DNA from: Candidatus Bathyarchaeota archaeon
GTDB lineage: Archaea; Thermoproteota; Bathyarchaeia; TCS64
DNA length: 64,000 nucleotides
Reading direction: 5' to 3'
Assembly (NCBI GenBank): GCA_016930055.1
Contig: JAFGHP010000004.1
Coordinates: 1,857 to 65,856, forward strand
Shown: in pieces, positions 1 to 64,000 of the stretch
Layout of the letters: every line of letters starts with the position of its first letter
How positions within the stretch are numbered: position 1 is the first letter of the stretch
Made by a program: the position numbers and the translations under genes
The notes under the pieces: model-generated
What the model was told of the DNA's origin: nothing
Seen by the model: only the letters and a program-made list of their open reading frames with translations
Database searches by the model: none

Positions 1-244
1 TCCAAAAGAGAGAAGAGGAAGACTATACAGCCTTCTTGGTGAACGAGGAGTAATGATAAGTTTCGGTAATTTTTGGGGAGGTGGTTTCCTTCTCTTCCCA
101 GCTGCAGCTCTAGGATCATATATTGGAGGCGTTATCTATAGTATAAGTGTCGATGCTTTATGGATAATAATGCCAATAGCTTTTCTAATCACTAGCATAC
201 TTGCATATATATTTATTAAAGAACCAGAGACGGCTCATCTTTAA
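1..244 (+). CDS. MFS-type transporter, C-terminal fragment (gene begins upstream of the window)
   Basis: The frame is open from base 2. The translated tail (PKERRGRLYSLLG...GGFLLFPAAALGSYIGGVIY...) contains hydrophobic helices like the C-terminal halves of the other MFS genes here. Stop TAA at 242-244. Confidence 0.5.
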   Translation, partial: PKERRGRLYSLLGERGVMISFGNFWGGGFLLFPAAALGSYIGGVIYSISVDALWIIMPIAFLITSILAYIFIKEPETAHL

Positions 245-450
245 CAAAATATTTTAATTATTAAAGTTTTTTATTTATATGAAAATGAAATCTTCATTAA
301 TTTTAATTATTCTTTTAGAAGGTTGTAAAATATTTGTTTAAAATAATTATAAACTAGAATTTTTTATAATTTTTATACCAAAATACTTTCTTCCAATGAA
401 AATTGTTAAAAATATTTTATTGTAATATTTATGGATCAGTGATTTCAATT

Positions 451-2844
451 ATGGATGAAAAAATTGAAGAAAAGCCTGAAAAAAAAGAACTGAAAGAACC
501 CAAAACTATTGTTGAGAAAACAGAAAAAATGGAGAAGCATGAAGGTTTCTTCAACTATTACTGGGATGAAAAAGAAGGAAAAATTTGGCTCGAAGTGGAT
601 AAACTAGAATACGAATTTCTTTACTGGAATGCTCTAAGAGCAGGGCTAGGAAGTAATGATGTTGGTTTAGATAGAAATAATCCTGGTAGAGGTAAAATTG
701 TCAAGTTCCAAAGAATAGGTCCAAAAATTTTGATGGTGATGCCTAATCCTGATTACTATGCTGATAGTGATAACGAAGCTGAACGTAAAGCAGTAGAAGA
801 TGCCTTCGCGTCTGGAATATTATGGGCTTTCAAGATCGAAGCAGAGGAAGAAGGGAAAAGTCTAGTCAACTTAACAGACTTCATCCTCAGCGATCAAAAA
901 GACATTATAAGCACATTCAAAAGCAGAAATCAGGGTGACTACGAATTAGATTTAAACAGATCTGCAATATACCTTGAAAACACTAAAAACTTCCCTAAAA
1001 ACACAGTTTTTGAAGCTATTCAAACTTATAAATGTAAAAATCCTGGTGAATATGTTAGGTCCGTAGCAATAGATCCTAAATCAGTTACTTTGAGGACACA
1101 CCACAGTTTTATTGAGTTGCCTGATAAAAACTTCAAACCAAGAGTATGGGATCCTAGATCAATGTTTAGTGCAAGAACATTTTACGATTATCATACACCT
1201 TTCGATAAAGACCTGAAAAAAAGATACATTACACGCCATAGACTAAAGAAAAAGAATCCTTACGAAGAATTAGGTGATCCTGTGAAACCCATTGTCTATT
1301 ACATAGATAATGCAGTGCCTGAACCTATTAAAAGCGCTCTTGTTGAAGGGGCTAGCTGGTGGAATCAAGCATTTGAAGCTGCAGGTTATAAAAATGCTTT
1401 CAAAGCAGAAGTTTTACCAGAAGGAGCTGATCCCCTTGATATCCGTTATAACATAATCAATTGGGTTCACCGAAGTAGCAGAGGCTGGAGTTATGGTATG
1501 GGTGTATCGGACCCAAGAACTGGAGAGATAATTAAAGGGCAAGTCGCTCTTGGTAGCTTAAGAATTAGGCAAGATTTTATGATAGCAACAGGCTTAATAG
1601 GAGCATATATTGATGGTACTGAAACTAAACCAATGACTGAAATGGCTCTTGCCCGTATTAGACAGTTGAGTACCCATGAAATTGGCCACACTTTGGGTGT
1701 GGGTCATAACTATGCTAGTCATGTAAATGGTAGAAGCTCCGTTATGGATTATCCTGCAATGCTAGTAAACATTAATGATAATGGAGAACTAGACCTAACC
1801 GATGCATATGCTAAGGGTGTAGGTGAATGGGATAAAGTCTACATCAACTTTGGTTATAGAGACTACCCTGAAGGCGTAGATGAAGTAGTCGAAGGTAGAA
1901 AAATCCTTGATAAAGCATTTAAAAATGGTCTTCTATATGTGCCTGGTCAAGATTCAGGACCAGGTGGCGCTCAGCCATTTTGTGCTCCATGGGTAAATGG
2001 GGTAGATCCAGTTGAAGAACTTGAAAGAATCATCAAAGTAAGAGAAATCGCATTAATCAATTTTGATGAACGTAGGATTAAGCCTCATGAACCAATGGCT
2101 CTTTTAGAAGACGTGCTTGTACCAATTTACCTTTTCCACAGATACCAAACAGAAGTTGCATGTAGTAAAATTGGTGGTTTATATTACTACCATACAATTA
2201 GAGGGGATCCACAACCTGATCCTAAGATTGTTTCAGGAGAAGAACAAAGAGAAGCTATCAAAAAAATACTGTTAACCGTTTCACCAGCCTTTTTATCAAT
2301 GCCCCCTAAAATACTTGAGAAACTTCCACCAAGACTTTCCAACTTTGGTCAAGGAAGAGACCAATTCCCAGGAAGAACAGGATATGTTTTCGATGCAATA
2401 GGAGCAGCCGAAACAGCAGCAGATATGACTATTAGCAGGTTGTTGAATCCTGACAGAGCTACAAGACTAGTTGAATATCATTCAAGGGAACCAAGTACAC
2501 CAGGATTATCAGAAGTTATAGATGAACTCATACAGTTTACATGGAAAAAAACTTATGAAAATGAATATCATGCAGAATTAGGTAGAATGACTGGAAGCGT
2601 TGCAGTATATAACCTCATGAAACTTGCTTCAAATCCAGAAGCATCAGCAGCTGTACGCTCTGTAACTTACCTTAAGTTAGATGAATTAAAAGAATGGTGT
2701 AAAGAACAGATTCCTTCAGCAAAAAATACTGAATATAAAGCACACTATATGTGGGCAACAGATTTAATCAAATTATTTAAAGAGAACCCACCTGCAGTTA
2801 AGCTAACTCAGCCCCTTGAAACACCTCAAGGTCCACCTATCTAA
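451..2844 (+). CDS. Zinc-dependent metalloprotease (metzincin-like HEXXHXXGXXH; DUF4953/DUF5117-type large peptidase)
   Basis: 797-aa ORF from ATG 451; the ORF track extends to TTG 403. Zinc motif THEIGHTLGVGHNY is encoded around 1671-1710, followed by SSVMDYP. No N-terminal signal peptide is obvious. Confidence 0.8.
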   Translation: MDEKIEEKPEKKELKEPKTIVEKTEKMEKHEGFFNYYWDEKEGKIWLEVDKLEYEFLYWNALRAGLGSNDVGLDRNNPGRGKIVKFQRIGPKILMVMPNPDYYADSDNEAERKAVEDAFASGILWAFKIEAEEEGKSLVNLTDFILSDQKDIISTFKSRNQGDYELDLNRSAIYLENTKNFPKNTVFEAIQTYKCKNPGEYVRSVAIDPKSVTLRTHHSFIELPDKNFKPRVWDPRSMFSARTFYDYHTPFDKDLKKRYITRHRLKKKNPYEELGDPVKPIVYYIDNAVPEPIKSALVEGASWWNQAFEAAGYKNAFKAEVLPEGADPLDIRYNIINWVHRSSRGWSYGMGVSDPRTGEIIKGQVALGSLRIRQDFMIATGLIGAYIDGTETKPMTEMALARIRQLSTHEIGHTLGVGHNYASHVNGRSSVMDYPAMLVNINDNGELDLTDAYAKGVGEWDKVYINFGYRDYPEGVDEVVEGRKILDKAFKNGLLYVPGQDSGPGGAQPFCAPWVNGVDPVEELERIIKVREIALINFDERRIKPHEPMALLEDVLVPIYLFHRYQTEVACSKIGGLYYYHTIRGDPQPDPKIVSGEEQREAIKKILLTVSPAFLSMPPKILEKLPPRLSNFGQGRDQFPGRTGYVFDAIGAAETAADMTISRLLNPDRATRLVEYHSREPSTPGLSEVIDELIQFTWKKTYENEYHAELGRMTGSVAVYNLMKLASNPEASAAVRSVTYLKLDELKEWCKEQIPSAKNTEYKAHYMWATDLIKLFKENPPAVKLTQPLETPQGPPI

Positions 2845-2852
2845 TTTTTTTT
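2845..2852 (+). terminator. Oligo-T tract (T8) directly after the metalloprotease stop; candidate archaeal intrinsic terminator
   Basis: The stop is followed by taaTTTTTTTTaaaaa. Archaeal RNAP terminates at oligo-T runs. Confidence 0.35.
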
Positions 2853-2883
2853 AAAAATAAATTTTACTAAGGTTTGAAGTAAA

Positions 2884-3153
2884 ATGGTTAAAAATCTAAG
2901 AATAACAGTCAAAGAAATCAAAGGTCACTGCGATATTATGCAAGTAGGCGACTATTTTGAAGTCCATGGCAGCCAATTAAGTATACCTAAAAGCAAATAC
3001 TTCTGTTATTGGGCTATTCAAAGCATTCTACCAATGATTCCTGCAAAACAAAGAATCCTAAAAGAAGATGGTGACTGGATGCCTACAACTTGGGAAATCG
3101 AATGCCCCGATCCTGCAGGGCAAGTAATACTAAAAATAGAGGAAATAAACTAA
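2884..3153 (+). CDS. Small conserved protein, TIGR04076-like
   Basis: 89 aa. The pattern ITVKEIKGHCD...GDYFEV...FCYWAIQSILP...ECPDP resembles the TIGR04076 family as I remember it. Not verified. Confidence 0.45.
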   Translation: MVKNLRITVKEIKGHCDIMQVGDYFEVHGSQLSIPKSKYFCYWAIQSILPMIPAKQRILKEDGDWMPTTWEIECPDPAGQVILKIEEIN

Positions 3154-3161
3154 ATACCCTC

Positions 3162-3168
3162 TTTTTTT
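3162..3168 (+). terminator. Oligo-T tract (T7) after the 2884..3153 gene
   Basis: Sequence taaataccctcTTTTTTTaaaaaaa. Confidence 0.3.
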
Positions 3169-3323
3169 AAAAAAATGAATTATCTTGAATTATAATAGAG
3201 TATCATTGTTTTTAATTTAATAAATTAACTTAAAAAATAATTAATTTAAATAAACGGTTTTTAATCGTAAAACCCTTACAAATCATTTATTAAATATGAA
3301 TTATTAAAATTTTTAGATTATAT

Positions 3324-3608
3324 ATGGAAAAATATTCTGGAATTTTCATGAATTATAGAATTGGTAGGAAAATGCAGTATCCTAAAAAAGGAATAATTAA
3401 GGTATTAAACTGGGACTTTAAAGAAACTGATAACTTAGTTGGTTGGTGGATAGGTTGGCCTGAGAAAAATCCAAAATTATTTGGGCGTATAATTAGTCAC
3501 CATGGTAAAAAACGGCATCTTCTAGTAAATTTTAAAAAGGGATTACCTGGCCAAGCTATTGGTACAAAAATAATTATAGCTAAAAACAAGTCTGACATTC
3601 AAACTTAA
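3324..3608 (+). CDS. rpl35ae: 50S ribosomal protein L35Ae (eL33)
   Basis: 94 aa. YRIGRKMQYP...LVGWWIGW...GRIISHHGKKRHLLVNFKKGLPGQAIGTKIII matches the archaeal L35Ae signature (HG..G.vrA.F..gLPGqAlG). Confidence 0.8.
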   Translation: MEKYSGIFMNYRIGRKMQYPKKGIIKVLNWDFKETDNLVGWWIGWPEKNPKLFGRIISHHGKKRHLLVNFKKGLPGQAIGTKIIIAKNKSDIQT

Positions 3609-3690
3609 TTTTTAAACAATTCATTTAAGAAATTTTTTATTAGAAACTTTTTCATTACTCAATTACTTTAAACTAATTTGTGGTAAAATC

Positions 3691-4437
3691 ATGGTAAATT
3701 ATGGCCCCGCATCAAAATATTATGATCTTTTTGGATATAAAGACGATATAAAATTTTTTCGTGAATTAGCTTTAGAACACGGAAAAAAAGCATTAGAACT
3801 TGGAGTAGGAACTGCGAGAGTAGCTATTGAACTAGCTAAAGCAGGAATAGAAGTATGGGGCATTGACAATTCTACATATATGCTGAATATTGCTAGAAAT
3901 AAATTATTAAACGAAAAAATGGATGAAAAACAAGTTAACTTAATTTTAGGAGACATGCGAAATTTTAAAACTGAAAGATTTTTTCCCTTTGTTTATCTTT
4001 CATCATCTACTTTTGAACATTGTATTACTGAAGAGGAACAGCGTAGATGTTTAACCTGTATTTACAAAGTGCTTACCAACGATGGGATATTAGCTTTTGA
4101 CATCTCAAACCCAAACCGAGATTTTACTAGTACTTGGTATATCGACCATAAAGAAATTGGAAATGAAGAGGTTGTTAGAACAATATTTTCAAAACTAAAT
4201 CACGAAACAAACACTGTTTTCGTTAACCTATTTTTTGATGTCTATAAAGAAGGCAAGTTAACAGAGAGATTCTATGAATCAAGTGAAGCAAAACTAACTA
4301 CTAAAAAAGAATTGGAAAAAATATTGAGCGAACAAGGCTTTACTATTAAAGAAATTTATGGTGACTTTAATAAAACACCATTTAATGAAAAGAGTAAGCA
4401 AATAATAATTGTGTGCTCAAAAATATTGATCTTTTAA
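3691..4437 (+). CDS. Class I SAM-dependent methyltransferase
   Basis: Motif I ALELGVGTARVAIELAKAGIEVWGIDNS and motif II LILGDM are present. Confidence 0.8.
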   Translation: MVNYGPASKYYDLFGYKDDIKFFRELALEHGKKALELGVGTARVAIELAKAGIEVWGIDNSTYMLNIARNKLLNEKMDEKQVNLILGDMRNFKTERFFPFVYLSSSTFEHCITEEEQRRCLTCIYKVLTNDGILAFDISNPNRDFTSTWYIDHKEIGNEEVVRTIFSKLNHETNTVFVNLFFDVYKEGKLTERFYESSEAKLTTKKELEKILSEQGFTIKEIYGDFNKTPFNEKSKQIIIVCSKILIF

Positions 4438-4491
4438 TTTTCCATATATTTTTTAGATAAACTGCAACAAGTAAACTATTGAGGAAAAAGA

Positions 4492-5307
4492 ATGCGACCA
4501 TCCTGGTTTATTTCATTACTGAAAAAAAATTTTCGTTACCGTTTCATACTAGCTAAAGCATCCAGAATACCCGGTATAGGTGCATTAATGTCAAAGATGC
4601 TTTTCGAAAATGACGATTTAATTTATCTACCTAAAAACTCAGTTGTTGAATTAACATTAAACCAAAACATTCCTTTCCCAGATACTGTTCCTTTGCCGTC
4701 AAAAATTATTCATGAATTAATAGATCAAGCAAATTTTCATTGGATAATGGATTTCTGTATTTGCAGAGAATCAAATAAATGTAAAGACTATCCTCGAGAC
4801 CTAGGTTGTTTATTCATGGGAGAAGCTGCAAAAAACATTGATCCCAAATTAGGTCATCCCGCAACAAAAGAAGAAGCCCACAAACACATTATTAGAGCCG
4901 AAGAAGTTGGATTAATCCACGTAATTGGAAGAAACAAACTTGACACAGTTTGGTTGGATGTTTATCCCAGTAACAAATTATTAACTGTATGTAATTGTTG
5001 CCCATGTTGTTGTTTATGGAAGATGCTCCCAAACCTGAATGAGAATATAAGCAGAAAAATAACTAAAATGGAAGGCATTGAAATCATAATTAGCCATGAC
5101 TGTATAGGGTGCGGAAAATGTAAAGATGTTTGTTTTGTAAATGCTATCGACATTGTGAATGGAAAAGCCATTATAAATGATCAATGTCGTGGATGTGGTC
5201 GTTGTGTAGAAGTATGTCCTAACAACGCAATAGCTATTACTCCACCAACCAGAGCAGCAATTGAAGATACTCTTCAAAGGGTAAGACAAAACATTGATTT
5301 AAATTAA
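4492..5307 (+). CDS. 4Fe-4S dicluster (ferredoxin-type) domain protein with a Cys-rich middle region
   Basis: Two CxxCxxCxxxCP motifs (CIGCGKCKDVC and CRGCGRCVEVCP), plus CNCCPCCC upstream. Confidence 0.7.
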   Translation: MRPSWFISLLKKNFRYRFILAKASRIPGIGALMSKMLFENDDLIYLPKNSVVELTLNQNIPFPDTVPLPSKIIHELIDQANFHWIMDFCICRESNKCKDYPRDLGCLFMGEAAKNIDPKLGHPATKEEAHKHIIRAEEVGLIHVIGRNKLDTVWLDVYPSNKLLTVCNCCPCCCLWKMLPNLNENISRKITKMEGIEIIISHDCIGCGKCKDVCFVNAIDIVNGKAIINDQCRGCGRCVEVCPNNAIAITPPTRAAIEDTLQRVRQNIDLN

Positions 5308-5348
5308 GTTAATCTAAACTATCTGTTTTAAAAATAAGTAACTTTATA

Positions 5349-5508
5349 TCAAAACTTGGTTAGTTCTTGCTTGCTACCACAACAACTACAAACAATATAA
5401 CCATGTTTTAGTTTTCCTTCAATAAACTCTCTGCATTCTTTTTTATCTAAAAAAAAGAGGCCTATCACAAGAATTACATTTATTAGTTAATGTTTTAGGA
5501 TCAGACAC
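5349..5508 (-). pseudogene. Frameshifted small zinc-ribbon/TRASH-like ORF (CNSC...CSCC), split at a T8 run
   Basis: The GTG-initiated frame VSDPKTLTNKCNSCDRPLFFR stops just after a T8 homopolymer. The +1 frame continues as KKECREFIEGKLKHGYIVCSCCGSKQELTKF*. Removing one T gives an intact 52-aa CxxC...CxxC protein. Confidence 0.25.
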
Positions 5509-5606
5509 ATTTATCCTTTTAAAATAAAATTTAAGCTTAAAACCTTTTTAATTACATTAATTAGAAATTTTTAATTTACTAAATTATTAATAAAAAATAA
5601 AAATAG

Positions 5607-6011
5607 TTATTTTTTTGATTGAAGCAATGTAAAAAGCAAGAATGATTGAGTTAGATCCAGTAAACTCATAATAATATATGCTGTATCAGAGAAAACAGGG
5701 ATCCAAGGCACAATATGGAGAAAGTGTGCTACACAACCAGCTGCTTCAGCAACACCGAATATTAATAATAAATATTTATTTTCTGTAAATATTGTAACTA
5801 TTAAACCTAATCCTACACCAACCAATAATATTGCTGATAAGTTTGGACCCCACATCGAGTTTTGTAAACCAAACAAGGGACTGATAAGATAGCAGCAAGA
5901 ATAAGATATTGTAAAAGCTCTCGCAAGTCCATGTAATGAGTTATCAATTTGTTTAAATTGATTTATTTTTTCAACCTCCATCTTATAATTATTTTTTAGA
6001 GATTTAGCCAA
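5607..6011 (-). CDS. Hypothetical integral membrane protein (about 4 TM)
   Basis: 134-aa ORF with hydrophobic helices. No family recognised. Confidence 0.5.
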   Translation of the reverse strand: MAKSLKNNYKMEVEKINQFKQIDNSLHGLARAFTISYSCCYLISPLFGLQNSMWGPNLSAILLVGVGLGLIVTIFTENKYLLLIFGVAEAAGCVAHFLHIVPWIPVFSDTAYIIMSLLDLTQSFLLFTLLQSKK

Positions 6012-6152
6012 ATATACATATCACCATTATGATTTAGAATAATGATTGTTAGAATCCTTAAAAATAAAATGGATTTCTAATCTATATATACTCATTTTTA
6101 TTTGAGTTAATTTATTTAAAAAATATTATATAAATATAATAAATTAAAAGAA

Positions 6153-7094
6153 TTAAATATTTTTAAGAACATTGATTATTTCTAAAGTTCCCATATCAGC
6201 AGAGTTGAATAAATTATTAAATAATGTAATAAATCTCTGTGATACGTTTTTATCTTCTAAGAAGAAAGCTATTGTGAATTCTCCATCAATAATATTTGGT
6301 AATTCAAAGAAGCATTTTTCTTCGTCAAGAATTAAAAAGCTAAATGGGAATTCTGCTTCTCTATAAAAATTAGCTAAATCAGGGTTTTTTCTCATGTTAT
6401 CAAGAAGTTTTAGAACAGATTGTGGTGCAAGTAGCATTCGTAGTTTAGTAATTTTCTTGGACATAGTTTTTTTAGACATCATTACTTTACTAGGGATGCC
6501 TTTATTCATTGCTTCTACAGTCTTATCACTTACTATAGGGTCAAAGTAAGTTGAAGCAAAGAACATATTTTTATTAACTAACTCAATCTCATCGCATATT
6601 CTTTTTACAAGTTCATCATAAGTTGAAAGCCGCTCCATTTTAGAATGTGTTGGACCATTAATTATTGGAGCAATTACTTGACCTACTTCGAAGTTTTCAA
6701 GTAAAAAATTATTCACTTTATTTTTCTCATCAGAAGATAGTACTGCTGAACCCGAAAGATTCATTATTAATTCGATTTTTTCTTTGTTCTTCATTATTTC
6801 TATTAGAGTTAAACCCATTTTCGCTACTACTTCACCAAGAGGAGTATAGTTGTAGCCTTCATCATTTTTCACTACTAACCCGCAATCAAGGAGTTCTTTG
6901 AGTCTAGAATAATATCTTTTAGGAGTTAGATTAAGCTCTTTAATAGCAACTGTAGAGTTGGGTATACCTTTTTCTGCATACATGAAGATTCTTAAGGCAT
7001 CAATATTTGAAAAGACCGTAAATAAATCAGCACAATCACAAATAAAATTGTAATCGATATCGCTAAAGGACTTGGAAAGATTCGATTCAACCAT
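6153..7094 (-). CDS. Winged-helix (ArsR/TrmB-like) transcriptional regulator with a large C-terminal domain
   Basis: N-terminal wHTH segment: ALRIFMYAEKGIPNSTVAIKELNLTPKRYYSRLKELLDCGLVVKNDEGYNYTPLG. Confidence 0.55.
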   Translation of the reverse strand: MVESNLSKSFSDIDYNFICDCADLFTVFSNIDALRIFMYAEKGIPNSTVAIKELNLTPKRYYSRLKELLDCGLVVKNDEGYNYTPLGEVVAKMGLTLIEIMKNKEKIELIMNLSGSAVLSSDEKNKVNNFLLENFEVGQVIAPIINGPTHSKMERLSTYDELVKRICDEIELVNKNMFFASTYFDPIVSDKTVEAMNKGIPSKVMMSKKTMSKKITKLRMLLAPQSVLKLLDNMRKNPDLANFYREAEFPFSFLILDEEKCFFELPNIIDGEFTIAFFLEDKNVSQRFITLFNNLFNSADMGTLEIINVLKNI

Positions 7095-7314
7095 AGTATC
7101 ACGTATGCTAGAAATAACATAGTTATGGTTTTTATAACCTTAATAATTTTAAGAATCTATATCCCTAAAATAGATTTAAAACATATAATAAATTTAACTA
7201 AACTTACATAACTTTTTAATAATATGTATAAAAAACTATTTAAAATAAATAACTGAATTAAGATTCTAGTTTTCTGTTCCATAAATTCCTTTAATATGTA
7301 GGATACTTGAAAAT

Positions 7315-7551
7315 TTGGTATATATGGGCAAAAAACATGGTATGATAAATAAAGCACCACTGAATGTATGCCAATTTTGTGGAGGTAACCTAAAACACAA
7401 AAAAATGTTAGGTGTTGATACTTATGTTTGTAGGGATTGTGGAGAGATATTTGATGTTGATGATCTTGGTTTAGTTTCAAGAGATTCAGAAAATAAAGAA
7501 TCTACAATTCTTCAAATGGAGTGGTTAATTCAAAAGATTTCAAAAGTTTAA
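7315..7551 (+). CDS. Small zinc-ribbon protein
   Basis: CQFCGG...(17 aa)...CRDCGE. The overlapping antisense ORF 7157..7480 has low-complexity composition and looks spurious. Confidence 0.4.
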   Translation: MVYMGKKHGMINKAPLNVCQFCGGNLKHKKMLGVDTYVCRDCGEIFDVDDLGLVSRDSENKESTILQMEWLIQKISKV

Positions 7552-7581
7552 ATAAAAAAATTATTTACTAGTTATTAAATT

Positions 7582-8637
7582 TTAAAGATTTAAAACTTCA
7601 ATTGTTCTAACTGTTTCTATTATTGAAGGATCTTTACCGTATAACATAGCTAAATAATAACTTAGGAAGTCACCAATATATAATATAGAGAGCAGTCGTG
7701 ATAATCGACCTCGACCCAGCGAATCAATTTCGACAACTTTACCTAATCTTTCTTTAGCTAATATTTTTATTGCATCAAGTTTGTCTGCGTAGAATTTTTC
7801 TTGTAAATAATCCCTTATAATAATCAAACCAATTCTCTTAAGATTATCATTGCTAGACTCCATAAGCATTATACCATTATGAAATACTTCAGGAAAGAAA
7901 CCAGAAGAAGACAAGATTTTTGAATTAATGTTAAACGCATCACTAATTCTATTTAACACATTTTTATGTAGAGGAGGTCCATAAATAATAGGAACATAAC
8001 CTTCAAGTTCAACTGCTAGTTTCTTAATAAAATTATTTTTTATCTCTTTAGTAGCTTCGCATCGAATGTCCTCAATTATTTTTATTGCCTCATCAATTTC
8101 CCATAAATTTTCTTTAACTAAACCAAGTTTTTTAAAAATAATTGCTAAAGCAAAAAGTTGGTATGGTAAACTGGTTTTAGAATTATTTCCTTCAGGTAAT
8201 TTAAGATTTGGATAACCATAATTTTTCGATAATTTTGTTAATTCTCCACCTGAAGAAATTACAATTGCTTTACATTGACGATTAACAGCTTCTTTGAATG
8301 CATTAAGCGTTTCTAGAGTCTCACCAGTATAACTAATTGCTATAACGAGGCAAGTATCATCAACAAAAAGAGGGAGTTCACTGCTCCTACAAATAAAAAT
8401 TGGTAAATGTGATTCATTTAGAAGCCAATCTCTTATAATTAACCCAGTAACTGCTGATTCATCTGAACCAAGGATGATTACTGAGTTAAAAGCCAGTTCT
8501 TTTAGATATTTGATTTGTAAAGATTCTCCAAGACTTAATCCCTCTGAACACTCATCAGGATATATTGAAAGTTTTCTGTAATACCCTTCTTTATCTAGTG
8601 ATTCGCGCCATTCAACCTCATCTAGAATGTGAACCAT
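7582..8637 (-). CDS. Bifunctional phosphoglucose/phosphomannose isomerase (SIS domain)
   Basis: 351 aa. SIS motif VIAISYTGETLETLNAFKEAV...AIVISSGGEL, with the C-terminal PGI/PMI-type domain. Confidence 0.75.
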   Translation of the reverse strand: MVHILDEVEWRESLDKEGYYRKLSIYPDECSEGLSLGESLQIKYLKELAFNSVIILGSDESAVTGLIIRDWLLNESHLPIFICRSSELPLFVDDTCLVIAISYTGETLETLNAFKEAVNRQCKAIVISSGGELTKLSKNYGYPNLKLPEGNNSKTSLPYQLFALAIIFKKLGLVKENLWEIDEAIKIIEDIRCEATKEIKNNFIKKLAVELEGYVPIIYGPPLHKNVLNRISDAFNINSKILSSSGFFPEVFHNGIMLMESSNDNLKRIGLIIIRDYLQEKFYADKLDAIKILAKERLGKVVEIDSLGRGRLSRLLSILYIGDFLSYYLAMLYGKDPSIIETVRTIEVLNL

Positions 8638-8855
8638 ATCTCAATGAATTATTATTAGTAAATAAAAGAATAGCAAACATAATGATATATATAAATATAA
8701 TATATTTATAAGAGCTTTTTTAAAATAAATTATATTAATCTATAAAAAATTTATAAAAAAGCACACTGTTTAATAAATCTAAAAAAAGTTTAACAAAACT
8801 GAATTTAATAAAATTGATGTGCTTAAAACAAGCCATGCAATCTTTCTAAAGTTCA

Positions 8856-9116
8856 TTAATCTCTCACTTCAAGAGCTGACATGTTAAGGGGTACAACAAG
8901 GTCCTTGTATTGTTCAACAAATTGCAAACCTTTTCTTGTTGTGAAAAACTTTCCCTCAATTTTTTCTTCAAGTAATCCATTCTCTATTAAGTTTTTCATA
9001 TATCGTTTTATTATTTCAAAATTTAGATTAGCTCTGTATACCAACCGCGTTTTATTTGCTCCAGTTTCAGCTGCTTGAAGAATATCAACATAGACATCTA
9101 AACTTGTTCTTCTCAT
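8856..9116 (-). CDS. Small winged-helix DNA-binding protein (HTH_45-like), paralog 1
   Basis: MRRTSLDVYVDILQAAETGANKTRLVYRANLNFEIIKRYMKNLIENGLL. Clear paralog of 14897..15145. Confidence 0.7.
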   Translation of the reverse strand: MRRTSLDVYVDILQAAETGANKTRLVYRANLNFEIIKRYMKNLIENGLLEEKIEGKFFTTRKGLQFVEQYKDLVVPLNMSALEVRD

Positions 9117-9152
9117 GATTTAACCTCTTTTACAGATTATTCAGATACAATG

Positions 9153-9180
9153 TTTAGATAAAAGACTACTCTAGCGTTTT
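9153..9180 (-). promoter_or_regulatory. Conserved upstream element (AAAACGCTAGAGTA-N6-TATCTAAA on the coding strand), copy 1; likely operator plus TATA-like box
   Basis: 25 of 28 nt are identical to 15427..15454. It ends 36 nt upstream of the ATG at 9116. A partial third copy (tagatataattatcct) lies at 9181-9196. Confidence 0.4.
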
Positions 9181-9356
9181 TAGATATAATTATCCTATAT
9201 TTAGTTAAATAAGATGATTTTATCCGTTATTGGATATTAATAGCATAAAATGGGAAACCAAATAAAAAATAGAAAGATATTATTACGAAACATTGCTACT
9301 TCCTTAAAATACATAACTTAATTATATTTCCTATTTTTAATTAAAAACTCATTTGT

Positions 9357-9842
9357 TTAAATAATCTGATTTGGTGATTTTAATCCTACAATTTCTGTTA
9401 TGTTAGAAAGTTTTACTATTAATAATGGTTTTTCTGATGTAAAATAATTCCAGCCTTCTTTAGGATTTATTCCATGTACTGAGAGAAATGCTGGTGATAA
9501 TTTTTGTCGACCATTTTCTCTAATTTTATTTATAGCTTTTTCCCGTTCTTTTTTGTCATTAACAAAATCTAGTGTACCTTTCAAACTGATAAATTGGTAA
9601 CTCCTTAAGACATCATCTAATCTCTCTATTTCAACACAGACTTTTGGGTTTTGTTTAAGGAATTTTATTTTTCGACCATAATTCGTGAAATGGAAATAAA
9701 CACCACCATCGACATAAACATACTGGAATGGTATAATGTATGGGTGTTCTTGATCAAAGAAAGCAATTCTACAAATATCGCCATAAATTAGAAGATTCTC
9801 AATTTCTTCGTGAGTCATATTTGGTAGTTTAAAAGGTTCCAT
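9357..9842 (-). CDS. Pyridoxamine 5'-phosphate oxidase family (FMN-binding split barrel) protein
   Basis: MTHEEIENLL...CRIAFFDQEHPYIIPFQYVYVDGGVYFHF..YGRKIKFLKQNPKVCVEIE matches the family pattern. Confidence 0.8.
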   Translation of the reverse strand: MEPFKLPNMTHEEIENLLIYGDICRIAFFDQEHPYIIPFQYVYVDGGVYFHFTNYGRKIKFLKQNPKVCVEIERLDDVLRSYQFISLKGTLDFVNDKKEREKAINKIRENGRQKLSPAFLSVHGINPKEGWNYFTSEKPLLIVKLSNITEIVGLKSPNQII

Positions 9843-9951
9843 AAATTATTCAAATAAAAGTATGCTATTAAATCATCCTAATTTCAATAATTAAATAAAA
9901 GAATTAGTTAACTTCTAAATATTTATTCTTTTAATTATTAATTGACAAAAA

Positions 9952-11151
9952 TTGGCTGAAAAATACTTTGCTAAACAACCTGATCCAGAAGATATAACTA
10001 AAAAAATTGAGGGTTACCAATCATGGTTAGAAATAGATCTTGATGCTTTAGACCATAATTTTAATCAAATATTCAATAAAGTAAAGGTTGAAATTATTCC
10101 ATGCGTTAAGTCAAATGCTTATGGTCATGGAATTGCACCAATAGTTGCCTATTTAATGTCTAAAGGTGTGAAACGTTTTCTTGTAGCAAAAATTAATGAA
10201 GCTGAACAAATAAGAGATGCAGGTTTAGATTGTGACATTATAAGTATGGACCCATTATTTTCAGATGAACAATATAATAAGGTTGTAGAATTAAAAATAA
10301 CTCAAACAGTTTTCCTAAAAGAAACAGCAGATAAACTAAATTCGACATCTGAAAAACATGGAAAAATCAATCCAGTATGGATTAAAATAGATACTGGTCT
10401 AGGTAGGATAGGAGTTAAATGGGATAAAGCGGTGGAATTTGTTAAATATGTCTCAATGCTTCCTTTCCTAAAAATTGATGGAATATTTTCTACTCTTTCC
10501 GAAGATCCTGAGCTTGATAAAAATCAAGTAGAAAGAATGAATTTAATTAGTAAAGAATTAAATCAACTTGGGGTAGAGTACGGGATCAGAAGTATTGCTA
10601 GCAGTAACGCCATTTTTCATGAACCTCATTCATATTTAGATGCAGTAAGACCAGGAATAATGTTATATGGTTTATATCCAGAACCAAAAGATCAGGAAAA
10701 TATCCTTAAACTTAAACAATGTTTCAAACTCAAAGCAAGGATTGAACAGATAAAAGATGTTAAAATTGGTGAAAGTTTAACCTACAGTAAAAGATTTGTT
10801 GCATCTAAAAATATGCGTGTGGGAACAATCCACTTGGGTTACTCAGATGGATTTCCAAGAGGTTTAACACAAAAAGGAAAAGTCAGTGTAAATGGAAAAA
10901 TTAAACCTATTTTAGGGACTGTGTCAGTTAATCATACATTAATAGATTTAGATGATACTCAAACCGTTGTTGGCTCTGTTGTTGAAGCTATAAGTAATGT
11001 TGGTGAAAATGATGCAATTCATATTGCAGCAACTTCAGGAATAATGATTTATTCATTGATGGTTGGTTTAAATCCCCTTTTACCAAGAATATATTTACAG
11101 AATAACAAAATTGTAGCTATAAATCATTTAAAACTAAGTGAACTTTATTAA
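9952..11151 (+). CDS. alr: Alanine racemase (PLP-dependent), TTG start
   Basis: PLP-lysine motif VKSNAYGHG, plus the C-terminal beta-domain motifs GYSDGFPR and VSVNHTLIDL. Confidence 0.85.
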   Translation: MAEKYFAKQPDPEDITKKIEGYQSWLEIDLDALDHNFNQIFNKVKVEIIPCVKSNAYGHGIAPIVAYLMSKGVKRFLVAKINEAEQIRDAGLDCDIISMDPLFSDEQYNKVVELKITQTVFLKETADKLNSTSEKHGKINPVWIKIDTGLGRIGVKWDKAVEFVKYVSMLPFLKIDGIFSTLSEDPELDKNQVERMNLISKELNQLGVEYGIRSIASSNAIFHEPHSYLDAVRPGIMLYGLYPEPKDQENILKLKQCFKLKARIEQIKDVKIGESLTYSKRFVASKNMRVGTIHLGYSDGFPRGLTQKGKVSVNGKIKPILGTVSVNHTLIDLDDTQTVVGSVVEAISNVGENDAIHIAATSGIMIYSLMVGLNPLLPRIYLQNNKIVAINHLKLSELY

Positions 11152-11173
11152 AATTTATAAAAAAATGAATTTT

Positions 11174-11608
11174 TTATATTGGGAAAGACCACCTGAGTAC
11201 GTCTCTAGTTGCTTTATCAATATAGGTACTGCAACTTCGAGCAATGTCAACTGCTGTTATTACACCATAAATTATGTCATCTTTTACAACAGGGATTCTC
11301 TTTATCTTATTTTTTTGCATTATTTCTGATGCAACCAAAAGATCTTCGTCTGGATCAATCGTAATCAAAGGAGTTGACATGATGCTACCAATCGAAGTTT
11401 TTTTAGCATCTTTTTCTGCGATTAGAACTTTTAAAATAATATCTTTTTCAGTGGCTATTCCCTTTGGTTTTCCCTTCTCGAGTACAATAATATAACCTAA
11501 GTCTGTATCAGCAAGAGTTTTAGCTGCTTCCATTATTGAAGCATTAACATCTAATGTCGGGAATTCTTTATCCATATAATCTTTAACACTGTAGGACAAT
11601 TTGATCAT
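11174..11608 (-). CDS. CBS-pair domain protein (paralog of 50078..50512)
   Basis: Two CBS repeats are present: VKDYM...GIATEKDIILKV and IMSTPLITI...IKRIPVVKDDIIYGVITAVDI. Confidence 0.85.
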   Translation of the reverse strand: MIKLSYSVKDYMDKEFPTLDVNASIMEAAKTLADTDLGYIIVLEKGKPKGIATEKDIILKVLIAEKDAKKTSIGSIMSTPLITIDPDEDLLVASEIMQKNKIKRIPVVKDDIIYGVITAVDIARSCSTYIDKATRDVLRWSFPI

Positions 11609-11767
11609 AATACTATAACAAAGGATTCTATTTTAACTTTTCAAAAACAATATATTAGAATTAATTTTTTAATTATAAAGTATAATTTAAATTATAAAAT
11701 CTTTGATAACGGTTAATTGACAAGTTGTGGAAAGAATTATAATATAGGGAGCATCTTTGGAAGCAAA

Positions 11768-13024
11768 ATGATTGTTGACGAGAAAAAAAGTCTGTTACCC
11801 TTCACCTTTATATATATAGGGCAGGCTTTCTCTCTTTTTGGGAGTACGCTAGTCCAGTTTTCACTAGTTTGGTATCTAACTCGTTCAACAGGTTCTGCTT
11901 CTGTATTAGCTATCGGTACAATTATGGCTATGTTGCCTAACATTGTTTTGGCACCAATCGCTGGTGCTTATGTTGATAGGTGGTCACGTAAATGGGTTCT
12001 AATAATTTCAGACGCTTTAACTGCCTTCTCAGTACTAATATTGGCTATTCTTTTTACTTTAAATTCTGTTACTGTGTGGCATATCTATTTTCTTATGTTA
12101 TTCAGGTCATTAATGGGTGTTTTTCATTCCACTGCATTCCAAGCATCAACGAGCTTAATGGTACCAGACAAACATCTTGCCAGAGTAGGAGGATTAAATC
12201 AAGCTCTTGTAGGATTTATGAATATCTTAGCTTTTCCGATTGGGGCTATTTTGATGGATATGTTACCTCTTTATGGAATATTGAGTATTGATGTTGCGAC
12301 AGCAATTATAGCAATATTACCTATTTTTATTTTAGGAGTGCCTCAACCTAAAGAAAATTTAATTCAAAAAAAATCTTTGGTAATAGAGTTGAAAGAAGGT
12401 TTTCATTTTTTAATGGATTTACCCCATGGTAAATTTTTATTCTTAGGTATAATGATTGTTAATTTTTTGGTTACACCAGCTGTTACCTTGATTCCTCTAT
12501 ACATTACTCAATACTTTAAAGGGGGTGCAATAGAATATGCTTGGGCAGAATCTGTTTTTGGAATTGGATTGATTATTGGGGGAATTACTCTCACTTTGTG
12601 GGGAGGGTTTAAAAGAAGAATGTTAACAACGATGCTGTCTTTCTTAGTGGGCGGTATAACTTTAACTCTAATCGGCCTTCTGCCCCCAAATGGTTACCGA
12701 ACACTACTAATTTATTGTTTCATTTTAGGTTTCATAATTCCAATAGGCGGTAGTTCTTTTTTTGCCATGATTCAATCACTTTCTCCACCTGAGCTTCATG
12801 GGAGAATAATTAGCATGGTTAATGCTGCGAGTGCTGCAATGTCCCCATTAGGTCTTGCCTTAGCCGGACCAATAACAGATATGATGGGTCCACAAATATG
12901 GTTTATTACAGGTGGAATAACGATGAGTAGTTTATCTGCTATTGCGATCACAATCAGAGAAATTATTAACATAGAAGAGACAATGAATAACAAAAATAAC
13001 AATAGCAGAGTTTCTGAAATTTAA
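11768..13024 (+). CDS. MFS transporter (EntS/macrolide-efflux-like)
   Basis: 12-TM profile. Contains GAYVDRWSRK, the MFS loop 2-3 motif. I use ATG 11768; the ORF track begins at TTG 11717. Confidence 0.8.
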   Translation: MIVDEKKSLLPFTFIYIGQAFSLFGSTLVQFSLVWYLTRSTGSASVLAIGTIMAMLPNIVLAPIAGAYVDRWSRKWVLIISDALTAFSVLILAILFTLNSVTVWHIYFLMLFRSLMGVFHSTAFQASTSLMVPDKHLARVGGLNQALVGFMNILAFPIGAILMDMLPLYGILSIDVATAIIAILPIFILGVPQPKENLIQKKSLVIELKEGFHFLMDLPHGKFLFLGIMIVNFLVTPAVTLIPLYITQYFKGGAIEYAWAESVFGIGLIIGGITLTLWGGFKRRMLTTMLSFLVGGITLTLIGLLPPNGYRTLLIYCFILGFIIPIGGSSFFAMIQSLSPPELHGRIISMVNAASAAMSPLGLALAGPITDMMGPQIWFITGGITMSSLSAIAITIREIINIEETMNNKNNNSRVSEI

Positions 13025-13057
13025 TATTGAAAAGCGAATAAAATTATTTTAAAAAAA

Positions 13058-14293
13058 TTACCACACTTTTTTAAGTAAATTTAATGCGTTTAACCCAATT
13101 ATTTTAGAAACATCATTATCAGAATAGCCATTTTTTATCATCCATCTTGCTATGTTAATGAACTCATTAGGATTCTCAAGTCCTTTAACATATCCTGGAT
13201 CATTTTTTTCAGATAATTGTGTCTCTCTACCTTGTTGAGACAGTCTACTAGATCTATTGTAATGCCCTAGCCGACGACTAAACCAATATTTATAGAGACC
13301 TTGATGGTTTCCATAAAGTGTGTCGGGTCCACAGCCAACATGATCAATTCCTACTAGGTTAATACAATATTCTATAATTTCCATATAACTTTCAATGCAT
13401 CCCAGAGGATTCTTTTTAGTAGTTAAACCTCTCCCTGCACCTCCTATACCAATTAGACCGTCTTTTTCTGCCATAGCAATTATTGCTTCATCACTCATCA
13501 CATGACCTTTAGCAAACGAAGATGGACCACTATGACTATTATAAATCGGTTTATCACTTGCTTCAATTGTATCGAGAGCTGTTTTATCGTTTGTATGACC
13601 CACATCAATGAGCATACCAAGTTTATTCATTCTTTTAACAGCGTCATAACCAAAGTCACTTAAGCCAGTGGTTTTATCTGTTTCACTCATTCCTCCTCCA
13701 AGCATATTTGATTCACTATAACAGATTCCCATGCTTCTAACTCCAAGACCATAGAGCACATCGATTCTGTCTAGTTCGTTTTCTATTGGCGTAGACGACT
13801 CTAAGCAAAGTACTAAGGCTATTTTTCCCGCTTTATGTGCTTCTATGATGTCATCAACATTATGACAGGGAAACACCATTTTTTGGTGGTGAATATCACT
13901 TAGTCGAATACCAATGTCATGAATTATGTCTGACCATTTCCATCCGTTATAACTAGTAATATACGTAGTTCCATTCATTAAATTATCAAAAATACAATCT
14001 ATGCCACTTACACTAAGTGCTTCATATGCTAAAAAACCTCTACCCATAGAATTGAATTCCATAGCTAAACTCATATCATCTGGCCAAAGTACAGGGTGTT
14101 CATGAAGATCTATTACTAGATTCTTTTCAATTATATTTTCAAAATGTTCTTCTTCAGTTTTTGATAAAGGCACAAAGTAAGGAGGAACTCTATTAAATTC
14201 AGAACAAAGTTTATACTCTTTATAATCAAACCCCGCTTTCAAATATTGGAAAGCTTTGTACCCATCATATTTTTTACCTCTACCCATTTTCAA
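13058..14293 (-). CDS. Membrane dipeptidase, peptidase family M19 (renal-dipeptidase-like)
   Basis: Motifs VIDLHEHP, MLIDVGH and GIDHVGCGPD are typical of M19. Confidence 0.8.
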   Translation of the reverse strand: MKMGRGKKYDGYKAFQYLKAGFDYKEYKLCSEFNRVPPYFVPLSKTEEEHFENIIEKNLVIDLHEHPVLWPDDMSLAMEFNSMGRGFLAYEALSVSGIDCIFDNLMNGTTYITSYNGWKWSDIIHDIGIRLSDIHHQKMVFPCHNVDDIIEAHKAGKIALVLCLESSTPIENELDRIDVLYGLGVRSMGICYSESNMLGGGMSETDKTTGLSDFGYDAVKRMNKLGMLIDVGHTNDKTALDTIEASDKPIYNSHSGPSSFAKGHVMSDEAIIAMAEKDGLIGIGGAGRGLTTKKNPLGCIESYMEIIEYCINLVGIDHVGCGPDTLYGNHQGLYKYWFSRRLGHYNRSSRLSQQGRETQLSEKNDPGYVKGLENPNEFINIARWMIKNGYSDNDVSKIIGLNALNLLKKVW

Positions 14294-14358
14294 CCATTTT
14301 AAACTAGTATAATAAGTTAATAAAATATAATAAACTTAAAAAGCGAATTAGAAATATT

Positions 14359-14817
14359 TTAAAAAGTTCTTCTAAAATAATCTCTGTATGGATCAAGTGT
14401 ACCAAATTTTTTAAATGAATTTTTAGTTGAACACTCATACAAGAATGTTGGTTTTCCTGTTTTTTTTAAGAAATTTAAATTTTGAGCAATAACACTACTA
14501 TTATTTACCCAAATTATTATTGTATAATCACAAAACTTAATCATGTTTTTTTCTCTTTCTTGAAGAGTGTCACCAAATTTTTTCTCAACCCAATTTCCTG
14601 CATTATATCTCACCTTTCTAGCATGACCAACAATTACATTACTATAATTTATATTTTTTAAATAATTTTGAAATGCTCTGCTTGCTCCATGAGCTTCTCC
14701 TACAATGATCAAATGATTCAGTGATATTGCTTCATTAATAATTTCTTTAATTTCAAGAGGAAGCCCTTTAAAATCATATGATGAACTACCCATAAGCAGT
14801 AATATCTTTGGATTCAA
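14359..14817 (-). CDS. Hypothetical Rossmann-like protein, possibly SLOG/DprA/YpsA-like
   Basis: The beta1 strand KILLLMGSS is followed by IIVGEAHGASRAFQNYL. This resembles the G-x-A-x-G-x-D/R nucleotide-loop region of SLOG-superfamily proteins. The match is weak. Confidence 0.4.
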   Translation of the reverse strand: MNPKILLLMGSSSYDFKGLPLEIKEIINEAISLNHLIIVGEAHGASRAFQNYLKNINYSNVIVGHARKVRYNAGNWVEKKFGDTLQEREKNMIKFCDYTIIIWVNNSSVIAQNLNFLKKTGKPTFLYECSTKNSFKKFGTLDPYRDYFRRTF

Positions 14818-14896
14818 TAGTCTTTCAAAAATATACTACTATTAAGAAATCTATATTATTTTTTAAAAATATAATGCTGAAAACGAAGGAGGAAAC

Positions 14897-15145
14897 CTAG
14901 GAGAAATTGAAAGGCTTCATTAAATTTTGATAATCTTTAATGAATTTGGCACCTTTATTAGTCGTCACATATAAGCCATCTTCACCAATAATTAACAAAC
15001 CACTCTTAATCAAATTATCGAGATAATTCCTCACAATCGCAAAATTAAGGTTACTCCTGTAAACAATCCTAGTCTTATTAGCACCATTCAAAGCAGATTC
15101 AAGAATATCCACATTCACGTCAACACTCGTCCTTCTCACACCCAT
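14897..15145 (-). CDS. Small winged-helix DNA-binding protein (HTH_45-like), paralog 2
   Basis: MGVRRTSVDVNVDILESALNGANKTRIVYRSNLNFAIVRNYLDNLIKSGLL. I place the start at the ATG aligned with paralog 1; the ORF track starts 11 codons earlier at 15178. Confidence 0.7.
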   Translation of the reverse strand: MGVRRTSVDVNVDILESALNGANKTRIVYRSNLNFAIVRNYLDNLIKSGLLIIGEDGLYVTTNKGAKFIKDYQNLMKPFNFS

Positions 15146-15262
15146 ACAATCACACCCCCTAAAACAGCAGCACTCCAACTATTACCATAAAAAAAATTAT
15201 AGAAGATACAGAGACTACACCAATAACCCTGCACACGTTTTCAGCGGTCATCAAACATCACC

Positions 15263-15373
15263 TTAAAGTTTGAAGCTTCCGCCGAACTGCATTAACATCA
15301 TTACAGCATACATTGCTGTGAGCATGGCTAATCCGCCTATCGTCCATCCGAAGACCATCATTTTTCCATTCAT
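15263..15373 (-). CDS. Candidate 36-aa single-TM micro-protein upstream of wHTH paralog 2
   Basis: MNGKMMVFGWTIGGLAMLTAMYAVMMLMQFGGSFKL*. An AGGAG lies 13-17 nt upstream of the ATG. The region is visibly more GC-rich than normal intergenic DNA here. Confidence 0.3.
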   Translation of the reverse strand: MNGKMMVFGWTIGGLAMLTAMYAVMMLMQFGGSFKL

Positions 15374-15426
15374 TCCTTTCACATTCTCCTTTGTTTTGTT
15401 TTCAGCTGAATAGTTCAGTAACATTC

Positions 15427-15454
15427 TTTAGATATAATCCTACTCTAGCGTTTT
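15427..15454 (-). promoter_or_regulatory. Conserved upstream element, copy 2 (see 9153..9180)
   Basis: tttagata-taatcc-tactctagcgtttt on the + strand. It ends 53 nt upstream of the micro-ORF ATG at 15373. Confidence 0.4.
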
Positions 15455-15756
15455 CTGGGAGTGTTTCCCATAAATGGATAAAAAATTGTTTCTTCTTCCA
15501 TTTTTGGATAAATTCTGAATCAGCAATAGAGAAGAAAATTCCTAAACCATATTATGATTTATGGATACATTATTAATTTTTTATGGGGTTCTGATTTTAA
15601 ATTTTCTAGAATTATTTAGAATAATTAAAACCTTTTATCATTTTTTAAGAAATAATTAATCCCTTTAAATTTTATCTTATTATAACAATTTTTTTAATAG
15701 TAAGAATTTTATACAATGTTGCTTTAAAGTATAAGAGGAGTCGGATATTATTCCAA

Positions 15757-16149
15757 TTGAAGATTACTAGAATTGTTTTAGATGTAATGTCTCCAGCGCA
15801 GCAATCTATGGTTGATCTTGCTGAAAAATTAAATCAGATTGAGGGAGTCTCGAAAGTTGAGATAGTTTTATCTGAACTTGAAAAAAACGTTGAAGATTTT
15901 AAAATTAGTATAGATGGCTATGGTCTTAAATATGAGACTATAAGAGATGTTTTAAGAGATTTTGGAGCCGTTATTAGGAATGTTGATAGCATAACTTCAT
16001 CAAAATTACAATCATCAAATATTGATGATGATAAAATATCAGCATCGATGCTTGTTCTAGCAAGACATATTGATTCAAAGATCGATAAAATGACAAAAAT
16101 CTACAGCGAATTTGATGAAACTTTAGAATACATAAAAAATAAAAGGTAA
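15757..16149 (+). CDS. DUF211 domain protein with a C-terminal extension, TTG start
   Basis: MKITRIVLDVMSP...LAEKLNQIEGVSKVEIVLSELEKNVEDFKISIDGYGLKYETIRDVLRDFGAVIRNVDSI matches the DUF211 pattern (RRLVLDVLKP...). About 35 extra residues follow at the C-terminus. Confidence 0.75.
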   Translation: MKITRIVLDVMSPAQQSMVDLAEKLNQIEGVSKVEIVLSELEKNVEDFKISIDGYGLKYETIRDVLRDFGAVIRNVDSITSSKLQSSNIDDDKISASMLVLARHIDSKIDKMTKIYSEFDETLEYIKNKR

Positions 16150-16250
16150 TGGGTTTACAGGATATTTAATTTGCGCTGGATAGCTAATATAACACTTATT
16201 CATTTTTTTAATAAATACAATATCCGTTTTTTGTTGACGGAGGTTAGAAT

Positions 16251-16874
16251 TTGAGTTTAAATTCTAATAGACATGGTATAAATTACAATTTAATAACTTT
16301 TTTTAAAGAAATTATTAATGATGTTTTACATGATGAGATCATAAGAAGGGCTTTTGCAAATAATGCTTTTGATGGAGCTTTAACCCTTTTAGGTATTCTG
16401 ATGGGTAATCTTGTTTTAAATGAGTTTCAACCAGTTGAAGTAATAAAAATTGGATTGAGTACTTGCTTAGCAATTGGTATGTCTGGTGGCTTTGGCAGAT
16501 ATTTATCAGAACTTGCTGAAAGGAAAAGAAGCTTAAAACAATTAGAATATGATATGCTAAGCGATCTATCTGATACAAGTCTAGCAAGAGAAGGTAATAG
16601 GAAAATCTTAAGCATGTGTTTAGTAGATGGGCTTTCCCCTTCATTAGCTGCAGGAATACCTCTGATACCCTTTTTTTTATTTGAGTACAACTTATTATCA
16701 CTAAATGCTTCAATAATCGCTAGTTTTATACTGGTATTCATTGTACTTTTTAGCTTAGGTGTTTTTCTGGGTAAAATGGCTGAAGAAAACTCTCTAAAAT
16801 ATGGTGTATTCGTAGTAGCAGTAGGCTTTTTCACAAGTATAATAATTTTTGCAGCTTCAAAATATTTTGGATGA
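16251..16874 (+). CDS. VIT1/CCC1-family membrane protein (TIGR00267-like)
   Basis: An N-terminal soluble segment is followed by FANNAFDGALTLLGILMG and three C-terminal TM helices. Confidence 0.7.
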   Translation: MSLNSNRHGINYNLITFFKEIINDVLHDEIIRRAFANNAFDGALTLLGILMGNLVLNEFQPVEVIKIGLSTCLAIGMSGGFGRYLSELAERKRSLKQLEYDMLSDLSDTSLAREGNRKILSMCLVDGLSPSLAAGIPLIPFFLFEYNLLSLNASIIASFILVFIVLFSLGVFLGKMAEENSLKYGVFVVAVGFFTSIIIFAASKYFG

Positions 16875-17049
16875 GTAAAACAATTTAAAAAAGTTTCTAT
16901 TAAATATATTTCCCAACAGAAGGAGAATCCCATAAATAATCCTCTGCTGTAATCTCCTAATTATCCTCAACTTACTATAAATAGTTGTAAAAGCATTCCA
17001 CTTTATTTCACGAAGATAGTCCTCAAAAGATGTTGTGGGTTCAAGAAAA

Positions 17050-17156
17050 GTGCCGGGGATGGGATTTGAACCCATGGTCTTTATCCGGATTGGGCGCTGG
17101 TGCCTAAATCCTCTGGATCATGAGTCCAGCGCATTAGCCAATCTATGCTACCCCGG
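17050..17156 (-). tRNA. tRNA-Met (anticodon CAT; elongator Met or Ile2-type) with a ~32-nt insertion between the anticodon stem and T-stem
   Basis: Hand fold. Acceptor GCCGGGG/CCCCGGC with discriminator A. D-arm GCAT-AGATTGGCTA-ATGC. Anticodon arm CTGGA-CTCATGA-TCCAG. T-arm ATGGG-TTCAAAT-CCCAT. 37 nt (17075..17111) sit where a 5-nt variable loop is expected. No encoded CCA. Confidence 0.8.
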
Positions 17157-17339
17157 CTCTTGCAGTCTCTACACCTTTCATAAATTTAAATGATGAGGCA
17201 AATATCACTATCAATTATAATTCTATTTAGTGTTTATTTACCTTAGCTTGAGATTGATTTTTTTGTATGGTTTCTTGGTTTTTTGTTAAAATATTTAAAT
17301 AGTTTAAAAGTAAATCTTGAATCGTTTGAGGTGTATTAA

Positions 17340-17801
17340 TTGTTTGATCCTGTATTTAGTAAAATATTGGTTGCTTATGATGGATCAGAAGCTTCTGATA
17401 GGGCTTTAGATTCTGCAGCTAAGATGGCTGCTATGTTTAAAGGTGAAATTATCATAATTACTGTTGTTCCCCGAGTTTCTATGCCTATAATTTCTACTGG
17501 AGAGATGAGTTACATGGAGTTAGGTGCTGAAACCTATCAAGAGAAATTAATTGAAGCATATTCTCTTGCATTAGAAAAAGCTAAAGAAGAAATGAAAGAA
17601 CATTACCCCCAAATAAAGATAGAAGCTATTCTTAAAGAGGGTAGGCCTTCTGAACTTATAGTTGCAGAAGCAGATTTAAAGGGTGCAAGTCTAATTGTAA
17701 TGGGAAGTAGGGGAATTGGTGGTATTAGTGGCTGGATTTTAGGTAGCACTAGTAGAAAAGTCGTAGATCATTGCACTAAACCGATTTTAATTGTCAAATA
17801 A
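17340..17801 (+). CDS. Universal stress protein (UspA family), TTG start
   Basis: KILVAYDGSEASDRAL...LIVMGSRGIGGISGWILGSTSRKVVDHCTKPILIV. Confidence 0.85.
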   Translation: MFDPVFSKILVAYDGSEASDRALDSAAKMAAMFKGEIIIITVVPRVSMPIISTGEMSYMELGAETYQEKLIEAYSLALEKAKEEMKEHYPQIKIEAILKEGRPSELIVAEADLKGASLIVMGSRGIGGISGWILGSTSRKVVDHCTKPILIVK

Positions 17802-17880
17802 ATTTGCTAATTATTATTTTTTTTATAATATTTTTTGTTTTTCCAGCATTTATTTATTATATTAATGTTCATTTACGTTC

Positions 17881-18891
17881 ATGTATAACATTGGAAAACA
17901 GTTAGATTCTTTTTTCGAAGCATATTCAGGAAACGTTCCTGGTGCTGCAATAGGGTTTAATAATAATGACGAAATTTTAATGAAAAATTATGGAATGAGA
18001 GATGTTGAAAAAAGTATTCCCGTTACGTCGGATACAACTTTCAGGTTAGCTTCATTAACAAAAGCATTCATGGCTACATCTATATTACTCCTAGTTGAAG
18101 ATAATAGATTACGTCTTAATAATTGTGTTAATGATGTAATTCCAGAATTCCCTGATTATGGGAAAAAAATTTCTATTAAAAATCTTTTAAATCATACTTC
18201 TGGATTAGCTAGTTATTCTGACACAGAGGTTATACATCAATTATTAGATGACGATGTTCTAATACAGTTAAAATCACATAACTCTACAGTTTTTCCTCCA
18301 GGTAGTAAATATGAATATTCAAATGCAGGTTATGTTTTATTAGGAATAATTGTTAGAGAAATTTCAGGGATGTCTTTACCAGAATTTATGCACAAAAATA
18401 TTTTCAATCCTCTTAAAATGGAAAATACAGTATTATTTTTGAAGGGATTTAATGAAGTAAGAAACCGTGCTTATGGCTATACTAAAACTGCAAATGGATT
18501 CTTTTTAAATGATCAGAGTAAAACAAGTGCTTTACTTGGAGATGGAGGAGTCTACTCTTCAGTAATTGATATGATGAAATGGGACGAATCAGTTACTTCT
18601 GAAAAATTGCTAAGTCATGTAACTTTAGTAGAAGCCTCAACTCCAAGTAAACTCAACAATGGTGAGAAAATAAATTATGGTTATGGTTGGCATTTAGCTG
18701 AATTTCATGACCTTAAATGCGTCTATCATTCAGGTTCAACAGCTGGATTCAGAAATTTAATTGTTAGAATACCCGAGAAGAAAACTTCTTTCATTATTCT
18801 TACAAATAGAGAAATAGTTGATGTAAATACTGAGGACAAAGATTCATTACTTGGTGCAAGAGAAGATTTTTTCAGGATATTTTCAATATAA
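17881..18891 (+). CDS. Serine hydrolase, beta-lactamase/DD-peptidase (class C-like) family
   Basis: SxxK motif FRLASLTKAF and YSN motif YEYSNAGY. No signal peptide. Confidence 0.8.
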   Translation: MYNIGKQLDSFFEAYSGNVPGAAIGFNNNDEILMKNYGMRDVEKSIPVTSDTTFRLASLTKAFMATSILLLVEDNRLRLNNCVNDVIPEFPDYGKKISIKNLLNHTSGLASYSDTEVIHQLLDDDVLIQLKSHNSTVFPPGSKYEYSNAGYVLLGIIVREISGMSLPEFMHKNIFNPLKMENTVLFLKGFNEVRNRAYGYTKTANGFFLNDQSKTSALLGDGGVYSSVIDMMKWDESVTSEKLLSHVTLVEASTPSKLNNGEKINYGYGWHLAEFHDLKCVYHSGSTAGFRNLIVRIPEKKTSFIILTNREIVDVNTEDKDSLLGAREDFFRIFSI

Positions 18892-18917
18892 CATCCTAAT
18901 AGTTCATAATAAATTAA

Positions 18918-20039
18918 TTAAAATAGGAATAGTGGCGGTAAAGTTATCTTAGTTATAGGGATTTTTGTCATTGCTTTGATTCTTTCGAGTTCCATTTCTT
19001 CTTCAGGAGTAACTATTGTTATTGCGTTCCCCGATTTTCCTGCTCTTGCTGTTCTTCCTACACGATGAAAGTACATGTTGGGGTCAGTTGGAATATCATA
19101 ATTTATTATCCATGGTACATCTTCAATATCTAAACCTCGGGCAGCTAGCTCTGTAGCAATCATAAGACTGAATTTTTCTTCTCTGAATCCATCTAAAACT
19201 TGTTGTCTACGAGCTTGGGTGTAATCTCCATGCATTGCTTCAACGCTGAATCCTGATTGGTTTAGAGTGTTCTGTAATTCGTCAACTGTGACCTTCATTC
19301 TACAAAAGATTATACAGCGTTCAATTTCATAGAAATCGATTAAACGTTTAAGAGTTTCATCTTTCTCGTAAGGTGGAACAAGAATATAATATTGTTCAAT
19401 GTCAGTTACCCCCAACTCGTCTCTGCTTACATTAACAAACTCCGCGTCTGGCATGTAACGATTACTTATTCGCATTGTACGTTCATCAATTGTGGCACTC
19501 CATAGACTGATCTGCTTCTTTCTAGGTGTTTGTTTAAGGATATATTCGATATCATCAATGAAACCCATATCTAACATATTGTCAGCTTCGTCTAGAACCA
19601 GCACTTTAATTTCTTTCAAATATAATGTACCACGTTTAATATGGTCAATTATTCTTCCTGGAGTTCCTACAATAATACTTGGATTACGCCTTAATTCATT
19701 AATTTGTTTATCGATGCTTACACCACCGTAGACACTGATTGCTTTTACTTTCGTATATTTTGCATAATTATTCAAATCGTCAGTAATTTGTTGAGCCAAT
19801 TCTCGTGTAGGTGCTAAAACTAATGCATGAGTCTTGTTTTCAACATTTTTTAATTTTTCAACCATTGGTATACCAAAGCTAGCTGTTTTACCGGTTCCAG
19901 TTTTAGCTTGACCAATAATATTTTTGCCTTGAAGTAAAAGAGGTATAGATTTTTCTTGAATAGGAAACATCTCAACATAACCTAGATCATTGATGGCTTT
20001 TTTGATCTTTTCACTGATTTCTAAATGTTCAAAGTTCAT
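18918..20039 (-). CDS. DEAD-box ATP-dependent RNA helicase
   Basis: Q-motif FPIQ, motif I AKTGTGKT, PTRELA, DEAD, SAT and HRVGRTARAG are all present. Confidence 0.9.
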   Translation of the reverse strand: MNFEHLEISEKIKKAINDLGYVEMFPIQEKSIPLLLQGKNIIGQAKTGTGKTASFGIPMVEKLKNVENKTHALVLAPTRELAQQITDDLNNYAKYTKVKAISVYGGVSIDKQINELRRNPSIIVGTPGRIIDHIKRGTLYLKEIKVLVLDEADNMLDMGFIDDIEYILKQTPRKKQISLWSATIDERTMRISNRYMPDAEFVNVSRDELGVTDIEQYYILVPPYEKDETLKRLIDFYEIERCIIFCRMKVTVDELQNTLNQSGFSVEAMHGDYTQARRQQVLDGFREEKFSLMIATELAARGLDIEDVPWIINYDIPTDPNMYFHRVGRTARAGKSGNAITIVTPEEEMELERIKAMTKIPITKITLPPLFLF

Positions 20040-20256
20040 TTTATTCTAATATTCCTTTTTCATGATTCTGGAAACTAAGGCATCATATAAAGAATTGCAA
20101 TAATAACTATTTCGCTGAAAGTTTTTTTCACATATTTTTACCTCTTAAATTGTAATTATCTATTTGTTTTACCCAAATATACTTGAATATAATGATGGTG
20201 TATTTATTTCAATGAGATCTGGAGAGATTTAACTGTCTAGCGATTATTCACAAAGG

Positions 20257-21780
20257 TTGAGGGAAGCAGCTCAAGGAAGTTTCCTGCTGCTTGTAGGACA
20301 AATAGTCTCAACCGTAGTTCTTGCTGTTGCTGTCATTATTGTTGCTGGTTTACTTGGTTCAGAAAAATATGGTCAATACACTGTCGTTATGGTTCCAGTT
20401 AATATCGCTACATTATTAATGGATTTTGGAACTAATTCTAGCTTAACTAGATCATTAGCAATATATCATAGTAGTGGTCAAAAAGTAGAAGCTAGAAAAT
20501 CTGTTATAAATGGATTATTTATAAACATTATATCTGCTTTAATATTCTCTATTGGAGTTTATCATTTCTCAGATTTAATTTCTGATAACTTTCTTAATAG
20601 ACCTGAACTCGGAAGTTTATTAAAAATTGCTTCGTTCTGTGTATTGGGTAACGCCTTAATTAACACTACTAATTCAGTTTTCCTTGGATTAGGTAGAATC
20701 GAGTTACGCAGTCTAAACAGCATGTTTTTTGCTGTAACAAAAGCAGTCGCCACACTTCTCCTCGTGTATCTTGGATATGGTGTATCAGGTTATGTTGGAG
20801 GAAGAATGGCAATGCTTCTCCTATCGGGCTTAGTTGGAATGATCTTAGTCTATTTTATTGTTAAAAATAGTGAAAATTTTTCTATAAAAATTGAATTTAG
20901 TGAAGTATCCTATTTGCTTAAAACAGGTGTACCTTTTTATCTTTCATCATTGGTAAGTAATGGCTTAAATCAAATTTATAATAGTCTAATGGTAATATAT
21001 GCATCAACAGTTGAGATAGGAAATTATGGTGTAGCATTAAATTTTGCAGTTTTAGCTAGTTTTCTGACTGGTCCAATTGGAACCATGCTTTTCCCTTTAT
21101 TCAGCCGTTATATCCCTAAAGATCCTACACTAAAAATGCTTTACCAAGATTCTGTTAAGTATGTCTCATTAATCACGTTACCTGGCGCGTTAGCTTTAAT
21201 AGCTCTTGCTGATCCTATGGTTACAATAATTTATGATAATGGTTATCCTTTTGCATCTTATTTCCTAAAAATATACCTTCTAGGATATCTTTTAGCAGGT
21301 TTAGGCAGCATCTCTAATGGAAATTTTTTAAATGGTCAAGGTAGAGCTGACATTAATTTAAGATGTAGTATAATCAATCTTGTTGTTGGAGGAATTTTAG
21401 GATTATACATAATACCAAGATACTCAATTGTGGGATTAATAATAGCATTAATTTCTACTCCTATTACCGGCTTAACATATTCTCATTGGTTCATTAAAAA
21501 AACATATAATTTTTCATTTAATTTGGATTCGTCTCTAAGAATCTATATTTCCTCTTTTTCAGCATTTTTAGTTTGTCATATATTTGTTACTTTAATAGAT
21601 TTGAATCGTTGGTTAATTTTTATTTTAGGCGGAATATTATTTGTAGTAATTTATCTAATTGGACTTAAAATTACTAAAGTAATACAAAAACGTGATTATG
21701 AAATATTTATCACCATTTTAGGAGAAAACCCTATCACTAATCCTATTAAAAAAATAATAAAAATTTATGAAGATTTATAG
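20257..21780 (+). CDS. Oligosaccharide/polysaccharide flippase (MOP/Wzx-like)
   Basis: About 14-TM, 507-aa protein with LLGSEKYGQY, typical of the Wzx/MurJ-type MOP superfamily. TTG start. Stop TAG is followed immediately by TAA. Confidence 0.75.
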   Translation: MREAAQGSFLLLVGQIVSTVVLAVAVIIVAGLLGSEKYGQYTVVMVPVNIATLLMDFGTNSSLTRSLAIYHSSGQKVEARKSVINGLFINIISALIFSIGVYHFSDLISDNFLNRPELGSLLKIASFCVLGNALINTTNSVFLGLGRIELRSLNSMFFAVTKAVATLLLVYLGYGVSGYVGGRMAMLLLSGLVGMILVYFIVKNSENFSIKIEFSEVSYLLKTGVPFYLSSLVSNGLNQIYNSLMVIYASTVEIGNYGVALNFAVLASFLTGPIGTMLFPLFSRYIPKDPTLKMLYQDSVKYVSLITLPGALALIALADPMVTIIYDNGYPFASYFLKIYLLGYLLAGLGSISNGNFLNGQGRADINLRCSIINLVVGGILGLYIIPRYSIVGLIIALISTPITGLTYSHWFIKKTYNFSFNLDSSLRIYISSFSAFLVCHIFVTLIDLNRWLIFILGGILFVVIYLIGLKITKVIQKRDYEIFITILGENPITNPIKKIIKIYEDL

Positions 21781-21981
21781 TAAGAATTATTCTAAATCAG
21801 TTTCTTGATTGATATTAATTAGACATTAAAATGATTTGTAGAAGTTTAACCATTTATATATACTGCTTATCACTACCTACAAGTTATAAGATGTTCTTTT
21901 TTGTTTATATTTAGAGTTTTATACTAAAGAATTTAATATAATTTTAATAATTTTAAATAATTTTTTATAAATTACTTTAAT

Positions 21982-23106
21982 TCAAAAAAACTGGTTAAAA
22001 GGATATATTGTAAAAGGCCACTCGCTCCATCCAATAGCTGATGGCCAGTTAAACAGTATGAAAGGCAATGACATTAAACTTAGTAAGATAAAGTAAACTA
22101 GAAATGTGATAACAATTTCTTTTTTAGTTTCTGGTATAGATTTATTTATGATCAGTCTCAATGGTGAAGTAACAATATTTGTAATTATTTTAGGTAGAGG
22201 AAACAGAAAAGGCGTTTTTTCTCTATAAGTAGAATATTCAGTTTTGTTGTGTTCTAACATTTGGTTTTCTTCATTTAATGCGATACAGATTACAACTAAA
22301 TTTGATATCAACCAAGGGAGGCTTGCACCCGGGTTAGCTCCGCCTCTAACCACCGGAGTTAAAGATGCGAAGAGCATTATTCCATAACTCCAAATTAACC
22401 AACCAAGATATTGGGGATGACGTGAATATTTATATAACCAAAAATCTGCTACATTGTTTCCCTTGAAACGCGTATAAAACCATGCAATTGTACTCTGTAT
22501 AAAAATAAACGTTCCAAAAATAATTAAAAGATAAATTAATACTACTCTTAAATCTAAATGCATGTTACCCATATAAAAATGGGTTAATCTATTCTCGTGT
22601 AAAAATTTATAAAGAAAGAAATTGGAGTCTAAATTAACGAAAGAAGAAAAAAATGTAAGAATATAACTTATTAACATATAAGGAAGATAAATAATATCAC
22701 CTAATTTTAGTACATTAAGAGAAATTCCCCATAAAGGCATCCAAATAAGACGGAGAACCCCTAATCCTGATAAGAAAAACATGTAAGATACAAAATAACC
22801 AAATGTAGGCAAGAACATCATTATAGAACCAATCGTTGAAAAAGTTGTTTTTTTGGTAAGAAACCCAACAAGTATTAAAATTAAAATAATTCCTAAACAA
22901 CCATAACCTATTGGTCTTAAATTGTTTTTGACAATAAATTCCTCAATTAGATCAGGAGTTATCGCAGGATTATAATCTGGAATCTTCAAAAAATCTATTA
23001 AAAACCGATTTAATAGAATAGGAACTTCGAGAGTAAAAAAAGTTAATGCTATAGTAAATATTACAGCTAACCCTGTCAAACCAATAAGTGTACTTTTTTC
23101 TCTCAA
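21982..23106 (-). CDS. Polytopic membrane protein containing an ICMT/PEMT-type methyltransferase core
   Basis: YKYSRHPQYLGWLIWSYGIML carries the RHPxY-hh-G motif of isoprenylcysteine carboxyl/phospholipid methyltransferases, plus ...EE..L...F..Y..Y. It is embedded in a 374-aa multi-TM protein. Confidence 0.65.
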   Translation of the reverse strand: MREKSTLIGLTGLAVIFTIALTFFTLEVPILLNRFLIDFLKIPDYNPAITPDLIEEFIVKNNLRPIGYGCLGIILILILVGFLTKKTTFSTIGSIMMFLPTFGYFVSYMFFLSGLGVLRLIWMPLWGISLNVLKLGDIIYLPYMLISYILTFFSSFVNLDSNFFLYKFLHENRLTHFYMGNMHLDLRVVLIYLLIIFGTFIFIQSTIAWFYTRFKGNNVADFWLYKYSRHPQYLGWLIWSYGIMLFASLTPVVRGGANPGASLPWLISNLVVICIALNEENQMLEHNKTEYSTYREKTPFLFPLPKIITNIVTSPLRLIINKSIPETKKEIVITFLVYFILLSLMSLPFILFNWPSAIGWSEWPFTIYPFNQFF

Positions 23107-23250
23107 GCCTAATCAGATAAATCTACAATAATAAATATATTATCCTAAGGTTTAGAACAAGTGTACTAAAAATTTTAATTAGTATTAAATAAATAAAATT
23201 TATTTATAAAAACATTAATTTTTTTAAAGGACATTAAATTTACTAATTAT

Positions 23251-24075
23251 ATGAATTCATTTACTAACGCTGCTCAAATTTTTGAAATAATTAATAATCT
23301 TCGTCCTGAAATGATTAAATTTATACAATCAATTATTGCTTTAATAATAATTTTTTCTCTTTACAAAATAATAAGTAACCAAATTGATCGTTTCGGTTTA
23401 AGAATTGAACTTGATTATCATAGCTTGAATTCTATACGATTAATTCTAAGAGTAATAAGTATAATGATTACAGGAAGCATACTTTTTACTATATTTGAGT
23501 TACCTACTGATTTATTCATTGGAGGAAGTGCATTAATTGGAGCTGTAGTTGGTTTTGGGAGTAGTCAAACAATAAATAATATTGCAGCAGGTTTTTATGT
23601 TCTAATAAGTAGACCTTTCAAAGTAAAAGATTATGTTAAAATTGGAGATGTAGAAGGCCAAGTTGAAGAAGTTTCAATTAATTATACTAAATTGTATACC
23701 CCTAGTTTTAATTTAATTTTAATTCCAAATACTCAAGTTATGAATAACCGTATTTTGAATTGTACTCATGAAGATTTTATAAAATATACCTTTACTGTAC
23801 AGATACCTCAGAGTGAACTAAATAATTCTGAAATTATTTCAGAATGTATTTCACCAGCCATAGATGAATATATGAACAAGCATAAAGATATGCAAATACG
23901 CCGTCCTGAATATTTTTTTGAACAAAATTCACCATCATTCCGTAATTTTAAAATCAGAATATTTATACCGAAAGGAGAAGCAAAAAGTCTTTACACTTTA
24001 CAACCCGAATTATATATTCTAATTATTAATTATTGGGATAAAGCAAAAATAGAAAGAGCACAAAGGAAAAAATAA
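23251..24075 (+). CDS. Small-conductance mechanosensitive channel (MscS family)
   Basis: GFGSSQTINNIAAGFYVLISRPFKVKDYVKIGDVEGQVEEVSINYTKL. Confidence 0.8.
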   Translation: MNSFTNAAQIFEIINNLRPEMIKFIQSIIALIIIFSLYKIISNQIDRFGLRIELDYHSLNSIRLILRVISIMITGSILFTIFELPTDLFIGGSALIGAVVGFGSSQTINNIAAGFYVLISRPFKVKDYVKIGDVEGQVEEVSINYTKLYTPSFNLILIPNTQVMNNRILNCTHEDFIKYTFTVQIPQSELNNSEIISECISPAIDEYMNKHKDMQIRRPEYFFEQNSPSFRNFKIRIFIPKGEAKSLYTLQPELYILIINYWDKAKIERAQRKK

Positions 24076-24099
24076 TTTTAAAAACTTTTAACACAATTT

Positions 24100-24381
24100 T
24101 TAACTACATAATTCTACACAGCGTTGTTTTGCATATGTCCATGCAGAAAATTTACATTGAGAGTCATTAGATATTATAAAAGGGTCTTCACCAAACATCA
24201 TGTAACCTTCCCAAAGTTCCTTAAAACTCATGCCTTCTTTGTATCCTTGATTCATGAATTCATCAATAATCGCTTTACATGCTGCAATTGCTTCTTCGCA
24301 GCTATTAAATTCACCAAGTTTGTATCGTTCTTCCTCATCACCCATGTGGAAATTGTCATCTACGTAAACAGTATACTTCAT
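24100..24381 (-). CDS. Hypothetical small soluble protein
   Basis: 93-aa ORF with balanced, acidic composition. The overlapping + strand ORF 24124..24405 is Phe/Cys-rich and looks like an antisense artefact. Confidence 0.45.
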   Translation of the reverse strand: MKYTVYVDDNFHMGDEEERYKLGEFNSCEEAIAACKAIIDEFMNQGYKEGMSFKELWEGYMMFGEDPFIISNDSQCKFSAWTYAKQRCVELCS

Positions 24382-24567
24382 AAAGCCACCAATGGATTTG
24401 AATAGGTTCCTTGGTTATAAAAATTAAATTAATATTATATTGGTTTTTGATTATTATCTTCAAACTTAAAAGGTTCATCAATTGGTTTATTTTGGATTCT
24501 TAGATTGAATTTTTCTAAGCATTAGATCATTTTATTTTTTTATCTTAAAAATAACATTTTTAAAAAG

Positions 24568-25173
24568 TTATGATATAACTATATCAACATCATCCAAATA
24601 ATAGGTTAGTTCTGTCTCCCATCTCACAGATATTCCAAAAGAAATATAGAGGTTCTCTTCTTTTCCAGAAATTATTTCATTAAAAGTGTATGTTTTCCAA
24701 CCACTAATTTGGTTTGCTGGACCTAATATAAAGAAATCATTTTCGCTTTCAGGATTTTCTGAACTTATTGAAATTACTACTACTGCTAAAGTGTTGAAAC
24801 TTTCGGATTCACTATAAAACTGTAAAGAACCTTTTACTGATGTATATCCAACAACATTACCTATGTTTCTCTCTATCCATATGGTTCCATCATCTTGTCT
24901 TCCATCAATGGTTAATTTTAAAGAGTGTTTACCTGTTTTTACTGTTTCATCACTTACAGTGATATTCCACGAAACTTTATTTCCTGGATTATTTGGATCA
25001 TCAGGTAGATCACTGTCAGGAACCCATAAACCTATTCCTTGCTCAAAACCCTCGAAAACTCGGATTTCTATAGGGCTGGGATTCATAAAAAGATAATAAC
25101 CCAATGTAAAAATTATTAATATAAAGAAAAACCAATTGATAAAAGAATATTTATTCTGATGCATATAGTTCAA
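24568..25173 (-). CDS. Membrane-anchored extracytoplasmic protein, possibly a galactose-binding/CBM4_9-like beta-sandwich
   Basis: An N-terminal TM helix is followed by FEGFEQGIGLW...GKHSLKL, a pattern reminiscent of CBM-type jelly-rolls. The fold call is weak. Confidence 0.45.
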   Translation of the reverse strand: MNYMHQNKYSFINWFFFILIIFTLGYYLFMNPSPIEIRVFEGFEQGIGLWVPDSDLPDDPNNPGNKVSWNITVSDETVKTGKHSLKLTIDGRQDDGTIWIERNIGNVVGYTSVKGSLQFYSESESFNTLAVVVISISSENPESENDFFILGPANQISGWKTYTFNEIISGKEENLYISFGISVRWETELTYYLDDVDIVIS

Positions 25174-25234
25174 ATATTTTTTATGAATATTTCTTTATAA
25201 ATTTAATAATTATTTAGATTATTATTTTATTTAA

Positions 25235-26566
25235 TTATTTTGAGTTATTACTATCTTCTTTTTTTGTTTCTTCTACAGGATTTATTGTTTCGAAACTAAT
25301 TATATTACTTTCAGTTGAAGTGGATTTTAGCTTCTCTAAGTTTTTATCATCGAATCCAAAATAGAAGACCACTGCAGCAATCATACCAACTAATCCAGAT
25401 AAATAGTATGGTGCTTGAGGGTATAGTGCATCCCACATCCATCCCCCTAAAATTCCTGCTGGGAAACCGAATAATGAAGAAAGTGTGCTTTGCATTCCTA
25501 TTACTGTCGCTAATTTACTTGATTCTACAGTATCAGCTAACAATGCGTTCCAAGCTGGTCCGCCCGCAGCTATACCTCCACCACCAATAGCCATAGCTAA
25601 ACCATTAGCATATCTAACAAAAGAATAAGCTTCAAAACTAGTAGTGTTAGCTATTAACATCATAGTTATAGGATTAGATATTCTGCTTAACATAATGTTG
25701 TTTTTACGACCATATTTATCACTAATCATACCACTTGGTAATGCAAATATTGTAGATATAATTCCAACAACAGTAGTTATTACTCCAAGCTGAGTATTAG
25801 TTAGTTTTAGGATATCCAATGCATATAGGTTACCCAAATTCATTACTAATCGCATACTAATACTTCCTAAAATAGCTACAACCAACATTACTTTCAAATT
25901 TTTAGGGTAGTCTTTTACAATATTCAAAGAAGGCAAATCTTTCTTTTTTATAGTTTCACTAGAATCTGATATATCTTTCATAAATCTCCATCTAATATAA
26001 GTAACAAGCAAAGAAGTTAAGATCTGTAAAATTAAAAAAGTCTTTAACCCTTCTTCGTACCCATAATTATCCATTACTATACCACCAATTGTAGGGCTGA
26101 AAATATTTGGTAAACTAGTTATCATGTTATATGCTCCATAACCTGTTCCTCTACGATTTCTAGGCATAGAATCAGCAATTAATGAATTAAAAGCAGGAGT
26201 ATAGAGACTCATAGTACCATTGATAATAGTAGCTAGAATAATCCACTCCCAACTTGGAGCAAAAAGATAAATTATCGGTGAAAATGTACGTAAAAAAGTG
26301 CCCCATATTATAACCTTCTTACGTCCATATTTGTCAGCAAGTAAACCGCCTGGAAGCTGGAAAAGCATATTCTCTACGCTTTGTATTGCTGACAATAATC
26401 CTATTATGGTAACCGTTGCCCCAAGATTATCTTTTAAATACATTGGCCAGAATGGACGCCAAGCCATGCCAACAAAATTAAATAAAGCTGAGGATAATGA
26501 AATGGACAAAATATTTCTGTTAGAAAATACATCTTTAATCATTTTACTAAATTCATTAATAGCCAT
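25235..26566 (-). CDS. MFS transporter (close paralog of 46281..47516)
   Basis: GGLLADKYGRKKV motif and a 12-TM profile. There are long stretches of identity with the 46281 gene. Confidence 0.85.
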   Translation of the reverse strand: MAINEFSKMIKDVFSNRNILSISLSSALFNFVGMAWRPFWPMYLKDNLGATVTIIGLLSAIQSVENMLFQLPGGLLADKYGRKKVIIWGTFLRTFSPIIYLFAPSWEWIILATIINGTMSLYTPAFNSLIADSMPRNRRGTGYGAYNMITSLPNIFSPTIGGIVMDNYGYEEGLKTFLILQILTSLLVTYIRWRFMKDISDSSETIKKKDLPSLNIVKDYPKNLKVMLVVAILGSISMRLVMNLGNLYALDILKLTNTQLGVITTVVGIISTIFALPSGMISDKYGRKNNIMLSRISNPITMMLIANTTSFEAYSFVRYANGLAMAIGGGGIAAGGPAWNALLADTVESSKLATVIGMQSTLSSLFGFPAGILGGWMWDALYPQAPYYLSGLVGMIAAVVFYFGFDDKNLEKLKSTSTESNIISFETINPVEETKKEDSNNSK

Positions 26567-26744
26567 TTCGTTACCCCGTATTTCTAGTATATAGAAAATA
26601 CCTTATATATAACTAGAAAGGTTTAAATTTTAAAAAAAATTAATAGTAATGATTATTTTTTCAAGTTGGTAAATAGTCTTATAATTTCTGTAAACAGGTT
26701 CTGAAATTTTTTATTGTATGATTGTATTATTTATTGAGAAAGTT

Positions 26745-27494
26745 ATGAAAGAAGTTTTATTATATAAATTAACTTGGCCAGAGATCCAAGATTATTTGAG
26801 AGAGAATGATGTAATTCTTTTTCCTACAGGGTCTACTGAGCAGCATGGTAAGCATATTGCGGAAGATAATGATGCGTTTACTGCTTTAGAAGTTGCTAAA
26901 AGAGTAGCTGAGAAAACCGGTGTTCTTGTTGCTCCTGTTATGCCTTTCGGGTATTCTCCTCATCATATGCATTTTCCTGGTACCATTACTTTGCCTTTTG
27001 AAGTTTTGGTGCAGGTCTATAAAGAGGTATGTAAAAGCCTCATGAAGCATGGCTTCAATAAGATAGTAATAATGAATGGTCATGGTGGAAACAGTAACGC
27101 AATAAGTGAAACTTTAAGAAAACTAAAAGAAGAGACTGGTATGACAGTATATAGTTTGATGGTTTTTCCTGGAGGCTGGGTTCCTGAAATAACTAATCAA
27201 ACAATTGAGACAAGAGGAGGACATGCTGATGAGATGGAAACATCTGTTGGATTATATCTCGGTCAAAGAATATTGTTTGAGAAGGGAGAAAAGGGGGTCC
27301 AACCTGAATCTTATAGTGAACTCCGTAGAAAATATCGTGGAAAAATAACAGTTGCTAGCGATTTCCATGAAACCACCATATCAGGATCTATTGGTGATCC
27401 AACTTACGCAACTTATGAAAAAGGCAAAAAAATCATGGAAGCAGGAATAGAAGAAATAGTAAAATTCATTGAGGACCTAAAAAAAATTAGTTGA
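26745..27494 (+). CDS. Creatininase/ArfB-family amidohydrolase
   Basis: ILFPTGSTEQHGKHIAEDND...MNGHGGN...GGHADEMETS. I prefer the ATG at 26745 over 26718. Confidence 0.8.
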   Translation: MKEVLLYKLTWPEIQDYLRENDVILFPTGSTEQHGKHIAEDNDAFTALEVAKRVAEKTGVLVAPVMPFGYSPHHMHFPGTITLPFEVLVQVYKEVCKSLMKHGFNKIVIMNGHGGNSNAISETLRKLKEETGMTVYSLMVFPGGWVPEITNQTIETRGGHADEMETSVGLYLGQRILFEKGEKGVQPESYSELRRKYRGKITVASDFHETTISGSIGDPTYATYEKGKKIMEAGIEEIVKFIEDLKKIS

Positions 27495-27548
27495 AAATAG
27501 TTACTTTTTAAAAATATTTTTAAAAACAAGTTATCAGAAAAAATGCCA

Positions 27549-29744
<2,196 letters not shown>

Positions 29745-29767
29745 TTAAAAATTTTAATTTAAAAAAA

Positions 29768-30292
29768 TTAGTTAATTTTAATGTTTACTCCTTTTGGAGG
29801 TTCTGGTTCTTTCTTTTTAAAGGTAACTTGTAGTATCCCATTTGTATAACATGCATCAGCGGTATTTGGATCGATTTTTATATTAAGCGGTATACTTGTA
29901 TCATAAGATTTTCCGCCATTTTTTGCAGAAATTTCTACATTATTTTCGGTAGCGTTTACTTTAATGTTGTCTTTGTTTGCACCCGGCATCTCAGCAATTA
30001 ACTTTACAGTTCCTTCTTTTTCATCGACACTAATATCAACTAGTGGTTCACGTGTTCCGAGTTCTAATCTCCCTTGACGGGGTCTAATATTTCCGAATTC
30101 TTTTATTTGTGGTTTACCATCTGGTCCAATGTTTACTTGATAACCATAATACCAAGTATGTGTATTGGGATCCTTCTCTAGATCTTCCCACATTCTATTT
30201 ATTGCTTGGTCGAACTCCCAAAAATCTCTGGTCATTTCACTCCAGAGGTCTTCAAAGGGGTTTCTCCTTCTTCTCCAAGTCATATTTATCAC
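29768..30292 (-). CDS. hsp20: Hsp20/alpha-crystallin small heat-shock protein
   Basis: Alpha-crystallin core VDISVDEKEGTVKLIAEMPGANKDNIKVNATENNVEISA...YTNGILQVTFKK. It lies 35 nt upstream of cdc48 on the same strand. Confidence 0.85.
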   Translation of the reverse strand: MINMTWRRRRNPFEDLWSEMTRDFWEFDQAINRMWEDLEKDPNTHTWYYGYQVNIGPDGKPQIKEFGNIRPRQGRLELGTREPLVDISVDEKEGTVKLIAEMPGANKDNIKVNATENNVEISAKNGGKSYDTSIPLNIKIDPNTADACYTNGILQVTFKKKEPEPPKGVNIKIN

Positions 30293-30328
30293 TGTTTTGA
30301 ATTGGGTACGCCTGGCTTATAAATATTA

Positions 30329-30386
30329 TGTCAAAATGTAGTAAATATGACAAATAGTAATGTTTTAAAGGTAGTTGTCAAAAGTG
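30329..30386. promoter_or_regulatory. Three TGTCA-containing half-sites in the divergent hsp20 / ACT-gene intergenic region
   Basis: TGTCAAAATGT (30329-30339), TGACAAAT (30348-30355, inverted) and TGTCAAAAGTG (30376-30386). A TTATAAATA TATA-like box lies at about 30316-30327. Confidence 0.25.
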
Positions 30387-30416
30387 TTAAATTAGTAAAG
30401 TTAGAGGTTAAATAAC

Positions 30417-31070
30417 ATGTCTAGCAGAGCATCTGTTCAAGATATAGTAAGGGTCATAGTAAGCCGTAATCCCTACATTTATAGGGGTTTAAGAATGCGT
30501 GTCGTTAATTATAGTGCTTTAGCTAGGTATATTCAAGAAGATGTTGAGGGTTTAATAGGAGATGAAGTTGACCCAAATACAATTGTAACAGCAATTATGA
30601 GGTTAAGTAATCAAATTTTTGAACCACAAGAAGTTAACAGCCCTTTTTATGCGAGTAGATTAAATCTAATCACAGGTATATCAGAAGTGTTAATAAAAGC
30701 TCCACCAGTTAAACATAGTGAAATTATAAAAAAAATTGTTGATCTAAAAGTTTTTGATAGTTATATGACTAGTTTACGTCAATCTTCTACAGGAATTAAA
30801 ATTTTCACTAACTCTCCTGATGCAGACAAAGTTAGAGATGAACTAAGATATTACACTGTAGATATTAAAGAAAGATACGCTCAAATTGTCATCCGATTGC
30901 CATCAGATTTAGATGGTTTAGAGGGGGCATTAACAATAGTTGTTGATGCTTTAGCTCAGAATGGAGTACATGCAATTGACACAAATATCTCAGAGAATGA
31001 AATCAGTTTAGTGCTTAAAGAAGATAATGCAGGACATGCATTTGAAGCTCTCAGAGCCTTAATGAGATAA
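30417..31070 (+). CDS. Hypothetical protein with an ACT-like C-terminal domain
   Basis: The C-terminus AQIVIRLPSDLDGLEGALTIVVDALAQNGVHAIDTNISENEISLVLKEDNAGHAFEALRALM resembles aspartokinase-type ACT domains. Confidence 0.4.
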   Translation: MSSRASVQDIVRVIVSRNPYIYRGLRMRVVNYSALARYIQEDVEGLIGDEVDPNTIVTAIMRLSNQIFEPQEVNSPFYASRLNLITGISEVLIKAPPVKHSEIIKKIVDLKVFDSYMTSLRQSSTGIKIFTNSPDADKVRDELRYYTVDIKERYAQIVIRLPSDLDGLEGALTIVVDALAQNGVHAIDTNISENEISLVLKEDNAGHAFEALRALMR

Positions 31071-31174
31071 AATATATAAATGATAATTTTTTCATCTTTA
31101 AATTAAATAAAATAATATACTTTTAAAGGGTTAATTTTTTCTTTATTAACGTGTGTTTATTTTTGTGGTAATCA

Positions 31175-32656
31175 ATGAGAGTTGGTATTTCTAGTTTCTC
31201 ACATGAGACATGTACTTTTTGTCCAAATATTACTACTCTTGAAGATTGGGACGTAGGTGGCATGCTTTATGGTGATGATGCGCTAGATACTGAAGGGCAA
31301 GGTAAAAGTTACATTACAGGGTTCAAAGAAGCTGCTCATGAAGAGTGTGTTGAATTAGTAGGTATTCTTGTTGCTAGGAGTCCCCGTACTGTTGGTATGG
31401 GAAGCTGGTTGACTACTGAATCTTTTGAAGTTATTTCGAACAGGATTGTTGAGGGAATTCAAAAACAAATGCCTTTGGATGGTGTTTTATTAGCTCTACA
31501 CGGTGCAATGGCTGTAACTAATGTTGCCAGACCTGAGGCTGAACTTTGCCGGAGAGTTAGAAAAGTTGTGGGTAGAATCCCTATTATGGTAACTCTTGAT
31601 CTTCATGCTAATGAAGATGTGGAACTTGCGAATACTGTTGACGGAGTCTTTATCCTTAAAACTTATCCCCATTTAGATGGACATGAAATTGGAAAGATAG
31701 CTGGAAAATGTATTATTAATACAATTCGTGGTAACTTTAAACCTGTAATGGCTATGCGTAAACCAGGGATAATCAGTGCAAGTGTTTACCAGGCTTCAGA
31801 ATATTTTCCAATGAAAGAAGTTTATGACAGGTGTAGGGAATGGGAAAAAAAAGGTGTTTACTGTGCTTCAGTAGCACCTGGATTTGCATATGCTGATGTC
31901 CCTGATGTTGGGGCTTCAGTCTTTGTTGTAACTAATGATGATCATAAGCTTGCAGAGGAGTGCGCACAGAATATTAATGATTTACTTTGGTCTTTAAGGC
32001 AAGCTCTGACTAGACCTCTCCCTAAAGCTAAAGAGGGGGTAGCTCAAGTTTTAAAAATGGTTTCAGAGGGAACTAAACCTGTTGTGATAGCTTATCATGA
32101 TGATAGGTTGGGTGATGGTACACATGTTTTTAAAGAACTTTTAGAGCAAGGTGCAAAGAACTTTTGTACTACTAGTATTGCTGATCCTAAAATTTTGAAT
32201 AAACTTGAATTGGAAAACCAAATGGGTGATACTGTTACAGTTAAAATAGGAGGTTGGGTTCATCCAATTTCAGGACCACCAATCACTGTTACAGGTCGAA
32301 TTGAATGGTTAGGTCCAGCCAATTGGGTTGAGACGGGTCCAATGGGTCGTGGAGCCAGAAGACACGACGATTTAGTAGCTTCACTAGATTTGGGGAATAA
32401 TAGACATGTAGTGATTTCAAACAGACTTAGAGCACCAATGAGCGCTGATCCCTTAAAAGCTTTAGGTCTTGATGTAGATAGTTACGATATAGTTGAAATT
32501 AAGAGTAGGGTGCATCATAAAGCATATTGGGATACATGGTCAGCAATAGATTTTCCAGTTGATCCTCCAGGTACTACGCCAGCTGATTTAAGTACTTTAA
32601 ATTACAAAAATTTGCCATGGGACATTTATCCGATTGGAGAAAAGTGGAAACATTAG
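31175..32656 (+). CDS. M81 family metallopeptidase (MlrC-like; DUF1485 plus MlrC C-terminal domain)
   Basis: MRVGISSFSHETCTFCP...LALHGAM...LDLHAN is the MlrC-family N-terminal pattern. Confidence 0.8.
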   Translation: MRVGISSFSHETCTFCPNITTLEDWDVGGMLYGDDALDTEGQGKSYITGFKEAAHEECVELVGILVARSPRTVGMGSWLTTESFEVISNRIVEGIQKQMPLDGVLLALHGAMAVTNVARPEAELCRRVRKVVGRIPIMVTLDLHANEDVELANTVDGVFILKTYPHLDGHEIGKIAGKCIINTIRGNFKPVMAMRKPGIISASVYQASEYFPMKEVYDRCREWEKKGVYCASVAPGFAYADVPDVGASVFVVTNDDHKLAEECAQNINDLLWSLRQALTRPLPKAKEGVAQVLKMVSEGTKPVVIAYHDDRLGDGTHVFKELLEQGAKNFCTTSIADPKILNKLELENQMGDTVTVKIGGWVHPISGPPITVTGRIEWLGPANWVETGPMGRGARRHDDLVASLDLGNNRHVVISNRLRAPMSADPLKALGLDVDSYDIVEIKSRVHHKAYWDTWSAIDFPVDPPGTTPADLSTLNYKNLPWDIYPIGEKWKH

Positions 32657-32695
32657 TTGAGTTTAGTGTTATTATTTAATTTTTTTAATTATTAT

Positions 32696-33928
32696 TTAGT
32701 TTACATTATTATTGTTATTCTCTGGGATCATCAACATTAGAGGAATAGCAATGAAAAGATAGTATACAAATCCTAAATACCAATGATAGTCTGGGTTTAT
32801 GTTCCAGATTATTCCTCCAATTAATGGGGCTGGTATTCCAATTAAAGCTGTCATCATTGTACTGATTCCTGCCCATCTTCCTCTCATTTCTAGTGGAATA
32901 TATTCTTGTATAAACGCAAACCACCCAACCTCCATTGAGCTTCCCATAGCACTAAAGAAATTATATAAAAGTAAGAACTCAGGATTAGTTGAAGGTGTCA
33001 AAATAGGCATTAATACGCAAATAGCAAAAACGATTTGGGACAAGTAAGCCATTTTTCTTCTACCAACCCTATCAGTTAAGCTACCCATAGGTACCGAAAG
33101 GATAAGTGAAACAGCTGTAGCTACAGTACTTTGTAAACCTAAAATGTAAGCATCTGCATTTTTAATTTCATAAAAATAGATTTGAATTAAGGGAAACCTC
33201 ATCTGCATAAAAAAAGTATTGACACAATTCAACAATAGTATCCATTTTAAACCAGGAACCTCACGGAACATTTCTTTAAAATTTTGAAAAATATTAAGAT
33301 CTATTTGACTACGCTTCATCTCCGGTTCTTTTAATTTCCAGACAATTATTATGTAGATAAAAAAACTAGCAATAAACTGGATATAAAAAAGTGGTCTATA
33401 GCTATCAACATTCTCAAGACCACCTAAAGAAGTAATTATGTACGCAGCAATTAAAGGAGCAACAAGTCCTAAAGTCGAAATAAACATGTTGCTAGTAACT
33501 AGTCCTTTTACACGATCACGATTAGTAATTGAAGAGATTTGGATTATTTCGATTGTTGGCCAATAAAACCTTGTTGTAATTGATTCCCACATTCTCGTAG
33601 TAAAAAACATTTGGAAGCTTGTTGAAAGTCCTTTTAAAAGACTTATTGGTAAACTAATTAAACCTCCCATAATGTAGAGTTTACGAATGCTTTTTACTCG
33701 GTCAATTACTAAACCTGCAGGGATTGCTAAAATCATTGTTACGAAACTTGCTGCACTTTCAAGATAACTAATATCTTGAGGAGTTGCACCTAGTTTTCTT
33801 ATATAGATCGAAGTATATTGTGCTGTAAGATTATTAAATAATGTTAAAATTGCATTTCTAAAAAGCATTAATTTGAAATTAACCGATTGGTTACGCCAAA
33901 ATGAAAATGCTTCATCAATTAATTTCAA
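32696..33928 (-). CDS. MFS transporter
   Basis: 12-TM profile with GSLTDRVGRRKM motif. Confidence 0.8.
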   Translation of the reverse strand: MKLIDEAFSFWRNQSVNFKLMLFRNAILTLFNNLTAQYTSIYIRKLGATPQDISYLESAASFVTMILAIPAGLVIDRVKSIRKLYIMGGLISLPISLLKGLSTSFQMFFTTRMWESITTRFYWPTIEIIQISSITNRDRVKGLVTSNMFISTLGLVAPLIAAYIITSLGGLENVDSYRPLFYIQFIASFFIYIIIVWKLKEPEMKRSQIDLNIFQNFKEMFREVPGLKWILLLNCVNTFFMQMRFPLIQIYFYEIKNADAYILGLQSTVATAVSLILSVPMGSLTDRVGRRKMAYLSQIVFAICVLMPILTPSTNPEFLLLYNFFSAMGSSMEVGWFAFIQEYIPLEMRGRWAGISTMMTALIGIPAPLIGGIIWNINPDYHWYLGFVYYLFIAIPLMLMIPENNNNNVN

Positions 33929-34017
33929 ATATATTTCTCCAAACTAGATACAATGAATATAAAGGTATGAAAAATAAGTGTTATGAATTTTGATATTTTG
34001 TATTTAGCTTAAAATCT

Positions 34018-35133
34018 TTATGGAGGTAATAAACTCATTTTTTCAGGAGGTTGAAATTTATTTAATATTGTAAAATAACTCATTTTAGCTTGTGCCAATA
34101 AGATTTTATCCCATTTTAAACTATTTTCAAGTCCTTCATCGTTATCATATCTTAGTTGTTGTTTTTTATTATTTTTCTTCAATTGTTTCACTAATTTGCT
34201 AATTTTTTCATGATACACATCGATAGGTGTTTTTTCATTGCTATCAATTATTGATTTTGCTACGATCCGTCCACTAATTGCTGCTGAATCCATTCCTGTA
34301 CCTCTATAAAGATCTAGTAAACCAGCTGCATCTCCTGCTAAGAGAACATTTCCAGAACCAAGAAAAATTCCTCCTAAACAACTTGTAGTATATCCTTCTT
34401 TCCGAACCACTTCTCCTTTTATGGAGTATCTTTTGTGAACATATTTGTAAAATTCGTTAATTGATCTTAATGGATCCTCTTTGCTACTTGTTCCAATAAC
34501 AAGTAAATCGTCTTTATAGTATAACCAACTATACATCAAGTCGCTGAAGTTACGTCGATAAAAAAGTTCTAGACTATTTTTTGGTAGTTCAGATGTGCCT
34601 TTATAATAGAAATTAATTGCAGTACCAGTCACCTTTCTAGAAAATTCTGCAGGTCTTAGTTTTCTCCTTACAATCGAAGTAGGAGATAATCCATCAGCAC
34701 CAATAAGAAATCTTGTTTTAATCTTCTCCTTCGAGGTTTCAACAATTAAACATCTATCATTATCTCTAAAATCAATTAATTTTTCTTCATTACGAAAGTC
34801 TGCACCAGAATCAATTGCTAAACTATTTAACCAATCATCAAAATCACTACGCCAATAATTTAAAAGCTTAAATTTACCAGAGATTCTTCTTCCAGAAGGA
34901 GTAGTTATTGCTATATTATTTAATTCGTTTTTACATAGTTTGTTTTTAGGAATTTTTTTTCCAACAAGTTTTTCCATGTATGGTAGCTGAACACCACTAC
35001 ATACTTTGTTTCTAGGTGTTTTGCACGCTTCTAAGAGTAACGTATCATACCCTGTTTCAGCTAACAGCTTCGCAGCAATTGACCCAGCAATTCCTCCTCC
35101 TGCAACTACTACATCATAATTCTGGGTCATCAC
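34018..35133 (-). CDS. FAD-dependent oxidoreductase, geranylgeranyl-reductase family
   Basis: GxGxxG motif DVVVAGGGIAGSIAAKLLAE, NKVCSGV (compare the GGR catalytic-Cys region), YSWLYY (compare YxWxFP) and LLAGDAAG. Confidence 0.75.
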   Translation of the reverse strand: MMTQNYDVVVAGGGIAGSIAAKLLAETGYDTLLLEACKTPRNKVCSGVQLPYMEKLVGKKIPKNKLCKNELNNIAITTPSGRRISGKFKLLNYWRSDFDDWLNSLAIDSGADFRNEEKLIDFRDNDRCLIVETSKEKIKTRFLIGADGLSPTSIVRRKLRPAEFSRKVTGTAINFYYKGTSELPKNSLELFYRRNFSDLMYSWLYYKDDLLVIGTSSKEDPLRSINEFYKYVHKRYSIKGEVVRKEGYTTSCLGGIFLGSGNVLLAGDAAGLLDLYRGTGMDSAAISGRIVAKSIIDSNEKTPIDVYHEKISKLVKQLKKNNKKQQLRYDNDEGLENSLKWDKILLAQAKMSYFTILNKFQPPEKMSLLPP

Positions 35134-35189
35134 ATGATTCTACACATCATATGATAAAAACTATAACAAAAGAAGTATTTTATTATAAC

Positions 35190-36656
35190 ATGAAAAATAT
35201 TGTCGTTGGAGCAGGAATCGGTGGACTAAGCATTGCTGCATTACTCGCTAAAAAAGGACAGCAGGTAACTGTAATTGAAAAAAATTCTACTCCAGGTGGA
35301 CGAGCTAGACTCTACTCTGAAAAAGGATTCAAGTTTGATATGGGTCCAAGTTGGTATCTTATGCCAGATATTTTTGAAGATTATTTTAAAGAACTAGAAA
35401 TCAAAGTTACAGATATTTATAATCTAGTTAGAATTGATCCCAGTTACAGAATTTTCTTTGAAGATGGGTCTAAGGTAGATGTTTACGCTAGCTTAGAAGA
35501 CAACATAAAATTATTTGATGAACTAGAACCAGAAGGAGGAGAAAAACTAAAGAAGTATTTGGAAAAAGCTGAAAAACATTACAAAATTGCTAAAGAAGAT
35601 CTTCTTTACCGTGATTACAATAGGTTATTAAATCTAATTGATGGAAGATTGTTACTCAATGGTCTCAGATTACCAATTTTTGGAGATATTGACTCATTTA
35701 TTCAAGGAATTTTTTCTAGCGATAAAGCTAAAAGAATATTAGAATATAGCATAGGATTTGTAGGGGGTAGCCCAAAAAATACTCCTAGCATCTATTATAT
35801 TATGAATCATGTAGATTTCAAATTGGGAGTATGGTATCCTATTGAGGGCATATGGAAAGTAATTGAGCAACTTTATGAGATATGCCTAAAAAATGGCGTC
35901 GAATTTAAATTTAATGAAGCTGTCGAGAAAATTAATGTAAAGGGAGTAGCACATTCTGTAGACACTGATATTCAGCATTATATTAGCGATAATATTATTG
36001 TAACTGCTGATTATGCTTATTCGGAGTTGAATTTATTAGATGAAGAGAACCGGAGTTATGACAAATCTTACTGGGACTCTAAACTTTTTGCACCAACTGC
36101 ATTAGTTATTTATATTGGTCTAAATAAAAAATTAACAAAACTCTTACATCATAATCTATACTTAGCAGGAGACTGGAATCTTGATTTTGAAACCCTATAT
36201 GATCCAGATACACCAAGTTGGCCAAACGAAGTCAGTTACTATGTTAATATTACTAGTAAAACCGATCCCACCGTAGCTCCTAAAGGAAAAGAAACAATAT
36301 TCATACTTATTCCACTTCCAAGTGGTATAAAAGACACCTATGAAAATAGAGAAAAATGGTACCAACAAATCGTATCACATTTAGAAAAACTTGCTGATGA
36401 AAAAATAATAGGTTATGAAGAAGTAAAAACAATTTTTGGTCCAGAAGATTTCAAACGTGATTATAATGCATACAATGGTACAAGTCTTGGATTAGTACAT
36501 ACATTAAACCAAAGCGCTATTTTTAGACCCAGCCATCTTAGTAAAAAAGTTAAGAACCTTTATTATACGGGTCAGTATACCCATCCTGGAATAGGGCTAC
36601 CTTTGGTATTAATTAGTAGTCAAATACTTGTAGATAGGTTAATAAAAAAAACATAA
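35190..36656 (+). CDS. Phytoene desaturase/CrtI-family FAD oxidoreductase
   Basis: MKNIVVGAGIGGLSIAALLAKKGQQVTVIEKNSTPGGRA and the C-terminal motif YYTGQYTHPGIGLPLVLISS. The ORF-track N-terminal extension back to 35016 overlaps the divergent gene and is rejected. Confidence 0.8.
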   Translation: MKNIVVGAGIGGLSIAALLAKKGQQVTVIEKNSTPGGRARLYSEKGFKFDMGPSWYLMPDIFEDYFKELEIKVTDIYNLVRIDPSYRIFFEDGSKVDVYASLEDNIKLFDELEPEGGEKLKKYLEKAEKHYKIAKEDLLYRDYNRLLNLIDGRLLLNGLRLPIFGDIDSFIQGIFSSDKAKRILEYSIGFVGGSPKNTPSIYYIMNHVDFKLGVWYPIEGIWKVIEQLYEICLKNGVEFKFNEAVEKINVKGVAHSVDTDIQHYISDNIIVTADYAYSELNLLDEENRSYDKSYWDSKLFAPTALVIYIGLNKKLTKLLHHNLYLAGDWNLDFETLYDPDTPSWPNEVSYYVNITSKTDPTVAPKGKETIFILIPLPSGIKDTYENREKWYQQIVSHLEKLADEKIIGYEEVKTIFGPEDFKRDYNAYNGTSLGLVHTLNQSAIFRPSHLSKKVKNLYYTGQYTHPGIGLPLVLISSQILVDRLIKKT

Positions 36657-36780
36657 ATTTTTTTCATTTTAAATATTTTTCTTTAATTAATGATTACTCG
36701 CTGTTCGAGTATATATTTAGTAATTTTGTTAAAACATTATTTAAATATAATATTTTTATGTTAAATATATGTGGTGAGTT

Positions 36781-38322
36781 ATGGATGAAAACAACTTCTC
36801 ACAACAAGCAATTAATTTTTTAAATAAGAATAGTGAGAAAATAAAAATTAGTTATAAGGGATATGAGAGAAATACGAAATCTATTTGCCCTATATGTTAT
36901 AATAAAATTGATGCTAGAGTTTTTGAAGATGATGAGAAAATTTTTATTGAAAAGGAATGTAAAGAGCATGGATATTTCCGAGATGTTTACTGGTCTAATG
37001 CTTCACTGTTTAAGAAACAATTAATTTATACTATCGAAGGAAACCCGATTGATAATCCGAATACGAAATCATGTGATAATTGTCCATTGGATTGTGGATT
37101 ATGTGAAAAACATAAGACTCACACAATGTTAGCTAACATTGATTTAACAAATAGATGTAACCAGAATTGTCCAATCTGCTTCGCTAATTCAGAAGCAGCG
37201 GGATATGTGTATGAACCTACTTTCGAACAGATTAGAGAAATGCTAGTCATTCTAAGAGATCAAAAACCGAATCCTGTTTGGGTAGTTCAGTTTTCAGGAG
37301 GTGAACCAACTATTCATCCAAAAATATTTGAAATTATTAGTATGGCTAAGAAGTTTGGTTTTAGGTATACAATAGTTGCTACAAATGGTCTAAAAATTGC
37401 AGCAGACATTAATTTTACTAAACAACTAAAAAGTTCAGGTCTAAATATTGTCTATCTACAGTTTGATGGTATGACCCCTGAACCTTACATTCAAGCAAGA
37501 GGTTATAACGCGCTGCCAATTAAACTTAAAGCAATTGAAAACCTTAAGGAAGCCGACCTTCCAACAACCCTTGTACCAACCGTTGTTAAAGGAGTAAATG
37601 ATGACCAATTAGGAGCAATTATAGACTATGGTTTTAAGAATCTTGATGTCGTTAAATCAGTTAACTTCCAACCAGTTTCATTTACTGGTCGTATAGATAA
37701 AAATGATTTAGATGCAATGAGAGTCACTGTATCTGACATTATGACTTTAACTGAAGATCAAACCGATGGTCGAATTTTAAGAAGTGATTGGCTACCTATA
37801 CCTGCTTTTGCTCCTTTGGAGATGTTAATTGAAAAAATTTCAAAATCGAGAAGATCTAAAGCTGCAACACATATTCATTGTGGCGCTGGATTGTATTTGT
37901 TTGAGAAAAATAATAATTACATTCCGCTTAATCGCTTTGTTGATCTTGATTATGCTAGAGAGATTATCATGGAAGAACTGAATACTGAACGACTCTTCAT
38001 GAATGATTTAAGGCGAAAAGCTTCATTAATCTACAAAATATCTAAAACCATTGATAAAGAAAAAGCTCCTGAATACTTCGATTTTAATGAATTATTAATG
38101 GTGGCTTTATTCAATCAGTTTTCAGAAATACCAGAGAATCTAAAAAAGAAAGGCATGTTCATAGGATGCATGCATTTCATGGATCCCTATAACTTCGATA
38201 TAGAAAGAGTTGAACGATGCTGCATACATTATGCAACTCCAGATAAACGAATAATCCCTTTCTGTTCATACAATATACTTCATAGGAATGAAATTGAGGA
38301 AAAGTTTGCACAAAAAAATTGA
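36781..38322 (+). CDS. Radical SAM protein of the MJ0619/Tes (tetraether lipid synthase, GDGT-MAS) architecture
   Basis: The N-terminus carries CPICYNKIDARVFEDD...ECKEHG (rubredoxin-like). An auxiliary cluster motif CDNCPLDCGLCEKH follows. The radical-SAM motif is NRCNQNCPICF. At about 510 aa, the order and spacing match my recollection of MJ0619-type proteins. Confidence 0.65.
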   Translation: MDENNFSQQAINFLNKNSEKIKISYKGYERNTKSICPICYNKIDARVFEDDEKIFIEKECKEHGYFRDVYWSNASLFKKQLIYTIEGNPIDNPNTKSCDNCPLDCGLCEKHKTHTMLANIDLTNRCNQNCPICFANSEAAGYVYEPTFEQIREMLVILRDQKPNPVWVVQFSGGEPTIHPKIFEIISMAKKFGFRYTIVATNGLKIAADINFTKQLKSSGLNIVYLQFDGMTPEPYIQARGYNALPIKLKAIENLKEADLPTTLVPTVVKGVNDDQLGAIIDYGFKNLDVVKSVNFQPVSFTGRIDKNDLDAMRVTVSDIMTLTEDQTDGRILRSDWLPIPAFAPLEMLIEKISKSRRSKAATHIHCGAGLYLFEKNNNYIPLNRFVDLDYAREIIMEELNTERLFMNDLRRKASLIYKISKTIDKEKAPEYFDFNELLMVALFNQFSEIPENLKKKGMFIGCMHFMDPYNFDIERVERCCIHYATPDKRIIPFCSYNILHRNEIEEKFAQKN

Positions 38323-38324
38323 TA

Positions 38325-38924
38325 TTATTTCTCTTTACTAATTCTAAGGTCTATTCCGGGTTTCAAGTTATTCTCTGATCTATCTACAACTGTCTTGATT
38401 CTCCTAATTCTAGTTTTTTGTTGTTTAGCTTCATTTATCCAATGAATATAAATGAAACGTGCTGATTGGGGGAATGAATCAAAATAAAGTTTAACTTTAT
38501 TATTTTTTATTAGAGCTAAATTTAAGTCTTCTGGTACATCAGTTGGGCCTCTATTACTTGAATAAGCTTTTTCCCATCGACCATTTTTCTTTGCGTCTTC
38601 AACAGTTTTTAATCCTGCTAGAGTCATTCTATTTTCTTTTATTAATTTTTCTGCTCGTTTTCGGTTACTAAGAGACCATACACTCTGATTTTTACGAGGA
38701 GAAAAACGCTGCATAAATTCATTGTTGTTGAGACGCTTCATTTTTCCATCAATCCATCCATATGCGACTGCTTCAAGCACAGCTTCCTCGTATGATACAC
38801 CAGGTTTGTAAGAAGATTTCTTTTGAATAATTATCCAAATAGAATCTGCTGTTTCACATTTATCTTTAAGCCATTTACTCCATTCTTCAAGAGAACTAAA
38901 ATATTTTGGATTATCCTCAGACAA
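38325..38924 (-). CDS. YdeI/OmpD-associated family protein
   Basis: LEEWSKWL...SYEEAVLEAVAYGWIDGKMKRLNNNEFMQRFSPRKNQSVWSLSNRKRAEKLI. Confidence 0.8.
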   Translation of the reverse strand: MSEDNPKYFSSLEEWSKWLKDKCETADSIWIIIQKKSSYKPGVSYEEAVLEAVAYGWIDGKMKRLNNNEFMQRFSPRKNQSVWSLSNRKRAEKLIKENRMTLAGLKTVEDAKKNGRWEKAYSSNRGPTDVPEDLNLALIKNNKVKLYFDSFPQSARFIYIHWINEAKQQKTRIRRIKTVVDRSENNLKPGIDLRISKEK

Positions 38925-39004
38925 CTTGATATTTTTTAAGGATTGATAGTAATTTAATTATTTGTATTTTTATAGGTTTAAAAATAAAGTGTATTTTTAA
39001 TAAA

Positions 39005-39943
39005 TTAATTCCAGATTGGTGTTAACCAAAGTCGTCTCCGATCATTTTTTCCAGATACTACGTCTGAGTAATAATTCTGGATTTGAGTAGTGACTATTCC
39101 TGGGTATCTCTCACCAATTTTTATATCATCTATACTTGTAATGGGAGTGATTTCTGCTCCTGTGCCACATAAGAAAGCCTCTTCACTAGCATAAAGGTCC
39201 AAACGTGTAAGGTCTCGTATCTCCGTTTGAATATTCACATCGATTGGTAGATGCTTTAGTAGGAAGTTACGGGTTACTGACTCAAGTATGCTTGCAGTAA
39301 CTGGTGGAGTAATTACTTTGCCCTCCATAACTACCATAAGACAAGCTCCTGTAGATTCGGATACAAAGCCCCTATTATCAAGGAGAATAGCACCATTGTA
39401 TCCTAAACGGCTTACTTCTCTACCAGCTAAACCTGTATTAGCATAGTTAGCCCAGCTTTTTGATTGTGGTGGAAGAGCATCTGATGCAATTCGGCGCCAA
39501 CTACTTACCATGAATCTACGTTCTTTATTAAAGGACTGATTATTTACTCCAAGAAGGGTGTTAAACTCCCATGCAGGAAAAACAATGTGACTTTCAGGGT
39601 TATTCCTTGAAGCTCCTGCTTTAGGCCATATTCTTGGCTGAAGATACACGTTTCCAGTAAAATTATTTGCTATAATGGTTTTTCTTGCTGCTTCTATGAG
39701 TTGTTCTTTATCGTAAGGCATGATCAACCCATTAACTATAGCACTTCTGAATAAACGGTCGATATGTGGCTTCCAAGCAAAAATATTTTGTTTACCTCTG
39801 CCATTAACATCTCCCTCAACGTATGCTTTTATGCCTTCAAAAATACCGAGGTGAATGGGTTCCATTGCAGAAACTAGAGCCTTCTCAGTCTCAACGATTG
39901 ATCCATTCATCCAACAATACTTAGCACCATTAAATCCTGACAT
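39005..39943 (-). CDS. ilvE: Branched-chain amino acid aminotransferase (PLP fold type IV)
   Basis: IFEGIKAY, VYLQPRIW and GTGAEITPITSID motifs. Confidence 0.85.
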   Translation of the reverse strand: MSGFNGAKYCWMNGSIVETEKALVSAMEPIHLGIFEGIKAYVEGDVNGRGKQNIFAWKPHIDRLFRSAIVNGLIMPYDKEQLIEAARKTIIANNFTGNVYLQPRIWPKAGASRNNPESHIVFPAWEFNTLLGVNNQSFNKERRFMVSSWRRIASDALPPQSKSWANYANTGLAGREVSRLGYNGAILLDNRGFVSESTGACLMVVMEGKVITPPVTASILESVTRNFLLKHLPIDVNIQTEIRDLTRLDLYASEEAFLCGTGAEITPITSIDDIKIGERYPGIVTTQIQNYYSDVVSGKNDRRRLWLTPIWN

Positions 39944-40013
39944 AGAACCACATAATTTAATCCTTTAAGGAATTATTTTAGGTTATATAATGCAAAATGG
40001 GAAAAACTGGCTT

Positions 40014-41057
40014 TTACCCTGAAAAAACTTTAATAGATGTTGAGGGAAGCGTGACATAAACCTCATCACCTTTTTCAAAGTTGCTCTCTTTTTGATTATA
40101 TAAGATTGCGGTTACATTAAAACCAACTTCAATCATTGCTAAAGTTGAATGTCCTAGAAAGGTTTTTTCAGTTATTTTTCCTTTTAAAGTGTTTTTAAGG
40201 TTCTTTGGAGAACTTATATTAACTATAACATCCTTGGCTCTTATTCCTACTTGACAGTTATTTCTAATTTCTTCATTTATTATTAAGTTGACACCGTTAA
40301 TTTTTATCTCTCTGACATTAGCTGATGAGGTAATGTTATAGATATTTTCATAGCCTAAGAATCTAGCTATTTCTCCATCTTTAGGATTTTCATATATTTC
40401 TTTTGGTGCACCAATCTGAACTATTCTACCTTTATTAATTATAGCAATTTTATCTGCTAGAGAATATGCTTCTTCTTTGTCGTGAGTTACATGAATGGTG
40501 GTTAATCCTGTTTCTTTATGAACTTTTTTTAACTCAATTCGAAGATCTTGCCTAGTTTCTTCATCAATATTACTTAACGGTTCATCCAATAACAGTATTT
40601 GGGGGGTTGTAGCAATTGCTCTAGCTATGGCAACTTTTTGTTTTTCTCCCCCACTCAAAGTCGATGGCATTCGATTTTTAAAATTATTAATTTCTAATAA
40701 TTCTATGATTTTTAATACACTATCCTTCATTTGATTATCTTTAATTCCCTTCATTTTTGGTCCAAATTCAATATTTTCCATCACCGTTAAATGGGGAAAA
40801 AGAATGCTATTTTGTGGAACATATCCTATTTCCCTTATTTCGACCGGTTTCTCAGTAATATCTATCCCTTTAACGAATACTTTCCCTGAATCTGGATGTT
40901 GAAACCCTAATATTGTTTCAAGTAGAAGAGTCTTTCCTGATCCTGTGGGTCCTAATAATGCATAATATTCTCCCTTATTTACTTCAAAGTCTATAGATTT
41001 TAATTCAAAATTTGGCCATCTTTTTGATATCCCCCTAATGCTTAACTGAATATCCAT
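40014..41057 (-). CDS. wtpC: ABC transporter ATP-binding subunit, tungstate/molybdate type (WtpC/ModC-like) with a C-terminal TOBE-like domain
   Basis: GPTGSGKT, LSGGEKQKVAIARA and LLLDEP. I use the ATG at 41057, one base after the permease stop. Confidence 0.85.
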   Translation of the reverse strand: MDIQLSIRGISKRWPNFELKSIDFEVNKGEYYALLGPTGSGKTLLLETILGFQHPDSGKVFVKGIDITEKPVEIREIGYVPQNSILFPHLTVMENIEFGPKMKGIKDNQMKDSVLKIIELLEINNFKNRMPSTLSGGEKQKVAIARAIATTPQILLLDEPLSNIDEETRQDLRIELKKVHKETGLTTIHVTHDKEEAYSLADKIAIINKGRIVQIGAPKEIYENPKDGEIARFLGYENIYNITSSANVREIKINGVNLIINEEIRNNCQVGIRAKDVIVNISSPKNLKNTLKGKITEKTFLGHSTLAMIEVGFNVTAILYNQKESNFEKGDEVYVTLPSTSIKVFSG

Positions 41058-41058
41058 G

Positions 41059-41847
41059 TTAATTCCATCTCCTTTGGTTTGTTGTTGATTTGAATATGAA
41101 GAGAATAATAATAGCAAGCAAAATTAGAACAGCATTGATTGGAAGAGCCCAATAGAGGCCTTCACTTATTAATACATCCATTAAAAGTACTGGTACAGTT
41201 TTAGGATAATACGCTAAAACAACTACCGCACCAAACTCACTTAAAGCTCTAGCCCAAGTTAAAATGCATCCTGTAATTATTCCCTTAAAAGCTAAAGGGA
41301 GGTAAATATAAGTAAATAACTGCCAATCTGAAGCACCTAAACTCTTTGCAACTTTTTCAATATCCGGATTTACTGAAGAAAACGCATCTTGTACACTTCT
41401 AATCATGTAAGGAGCACTCACAAATATCATGGCAGCTATCACACCCCAGATGGTATCTACAAAATTAATTCCCATCTCTGAAGCTATACCTCCAATCAAT
41501 GCTCTTGGACTTAGAATTGTTAAAAGAGCTATACCCGCAGCATTATGAGGAATAAGCATAGGAATATCGATTAAAACTTCAGTTAATTTTTTTCCAGGAA
41601 AATTAAATTTAATTAAAACATATGCTAGGGGGACTCCAAGCAGTAATATATATACTGTGGCTAAAGTTGCCCCCAAAAAACTTGTTACAAACGCATCATG
41701 AGTTCTTTGATCCTTTAAAACAGTGACGAAATTTATTGTTGAATCATTTACACTGACAATTAGAGGAACTACAAGAAATATAAATAGAAGAAAACCAAGA
41801 AAAGCTGAAGCTATCATGAATGGGGTTCTTTTATTCAGCCAAGACAT
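41059..41847 (-). CDS. wtpB: ABC transporter permease, tungstate/molybdate type (WtpB/ModB-like)
   Basis: EAA-loop region AKSLGASDWQLFTYIYLPLA. 6 TM. Confidence 0.85.
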   Translation of the reverse strand: MSWLNKRTPFMIASAFLGFLLFIFLVVPLIVSVNDSTINFVTVLKDQRTHDAFVTSFLGATLATVYILLLGVPLAYVLIKFNFPGKKLTEVLIDIPMLIPHNAAGIALLTILSPRALIGGIASEMGINFVDTIWGVIAAMIFVSAPYMIRSVQDAFSSVNPDIEKVAKSLGASDWQLFTYIYLPLAFKGIITGCILTWARALSEFGAVVVLAYYPKTVPVLLMDVLISEGLYWALPINAVLILLAIIILFIFKSTTNQRRWN

Positions 41848-41893
41848 TGTATTAACCCTAAAGAAAATATTGATGCATAAATAAAAGACCCAT

Positions 41894-42970
41894 CTATGGT
41901 TCAGAAATCACGAAGTTCACTAATTCATTTGGGATGTTATCAATTTTGTCCGTATAAGAGGGGTGATAAATTGGATGCCATAAAGAGTCGAATAAGGTTT
42001 TTCCGTTTCCTTCAAGGAGGTATATAATAAATTTTTTTGCTTCTATTATATTCTTTGCATTAGATGGAATAGTTAATCCATAGTAGATTGTTTTACCCTC
42101 CCTATCTAGACTTATTGTACCAAAACGGTAGTGAAGGAATCTTACTTCTACACTGTTGTATATAGTATCCATTTGGGGGTTTCCTAAATTAATCTCATCC
42201 GGTAGTTCTAAATAATTTAAATCATACTGCTTTGCATTGCTTGAGTATAAGAAACAGTAATCAACAGCTCCTGTTTGAAGTAATGGTACAATCTGTATAC
42301 TGCTAGCTCTAAGCGAAACTTTATTATTCAATGGAGTCTGGGTTTCAGGTACAAAAATTACTGTACTGTTAGGTAATTTTACGCTTTCAAATATTGGTTC
42401 AAAATTGTTGCCAAACAAATTTTCAAAGATTGATGATTTATTATAGTAATATTCTGCGAGTTGAAGAGTTATAATTGATCTATAACCCAACGCATCGATT
42501 TGAGGGTTGGCGATACCAATTTTAACATCGTTTCTGTTCAGAATATTATACCAATTATCCGAGTTTATTTCACTCGAATATTTGCTTTGATTTGTATATG
42601 CTAAAACAATATTATTTCCTGAGAATCGTATATACCAATTGGAGTATTTTTCATCTGTTTCCTTAACTGTTGTGTTATACATCATTAGTGGGATAAGGGA
42701 GTAATCTGCGACCATTAGAATGTCAACATTGTCTTCTAATTCTGTTACATGACGAATTACTTGTATACTGCCATGGCCTTCGATTTCTAATTCAACATTT
42801 GGGTTTGTAGCCATGTAGTCAACTGCTAAACGTTCGAGAGGATATAGAAGGCTACCAGCACAGTATATTTTTAGTTTGCTTTTTCCCGTGGGTTTAGGAT
42901 AAAATAAATAAGAAGTTATAGCTAGAGCTGCGATTAGTACTGTGACAAAAATTATTGATTGTCTTTTCAA
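41894..42970 (-). CDS. wtpA: Substrate-binding protein, archaeal tungstate/molybdate WtpA-like; TTG start
   Basis: An N-terminal anchor is followed by KIYCAGSLLYPLERLA...GHGSIQVIRHV..L...VDILMVADYSLIP, resembling the WtpA family. Confidence 0.75.
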   Translation of the reverse strand: MKRQSIIFVTVLIAALAITSYLFYPKPTGKSKLKIYCAGSLLYPLERLAVDYMATNPNVELEIEGHGSIQVIRHVTELEDNVDILMVADYSLIPLMMYNTTVKETDEKYSNWYIRFSGNNIVLAYTNQSKYSSEINSDNWYNILNRNDVKIGIANPQIDALGYRSIITLQLAEYYYNKSSIFENLFGNNFEPIFESVKLPNSTVIFVPETQTPLNNKVSLRASSIQIVPLLQTGAVDYCFLYSSNAKQYDLNYLELPDEINLGNPQMDTIYNSVEVRFLHYRFGTISLDREGKTIYYGLTIPSNAKNIIEAKKFIIYLLEGNGKTLFDSLWHPIYHPSYTDKIDNIPNELVNFVISEP

Positions 42971-44475
42971 ACAATCAACTTCGTGAATATTATCTCGATT
43001 TCGCTTATGTTTTTTATCATCTGTCCTTTCGTAAGTGTTGGTCCAACTAGTTTTATTGGAGCATCGCTGCCTGAGAGAGCTTTTCCATCAACTTTGTATG
43101 CTATGATTAAATCATTGTTTAGTTTCACAAAGGTTGAATTGAAGTCTTTATAGAATCCATCACTTGCTTTAACTCTTACAGTGTAATCTTCATCAGCTAA
43201 AGTTCTGTTGAATGCTTCTGGTCCATGCATATTGTTATCGTCTACTCTTCCTAGAAGTGTCCATAATGGTAGACCAAACCATTTCTGAGAAGAGCTATCT
43301 GTCCAAGATTCACCATGTTTAGAATCATCACAAATAGCACCTTCTATGAACGCTCTCGCAGTTAATGTCTCATTTACAGCTCCAATAAGTTTTAGACTCC
43401 AAGTAGCATTGTTTATTATAGCCAAGTCTTCTTCATTGGGTAAAACATAATTTTCTTTGAATGTTAATTGTATTTTTACTATATTTCTAATCATCTGTCC
43501 TTTAGATAACGCTGAACCAACCAATCTTAAAGGCCAATAAGGTTCTTCAAGAGGTTCACCATTTTTCTCATTTGCTAATAAAATGTTTTGGTTGAATTTG
43601 ACGAAAGTACTGTTTAGAGTGACACTATATCCATCTCCAGCAACTAAAGTGATATTATAAGCATTAGCATCAGCAAGAGAACGATTATATGCCCCGGTTT
43701 CATGAGTGTTTAAATCATCTATTCTTCCCACTAATAGCCATACTGGGATTCCTGTCCAAATATTTTGATCCGAATCAACATATACTGCTTTATGTTCAGG
43801 CGTTGTATCAGGACAATTTGCACCAGATTCAAAGGTAGCCCGATCCATTGTTTCATTTCGAGCGCCCTCAAGACTCAAGTCCCAATCACGTACACCCGGA
43901 ATAACTTCGATTTTTACTGTCTGTTTAACCCAGAAGTGACCTTCAGTAATAAGACCTTCTTCACCTAAAACAACGAATCGTATTGGTCCATCTGAGGTAG
44001 ATAAAGGATTTCCAGCATCTAAATAAGCTAAAACGGGGATTAGAGGTTTAGTATTATTCGTTTCGTCTCCTGTTGCTGGATCGAAGGTAATGAAGTCTCC
44101 TGACAATTCTTCCCATGTGTATACCATCGAATAATCATCGGCTGCTGTTACTCTAAGACTGTTATCTTCAGTTATTCCACCAACTAGATTTAATACATCA
44201 GACACTAAGACGCCGGTATAATTAGAAACACTACGTATAGACCCTGCACTTGTTTTAAGGCCTCCTTTCATTACCACTTTCTGCATTGTAGCGATATCAT
44301 TTTCCGTAATGTTCTTAATAGTACCATTTGAACCAACTAACATAATTTTAAAAGCGGGAATTGTTGGTGATTCGGGGATTGTAGGTTGATTAAAAACGTA
44401 GTTCCATACAACAGCTCCACCAATTATTAAAATAATCAATGAACTGATTAAAACCAGGTTTCTTCTTTGACTCAA
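42967..44475 (-). CDS. Membrane-anchored extracytoplasmic protein with three tandem ~150-aa domains resembling the sulfite-oxidase/YedY molybdopterin-binding fold
   Basis: N-terminus MSQRRNLVLISSLIILIIGG has an RR motif plus an h-region. Three internal repeats end in ...DGY/F..-..-...-LLA/IAY..-G(E)PL...P(I/L)(R/K)(F/L)V(G/V)...G...(V/I)K.I..I. The stop overlaps the wtpA TTG as TTGA. Confidence 0.6.
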   Translation of the reverse strand: MSQRRNLVLISSLIILIIGGAVVWNYVFNQPTIPESPTIPAFKIMLVGSNGTIKNITENDIATMQKVVMKGGLKTSAGSIRSVSNYTGVLVSDVLNLVGGITEDNSLRVTAADDYSMVYTWEELSGDFITFDPATGDETNNTKPLIPVLAYLDAGNPLSTSDGPIRFVVLGEEGLITEGHFWVKQTVKIEVIPGVRDWDLSLEGARNETMDRATFESGANCPDTTPEHKAVYVDSDQNIWTGIPVWLLVGRIDDLNTHETGAYNRSLADANAYNITLVAGDGYSVTLNSTFVKFNQNILLANEKNGEPLEEPYWPLRLVGSALSKGQMIRNIVKIQLTFKENYVLPNEEDLAIINNATWSLKLIGAVNETLTARAFIEGAICDDSKHGESWTDSSSQKWFGLPLWTLLGRVDDNNMHGPEAFNRTLADEDYTVRVKASDGFYKDFNSTFVKLNNDLIIAYKVDGKALSGSDAPIKLVGPTLTKGQMIKNISEIEIIFTKLIV

Positions 44476-44613
44476 ATTTCTTTACACCTTGTTAGATATA
44501 CAGGGTACGATATGCATATAAAAACATATCAATGATAATTTTTTTAAGAAAATACATTTTACAAATTAAACTTGATATAATTTTAAAAGAATTATTTAAA
44601 AAAGTAGGTTTTA

Positions 44614-45108
44614 TTATGTAGATCCGTATTTTTCCCAACTAACAATAGACTCTAAACTTTTCCTTTCTTTAGCTACTGGTGATTCGTCTGGTATTCCAAG
44701 GGGTATTACAGCTATGGGTTTCAAGTTATCCGGAATTTCTAATAGGTTTTTGATTAATTCTTCTCTACCAGTTTGCCCCATCCAGCATGTACCATAACCT
44801 AAGTTTGTCGCAGCCAATACAATATGTTCAAGAGCTATTCCTAGATCGTTGAAACACCAAGTGGAAGAAGCTGCTTGGTCAGCTAAACCAACAATCATTA
44901 CAGGGGCTTGTGCTGCCCATTCACTCTTCGCTAATTTCTTTATTGTATCCTTGTTTTCAACAACTATGAAGTGCCATGGCTGTCTGTTACTTGCTGAAGG
45001 AGCAATTCTAGCTGCCTCCAATATTTTTAGTAAATCTTCTTTGGGAATGGGAGTGTTTTTGTATTTACGGATACTCCTCCTTTTTTCAATCACTTCTTCA
45101 AACTTCAT
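44614..45108 (-). CDS. Nitroreductase family protein
   Basis: RRSIRKY...APSASNRQPWHFIVV... Confidence 0.85.
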   Translation of the reverse strand: MKFEEVIEKRRSIRKYKNTPIPKEDLLKILEAARIAPSASNRQPWHFIVVENKDTIKKLAKSEWAAQAPVMIVGLADQAASSTWCFNDLGIALEHIVLAATNLGYGTCWMGQTGREELIKNLLEIPDNLKPIAVIPLGIPDESPVAKERKSLESIVSWEKYGST

Positions 45109-45270
45109 TTTTTTCCCTAGATGTTTTTTACTTGGGATGATATAAAGAGAATTATTTTATAAAATGAAATTTATTAAAATAATATTAATAATTATCTTTT
45201 TGATGTTTTAATGAACATTGTCTTCTATTTAGTAAATCATTTAACTTTGGTTTCTTAATCACTGAATATA

Positions 45271-45915
45271 ATGTCTTGGGAAAGAGAATATAATAAGAAT
45301 CAGACGATTTGGGGTGAAAAACCTAGTGAACTAGCCATAGAATTAGTTAAACACTTCATTAATTATAAGGGTAGACCTCTTCAAGTCTTAGATATTGGAT
45401 GTGGTTATGGGAGAGACTCCCTCTATATTGCTAAGACTCTTGGATTCAAAGTTATTGGCATTGACATCTCTGAGAAAGCTATAGAACTCGCAGTAGAAAA
45501 CTCATCAAAAGTTTCTATTCACAAAGCTGAGTTCAAACTGATTGATTATAAAAAGGTTAATGACTGTTTTGATGTAATTTTGGTATCAAACTTATTCCAT
45601 TTATTATCTCTTAAAGAGCGTAGCAATTTTCCAAACCATATTTATAGATTACTGGTTTCTAAAGGAGTTCTTTTCTTAAATGCACTATCAATTAATGATA
45701 ATGAACATTATGGTATAGGCAATCCCGTTCTCGATGAAGAAAACTCTTGGATAGATAATAAATACATACATCTCTCTACAGAGAATGAATTGAGGAGTGT
45801 TTTTTCTAAATTGGCAATTAAGGAATTATATGAGCATCATTATGAAGAGCCTCATTCTGGTGAAAGAACTCATAACCATATAGCTTGGATACTTGTTGCT
45901 GAGAAAAATGGTTAA
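45271..45915 (+). CDS. Class I SAM-dependent methyltransferase
   Basis: VLDIGCGYGRDSLYIA...VIGIDIS. Confidence 0.8.
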   Translation: MSWEREYNKNQTIWGEKPSELAIELVKHFINYKGRPLQVLDIGCGYGRDSLYIAKTLGFKVIGIDISEKAIELAVENSSKVSIHKAEFKLIDYKKVNDCFDVILVSNLFHLLSLKERSNFPNHIYRLLVSKGVLFLNALSINDNEHYGIGNPVLDEENSWIDNKYIHLSTENELRSVFSKLAIKELYEHHYEEPHSGERTHNHIAWILVAEKNG

Positions 45916-46059
45916 AATTTTTAAAAAAGATAAAAATCGAGTAAATTTATTATTTTAGCAGGATTAATTTTGTATAAAAACATTGTTTCTGAAAAACTCT
46001 TATCAGAGATTAAATTTTTAATATTTTATTTAGAGTATGTATAATAAAACAGATGAATT

Positions 46060-46254
46060 TTGATGAAAAAAGTTGTTTGCATAGTTCTTTTACTAATGCT
46101 AGGGATTAATTTACTGAGTGGTGTGTTGGTTTCAAGTGTTTCAGCTGATGAAAATTATAATGATTACAGTAATGAGTACAGTGAAAGTCCAGGAGTATCC
46201 CCTGAAGGAGGTCAAACTAGGGAAGGACCGAGAACCAGATTCAAAGATGTTTAA
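46060..46254 (+). CDS. Hypothetical small secreted protein
   Basis: A signal-peptide-like N-terminus (MMKKVVCIVLLLMLGINLLSGVLVSSVSA) is followed by a short acidic, low-complexity tail. TTG start. Confidence 0.3.
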   Translation: MMKKVVCIVLLLMLGINLLSGVLVSSVSADENYNDYSNEYSESPGVSPEGGQTREGPRTRFKDV

Positions 46255-46280
46255 AAAATTAAATTATTTTTCTCTTTTAC

Positions 46281-47516
46281 TTAATTTTTTCTTTTCTCTA
46301 ATTCTCTCTGTTTTTGTTCTAGTTCGTGAATTTTACGTTTTTCTTCTTGAGTGGGTTCTTTGACTCCAAACCAAAATACTCCTGCAGCGATTAAACCTAA
46401 TACACCTGAAAACATGAAGGGTGTTTGAGGACTTATGGTCTGCCACATCCAACCACCTATCATAGCAGAGGGGATTCCAATAATTGCAGTTAAAGTGTTT
46501 TGTGTACCAATAACTGTAGCCCTTTTTTCAGGTGGTACTATATCTGCAATCAAAGCGTTCCATGATGGACCTCCCGCTCCCATCATTGCACCACCTAAAG
46601 CTTGAGCTGCTCCATTCGAATAACGTGCTAATGCATAACCATTAAAATCAACTGCAAAAATTAGAGCCCATTGTGTTAATGGGTTTGTTACTCTAGCTAG
46701 CATAATATTGTTTTTACGTCCATATCGGTCACTTAACATACCTCCAGGCAATGCAAGGAAAGCAGTTAATAATCCAACACCTGTACTTATGAGTCCCAGT
46801 TGTGTATTTGAGATCTTTACAATTTCTAAGGCATATAAATTCATGAAATCCATGACTAATCTTGCACTAAAACTACCTATGATAGCAACAACAAGCATTA
46901 CTTTTATTGGTTTTTCTTGACCAAAAAGGATTTCTTTTGAAATCATTAGCTTTCTTCCAGCGGTTGCTGGGATTACTGTTTCTTTAGTTAATCTCCAACG
47001 GACATAAGTAATCCCTAAACTTACAAATATTTGTAATATTAAAAACATTCTTAACCCATCAACATATCCAAAATTATCCATTACGATGCCTCCAATTAAT
47101 GGGCTTATCATACTAGGTAAGGAAGTAATCATACTGTAAACACCATAACCAGCACCACGACGTGTTGGTGGCATTGAGTCAGCGACTATAGCAGTAAATG
47201 CAGGCATATAGATGCTTGTTAATCCCTCGAAAAAAGCAGCTACCATGATCCAATGCCAAGAAGGTGCAAGGAAATAAATTATCGGAGAAAAAGTATTGAG
47301 AAAAGTACCATAAACAATCACTCTTCTTCGACCATATCTATCTGCAAGAAGTCCTCCTGGTAAAGCAAAAATCATGTTTTGAGCTGATCTTACCCCTGAG
47401 ATTAATCCGATTTCAAGAGCTGAAGCTCCAAGATTATCTTTAAGGTATTTAGGCCAGAAAGGATGCCAAGCCATAGAGCATAAACTAAAAACCATTGTAG
47501 TTAGGGAAATGGTCAT
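46281..47516 (-). CDS. MFS transporter (close paralog of 25235..26566)
   Basis: GGLLADRYGRRRV. Homology to the paralog's N-terminus continues in frame for about 22 codons upstream (to 47585), but with no ATG/GTG/TTG. Confidence 0.85.
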   Translation of the reverse strand: MTISLTTMVFSLCSMAWHPFWPKYLKDNLGASALEIGLISGVRSAQNMIFALPGGLLADRYGRRRVIVYGTFLNTFSPIIYFLAPSWHWIMVAAFFEGLTSIYMPAFTAIVADSMPPTRRGAGYGVYSMITSLPSMISPLIGGIVMDNFGYVDGLRMFLILQIFVSLGITYVRWRLTKETVIPATAGRKLMISKEILFGQEKPIKVMLVVAIIGSFSARLVMDFMNLYALEIVKISNTQLGLISTGVGLLTAFLALPGGMLSDRYGRKNNIMLARVTNPLTQWALIFAVDFNGYALARYSNGAAQALGGAMMGAGGPSWNALIADIVPPEKRATVIGTQNTLTAIIGIPSAMIGGWMWQTISPQTPFMFSGVLGLIAAGVFWFGVKEPTQEEKRKIHELEQKQRELEKRKN

Positions 47517-47773
47517 TACATTCCTATTCCCAAAAACCTCTTTAACCAGATTTTTATATTCTTTGAAATCTATGTTACCACGCTTCTATTTTTCTCCGGT
47601 AGTTCGCATTAGGAGTATTTATACATTATCTCTGCACATGCTTCATTTTTATAATCGAACATTCTTTTAAATGAAAGTAACTGCTTTAATACCCTAAATT
47701 TATCTTTACAATCTAGTAAATATTTATGCTTTAGTATAAAATTTTAACCTCTAGTTGTTTAAATTATTCTTAG

Positions 47774-48124
47774 ATGTCGAAACAAACATTCTGGGATTTA
47801 CTAGATAAACTAGTGGAAAAAAGTAAAATAGTTATTGAGATTAAAAAAGACTTTACTCAAATAAATAATGAAATACAATTTCTAACCGAATATGGTTACT
47901 TAAATGGTACATCATCTAATGATGGTGAAGGAATCGATGTTTTCATGGGAACTGATCCAATGAATAGGCTAGATGCGATACTTTGCACAATTGACTTGAT
48001 GAAACGTGACTCTGAGATAAAATTGTTTATAGGATGCACTGAAGAAGAGAAAATCAGCATTGTCCGTTTTTATGAAAAACATCCTCAAATCAGAGGTTTA
48101 TTAATTAAACGTAATAATCTCTAA
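47774..48124 (+). CDS. Hypothetical protein, possibly inorganic-pyrophosphatase-fold-like
   Basis: EYGYLNGTSSNDGEGIDVFMG resembles the NYGyIpgT..DGd.lDv core of PPase-like proteins. The match is weak. Confidence 0.4.
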   Translation: MSKQTFWDLLDKLVEKSKIVIEIKKDFTQINNEIQFLTEYGYLNGTSSNDGEGIDVFMGTDPMNRLDAILCTIDLMKRDSEIKLFIGCTEEEKISIVRFYEKHPQIRGLLIKRNNL

Positions 48125-48170
48125 TTGATTAAATATTGAAAATTATTTTTTATACTTAAGTCATTATTTT

Positions 48171-48377
48171 TTAGACATTTAATCTTTCTACTTTAACAAT
48201 AGCAGTACTCACACCTGCAAGCGGAGGTAATAGATGAGATAATACCTGTTCAGCAGTGCAACGTCTAACTATTCCCTTAGAACTGGTCTGATGCCAACCT
48301 TCTTTATCTCTTTGAAAAGACTGTAATACTTTCCCATTTTTGTTGAGAAATTTGATAATACATTCATTGTTCCTCAT
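48171..48377 (-). CDS. Hypothetical small protein
   Basis: 68-aa ORF only. No family recognised. Confidence 0.3.
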   Translation of the reverse strand: MRNNECIIKFLNKNGKVLQSFQRDKEGWHQTSSKGIVRRCTAEQVLSHLLPPLAGVSTAIVKVERLNV

Positions 48378-48547
48378 TTCTTTTCACTTCTCAATATTTT
48401 TAATATAGAAAAATATCTATTGTTAAATATTTTTACCAATTATTTTAATAAATTAATTTTATTTGGTTTATTGTTCTACTTTTTAGATCTTGTGTTCTAA
48501 ACCTTAGGATTATTATAAAGTAAAGTAGTGATTGTATTGGTGAAGTA

Positions 48548-48949
48548 ATGAAGAGATATATGATACTTGCATCCCTTATTCTTGTTTCAATAATAGTTCC
48601 AGCAGGTATTTACGCTTTACAGAACAGTCAGAATAATCAAAATAAAAATGTAGAAGACACAGCGCTAGTTTACCTTAAGAACTCGCCTACTTTCAAGTTT
48701 GATGGTATACTAGAGTCTGTTGAATTAGTTGAGTGTTGGCAGGCTCAGACTTTTGCTTATCCCAGTTTTTGGCAGGTTAGCATAGAGTTTGAATGTGCAC
48801 ACGCTGGTTACGGTGACAGAACTGGACAATTCCTCGCTCAAGTCATTACTCCCCACAAAATAACTATCCATGTAACTGAGGGAGAAATTACCATGGCAGT
48901 AATTGATGATATATGGGATGAAATAGCTCAGAAAATGATTAAAAACTAA
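48548..48949 (+). CDS. Hypothetical secreted/anchored protein
   Basis: An N-terminal hydrophobic helix is followed by a ~100-aa soluble domain. Confidence 0.4.
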   Translation: MKRYMILASLILVSIIVPAGIYALQNSQNNQNKNVEDTALVYLKNSPTFKFDGILESVELVECWQAQTFAYPSFWQVSIEFECAHAGYGDRTGQFLAQVITPHKITIHVTEGEITMAVIDDIWDEIAQKMIKN

Positions 48950-49044
48950 TAATAACATTTTTTAATATTAGTTTTTGTATTTCTAAATTTTCTAATATCT
49001 TTTAGATAATTAGTTATTTATTATTGGTTTTTAATATATATACT

Positions 49045-49944
49045 ATGAAACTTCAGAAGATTAGAAAACTTAAGTTAGTTACACTTTTAGATAATATGGT
49101 TTACATTTCCGGTCCTTTAGGTCATTGGGGATACTCAACATTCCTGATTTATGTTGATGCTAATAACATGACTAAACGTGTACTCATGGATACAGGCAGT
49201 GATGTTGAGGCATTTATTAGAAATACCAAGTTATTGAAGATTGGTTTTTATAATCTCGATGCAGTGGTTTTAAGTCATGGTCATCTCGACCATACGACAG
49301 CCACAATTAATGTAGTGGAAGCTCACCCAGGAATTAAAATCTATGCTCATCCATCAGTTTTCAGTAAAAGGATCAGCATCGATGAGAAAGGTGAAAGACA
49401 CACCTTCTCGCCTCCTAAGGGATGGGGTTTAAAAGCTTGGGAAGATGCTGGTGCAAAAATTGTCTTTACTAAAGAACCAACTGAAGTTGCTTCTGGAATC
49501 TGGGTTACTGGAGAAGTCCCACGTAAGAGTTTCGAAACAATTGCTGAGATGGGTCGCTGGCGAAGAGTCATCGAAGAAGATGGAATTGAAAAAGAAGATT
49601 TGATACCTGATGATCAGTCGATTTTCTTTGATCTGGAGGGTTTTGGTATAGTGGTTCTTACAGGATGTGCTCATTCAGGTGTCTTAAATACTTTAGCATA
49701 TGTTGAGGAATTAACTGGTGAAAAACCTGTAGCAGTTATAGGTGGCACTCACCTCTCTGGTAGGAAACCAGAATATTTAACGAAAACAATTGAAGGCTTA
49801 AAACACTATAACTTAAAGTATTTATCCCCATGCCATTGTACAGGTTTCCATGCAATCAGCAAACTAGCAGAAGCCTTTCCAAAGGCCTTCCAACTAAACC
49901 ACTCAGGAAAAATAACAGACTTCACTGAATTCATTAAAAAATAG
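49045..49944 (+). CDS. MBL-fold metallo-hydrolase
   Basis: HxHxDH motif VLSHGHLDH, plus downstream TGCAHSG and GGTHL. Confidence 0.8.
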   Translation: MKLQKIRKLKLVTLLDNMVYISGPLGHWGYSTFLIYVDANNMTKRVLMDTGSDVEAFIRNTKLLKIGFYNLDAVVLSHGHLDHTTATINVVEAHPGIKIYAHPSVFSKRISIDEKGERHTFSPPKGWGLKAWEDAGAKIVFTKEPTEVASGIWVTGEVPRKSFETIAEMGRWRRVIEEDGIEKEDLIPDDQSIFFDLEGFGIVVLTGCAHSGVLNTLAYVEELTGEKPVAVIGGTHLSGRKPEYLTKTIEGLKHYNLKYLSPCHCTGFHAISKLAEAFPKAFQLNHSGKITDFTEFIKK

Positions 49945-50077
49945 GTTTTTTATCTTTTTTTATACCTTATTTACTAATTGAAAATTGTACTAAATTTTTT
50001 GTTTAATGTTATTTCTATTAAATATCTGAATATGAGTTTGTTTATATCATAGAACTTAAATATCAATTGGTAACAGG

Positions 50078-50512
50078 TTGACAAATATGTCGTATCAAGT
50101 TAAAGATTATATGAGCAAAGCATTCTCTACAATAAATCTCGACTCATCTGCTAAAGATGCTGCTGTTGAGATTAAAAATAAAGAACATGGTTTTTTGATT
50201 GTTCTTGATAAGGGTAAACCAAAAGGAATTGTGACCCTAAAAGATCTTGTTGAGAAGGTTATGGCTTCTGGTTTAGATCCAGTTGTTGTGAAGGTTAAGG
50301 AGATAATGAGTTCACCTTTAATGACCGTTGATCCTGATGAAGATATGTTGGTTGCTTCTAAAAAGATGCATGAAAATAATATTCGAAGATTAGTAGTTGA
50401 ACGGGATGGCATTATTTATGGAGTGATCACTTCAGGAAACATCGCTGATAAATGCAGTGAATATGTAGATAAAGCCACAAGAGACCTAATGCGTTGGGCA
50501 GCTCAGGGATGA
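50078..50512 (+). CDS. CBS-pair domain protein (paralog of 11174..11608)
   Basis: Same length (144 aa) as the paralog and about half the positions identical, including the tail YVDKATRDLMRW. The real start may be ATG 50087. Confidence 0.85.
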   Translation: MTNMSYQVKDYMSKAFSTINLDSSAKDAAVEIKNKEHGFLIVLDKGKPKGIVTLKDLVEKVMASGLDPVVVKVKEIMSSPLMTVDPDEDMLVASKKMHENNIRRLVVERDGIIYGVITSGNIADKCSEYVDKATRDLMRWAAQG

Positions 50513-50642
50513 TATAAACCATTTTTTCATCATTTTTTACTTAATTTTTTATTAAGACTTCTGCTTCAATTTCTACTGGTATTCCCCAAGGCAGTTCTGC
50601 TAGACCAACAGCTGATCTTGCATGCCTCCCTGCTTCTTTTCC

Positions 50643-51023
50643 CTATATTGAGATTATTAAATCCGAGAAACCGTTAATTACTGAGGGCTGATTTCTGAAT
50701 CCCGCTGCTGAGTTAACCATGCCATAAACTCTAAGCCACCTCGAAACCTTATCTAAGTAACCTAACTCCTGTTTTAAGCTAGCAAGAATAGCTAAACCCG
50801 TAAGACGGGCAGCATTGTAAGCTTGTTCTTGGGTAACTTCCGCTCCTACTTTACCGAAAGGTCCAGCTAAAGATCCATCGGGGTTTGTTGGGCCATGCCC
50901 CGAAATGTAGGCTCTATCACCCTGTATCAATACAAAGGGGAATGTTTGCCTAAAGTTTGCTGGAACCTTTGTGGGTTCAGGTAAAGAAATTCCAAGTTCA
51001 CTTAATTTTGCTTCGATTTTCAT
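50643..51023 (-). CDS. RidA/YjgF-family protein, truncated by an in-frame TAG (homology continues to 50541)
   Basis: The N-terminal 126 aa are RidA-like. After TAG (50643-50645) the same frame encodes GKEAGRHARSAVGLAELPWGIPVEIEAEVLIKN*, which is the canonical RidA C-terminus. Confidence 0.7.
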   Translation of the reverse strand: MKIEAKLSELGISLPEPTKVPANFRQTFPFVLIQGDRAYISGHGPTNPDGSLAGPFGKVGAEVTQEQAYNAARLTGLAILASLKQELGYLDKVSRWLRVYGMVNSAAGFRNQPSVINGFSDLIISI

Positions 51024-51181
51024 TACTAATCACAGTTAAATTTTACACAAAGTGTGCTTTAAAATATGTCATAGTTTTAAATTAAACAATATTAGTTTAT
51101 CAAATTAATTTAGATAATTGCTTAGCATATAATAAATAGCAGATAAATAGGAATTCAGCATATCGACTTAATGAGATTGTT

Positions 51182-54100
51182 GTGAGGATAAGGGTAAAAG
51201 GCGCGAGAGAAAACAACCTCAAAAACATAGATGTCGAGTTTGGTGATGGTTTAACAGTCGTTACTGGTGTAAGTGGCAGCGGGAAGACCAGCTTGGTCTT
51301 CGATACCATTCATCACGAAGCTCAGAGAAGGATGTACGAAATCTTTACCTCTCGACGTTCAACTCCTATTGAACAACCCGCTAAAGTTGATAGCATCACA
51401 GGTATTGGACCAACTGTTGCTGTAGGTCAAAACTTGCTTAATAGGAACCCTAATAGTACTTTAGCAACAGCTAGTGGTTTGCATCCCTTCCTTAGGTTAT
51501 TATTTTCTAGATTCGGTACAAGAATCTGTGAAAGATGCTCTGAACCTCTAAATATTTTAACTGTTGATGAAATCGTCTCTGAAATTGCTAAAATAGAAGA
51601 TGATTGCTCTTTATTAGCTCCATTAATATTTAATTCAATTGGAAGCCATTCTGTATTACTAAGCTTACTTACCGAGAAATTTGGGTCTGAATCTCTCATT
51701 ATTGATGGAGAAAACTATAATGGTGAAAAACTTGATGCTCAGATTCTTCATAACATTGTTTTAAGATTAACATGTGTAAACAAAGAAACTAGTAGGAAGG
51801 AGATTAAAGAACAAATAGTAAAAGCAGAAGCTTTAGGATGTAATAATATAATAATTCAAGAAAAAGAAACGACATCAAGGTATAGCTCAACTAATATATG
51901 TCCTGTATGTGGTATGTGGTTTAAGCCAATTAATCCTCATGACTTCAATGAGAGATGTCCAAACTGTAATGGAATAGGATGTCCTCAATGTAAAAAAACG
52001 GGACTTAAACCAGAAGTTGTTAATGTTACATGGAAGAGGTATTCTTTCAAAACAATTCAAGATCTAGATGTAAATCAGGCATTACGACTATTTTATAATT
52101 CAACTCTACCAGAAGGTGCTGAGAGGCTTCTTAAAGAAATTGTAAAGCGTTTAGAGGCATTGAACCGGGTGGGTCTTGGATATATTCAGTTGAATAGATC
52201 TAGCCCAACATTATCAAGGGGCGAATCCCAGAGGGTTAGACTTGCAGTTTCTTTGAAAAGCGACCTCGAAGATATTCTTCATGTCTTAGATGAACCAACA
52301 ATTGGACAGCATCCTAGTGATGTATTAAGCTTAGTTTCTGCCTTTAGAGAGTTAAAGGGACCTGTAATTTACGTTGAACATGATAGGGTAGCTGCAGCAC
52401 TCGCTGACAATGTAGTTGATGTTGGACCAGGAGCAGGATCTAAGGGTGGAGAGATCGTGTTTTCAGGGAGTCCAGTTAAACTCTGGGAAGCTGATACTGT
52501 TTCTGGTCAATATTTTAGCTTACGGAAAAAACCAATACAGCCTAAAATGAAGCCTCTACCTTTGAAATATCTAACTATCAAAGGAGCAAACAAAAATAAT
52601 CTTAAAAATATTGATGTAAAAATTCCTTGGGAACGCTTAACAGTGGTAACTGGTGTTAGTGGAAGTGGTAAAAGCACTCTTATTGAGGATGTTTTAGTAA
52701 AATCTCTTTCCGATGGAAAACCTGTTGGTTGCCAAAGCATCGAAGATATTTTAGATCCGATACTTGTTGATCAGAGCCCGATAGGAAGGAACCCGCACTC
52801 AACTCCGGCTACTTATACAAAACTCAGCGAGTTACTTAGGAAATATTATGCTAAAAATACTGGACTCAGCACAAGCTGCTTTAGCTTTAACAGACCCGAA
52901 GGAGCTTGTCCTGAATGTGAGGGGATGGGAGCCATCGAAATTAAGATGCGTTACTTGCCTTCATGTTGGGTTACATGCACTTTATGTGAAGGTAGAAGAT
53001 TTAAACCGGAAATTGCTGAAAAAAAGCTTGAGTTTCATGATGTTCAACTTAGTATTGCTGATTTTTACGAGTTAACTGTAGAAGAAGCATACAAAGTACT
53101 ATCTGAAGCTAGAATTGAACATAAGCTGAAGAAGCAAATTCTAAACATACTCAAAGCCTTAAAAGACATTGGACTAGGATACTTGAGGTTAGGTCAACCA
53201 AGTCCCTCACTGTCTGGAGGAGAAGCTCAAAGAATTAAATTAGCAAAATATCTTGGACGAAGTAACTTAACCAATAAATTAATTCTGTTAGATGAACCTT
53301 CAACGGGGCTTCATCCTCAAGACATAACAAACCTTCTCAATGTGCTTGATAACCTTGTTGATAAGGGAGCCACAATTGTTGTAGTGGAGCATAACCTAGA
53401 CATAATCAGGTTTTCAGACTGGATAATAGATTTGGGTCCTGGTGCTGGGCCTTCAGGTGGAGAAGTATTATACAATGGTACAACGGATGAGTTTATCCAA
53501 AAAGCAAGATCATTGACAGCAAAAGCACTACGGGAAGAATCCAAGATTAAGCCAAAAGATGCCAGTCAAGAAGTATACAGTAAATTGGATAATATAGTTG
53601 TGAAAGGAGCCAAAGTTAACAACCTTAAAGACATTAATGTATCTTTTCCGAAAAATAAGATCACGGTAGTTACAGGTGTAAGTGGTTCAGGTAAAAGCAG
53701 TCTTGTTTCAGATACTTTGGAGGTTGAAGCGAAACGGAGATACCTCGAATCGCTATCAATGTATGAGAGGCAGGGAACTAAAGAGGGACCTGAAGCTCCT
53801 GTAGATGAAATTTCAGGATTGGGTGTAACTGTATCGATTACACCTGAAAGAAGGCTTTATAGTAGAAGAAGTACTGTTGGAACTGTTACTGAGATTGATC
53901 ATAATTTAGCAGTGCTCTTCTCCCTTCTGGGTAAAAAGCGATGCACAAACTGCGGAGAAGAGATGGTCAGAGACAAGGAATGGATCTGCCCATTATGTGG
54001 ATCAACTGCCTTAATCGCTGATTCGAATAAATTTGATCCCAAAAACTACTCCGCAGCTTGCACAAAATGTAATGGCGTAGGAACCCTTCAGAAGCCTAAC

Positions 54101-56023
54101 CCAAGTAAATTGATTATAAACCCTTCAAAACCCTTGTGCAGTGGAGCAATGTATAGTCCAGGATTCTTCCCACAAGGTTACCTATGTAAACCAGGGAATG
54201 GTGGATATGATGTTCTTCACGCATTCGCAGAGAAAAGAGGTTTTAGCCCTGAGGATACTCCTTGGAATCAGGTTCCTGAAGAGATTCAGAATATGTTTTA
54301 TTACGGAGATCCAGAGCCTATCGATGTAACTTTCAACAACTTAAAAGGAAGAATAAGTAATCGTACAGTCAAAATGCCTGGCTTCTATAGTGGTTATATT
54401 AGAGACTGGGATGTGGGAGGTACTTATACTGATATTGTGTCTTGCCCAGAATGCGGAGGTGCAAAACTACGTCCTGAATATTTAGAAGTTAAACTAACTG
54501 GATACAATATTTACCAACTTGAAAACCTTCCCCTTTCAGATCTAAGTAGAATAATAAATGAATTTGATGTCCCAAAAGGGCATATTGTTGAGACAAATTA
54601 TTCTACAATAAAAAACAGGTTGAGATTCTTAAATCAAGTTGGACTAAGTTACATAAATCTCAACAGAGTATCTGCAACACTTAGTGCAGGGGAAGCCCAG
54701 AGGATTAAACTTGCAGGACTATTAGGAAGTGGACTGACAAGTCTAACCATAATCCTAGATGAACCTTCGAGAGGTCTTCATCCGAGTGAAGTGAACGCTC
54801 TATTTGACGCTTTGAAGGAGCTATGTGATGAAGGAAATACTGTTATTATTGTTGAACACGATCCGGAAATAATACGAAAAGCAGATCACATCATTGAGTT
54901 GGGACCTGGACCAGGTGTAGCAGGCGGAAAAATTGTGGCTGAGGGTACTCCTGAAACTATAATTAAAGCAGGTACGGTAACGGGGAAATGGATTCAAAAA
55001 AACCTCATAAAAATATCACAAAAAAGGCGACAACCTAAAGGATGGATGAAAATAATAGGTGCTAAAGAGAACAACCTAAAAGACATTGAAACAAGAATAC
55101 CGCTAGGAGTATTAACTGGTATCTGTGGGGTATCTGGTAGTGGGAAAAGTACTTTAATAGTTGATACTTTGGGGAGAGCTCTTAATCCACAGAAACATAC
55201 TACAAGTGTAGCTAAAGAACCGTTAGAACCAGGAGCACATGACTCAATAATTGACCCCCCTAAAAATAATTTAGTTATTGATCAGACTCGTACTGGAATA
55301 AGTAATCCATCAAAATATCTTGGATTAGATAAGGAGTTGGCAAAGATTTACTCTGAAACAATCGAAGCTGTCTCCAGGGGAATAACTTTCAAACATCTTA
55401 TGGAACGGTGTGATGTATGTAGTGGATCAGGTACAGTTAGAATCGATATGGAATTCTTACCAGACATACATAGTGAATGTGAAGCATGTCGAGGAACTGG
55501 GTATAAACAAGAAGCATGGGATGTTAAACTCAACGATTTAAGCTTGCCAGAGTTAAACAGTTTAACCCTTACAGAAATTTATAATCTCTTCAAAGGGTAT
55601 CCTAGTTTAACCTCAAAGATTAAACCTGCATTGGATGTAGGTTTAGGATACCTTGTCTTAAACCAGCAATCATATACCCTTTCAGGAGGAGAAGCACAGC
55701 GTCTTAAAATAGCTGCAGAGTTGACAAAGAAGAAAGGGGATAATTGCTTATACATCCTTGATGAACCCAGCATCGGGCAGCATCTAGAAGACATAAAAAG
55801 GTTGAATGGAGTTCTGAATCAATTAGTAGATGAAGGTAATTCAGTGATTATTGTTGAGCATTGCCCCCAGATGCTAGTAAACTGCGATTGGTTACTGGAA
55901 CTTGGTCCAGTGGGTGGACCCGAAGGAGGTTACTTAATTGCAGAGGGAACACCAGAAACAGTCTCATGTAAAGACACACCTACTTCACCATATCTTAAAG
56001 TAATTTTGGAGGAATCAACATGA
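51182..56023 (+). CDS. UvrA-like ABC ATPase, tandemly duplicated (four nucleotide-binding modules, 1613 aa); GTG start
   Basis: Walker A GVSGSGK(T/S) at aa 29, 491, 832 and 1316. Four LS(R/G/A)GE(S/A)QR signatures. Four DEP(T/S) Walker B motifs. Each module is preceded by GA(R/N/K)xNNLK(N/D)I. Several CxxC zinc modules are present. Confidence 0.9.
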   Translation: MRIRVKGARENNLKNIDVEFGDGLTVVTGVSGSGKTSLVFDTIHHEAQRRMYEIFTSRRSTPIEQPAKVDSITGIGPTVAVGQNLLNRNPNSTLATASGLHPFLRLLFSRFGTRICERCSEPLNILTVDEIVSEIAKIEDDCSLLAPLIFNSIGSHSVLLSLLTEKFGSESLIIDGENYNGEKLDAQILHNIVLRLTCVNKETSRKEIKEQIVKAEALGCNNIIIQEKETTSRYSSTNICPVCGMWFKPINPHDFNERCPNCNGIGCPQCKKTGLKPEVVNVTWKRYSFKTIQDLDVNQALRLFYNSTLPEGAERLLKEIVKRLEALNRVGLGYIQLNRSSPTLSRGESQRVRLAVSLKSDLEDILHVLDEPTIGQHPSDVLSLVSAFRELKGPVIYVEHDRVAAALADNVVDVGPGAGSKGGEIVFSGSPVKLWEADTVSGQYFSLRKKPIQPKMKPLPLKYLTIKGANKNNLKNIDVKIPWERLTVVTGVSGSGKSTLIEDVLVKSLSDGKPVGCQSIEDILDPILVDQSPIGRNPHSTPATYTKLSELLRKYYAKNTGLSTSCFSFNRPEGACPECEGMGAIEIKMRYLPSCWVTCTLCEGRRFKPEIAEKKLEFHDVQLSIADFYELTVEEAYKVLSEARIEHKLKKQILNILKALKDIGLGYLRLGQPSPSLSGGEAQRIKLAKYLGRSNLTNKLILLDEPSTGLHPQDITNLLNVLDNLVDKGATIVVVEHNLDIIRFSDWIIDLGPGAGPSGGEVLYNGTTDEFIQKARSLTAKALREESKIKPKDASQEVYSKLDNIVVKGAKVNNLKDINVSFPKNKITVVTGVSGSGKSSLVSDTLEVEAKRRYLESLSMYERQGTKEGPEAPVDEISGLGVTVSITPERRLYSRRSTVGTVTEIDHNLAVLFSLLGKKRCTNCGEEMVRDKEWICPLCGSTALIADSNKFDPKNYSAACTKCNGVGTLQKPNPSKLIINPSKPLCSGAMYSPGFFPQGYLCKPGNGGYDVLHAFAEKRGFSPEDTPWNQVPEEIQNMFYYGDPEPIDVTFNNLKGRISNRTVKMPGFYSGYIRDWDVGGTYTDIVSCPECGGAKLRPEYLEVKLTGYNIYQLENLPLSDLSRIINEFDVPKGHIVETNYSTIKNRLRFLNQVGLSYINLNRVSATLSAGEAQRIKLAGLLGSGLTSLTIILDEPSRGLHPSEVNALFDALKELCDEGNTVIIVEHDPEIIRKADHIIELGPGPGVAGGKIVAEGTPETIIKAGTVTGKWIQKNLIKISQKRRQPKGWMKIIGAKENNLKDIETRIPLGVLTGICGVSGSGKSTLIVDTLGRALNPQKHTTSVAKEPLEPGAHDSIIDPPKNNLVIDQTRTGISNPSKYLGLDKELAKIYSETIEAVSRGITFKHLMERCDVCSGSGTVRIDMEFLPDIHSECEACRGTGYKQEAWDVKLNDLSLPELNSLTLTEIYNLFKGYPSLTSKIKPALDVGLGYLVLNQQSYTLSGGEAQRLKIAAELTKKKGDNCLYILDEPSIGQHLEDIKRLNGVLNQLVDEGNSVIIVEHCPQMLVNCDWLLELGPVGGPEGGYLIAEGTPETVSCKDTPTSPYLKVILEEST

Positions 56024-57039
56024 GCTGGGTACCTCTACTGTTAACTGATCACTCAACTTGCCTTAGGTACCTTGTACATAAAAACCTGTTAAATGATTCT
56101 GAAGCAGAAGAATTGAGAAATTTCCGTTTAAATGATCCCCTAATTAAAGATTTGACTATAAGGCAGCTGCCAGATGGATCGTGGGCACCAGCAAGTATTT
56201 ATGGTCATAGCCAGGGAAAAATCCAAGCAACCGCCCAAGCATTGACGCGGTTAGGTTATCTTGAGGTGCCATTTGGGCATGAATCAGTTAGGCGTGCAGC
56301 TGAATATCTTTTTAGTCAGCAGAAACCAGATGGTTCTTGGCCTCTGATTGAAAATAGCAACGATTCTGAAGATAAAGAGCATTACGATATAATGAGTTTA
56401 CAGACAAGCATACCTTTACGAGGTCTAGCTGAATCTGGATATTCAGAGGATCCTCGCAGTATGAGGGCTTATGAATGGTTACTTAATCAGCAGATGGAAG
56501 ATGGAGCATGGCCTACAGGCATTGCTAAGGGTGTTTATGGCTATGTAGCGGGATACCGGAGAATACCTCATAGTAGATGGGGATGTAGAAGCAACACAAC
56601 TGCAGCAGTAACCTGTCTAAGCCTTAATCAAAAACTAAGAAAAAGCACTGCAGCAAGAAGGGGACTAGATCTACTCTTAGGAAGAGAAACACGGGAAAGA
56701 ACCCCTCTTGGCTACGATATTGCTAGACTTGTTGGTTACGAACCCTCAACAGGCTTCATTACATACTATGCACGATTCGATAATGCTCACATTCTCAAAC
56801 TTTGTAGCAGACTAGAAGCAGGATTACATGATCCTAGAGTAAAAAATTTAGTGGAATACACGATTCAGGAGCAGGGAAGTTTTGGATTATGGGAATATTT
56901 ACCTAATCCTCAAGCAACAAAATGGGTTACTTATGACATTCTTTATAATTTGTCTCAAATAATGCCTACATCTGACTGGGAAACCTTAGAGCCACAAACC
57001 CCCTTCCAACCATACCCCAAGAAACGGAAGAGGTATTAG
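56020..57039 (+). CDS. Prenyltransferase/squalene-cyclase-repeat (QW-motif) alpha/alpha-toroid protein
   Basis: RAAEYLFSQQKPDGSW and RAYEWLLNQQMEDGAW fit the QW motif [KR][GA]xx[FYW][LIV]xxxQx(2-5)GxW. Two more degenerate copies are present. The ATG overlaps the upstream TGA as ATGA. GGAGGA lies 6-11 nt upstream. Confidence 0.7.
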   Translation: MSWVPLLLTDHSTCLRYLVHKNLLNDSEAEELRNFRLNDPLIKDLTIRQLPDGSWAPASIYGHSQGKIQATAQALTRLGYLEVPFGHESVRRAAEYLFSQQKPDGSWPLIENSNDSEDKEHYDIMSLQTSIPLRGLAESGYSEDPRSMRAYEWLLNQQMEDGAWPTGIAKGVYGYVAGYRRIPHSRWGCRSNTTAAVTCLSLNQKLRKSTAARRGLDLLLGRETRERTPLGYDIARLVGYEPSTGFITYYARFDNAHILKLCSRLEAGLHDPRVKNLVEYTIQEQGSFGLWEYLPNPQATKWVTYDILYNLSQIMPTSDWETLEPQTPFQPYPKKRKRY

Positions 57040-57257
57040 AATTAACGCATTTACTTTTAAAACGTCATATTCAAAAATATATTAAATATATTAATTTAAG
57101 GTTGTTATACAGTTCAATATTAACAGATAAATTAAACTAGTATAAGCTGGAAGAGTTAATCTAATAACCCTTACAAGAAAATAAGCTTTTTTTAAGGTTT
57201 TTTAGGTTTTTGGGTTTATGCGTAAACTTATATTAAAAAAATGTTTTATGAAAACCG

Positions 57258-57599
57258 ATGAACCTTTCTGTAATTGACGATAAAGATGTATTAATTAAAA
57301 CAGTCAGGGAGTTGGGTTTTAGTTACCATGAAACAGTAGATCTGTTAAATAACAGTTTAGTTGAAGCTAGAAATTCTAGAAGTCTTTGGAGAGGAAAAAA
57401 CGGTAAAGGCAATGCTCTGATACAGATTGGTGCATCATTATTTTTAGTACCGATACCTATTGTTACTGAAGCACTGGGTTTGATCCTGATGTCTGCTGGT
57501 CTTTTCCAATCGAAGATTCAGGGACCTCCCCTTTACATTGAGGATATCTATGACACTTGCGAAGAAATATCTAAAGAGTTGAGCAGAATTCTCCAATAA
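57258..57599 (+). CDS. Hypothetical small membrane protein
   Basis: 113-aa ORF with a central hydrophobic hairpin (ALIQIGASLFLVPIPIVTEALGLILMSAGLF). Confidence 0.4.
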   Translation: MNLSVIDDKDVLIKTVRELGFSYHETVDLLNNSLVEARNSRSLWRGKNGKGNALIQIGASLFLVPIPIVTEALGLILMSAGLFQSKIQGPPLYIEDIYDTCEEISKELSRILQ

Positions 57600-57679
57600 T
57601 TACAGAAATTTTAGCTCTAATTTTAAAGAGAACAAAATAAACTGCTAAATAATAAAAATTTTTTAATTGGAACTTATTT

Positions 57680-58804
57680 TTAACTAGCTTCTGCGACCAA
57701 GTCGATTATAGACTCTATGTTTTTCTTAATGTCTTTAGAGAGCCCCATCATGCTTACATCCATGAAGCCTCTAACTAAGACTCCAACTGATTCGTCTCTA
57801 TTCAAACCTCGGCTCATTAGGTATACTATTTCCTCTTCATTCAGTTTGCCTATTGCGGCTTCATGGCTTAGCTCAGCTCCTGAATTTGTTGCACTTAAAA
57901 TGGGAATTGCTTCAAGAAAGGCTTCATTATCTAGGAGAATTCCCCTACATTCAAGGTGACCACGGCATTTCTCGCTATTTCCACATATTGTTCCTCTGCT
58001 AACGAGGTAACTGTTTGATCGAATAACTGCTCTAGTGTTAAGTTCAGTGACACTACCATGGCCTTTCAATTCGACCTCTGAACCTATATCCATAACAGAA
58101 TCGTTGTGAACATATAGGACATTGTTTAGGATGGCTTTTGAGTTTAAGCCATTGCAGGTAGCTAAAGGTGACATCTGCACATCCTTTGCTGGTGTCAAAC
58201 AAATGTAATTTGAAATAAACTCAGAGTTTGAGGCAATTTGGATTCCTGTACGTGGTCTGACTAGAGTTTCAGGAGCCCATTGATGAACCATGGTGAAGGT
58301 TAGTTTTGCGTTATCTTCCACCCATATCTCAGAGACACCAAAGTGTGCTCCAAGCTTTGCTTCATGGTGTTGAACACATGTAGTAAGTATCTGGGTATTA
58401 CTACCCTTACCAGCGATTATTATATTGTGGATACGCTGTTTTGTATTCTCTTCGTTTAACATTAAGCAGCTTTGTAGCGGTAAATCAATCTCTGCGCCTG
58501 GTTTAATGTGAATAAAGTATCCTCCACTCCAACTTTCTGCTACTTCTTGAGTATATTCATCTTTATCTTTGTTCACGAGGGTCCACATACGTTCTTTAAG
58601 CCAAGGATATTTCTCAAGAGCATCTTTAGTATCCATCATCTCCAGCTGATCTTTGAAGTTTTGGCTAATCTTCGAGTAGATTGTTTTCTGATCGACATGG
58701 AAAAAAACACCTGAAGCATCAGACTCGCTTACATTTACGCCTGCTCTCATTGCTTCCTCTAATATTCTGTGAGGAAGCTCTGTTAGATTCTTGTTATTAC
58801 TCAT
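57680..58804 (-). CDS. SufB/SufD-family Fe-S cluster assembly scaffold protein
   Basis: The beta-helix region has SufBD-type repeats and a C-terminal ...EAAIGKLNEEEIVYLMSRGL... pattern. The ATG overlaps the sufC stop as ATGA. Confidence 0.8.
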   Translation of the reverse strand: MSNNKNLTELPHRILEEAMRAGVNVSESDASGVFFHVDQKTIYSKISQNFKDQLEMMDTKDALEKYPWLKERMWTLVNKDKDEYTQEVAESWSGGYFIHIKPGAEIDLPLQSCLMLNEENTKQRIHNIIIAGKGSNTQILTTCVQHHEAKLGAHFGVSEIWVEDNAKLTFTMVHQWAPETLVRPRTGIQIASNSEFISNYICLTPAKDVQMSPLATCNGLNSKAILNNVLYVHNDSVMDIGSEVELKGHGSVTELNTRAVIRSNSYLVSRGTICGNSEKCRGHLECRGILLDNEAFLEAIPILSATNSGAELSHEAAIGKLNEEEIVYLMSRGLNRDESVGVLVRGFMDVSMMGLSKDIKKNIESIIDLVAEAS

Positions 58805-59562
58805 GCTAGGCCCTCAGTTATACGTGTCGAGCAACTCAAGCAATGCTCATATCCGTTTGTTCTTATCTCCTCATAGATTGTTTTTGGATCAGGGAAGCAA
58901 TGGTTCATACCATCAATAATAACGCATGCATTCTCAGCTTTGACGAAGTCGAGTATGTCGCCTTTATGGGTTATAATAAGTGAAGTAGCTTTTGAATCGT
59001 TAAGGTAATTCTCAAGTTCACTAGAAAGGAATCTAAGACTATCAACGTCGACACCAGAATCTGGTTCATCGAGAAGGACAAGTTTTGACTTTAAAAATAA
59101 TATTTGAAGTATCTCCGCTTTCTTCCGTTCACCACCAGAGAAACCTACATTAACATCTCTATCAAGGAACTCCACAAGGTTGAACCTTTTAATTGTCTCC
59201 ATCTCGTCAGAGCTGAATTCATCATTTCTCTTCTTACCTAAACATAACTTTAGTAAATGGGCTAATTTGACACCTCTAATTTCTGGAGGTTGCTGAAATA
59301 ACATAGATACTCCGAGTTTCGATCTAGAGTAAACATCCAAATCAGTAATTTCTTTACCTTCATAACTTATAGATCCAGATACAACTTTGCATGAAGGAAT
59401 ACCCATTATAGTTCTTATGAGAGTAGACTTTCCAGAACCATTCGGACCAAAAACGAAGGCCCTCTCACCAGCTTCAAGTTTTAAATTAATGTTTTTAAGA
59501 ATAAGTTTGTCATCAATTTTAACAGACAGGTTTTCGATTTCAAGAGCTGCTCCTTTAGCCAT
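58801..59562 (-). CDS. sufC: Fe-S cluster assembly ATPase SufC
   Basis: LEIENLSV...GPNGSGKSTL...FSGGERKKAEILQ...LLDEPDSGVD. I prefer the ATG at 59562 over 59574. Confidence 0.85.
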   Translation of the reverse strand: MAKGAALEIENLSVKIDDKLILKNINLKLEAGERAFVFGPNGSGKSTLIRTIMGIPSCKVVSGSISYEGKEITDLDVYSRSKLGVSMLFQQPPEIRGVKLAHLLKLCLGKKRNDEFSSDEMETIKRFNLVEFLDRDVNVGFSGGERKKAEILQILFLKSKLVLLDEPDSGVDVDSLRFLSSELENYLNDSKATSLIITHKGDILDFVKAENACVIIDGMNHCFPDPKTIYEEIRTNGYEHCLSCSTRITEGLA

Positions 59563-59692
59563 ATAACTGCACAATAAGTTAATTATGCGTGGTTATTCTT
59601 TAACTGATTGATAATATAAGAAAGTAATTTTTTTATCATATTTTAGTTTTAATAATTTTTATATGATTCTTAATTATATTTAATTAATTTAG

Positions 59693-60109
59693 TTGATGTT
59701 AATGTTCCAAGAGATATTAAGCAATATATCAAAAGTGCTGCTTGTTTTAGGAACTGTTTTTGTGATCAGTAAAATGATCAACAAAATTCAAGGAAATAAG
59801 GTAGGCTCTTTTCATAACAAGAATTTTAAAACTATGTACTGGCTTCATGTCAATGGATCAAAGATTGGGATTATTCTTTGTTTCGTTCATGGATTCACTA
59901 TAGAACCTTGTCAAAAATATCTTTATACAGGATATTTTTTGGGAGGAATTATGCTTATCCTGCTTGCGATAGGCGCGTATCTTAGTATTAAGATGAATTC
60001 AAATCCAATGGGAGAAGAGGATGATGTAAAATGGAGAAATTTACGATTAATAAAATGGGTGTTCACTTTTCTATTATTCTCTGCTATTGCAGTACATTAT
60101 CTTCTTTAA
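59693..60109 (+). CDS. Hypothetical integral membrane protein (4 TM)
   Basis: ORF with hydrophobic helices only. Confidence 0.4.
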   Translation: MMLMFQEILSNISKVLLVLGTVFVISKMINKIQGNKVGSFHNKNFKTMYWLHVNGSKIGIILCFVHGFTIEPCQKYLYTGYFLGGIMLILLAIGAYLSIKMNSNPMGEEDDVKWRNLRLIKWVFTFLLFSAIAVHYLL

Positions 60110-60281
60110 GTATTCCTAAAAATAAACTTTAGAAGGTTCGTTTTTAGTGTAAAGGTGACTTTTTATAAGTTTTAAACCAAACAATTTTTATAGTTTAAAT
60201 AGAGTTAAATCGGAGGCGAAAAACTCGTATAAATTTCCTGCTATCCAACAATTTGGCGAATTATTAGAAGCCATTTATCAC

Positions 60282-61145
60282 ATGATCAGGTTGCCTTCCA
60301 TGCTTGGTTTCACTTCAGCAGCATTAGCTGCTGTTTTATTATCAGGTTCTTTTATTGGGTTTAGATTGGTTTGGTTAATTATTTTCTCAATATTCAGTGC
60401 AGCTTTTGGTTTTGTAGTTAATGATCTATCTGATGCTGAACTTGATAGATCAGCAGGGATAAATAGGAACCCAGTATCCTCCGGTCAGTTAAGTTGGGGA
60501 AGTACAGTAATTATTGCAATAATTTTTTTGTCAATTTCGTTAATATCATTAACACGTTTAAGTGCACAAAACATATTATTAGGATCAATTGTTATTTTTA
60601 TTTATTTAACTTACTCCTGGTTGATACGTGCTAAAAGTAAGCCTATACTAGACGTTGTTTATCATGGACTTTGTTTAGCAGTTTTAGCTGCGATGGGTTT
60701 TACTTTGTATAAGAGTATTTCTTTTTCAAGTATTTATTTTGCTGTGATTGTGTTTTTGTTGTCCTCTATGTCCCAGATTCTTCAAGAGATCAGAGACTAT
60801 GAGACCGATAAAAAAATGATTTCTAACACTGTTATTTTACTTGGTAAACGAAGGTCACTAATTTTATGTTTAAGTTTGTTTTTATTCACTTTACCTTTTC
60901 TGGTTCTGCTAATTCTTAATGGAATCATTTCTCCGAATATGTTGTTTTTATCTCCCTTAACCTACTTTATCATAGCTCCAATCACTAGGGCGTTAATAAA
61001 TGAAAATTATGAAGTAAAGATGTTGAATCAAATAAAACATAGAAGACTAATACTGATAACTCTACTAATTATTGCTTTAATTTTAGATAAGAAAGGAGAA
61101 TATATTTACATTAATTTATCAAGTAAATTATTGAATTTATACTAG
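60282..61145 (+). CDS. UbiA-family prenyltransferase
   Basis: First Asp-rich motif VNDLSDAELDR....NRNPVSSGQLS, and a second motif region QEIRDYETDKK. 8-9 TM. Confidence 0.75.
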   Translation: MIRLPSMLGFTSAALAAVLLSGSFIGFRLVWLIIFSIFSAAFGFVVNDLSDAELDRSAGINRNPVSSGQLSWGSTVIIAIIFLSISLISLTRLSAQNILLGSIVIFIYLTYSWLIRAKSKPILDVVYHGLCLAVLAAMGFTLYKSISFSSIYFAVIVFLLSSMSQILQEIRDYETDKKMISNTVILLGKRRSLILCLSLFLFTLPFLVLLILNGIISPNMLFLSPLTYFIIAPITRALINENYEVKMLNQIKHRRLILITLLIIALILDKKGEYIYINLSSKLLNLY

Positions 61146-61192
61146 ATTCAAATTTATTGGTATTTTTGGAGTCGAGGCGTACCCTGGACCCT

Positions 61193-61603
61193 TTAAATTA
61201 TTTTGTTTAAGAATTTTATGGATAACCTTCTTTCAGTAACTAAACCTACGAGAATATCCTTTGAAGTCACAGCTAATCTTCTGATATTATGTCTATGCAT
61301 CAAATCAATTGCTTCCTTTATGGGACGATTTTCTTCGATAGAAACAAGGGGTTGCGACATAATTTCCTTAGCTGTAGTAAAGTAAACGTTTTTGTTCTGC
61401 ATAATTACTCTTTCTAAAACATCTTTCTCGGTAATTATTCCAACGGGTTTACCTTTATCAACCACTATAACCGCTCCTATGTCCTTAACGACCATATTAC
61501 TCAACACAGTAGAGACTGATTCTGTTGGAGCAACAGTAACTGGTATCCTCATGCAGTCTTTAACAGGCGAGTTAAGTTCCTTGATTAAACCTTCCAAGGA
61601 CAA
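61193..61603 (-). CDS. CBS-pair domain protein
   Basis: Two CBS repeats (VKDCM...GIITEKDVLERV and IMSQPLVSI...IRRLAVTSKDILVGLVT). Confidence 0.85.
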   Translation of the reverse strand: MSLEGLIKELNSPVKDCMRIPVTVAPTESVSTVLSNMVVKDIGAVIVVDKGKPVGIITEKDVLERVIMQNKNVYFTTAKEIMSQPLVSIEENRPIKEAIDLMHRHNIRRLAVTSKDILVGLVTERRLSIKFLNKII

Positions 61604-61693
61604 ATCCTCAACTCCAAAATAAAAATACGATTTCAGATTTATAACACTATTGTTTAGTATTCACAGATTTTTTTATGAGAAAAATTTTGAGAA

Positions 61694-62032
61694 TTATTTT
61701 TCTTGTTCTACAACAACTGCTGTTCCAGTGGCACTTATCAATGTTATCATTTGGTATAGATTTGATGTCTCAATATCTAGTCCAAGGATAGCGTTTGCAC
61801 CCATAGTTGCAGCTTCGCTAATTGCTCTGGAAATTGCTTCGCTCCGTGCTTTCTCAATCTCTGTCGTGAAAGCAGTGACTTCACCACCAACTATGGATTG
61901 CAGTCCACCAACAAACTGTCCTCCCATTCCCCTAGTCCTTGGGCTGAGTCCCGTGACCAAACCAACATACTTCACTATTCTATAACCTGGAATTGATGGT
62001 GTTGTAGTTATTATGAATCTATTTTCACTCAA
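61694..62032 (-). CDS. YbjQ/UPF0145 (DUF74) family protein
   Basis: ITTTPSIPGYRIVKYVGLVTG......GG......ARSEAISRAISEAATMGANAILGLDIE. The antisense ORF 61650..61985 is rejected. Confidence 0.8.
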   Translation of the reverse strand: MSENRFIITTTPSIPGYRIVKYVGLVTGLSPRTRGMGGQFVGGLQSIVGGEVTAFTTEIEKARSEAISRAISEAATMGANAILGLDIETSNLYQMITLISATGTAVVVEQEK

Positions 62033-62317
62033 GGCATTTTCACTCCTAAAATAAAATCAGATTCGTTAGAATTAAGTGATTTCCATATAAAATATGATTC
62101 TATATAGAGAAGATTGGAAAAAAAATTTTACTTATTTCATTATAATATTAATTATTCCTTCATTACGCTGAAGTTTCTCTACAAAAATAATATTTTTTAT
62201 CGGGTAACTAGGGGGAATTTACTACTAGTAATTTAGTTTTTATTTAATTATACTTTAGATGCAATGAACTTAACTGATAAATAGTATAAAAGAGAGAAGT
62301 TTGGTTGTGTTAATTGA

Positions 62318-63133
62318 ATGGAGCTTCCTGAGATCTATCTTCTAAGCAGAGACATGTATAAGGAGCTTAAGGGGAAGACTGTGAATGATGTGGAGGTTAA
62401 GAACGTAAAATGCCTTAACCTTCCCTTTGAAGAGTTCAGAAGCATAATTGTTGGTAAAAAATTCCTTGGTGCTAAACCTAAAGGTAAGTGGGTTTCTCTC
62501 GAAATAGAAGACGAATATACTTTGTTATATAATACTGGTATGGGTGCTAATACAATCTATTATCAGAAAGATGATCAACCCCAAGAGACTTGGCACATAA
62601 AATTCAGGTTCGAAGATGGTTCAGGTTTCACTTCGAGGGTTTGGTGGTTCTGCTATCTTCACCTACTAAAAAACAGTGAATTAGCCAGTCATAAGATGAC
62701 AGCTAAGCTGGGTCCAACTCCCTTAGATAGCGACTTTAGTGAAGATTATCTAAATGGCTTATTTATTGCGAAGAGGAGCTCAGTTAAGAACATTTTAATG
62801 GATCAGAGTAAAGTTGCTGGAATAGGAAATGTGTACATTCATGACCCATTATTCTTAGCTAATGTTCATCCACTTAGACAGGCAAACACAATTACTAGGG
62901 ATGAACTTACGAAGCTTTATGCTAGTATCAAGACAGTAATCAATGAAAGCATCTCTTGTGGTGGATTAGCTTATGAAGTTAATTTTTATGGGGTTAAAGG
63001 AGATTATGGCAAGAATCGTTATAGAGTGGCGTATAAGGAAGGAGAAGCCTGCCCAATCTGTGGAGAAACAATACAGAAAATTAAGACTGGTTCAACAAGC
63101 AGCTACATCTGTCCTAAATGTCAGCCACTTTGA
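62318..63133 (+). CDS. Fpg/Nei-family DNA glycosylase homolog (H2TH plus C-terminal zinc finger), lacking the N-terminal Pro
   Basis: MELPEI (canonical is MPELPEV), PKGKWVSL (compare RRGKYL), the H2TH region LMDQSKVAGIGNVYIHDPLF and CPICG...CPKCQ. Confidence 0.8.
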   Translation: MELPEIYLLSRDMYKELKGKTVNDVEVKNVKCLNLPFEEFRSIIVGKKFLGAKPKGKWVSLEIEDEYTLLYNTGMGANTIYYQKDDQPQETWHIKFRFEDGSGFTSRVWWFCYLHLLKNSELASHKMTAKLGPTPLDSDFSEDYLNGLFIAKRSSVKNILMDQSKVAGIGNVYIHDPLFLANVHPLRQANTITRDELTKLYASIKTVINESISCGGLAYEVNFYGVKGDYGKNRYRVAYKEGEACPICGETIQKIKTGSTSSYICPKCQPL

Positions 63134-63211
63134 TTAACGACGTATAAAATAAACTTGCTTCTTAAAAGAACTCAGTTTAATTATTGGTTTAGTATTTATG
63201 ATTCGGAAGCA

Positions 63212-63844
63212 ATGAATAGTAAACGTCAAAGTATCTATCTAAGTGTTTCATCCCTTATTCTTTTCTCGTTGACAACCATTCTTAGAAACAGCTTTGCTTC
63301 TTTAGATATGAGTGTAAATGCTTGGGCAACTACAGTACATACACCAATAATTACTACTTTAGCAATTTTAATCTCAGAAGTTTTTGAGTTTTATTTCATG
63401 TTAATTGTAACTGTATTGATAGGGGTATATATGTTCATGAAAAACTTGAAAAAGGAGAGCATAATCCTGATGTCTACGATGTTTTTAGTTGTAACAATTA
63501 CTAGGATAATTAAATATCTAACTTTAGTTGAAAGGCCTCTAAATGGTTTAATAGAATCAACAGGATATGCTTATCCAAGTGGGCATGTCACAGGAAGCAT
63601 GGTTTTCTTTAGTATGCTTTTATATGTTTTCTGGGGTCAAATAAGTTCTAATAATAATAAAAAACTATTAACAATTCTATTGATTTTGATTGCTCTGATT
63701 GTTGGATTTGACAGAATATATTTGAATGTACACTGGCTAAGCGATGTCATTGGAGGATACTTACTTGGAACATTCGTAATATCCTCAACAATATATGTTA
63801 ACCAAAATTATGGTAAAATAAAGGAAGTTATGAATAAAATCTAG
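63212..63844 (+). CDS. PAP2-family phosphatase (membrane)
   Basis: PSGH motif YPSGHVTGSM and SRxxxxxHxxxD-type motif DRIYLNVHWLSDVIGG. The ORF track begins at TTG 63155. Confidence 0.75.
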   Translation: MNSKRQSIYLSVSSLILFSLTTILRNSFASLDMSVNAWATTVHTPIITTLAILISEVFEFYFMLIVTVLIGVYMFMKNLKKESIILMSTMFLVVTITRIIKYLTLVERPLNGLIESTGYAYPSGHVTGSMVFFSMLLYVFWGQISSNNNKKLLTILLILIALIVGFDRIYLNVHWLSDVIGGYLLGTFVISSTIYVNQNYGKIKEVMNKI

Positions 63845-63917
63845 TTTTAAAAACTCTTTATAATTCTATTAAAGTTTTGAAAATTAATTTAGATAAATTT
63901 TTTATGTAAAAAATTTT

Positions 63918-64000
63918 TTAGAGCATGAACCAGACATAGTACATTACTGATATGCCAATTATGTTTAAACCTGCTCCTAGGAGAGTGTTTAGTCCCACCA
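63918..64000 (-). CDS. C-terminal fragment of a membrane protein (gene starts beyond the window end)
   Basis: Open frame VGLNTLLGAGLNIIGISVMYYVWFML* running into the window edge. The composition is hydrophobic. Confidence 0.25.
   Translation of the reverse strand, partial: VGLNTLLGAGLNIIGISVMYYVWFML

Follow-up and report, generated by a model that had tools for sequence, protein, structure and literature searches.

In the window, by which we mean the whole stretch of 64,000 nucleotides analysed here, a single gene encodes two UvrA units in one chain and is followed directly by a gene for an uncharacterised ring-shaped helical protein (an alpha/alpha toroid). The two genes form an obligate pair across archaea and bacteria. 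Because the double UvrA always sits with this ring-shaped protein, the gene pair probably marks an unstudied DNA-surveillance system in archaea and bacteria. The explanation as a whole, in which a single-chain asymmetric UvrA pseudo-dimer would survey DNA together with its toroid partner, is the one that we favour, with modest confidence.

The double UvrA ORF (51182..56023, forward strand, as are all the features described below) has a GTG start and encodes 1613 aa with four ABC ATPase modules. A motif scan placed the Walker A sequence GVSGSGK[TS] at aa 29, 491, 832 and 1316, and the LSxGExQR signature at aa 344, 677, 1167 and 1500. The Walker B tripeptide DEP[TS] starts at aa 370, 704, 1193 and 1527, the GAxxNNLK[ND]I strand lies at aa 7, 468, 809 and 1293, and the H-loop His was found in all four modules. 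CxxC pairs are present at C116/C240, C259/C267 and C576/C599 in half 1 and at C921/C936, C960/C1088 and C1410/C1433 in half 2. Four intact nucleotide-binding domains (NBDs) are therefore carried by a single chain. An earlier note on this DNA had described a 1613-aa polypeptide with four complete ABC modules, and our motif positions are exactly those that it gave. The HMM check of the four NBDs that it proposed agreed with this description, since both halves matched UvrA models and the four ATPase sites were intact. Its view that the halves are diverged and do not stem from an assembly duplication also held, because they are only 37% identical. A frameshift or stop artefact at the half junction was ruled out; the ORF was uninterrupted, with the same layout, in 119 independent protein clusters and many independent assemblies.

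The double UvrA is neither an assembly artefact nor unique. At least 119 non-redundant full-length relatives were found, with 50-63% identity to the window protein (counted by loci), in Bathyarchaeota-labelled, Asgard and other archaea, in Chloroflexota and in Aminicenantes. The fused four-NBD UvrA is thus a large family in bacteria and archaea and not a one-off archaeal curiosity. The archaeal host named in the earlier note is likely: the nearest homologs are labelled Bathyarchaeota, and an intron-bearing tRNA and a Cdc48-type ATPase are present. Across the 119 full-length members, the Walker A Lys, the signature, the Walker B Asp-Glu and the H-loop His were 97-100% conserved at all four sites, as were the zinc cysteines, and the pattern of domain loss described below was invariant. 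Relatives are annotated as 'excinuclease ABC subunit A' (JGI), and nothing in the literature that we searched describes fused classes of UvrA or its pairing with a toroid.

Canonical UvrA is a homodimer of protomers of about 940 aa each. Half 1 of the double UvrA (aa 1-785; 51182..53536) contains NBD-I, NBD-II and a UvrB-binding-type domain and is without an insertion domain. Its alignment to T. maritima UvrA (3pih) joined residues 3-267 to 4-284 and residues 267-784 to 384-913, so that the insertion domain of about 100 aa is missing. Zinc module 2 of this half is a stub (C259..C270; 51956..51991) with 6 residues between the CxxC pairs, while zinc module 1 (C116..C243; 51527..51910) holds the UvrB-binding-type (UBD-like) domain. 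Pfam UvrA_inter matched the latter over nearly its full length, at 23 bits (17-27 bits in the family, compared to 136 in E. coli UvrA). No other folded region of the protein was conserved so weakly across the family (mean column identity 0.52). Half 2 (aa 804-1613; 53591..56020) is of class II type, as judged from alignments to 2vf7 and 7sh1: it has an insertion domain and no UvrB-binding domain. Motif positions and the family alignment show that the UvrB-binding domain has been deleted from its zinc module 1, leaving a stub (C921..C939; 53942..53998). The insertion domain (C960..C1091; 54059..54454; Pfam UvrA_DNA-bind at aa 976-1068) is rich in aromatic residues, Gly and Pro and is highly conserved, with a mean column identity (0.74) equal to that of the ATPase cores. 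In an AF2 model of aa 1-1200 (pTM 0.74) both accessory domains were confidently folded (pLDDT 85-91 for the UBD-like domain and 81-92 for the insertion domain). The halves are joined by a variable, hydrophilic linker (aa 786-803; 53537..53590; mean column identity 0.32), which was modelled with a pLDDT of about 60; the inter-half segment 776-806 ranges from 28 to 42 aa across the family. The asymmetry noted earlier was correct in its layout, but the half-1 insert is about 120 aa rather than 110, and the insert preceding the CPEC finger in half 2 does exist but is about 125 aa long, not 150, and corresponds to the normal UvrA insertion domain.

Each chain has one UBD-type domain and one insertion domain because the two halves differ in the accessory domain that they lost. 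The canonical UvrA2B2 complex places the UBD of one protomer on the same side as the insertion domain and SIG-II of the other (PMC11985968). As the two domains share one functional side in the canonical dimer, their complementary loss fits, by analogy, a one-sided covalent pseudo-dimer; it is also consistent with the fold-back into a UvrA-dimer-like assembly that the earlier note had considered. The retention of a full-length UBD-type domain in half 1 counts against independence from UvrB, which the domain may still bind.

The downstream gene (56020..57039) encodes a single-domain alpha/alpha toroid of 339 aa (Pfam SQHop_cyclase_C, E 4e-11). Its start codon overlaps the stop codon of the double UvrA gene in a 4-nt ATGA (56020..56023), an arrangement indicating translational coupling. 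This coupled gene at 56020-57039 had been overlooked in the earlier note, and it is the most informative clue to function. The toroid gene was directly downstream of the double UvrA in 12 of 12 UvrA-derived loci, and a reverse search found a double UvrA upstream of the toroid in all of the 72 testable partner-derived metagenome loci. The same 4-nt overlap was present in the 8 complete intact loci of one set (8/8) and in two further loci (L013 and L014). No third conserved gene (nuclease, helicase, UvrB/C or transporter) was detected among 91 loci. As had been reported before for the window, uvrB and uvrC were absent from it, and they were also absent from the 10 kb flanks of the related loci; a location apart from uvrA is usual for both genes.

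The partner forms a compact family with high sequence conservation. It shows QW-type repeats, through which Pfam SQHop_cyclase_C is matched only in part, an invariant loop (VAGYRRxxHSRWGCRSNTT) and a basic C-terminal tail (EPRTPFxxYxxxxKR[FY]). AF2 modelled the protein with a pLDDT of 84 and a pTM of 0.85, and Foldseek comparison to terpene cyclases and thioester domains (TEDs) gave TM scores of only about 0.45-0.5. A search of the sequence for catalytic motifs found no DxDD, DDxxD or CGEQ. We rejected the partner as a true terpene cyclase, prenyltransferase or thioester protein, as the catalytic motifs are absent and the structural likeness is weak. The lack of a recognisable catalytic motif was counted against our favoured explanation, and we know of no DNA-binding precedent for a toroid of this type. 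The search for Rosetta-stone fusions of UvrA and toroid gave no convincing case. Two candidates were discarded: P0242 looks chimeric, its insertion-domain fragment running into the toroid at residue ~67, and P0365 was called in the wrong frame.

The function of the pair is most likely the UvrB-independent surveillance of DNA lesions or adducts. The double UvrA would be a single-chain asymmetric 'heterodimer', in which a flexible tether of about 20-30 residues links two UvrA units of ancient divergence and four putatively competent ABC ATPase sites lie on one polypeptide. We infer a pseudo-dimer fold in which one complete functional side would be kept and the other stripped. The double UvrA and the toroid of about 340 aa would be co-produced from the translationally coupled two-gene operon. 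Like UvrA and class II UvrAs, the fused protein would use ATP to scan DNA and to clamp it where it is distorted or carries an adduct, and would then present the site to a single toroid, or be regulated by it through a physical complex, in place of the usual UvrB pair. The UBD-like domain is mildly acidic and the toroid has a conserved basic tail; however, judging from the alignments, the low conservation of the UBD-like domain sits poorly with the docking of a highly conserved partner, and contact or sensing may instead fall to the insertion domain. Tentatively, and as a doubtful extension, the toroid might stand in for UvrB at the hand-off from a one-sided, covalently locked pseudo-dimer, its invariant Tyr/Arg/His/Cys loop acting directly on the lesion or on a DNA-bound ligand. 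The pair would then be a hitherto unnoticed two-component pathway that recognises and processes DNA lesions or adducts in sediment archaea (Bathyarchaeia, Asgard) and bacteria (Chloroflexota, Aminicenantes).

A different explanation is that the protein is a fused form of ordinary nucleotide-excision-repair UvrA, as in Chlamydiae, which works with UvrB and UvrC from genes at other loci, and that the toroid gene, though co-transcribed, is accessory or unrelated. We regard this as unlikely, although several results point to it. The whole protein exceeded the UvrA equivalog cut-offs (1329.9 vs. 729.8 bits on TIGR00630 and 1345.5 vs. 1147 on NF001503), but it did so only by summing two units, and neither half alone (677/651 on TIGR00630 and 671/664 on NF001503 for halves 1/2) reached either cut-off. 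Half 1 keeps its UBD-type domain at full length, and canonical repair includes a UvrA2UvrB1 intermediate (PMC11985968), so one UBD could suffice; against this, the UBD-like domain scores 17-27 bits and a real UBD 136. The JGI annotation of the relatives agrees with a repair UvrA, and double-length UvrA is an accepted annotation class (NF001885). However, an additional UvrA paralog adjoins the double UvrA in two archaeal loci, and so strict a pairing with the toroid (72/72 and 12/12 loci) in both archaea and bacteria speaks for a function of its own. Moreover, a covalent dimer would be unable to dissociate, whereas the hand-off to UvrB is thought to be driven by dimer destabilisation (PMC11985968).

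It is rather improbable, in our judgement, that the double UvrA is a resistance or tolerance factor resembling class II UvrA (DrrC/Ecm16 type), which would remove DNA-bound intercalators or other ligands using ATP while the toroid cavity captures or modifies the released molecule. Drug displacement had been raised in the earlier note as one possible role. Half 2 is built like a class II protein and can be aligned from end to end with DrUvrA2 and Ecm16, and there is a precedent in Ecm16, which requires ATPase activity and works without UvrB, UvrC or UvrD (PMC9328131). Yet both halves score higher against class I than against class II. Alpha/alpha toroids of the terpene-cyclase, prenyltransferase and TED types bind hydrophobic ligands, but the known catalytic motifs are missing from this one. 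Within a few kb of the pair, the window and two related loci (L002 and L014) contain MFS transporter genes, but transporters of this kind are common and those of the different loci are not orthologous. In 91 loci only the two genes recur, with neither a biosynthetic cluster nor a conserved transporter beside them. A two-gene cassette for defence against phages or mobile elements, with the UvrA-like ATPase sensing foreign or modified DNA, is very improbable: its NBDs match PADLOC mad3 (397 bits) and mad8 (177 bits) of MADS, which shows that UvrA-like ATPases are used in defence, the patchy inter-domain distribution and variable neighbourhoods suggest horizontal transfer and the operon GC is slightly above the window mean, but the pair is without a nuclease or other effector domain, PADLOC gave no match for the toroid partner, further MADS genes are absent, the genes around the pair serve metabolism or housekeeping and do not form defence islands, and the 50-63% identity to the window protein across archaea and bacteria exceeds what is usual for defence genes.

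UvrA is a textbook sensor of DNA damage, yet how its four ATP sites share the work is still debated, as are the role of each insertion and UvrB-binding domain and the need for dimer dissociation at hand-off. Unlike in a homodimer, mutations in an asymmetric single-chain UvrA can address the two sides and the four sites one by one. The strict co-inheritance of the toroid points to a UvrA-type sensor that feeds an effector different from UvrB. If true, the surveillance pair would add a new branch to the DNA surveillance of prokaryotes, present in uncultured lineages that are abundant and include Asgard archaea, and would correct the automatic labels 'excinuclease ABC subunit A' and 'terpene cyclase/mutase family protein'.

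Finally, the pair was compared to known systems. The MADS defence system is a multi-gene mad1-mad8 cassette that includes methyltransferase and nuclease components, and the double UvrA resembles it only at the level of the NBDs. Class II terpene cyclases, squalene-hopene cyclases and complement-type thioester domains share the alpha/alpha-toroid fold and QW-type repeats with the partner. However, the partner is a single domain of about 340 aa and not the two-domain (beta-gamma) toroid of the terpene cyclases, whose DxDD and DDxxD motifs it lacks, as it lacks the CGEQ motif of the thioester domains; the invariant HSRWGCRSNTT loop and the basic C-terminal tail are features of its own. The double-length type NF001885/PRK00635 of NCBIfam (a model of 1809 positions), which we take to be the UvrA of Chlamydiae, is likewise a single polypeptide of roughly twice the UvrA length with UvrA-type modules. 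Membership of this type was ruled out by score and by non-collinearity: the window protein reached 942.8 bits against a 3054-bit cut-off, and each of its halves finds its best alignment in the first half of the model (positions ~315-921). They are therefore not collinear orthologs, and the sequence comparison suggests that the two types probably arose by independent fusions.

Compared to class II UvrA (D. radiodurans UvrA2, 2vf7; Ecm16, 7sh1; DrrC), half 2 likewise has kept its insertion domain but not a UvrB-binding domain, and it is collinear with DrUvrA2 and Ecm16 in a single stretch, with a higher score against class I UvrA. Like class II proteins, the double UvrA may act independently of UvrB. 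Half 1 has the opposite architecture, so the whole protein does not fit class II; it is fused and not homodimeric, nearer in sequence to class I, encoded outside antibiotic biosynthetic clusters, and accompanied by a conserved toroid partner that is not known for class II proteins. The closest likeness is to class I UvrA (TIGR00630/PRK00349; 2r6f, 3pih, 3uwx and 9gxk). Each half was more similar to class I UvrA than the two halves are to each other, both matched solved UvrA structures in a PDB sequence search (E 1e-154 and 1e-165), and class I structures gave the best scores for both. Each half resembles class I in its three zinc modules, its N-terminal GAxxNNLK strand and its NBD-I/NBD-II tandem, in which no ATPase motif is missing. 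By contrast, the insertion domain is not present in every unit (half 1, with its 6 residues between CxxC pairs, is without it), and a single, strongly diverged UBD-type domain and a single insertion domain stand on different halves. The total of four ATP sites is the same as in the class I UvrA2 dimer, but in the double UvrA they are carried by one 1613-aa chain that has an obligate toroid partner gene.

The double uvrA ORF (51182-56023, + strand, GTG start) encodes a 1613-aa protein, in which a motif scan reproduced every position listed in the earlier note (Walker A GVSGSGK[TS] at aa 29, 491, 832 and 1316) and placed the LSxGExQR signature at aa 344, 677, 1167 and 1500, the DEP[TS] Walker B tripeptide at aa 370, 704, 1193 and 1527, and the UvrA-type GAxxNNLK[ND]I strand at aa 7, 468, 809 and 1293. 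The H-loop His was present in the four modules. Half 1 (aa 1-785) and half 2 (aa 804-1613) were recognised by the UvrA equivalog models TIGR00630 (677 and 651 bits respectively) and NF001503 (671 and 664 bits), and both matched solved UvrA structures (E ~1e-154 and ~1e-165). T. maritima UvrA scored 519 and 553 bits against the halves, in both cases above the half-versus-half score (305 bits, 37% identity). Judged by these comparisons, the halves are an old, diverged pair; an identity of only 37% rules out assembly duplication as their origin.

Twelve CxxC motifs form three zinc modules (Zn1-Zn3) in each half. In half 1, Zn1 (C116...C240) holds a ~120-aa insert that aligned with the UvrB-binding domain (UBD) of class I UvrA, the CxxC pairs of Zn2 (C259...C267) are separated by 6 residues, and Zn3 is C576...C599; the alignment with T. 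maritima UvrA left half 1 ~100 insertion domain (ID) residues short. In half 2, Zn1 (C921...C936) has a 13-residue segment, Zn2 (C960...C1088) a ~125-aa domain matched by Pfam UvrA_DNA-bind, and Zn3 is C1410...C1433. The alignments and Pfam thus agree with the proposed asymmetry of the halves (an insert at the UBD position and a short ID region in half 1, the reverse in half 2), and domain loss is complementary, the ID being gone from half 1 and the UBD from half 2. Along its whole length half 2 could be aligned with DrUvrA2 and Ecm16, both class II proteins, but class I UvrA scored higher against it than class II proteins did. Pfam UvrA_inter matched the half-1 insert in all eight family members run, in most over nearly the whole model, although at 17-27 bits, versus 136 bits in the E. 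coli UvrA control. The AF2 model of aa 1-1200 (pLDDT 84.5, pTM 0.74) was confident in the UBD-like domain and the ID (pLDDT ~81-92) and fell to ~60 in the inter-half linker; its closest structural match was the UvrA of a UvrA-UvrB complex.

More than 119 full-length relatives (1589-1737 aa, 55-63% identity) were found in a 5.8-billion-protein collection, with source names including Bathyarchaeota, Aminicenantes, Chloroflexi and Anaerolineae; genome loci added Promethearchaeota (Asgard), an uncultured archaeon and Chloroflexia (50-56% identity). In a 119-member alignment, the zinc cysteines and, at each of the four sites, the key catalytic residues (the Lys of Walker A, the signature, the Asp-Glu of Walker B and the H-loop His) were 97-100% conserved. 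The domain-loss pattern was fixed family-wide (UBD insert 108-132 aa, half-1 Zn2 gap 6 aa, half-2 Zn1 segment 13 aa in most members, ID 124-130 aa), while the linker was variable and hydrophilic (28-42 aa, measured as the 776-806 segment). Given this shared layout and site conservation, the continuous ORF across the half junction is real, as first proposed, and the alignment indicates that all four ATPase sites are under purifying selection.

Several variants were observed. A subgroup of 1684-1737 aa (P0043, P0047, P0049, P0051, P0057, P0060 and P0062) carries 18-120 extra residues at window-protein position ~1129, between the half-2 ID and Signature-I; at a locus of this subgroup (L014) the partner still adjoins and the 4-nt overlap is kept. 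In a Chloroflexia MAG (L011, 10001-14911) the double uvrA is frameshifted into three ORFs (990, 219 and 456 aa) beside an intact toroid gene, the cause being pseudogenisation or an error of long-read assembly. In an 'uncultured archaeon' (L007, 9161-11665) and in Promethearchaeota (L009, 4103-6670), the double UvrA is immediately preceded by a single UvrA of 834 or 855 aa with class II architecture (an ID but no UBD), so that these genomes have three consecutive UvrA units and the toroid.

The start ATG of the partner gene (56020-57039, + strand, 339 aa) and the TGA of uvrA overlap by 4 nt, and the arrangement was kept at every testable locus. The partner adjoined a 62%-identical double UvrA homolog in another genome despite different other neighbours, and adjoined double uvrA in 7/7 GTDB genome loci, in an Aminicenantes MAG and in the 1737-aa variant. 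A reverse search from the partner gave 80 metagenome loci: in each of the 30 with 4.9 kb or more of upstream sequence the partner was directly preceded by full-length double UvrA, 42 further loci had a UvrA C-terminus up to the contig edge, and 8 were too short for the upstream check. Clustering all ORFs of 91 loci revealed no third recurrent gene. The partner family is compact and strongly conserved (mean column identity 68-69%); its source annotations are 'terpene cyclase/mutase family' or 'hypothetical'. Its members share QW-type repeats, the loop VAGYRRxxHSRWGCRSNTT, which is invariant, and a basic tail at the C-terminus with the conserved sequence EPRTPFxxYxxxxKR[FY]. AF2 predicted a confident single alpha/alpha-toroid (pLDDT 84, pTM 0.85), of which the loop and the tail were the low-confidence parts. 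Class II terpene cyclases and complement thioester domains resembled it only loosely in Foldseek (TM ~0.45-0.5), and a motif check found no DxDD, DDxxD or CGEQ. An Anaerolineae MAG (L006, 14400-15326) has a second, 308-aa toroid paralog just downstream of the first. The sole fusion-like case seen, the metagenomic P0242 (378 aa), joins half-2 ID sequence straight to toroid residue ~67 and probably reflects an assembly that is chimeric or carries a deletion.

The host is probably archaeal and Bathyarchaeia-like. A tRNA with anticodon CAU (17051-17157, - strand), found by Rfam (59.5 bits) and missed by ARAGORN, has a ~33-nt insertion in the variable-loop region that looks like a non-canonical intron, an archaeal hallmark. 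The window also encodes an archaeal-type marker, a Cdc48/VCP-type double-AAA ATPase with CDC48_N and CDC48_2 domains (27549-29732, - strand), and the nearest homologs carry Bathyarchaeota labels. GC was 0.386 in uvrA and 0.417 in the partner, slightly above the window mean of 0.331, but GC3 of the operon (51182-57039; 0.27-0.30) exceeded that of other genes (0.18-0.35) only slightly. Either an old transfer that has since ameliorated or amino-acid constraint would fit these values. About 6 kb downstream of the operon lies a gene for an Fpg/Nei-type DNA glycosylase (~62318-63133, + strand), which is not kept in related loci.

In UvrA2B2, UvrB touches the UBD of one protomer and Signature-II (SIG-II) of the other; the rigid half comprises one UvrB and one protomer minus its own UBD, which the other protomer supplies, and dimer destabilisation is thought to go with hand-off to UvrB (PMC11985968). 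Were the two halves of the double UvrA to pack as the protomers of a UvrA dimer do, the UBD of half 1 and the ID and SIG-II of half 2 would share one side, and the protein would be a covalent pseudo-dimer with one functional side kept and the other stripped. Complementary domain loss would predict such a pseudo-dimer, and is hard to account for in another way. The mild acidity of the UBD-like domain and the basic partner tail make a charge match that would fit toroid docking at this domain; counting against it, the domain is the least conserved folded region (mean column identity 0.52). The ID (0.74) is level with the ATPase cores and could be where the specialisation chiefly lies.

The retained UBD-type domain and the whole-protein HMM scores would also suit an ordinary fused NER UvrA with UvrB and UvrC encoded at unlinked sites; the 64-kb window contains neither uvrB nor uvrC, as the earlier note had stated. 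We favour a UvrB-independent sensor-partner pair of double UvrA and toroid, since a covalent dimer would be unable to dissociate, the UBD-like domain is strongly diverged and the toroid is obligate. A drug-displacement factor resembling DrrC/Ecm16, in which the toroid would act as a ligand sink, would accord with the class II architecture of half 2 and the ligand-binding habits of the toroid fold, but biosynthetic or transporter context is not conserved. PADLOC matched the MADS models mad3 (397 bits) and mad8 (177 bits) to the UvrA NBDs of the 51182-56020 product, so UvrA-like ATPases serve in a described defence system; this likeness and the patchy distribution speak for a defence cassette, and the lack of an effector domain and of island context, with unusually high conservation, against it.

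The UvrA classes described in the literature covered are class I and class II (IIa, IIb) only, and a literature search found no pairing of UvrA with a toroid or terpene-cyclase-like protein. Against PRK00635, the NCBIfam double-length UvrA model, the window protein scored below the cut-off and was not collinear, ruling out membership. The double UvrA therefore forms a UvrA class of its own, widespread and uncharacterised, whose defining features are the fusion, the complementary loss of domains and the obligate pairing with a toroid.

Follow-up and report, generated by a model that had tools for sequence, protein, structure and literature searches.

What does a protein with a terpene-cyclase fold do when its gene overlaps that of a UvrA-type ATPase? 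The window, which is the whole stretch of DNA analysed here (64,000 nucleotides from Candidatus Bathyarchaeota archaeon, GCA_016930055.1 JAFGHP010000004.1:1857-65856), encodes such a pair. In textbooks, bacterial excision repair begins with UvrA. To our knowledge, its sole established partners are UvrB and Mfd, both of which dock on the UvrB-binding domain, while the few UvrA paralogues that have been studied (Ecm16, DrrC) act alone. We know of no role for the terpene-cyclase fold on DNA. Here a UvrA derivative is fused, asymmetric and tied by overlapping genes to a protein of that fold. No published description of a double UvrA/toroid module was found in the literature, and the pair looks like an undescribed two-protein DNA-surveillance module.

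Organization and conservation of the gene pair

The first gene of the pair (51182..56023, plus strand) encodes a fused double UvrA of 1613 aa, identified by ORF calling and by UvrA profile and PDB matches. The second gene (56020..57039, plus strand) encodes a monodomain alpha/alpha toroid of 339 aa, recognized by PF13243, AF2 and Foldseek and belonging to a UvrA-linked clade. Because of these coordinates, the plus-strand ATGA at 56020..56023 serves as both the stop of the UvrA gene and the start of the toroid gene. A Shine-Dalgarno-like GGAGGA (56008..56013, plus strand) lies within the 3' end of the UvrA gene, 6 nt before the toroid ATG. The ORF, the overlap and the GGAGGA had all been proposed in the original prediction and are borne out in the window sequence. 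The gene pair is built for coupled translation. The toroid stop is followed by an AT-rich, unstranded spacer with oligo-T runs (57040..57257, GC 0.32) that is likely the operon end. No bacterial-type hairpin terminator was found in this spacer, and oligo-T termination after the toroid gene is assumed because the host is archaeal. The flanks of the cassette in the window consist of housekeeping genes, with no compositional anomaly seen at the cassette itself. A putative ICMT-family gene at 21982..23106 had also been pointed out, without being treated as linked to the pair. An ORF is present there and is indeed unrelated to the pair, but its ICMT match is below threshold (21.3 bits against a cut-off of 24, with a marginal DUF1295 match).

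A gene-neighbourhood survey had been set as the test of the link between the two genes. A relative of the toroid is encoded in at least 168 species-level genomes, and 88 more distant toroid-bearing genomes were left out of locus inspection. The archaeal carriers include Asgard lineages (Loki-, Thor-, Heimdall-, Hod- and Hermodarchaeia) and Bathyarchaeia, and the bacterial carriers include Chloroflexota, Aminicenantes, Zixibacteria, KSB1 and Gemmatimonadota. The double UvrA gene lies directly upstream of the toroid gene in 12 of 12 loci and then in about 85 of 89 informative loci. A reverse survey from UvrA, comprising three loci only, found the toroid gene downstream in all three. One toroid gene (locus L103) has no UvrA gene within 7 kb, and in three loci (L088, L127, L132) the two genes are separated by 1–2.7 kb, a gap occupied by ORFs in L127 and L132. 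The 4-bp overlap is retained in 40 of the 45 non-redundant pairs of full length. In 40 of the 45 loci, too, a Shine-Dalgarno-like (SD-like) GGAG, GAGG or AGGA is located at most 20 nt upstream of the toroid start. This motif is mostly tTGGAGG, formed by the codons for the UvrA C-terminal Leu-Glu-Glu/Gly. The only genes common to all 45 loci are those for UvrA and the toroid, with no universal third gene. The pair, the overlap and the SD-like motif are kept across two domains of life, and the survey came out strongly in favour of the proposed link.

The pairwise-identity matrices of UvrA and the toroid are strongly correlated (r = 0.93, Mantel p = 0.001) and the mean divergence of the two proteins is equal (57.6% and 56.7%); the two genes are inherited together. 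Sequence identity of the module is 50–65% across domains, with an Archaea–Bacteria identity of 0.55 versus 0.59–0.61 within a domain, and the Bathyarchaeia pairs cluster with those of Chloroflexota and Aminicenantes. By these comparisons, the cassette has travelled between the archaeal and bacterial domains as one unit.

Anatomy of the double UvrA and the toroid

The 1613-aa protein matches the NCBIfam UvrA models with 1345 and 1330 bits, the higher score exceeding the equivalog cut-off of 1147, and its best PDB UvrA match has an E-value of 2.6e-170. It features four Walker A motifs (residues 29, 491, 832 and 1316), four ABC signatures (344, 677, 1167 and 1500) and four Walker B motifs (368, 700, 1190 and 1525), and the four complete sets are near-invariant among 45 double UvrA homologues. 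The two halves share 37% identity, and neither accessory domain occurs in every UvrA unit. A divergent UvrA_inter-like (UvrB-binding-type) domain (PF17760; residues ~127–228; 51560..51865, plus strand), bordered by C116xxC and C240xxC, is found in half 1 only. Its score of 22.3 bits (cut-off 23.3) comes from a match to profile positions 2–108 of 109, and PF17760 is already precomputed for many members of the double UvrA family. Conservation is lower in this domain than anywhere else in the protein (0.49 versus 0.68 overall) and the Pfam score narrowly misses its cut-off; the docking site may therefore lie elsewhere. The UvrA insertion (DNA-binding) domain (PF17755; residues ~976–1068; 54107..54385, plus strand) is found in half 2 only, where it reaches 28.6 bits (cut-off 23.2) and is bordered by C960xxC and C1088xxC; its mean conservation is 0.72, with 27 invariant positions in the 45 homologues. 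At the insertion-domain position half 1 contains only a short Cys4 knuckle (C259/C262/C267/C270), and at the UvrB-binding position of half 2 only 12 residues separate the end of C921xxC from the start of C936xxC. The zinc modules are conserved, half 1 keeping Zn1. From its sequence, the protein is predicted to be an asymmetric single-chain UvrA pseudo-dimer with four intact ATP sites.

The 339-aa protein had been described as an alpha/alpha toroid on the basis of two textbook QW motifs and two degenerate ones. A regular-expression search recovers all four Q..G.W motifs: two strict QW matches, RAAEYLFSQQKPDGSW (residues 92–107) and RAYEWLLNQQMEDGAW (residues 149–164), and two looser motifs at residues 49 and 283. 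At least one Q..G.W motif is present in 95 of 95 sequences of the toroid family, which comprises about 14 full-length clusters at 50% identity and has a mean pI of ~6.7. The region with both strict motifs, defined by regular expression and SHC alignment, spans 56293..56511 (plus strand), and the sole stretch that can be aligned by sequence to squalene-hopene cyclase (SHC) is residues 75–170 (SHC 497–593). The QW signal is beyond chance, since Pfam SQHop_cyclase_C (PF13243) matches the window toroid with 43 bits (cut-off 26.1, E 3.8e-11) and the family profile matches squalene-hopene cyclase in the PDB (E 1.5e-18). The AF2 model (pLDDT 82.9, pTM 0.84) has 14 helices, and Foldseek against the PDB returns SHC, OSC, MstE and TED domains with a probability of 1.00 and TM-scores of 0.43–0.49. 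The modelled fold is an alpha/alpha toroid, in agreement with the original prediction. The protein was also correctly expected to have no TM segment, its maximum Kyte-Doolittle 19-residue mean being 0.73.

No catalytic motif had been seen by eye, and the motif and profile searches agree. DxDD and DDxxD are both absent from the window toroid, and DxDD occurs in just 6 of 95 homologues, at non-conserved positions. The CxEQ thioester motif (CGEQ) is found in 0 of 95 family sequences, and the CHG and WCxG motifs (LanC-type Zn ligands) are absent from all 95. PF00432 (Prenyltrans) and LANC_like do not match the window toroid at E ≤ 1, and membership in the prenyltransferase beta or LanC families was rejected on these motif and profile results. 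Pfam TED matches weakly (19 bits, under the cut-off), and NCBIfam TIGR01507, TIGR01787 and TIGR03463 score 40–43 bits against cut-offs of 322–851. H203 and C199 were rejected as candidate Zn ligands, as the former is N in the window toroid and the latter is A in two homologues (P0254/P0263). GCRSN was rejected as a thioester look-alike because N192 is replaced by S in L009 and by T in P0263.

The UvrA-linked clade carries three elements of its own. The first is a basic/aromatic block, GYVAGYRRxPHSRWGCRSNTT (residues 174–194; 56539..56601, plus strand), in which G174, V176, A177, G178, Y179, R180, H184, S185, R186, G188, C189, R190, N192 and T193 show little or no variation among 50 homologues; AF2 models residues 176–184 with low confidence. 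The second is a 16-residue insert (residues 239–254). The third is a conserved, predicted-disordered C-terminal tail, W-x3-EPxTPFQPYPxKRKR(Y/F) (56977..57036, plus strand), with invariant W320, P325, P328, F329, Y332 and R338 and a pLDDT below 50 at residues 317–331; its basic PKKRKRY end, noted in the window protein beforehand, is conserved within the family. Two of the three elements are modelled by AF2 with low confidence yet are highly conserved, as expected of segments that become ordered on binding. A sister family of stand-alone ~335-aa toroids (P0376-like; Heimdallarchaeota, Anaerolineae and others) resembles this clade in size, N-terminal helices and QW pattern, shares ~21–26% identity with it and occurs in overlapping taxa, but lacks the GYRRxxHSRWGCRSNTT block, the 239–254 insert and the tail. 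No UvrA gene lies beside the sister-family genes in the three of three loci inspected. The clade-specific residues are polar or basic (R180, R181, H184, R186, C189, R190 and the KRKRF tail) and lean towards contact with DNA or UvrA over a hydrophobic sink. The earlier suggestion that the toroid is a small-molecule- or lesion-binding partner serving as a metabolite sink is neither supported nor refuted, these residues not being those of a hydrophobic lining.

Proposed function and alternatives

The explanation that we favour, with moderate confidence, is a self-contained, co-translated module of a DNA-scanning ATPase and a non-cyclase toroid effector, in which we infer that the toroid acts in UvrB's position. 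The pseudo-dimer would bind duplex DNA and scan it for distortions through four active ATP sites, as suggested by its conserved anatomy. Its asymmetry, with the insertion (DNA-clamping) domain in half 2 and the UvrB-binding-type docking domain in half 1, would leave a single partner site. The toroid, probably produced in roughly equal amounts, would be that partner, and would be neither a terpene cyclase, a prenyltransferase, a LanC nor a thioester protein. Its rigid, QW-stapled ring would act as a scaffold for the three clade-specific elements, namely an Arg/aromatic/His/Cys loop at the ring mouth, the 16-residue insert and the disordered basic tail, which may contact the UvrA–DNA complex; contact of the toroid with DNA itself is suggested by the character of its sequence only, and the mean family pI of ~6.7 speaks against it. 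There, occupying the position of UvrB in canonical excision repair, the toroid would verify, process or remove what UvrA has found, be it bulky DNA damage or a ligand bound to the DNA. Across the 45 loci the cassette has no conserved nuclease, helicase or ligase; excision would thus depend on host factors, unless the module does something other than excise. A bolder version, which we regard as doubtful but worth stating, holds that the toroid is a new DNA-acting alpha/alpha-toroid lesion verifier or processing enzyme that replaces UvrB, and perhaps UvrC or a glycosylase as well. The asymmetric single-chain UvrA would load it at one site, the invariant Cys189/His184/Arg cluster would be its candidate chemistry, and Asgard archaea, Bathyarchaeia and several bacterial phyla would share a repair or direct-reversal pathway that is initiated by UvrA and does not require UvrB. 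A toroid acting on DNA or DNA-bound ligands would represent a new effector class in DNA surveillance, and the pair would also provide a tractable single-chain model of how UvrA asymmetry directs partner loading.

Alternatively, the pair may be a resistance module against natural products or xenobiotics that bind DNA. In it, the double UvrA would remove intercalators or groove binders from DNA in the manner of Ecm16/DrrC, independently of UvrB/UvrC, and the toroid would trap or inactivate the hydrophobic compound thus set free. Half 2 has the class II architecture, with an insertion domain and no UvrB-binding domain, terpene-cyclase and TED-type toroids bind polycyclic or reactive ligands, and the cassette moves horizontally among sediment dwellers. 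Ecm16 confers resistance independently of UvrB, UvrC and UvrD, and its ATPase activity is required (PMC9328131). A glyoxalase/bleomycin-resistance (VOC) gene follows the toroid gene on the same strand in 9 Asgard loci, but these are 9 of 45 and belong to one lineage. We consider this explanation unlikely: the surroundings of the cassette in the 45 loci have no conserved biosynthetic gene cluster or transporter, the best UvrA sequence matches are to class I and not to Ecm16 or UvrA2, and the clade-specific residues are unlike the aromatic/hydrophobic lining of a pocket for terpenoids or intercalators. If correct, it would describe a widespread, mobile drug or xenobiotic resistance module in anoxic sediments.

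An accessory branch of canonical NER, with the double UvrA passing lesions to host UvrB/UvrC and the toroid as adaptor or regulator, is quite unlikely. Such a toroid might, for example, direct the sensor to certain lesions, to chromatin proteins or to stalled machines. The retained UvrB-binding-type domain of half 1 and the equivalog-level UvrA score fit this idea, a Fpg/Nei glycosylase gene lies 5 kb downstream of the pair in the window, and the existence of another double-length UvrA (NF001885/PRK00635) shows that a new pathway need not follow from fusion by itself. However, uvrB/uvrC never occur in the conserved neighbourhood of the cassette (45 loci), the UvrB-binding-type domain shows divergence and little conservation, and what is kept is a strict 1:1 coupling with the toroid and not with UvrB.

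Anti-phage or anti-plasmid defence, with the ABC-ATPase sensing foreign or modified DNA and the toroid as effector, as in other two-gene ATPase-effector systems, would suit a compact two-gene cassette transferred between domains, and toxin-antitoxin genes adjoin the cassette in two Aminicenantes-type loci. In PADLOC-DB v2, the UvrA matches mad3 (E 2.5e-119) and mad8 of the MADS system, but these matches reflect generic UvrA/ABC similarity and the toroid has 0 matches; membership in one described PADLOC defence system was rejected. Defence appears very improbable given that the cross-domain identity of the module is very high for a defence gene, that the neighbourhoods are mostly housekeeping and differ by locus, and that no nuclease or other toxic effector domain is present. 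It is scarcely credible that the toroid is an ordinary class II terpene cyclase of the monodomain type, or a prenyl-binding enzyme, with no functional meaning to its position beside UvrA: SQHop_cyclase_C is passed and monodomain cyclases of like size exist (MstE, 351 aa, TM 0.49 to the model), but the toroid has neither DxDD nor another acidic motif that is conserved, the NCBIfam cyclase scores fall far below their cut-offs, no isoprenoid genes are conserved nearby (45 loci), and adjacency, 4-bp overlap and co-divergence are kept across two domains of life.

Comparison with known systems

The toroid shares QW motifs and the alpha/alpha-toroid fold with SHC and MstE, and its monodomain size of ~340 aa matches that of MstE. 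It differs from both in having no DxDD or catalytic Asp motif, sequence similarity limited to the QW region, TM-scores of 0.44–0.49, conserved basic/polar clade-specific residues and no isoprenoid gene context. The TED domains of complement C3 and alpha-2-macroglobulin belong to the same fold class (Foldseek probability 1.00, TM 0.43–0.49), whereas the toroid is a cytoplasmic single-domain protein without CxEQ and with a Pfam score below the cut-off.

The double UvrA has a fused, duplicated UvrA in common with NCBIfam NF001885/PRK00635 (1809-aa model), but was rejected as a member of that family because it scores 943 bits against a cut-off of 3054; we know of no toroid partner in that family. 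Class IIa UvrA proteins are single-length homodimers without a known dedicated partner gene, and many are encoded in antibiotic biosynthetic clusters. The class IIa paralogues Ecm16, DrrC and UvrA2 are UvrA derivatives that have no UvrB-binding domain and operate apart from canonical NER; the class is defined as single-length, without the first zinc module and UvrB-binding domain, and acting alone in drug resistance (PMC9328131). Half 2 of the double UvrA shares the architecture of Ecm16, DrrC and Deinococcus UvrA2, and PDB entries 7sh1 and 2vf7 match the double UvrA with E-values of 9e-139 and 3.5e-137. Class IIa membership was nevertheless rejected, as the protein is of double length and half 1 retains Zn1 and the UvrB-binding-type domain; unlike class IIa, it is fused and almost always paired with a toroid. 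With class I UvrA the protein shares tandem ABC ATPase domains with Walker A/B and signature motifs, zinc modules, and insertion and UvrB-binding-type domains. In contrast to class I UvrA, two UvrA units are here fused in one chain, half 1 is without the insertion domain and half 2 without the UvrB-binding domain, and the gene conserved alongside encodes an alpha/alpha toroid and not UvrB.

Conservation and coupling of the UvrA-toroid pair

The toroid is encoded on the forward strand of the window (56020..57039, 339 aa) and directly follows the gene for the double UvrA (51182..56023, 1613 aa), whose TGA stop overlaps the toroid start as ATGA. GGAGGA is located at 56008-56013, ahead of the toroid ATG, thus both coupling signals described in the original prediction are borne out by the ORF coordinates and the sequence. 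The pair is flanked by housekeeping genes (MBL-fold, CBS, RidA-like, SufBD/SufC, UbiA, Fpg/Nei and PAP2) and has the same GC content as these flanks (0.38-0.41), thus composition gives no sign of recent acquisition. No hairpin terminators were identified by the terminator scan, and a sigma-70 scan for an internal promoter gave no enrichment (16 found vs 19.1 expected), though this bacterial model is inapplicable because the host is archaeal.

Twelve close toroid loci emerged from an initial scan of one genome per GTDB species, and a double UvrA is found immediately upstream in 12/12, with 51-56% identity across its whole length wherever the contig is long enough. A profile scan placed toroid relatives in 168 species-level genomes, and the best 80 of these were covered by the locus survey. 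The toroid is at a contig edge in five of the 94 loci examined, which are uninformative. The sole clear exception to pairing among the informative loci is L103 from Chloroflexia, where the 7 kb on each side of a full-length toroid (6986-8032, +) contain no UvrA. Three loci (L088, L127, L132) have 1-2.7 kb between UvrA and toroid, with ORFs in the gap of the latter two; in all other informative loci the genes are adjacent, and where some long-read MAGs seem to have a gap, the HSPs are split by frameshifts. In an Anaerolineae MAG (L111:2904-3917, +), a 337-aa last-NBD gene overlaps the toroid start by 4 bp; this short gene may reflect a real truncation or an error of assembly. In the reverse test, three double UvrAs were looked up by identity, and a 343-346-aa SQHop_cyclase_C gene lies directly downstream in 3/3. 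The pairing that the original prediction proposed to survey is therefore strongly conserved in archaea and bacteria.

The exact 4-bp start/stop overlap is present in 40/45 non-redundant full-length pairs, and an SD-like motif occurs within 20 nt in 40/45. The usual motif is tTGGAGG, encoded by Leu-Glu-Glu/Gly codons of the UvrA C-terminus. All-against-all clustering of the neighbouring ORFs returned the double UvrA and the toroid as the only genes common to all 45 loci, with no universal third gene; the next clusters (37 and 26 loci) are antisense shadow ORFs inside uvrA. The pairwise-identity matrices of the two proteins are correlated (r = 0.93, Mantel p = 0.001), and their mean identities are nearly equal at 57.6% for UvrA and 56.7% for the toroid. 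Mean identity between Archaea and Bacteria is 0.55 vs 0.59-0.61 within a domain, and the Bathyarchaeal cassettes group with those of Chloroflexota and Aminicenantes, not with Asgard, therefore the cassette has moved between domains as a unit. At the level of sequence, the conserved translational coupling signals, co-divergence and unit transfer show the UvrA-toroid pair to be a two-gene unit. Archaeal carriers include Bathyarchaeia, Promethearchaeota (Loki) and Thor-, Heimdall-, Hod- and Hermodarchaeota; bacterial carriers include Anaerolineae and other Chloroflexota, Aminicenantes, Zixibacteria, KSB1 and Gemmatimonadota.

Genes surrounding the cassette

Following the toroid in the window is a 113-aa ORF (57258-57599, +) that has no Pfam match and no conservation at other loci. 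An AT-rich spacer of 218 nt separates it from the toroid gene, which makes a transcription unit of its own probable. The Fpg/Nei DNA glycosylase, complete with N-terminal domain, H2TH and zinc finger, is encoded 5 kb downstream of the pair (62318-63133, +) and has not been conserved alongside the cassette elsewhere. The gene at 21982-23106 (-), called ICMT-family in the original prediction, has an ICMT match below threshold (21.3 bits, cut-off 24) and matches DUF1295 marginally (22.6 bits, cut-off 20.4). It is 33 kb away, is not conserved with the pair and has no visible link to it, and it was rejected as a related gene, in line with the original prediction, which did not treat it as linked. 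The host is archaeal, and the closest homologues are Bathyarchaeia. The sole tRNA of the window (17051-17157, -; Rfam 59.5 bits) is missed by ARAGORN in bacterial mode; its length of 107 nt implies an intron, consistent with an archaeal host.

In other genomes, nine Asgard loci (Loki/Hermod/Hod) encode a VOC glyoxalase/bleomycin-resistance protein (PF00903) of 134-137 aa, located at L005:9083-9493 (+) and also found in L102, L114, L115, L123, L124, L138, L145 and L149. The gene is on the same strand ~50-75 nt downstream of the toroid in 8/9 loci and ~960 nt downstream in L123, and the encoded proteins share 72-77% identity with that of L005. The gene could represent a third component restricted to this lineage, or merely local synteny. 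In two Promethearchaeota loci (L004:554-3055 and L005:561-3059, +), a further UvrA of single length (833 aa) is encoded directly ahead of the double UvrA, giving three UvrA units in succession. This protein has the insertion domain and no UvrB-binding domain, which is the class II architecture. A Peptidase_S58 (DmpA-type) gene is located just upstream of the double UvrA in L070 (4137-5168, +) and five related Bathyarchaeia loci, and just upstream of a sister-family toroid in an Anaerolineae locus (L157:5970-6968); this recurrence may be a coincidence. Two Aminicenantes-type loci (L152, L154) encode toxin-antitoxin-like HicA, Gp49/HTH and HTH-M78 + DUF3368 directly upstream of the double UvrA, and both have a PPDK gene downstream on the opposite strand.

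Predicted structure of the two proteins

The double UvrA is composed of two UvrA units in one chain, with halves that are 37% identical and four full motif sets. The motif search located Walker A GVSGSGK[ST] at residues 29, 491, 832 and 1316, the signature LS[RGA]GE at 344, 677, 1167 and 1500, and Walker B DEP at 368, 700, 1190 and 1525. The accessory-domain losses of the two halves are complementary. Half 1 has a UvrB-binding-type domain between C116xxC and C240xxC, which scores 22.3 bits against PF17760 (cut-off 23.3) with the profile covered full-length, and PF17760 is precomputed for many members of the family; a Cys4 knuckle is found in place of the insertion domain. In half 2, only 12 residues separate the end of C921xxC from the start of C936xxC, therefore it has no UvrB-binding domain, and it retains the insertion/DNA-binding domain (PF17755, 28.6 bits). 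All ATP-site motifs are next to invariant in an alignment of 45 homologues. Conservation is 0.68 over the whole protein; it is high in the insertion domain (0.72) and lowest of any region in the UvrB-binding-type domain (0.49). The alignment thus shows four conserved active sites and conserved accessories that are predicted to bind DNA.

The toroid matches SQHop_cyclase_C at 43 bits (cut-off 26.1) and SQHop_cyclase_N marginally at 28.5 bits, with sub-threshold Pfam matches to TED_complement and Pec_lyase, and it reaches only 40-43 bits with NCBIfam cyclase models that have cut-offs of 322-851. Two strict QW motifs (RAAEYLFSQQKPDGSW and RAYEWLLNQQMEDGAW) were identified by regex, and two looser Q..G.W motifs at residues 49 and 283. 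The AF2 model, built on 50 homologues, has 14 helices (mean pLDDT 82.9, pTM 0.84) and low confidence only at residues 113-120, 176-184 and 317-331. Foldseek matches in the PDB include squalene-hopene cyclase (SHC), oxidosqualene cyclase, drimenyl-diphosphate synthase, the monodomain class II cyclase MstE, TED/C3d domains and the hydrolase MmpH, with probability 1.00 throughout but E ~1e-4 and TM 0.44-0.49. The family profile aligns with SHC only across the QW region (query 75-170 vs SHC 497-593), therefore the protein is predicted to be an alpha/alpha toroid, but a distant member of this fold class. A motif scan did not identify DxDD, DDxxD, CxEQ, CHG or WCxG, and no hydrophobic segment was found in the sequence. 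The protein carries the catalytic signature of none of the characterised toroid enzyme classes that were tested, and by motif it is shown to be no cyclase, prenyltransferase, LanC or TED. The original prediction had proposed this fold with two clear and two degenerate QW motifs, no TM helix and no DxDD/DDxxD visible by eye, and these features all hold.

Two candidate sites were rejected. A Cys-Asn thioester (C189/N192, i/i+3 spacing, by analogy with the TED CGEQ) is not retained, as N192 is S in the L009 toroid and T in the relative P0263, and CxEQ is found nowhere in the family. A zinc site at H184/C189/C199/H203 is not supported, as the window protein has N at position 203 and the relatives P0254 and P0263 have A at position 199.

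In 1.84 billion representatives searched exhaustively with the HMM, the family amounts to ~14 full-length clusters of 330-378 aa (50% identity) together with fragments, beyond which scores fall steeply to generic SHC-like proteins at ~100 bits. No Rosetta-stone UvrA-toroid fusions were found among these representatives; in two candidate sequences (P0242, P0349), the gene call across the junction seems to be frameshifted or chimeric. P0376, the closest relative of full length, is a member of a large family of stand-alone toroids of ~335 aa (>1200 members at E <= 1e-10). At the loci inspected, genes of this family are in unrelated contexts without UvrA. Alignment of both families identified three elements that set the UvrA-linked clade apart: the block G-Y-V-A-G-Y-R-R-x-x-H-S-R-W-G-C-R-S-N-T-T at residues 174-194, the insert G-x-E-x3-G-F-x-T-Y-Y-A-R-F-D at 239-254, and the C-terminal tail D-W-x2-L-E-P-R-T-P-F-Q-P-Y-P-x-K-R-K-R-F/Y. 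The block and the tail hold most of the local positive charge and are highly conserved, yet have low AF2 confidence, a combination typical of segments that order upon partner binding. The 3D positions of conserved residues are taken from secondary-structure topology.

Proposed function and comparison with known systems

Duplex DNA is scanned by UvrA in its dimeric form, and the UvrB-binding domain is the docking site of both UvrB and Mfd (PMC7835731); class IIa UvrA paralogues work without UvrB or UvrC (PMC9328131). Read against this biology, the fused protein would be an intramolecular UvrA dimer that senses DNA distortion, and its asymmetry would give one partner site. The co-translated toroid would be the partner at this single site, with the basic loop and the tail as its contacts to the UvrA-DNA complex. 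Its step might then be lesion verification, chemical processing, capture of a displaced ligand or recruitment of a host nuclease. Taken as a whole, this model of a partner or effector on DNA is favoured by our analysis with moderate confidence.

A drug or xenobiotic resistance module is an unlikely explanation: the VOC gene that follows the toroid in the nine Asgard loci keeps a toxic-electrophile or drug theme alive, but the clade-specific residues are polar or basic, which argues against a hydrophobic version of the ligand sink suggested in the original prediction. An accessory role in canonical NER is rated a little lower again. PADLOC made no assignment for the toroid, and a defence system is improbable. 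Coincidental adjacency is scarcely credible beside the coupling and co-divergence of the two genes.

Full-text searches found no paper tying UvrA to a terpene-cyclase-like or alpha/alpha-toroid protein, with one relevant ABC-ATPase survey outside its reach. Public annotations are generic ("excinuclease ABC subunit A", "ATP-binding cassette domain-containing protein", "terpene cyclase/mutase family protein", "hypothetical protein"). The best PDB matches of the double UvrA are class I UvrAs (E 2.6e-170), whereas Ecm16 and Deinococcus UvrA2 score lower, and the protein falls below the cut-off of NF001885, a 1809-aa double-UvrA model (943 bits vs 3054). The known part of the module is a UvrA-family DNA-scanning ATPase; the new part is its architecture together with its pairing with a dedicated protein whose fold class had not been connected with DNA transactions before.
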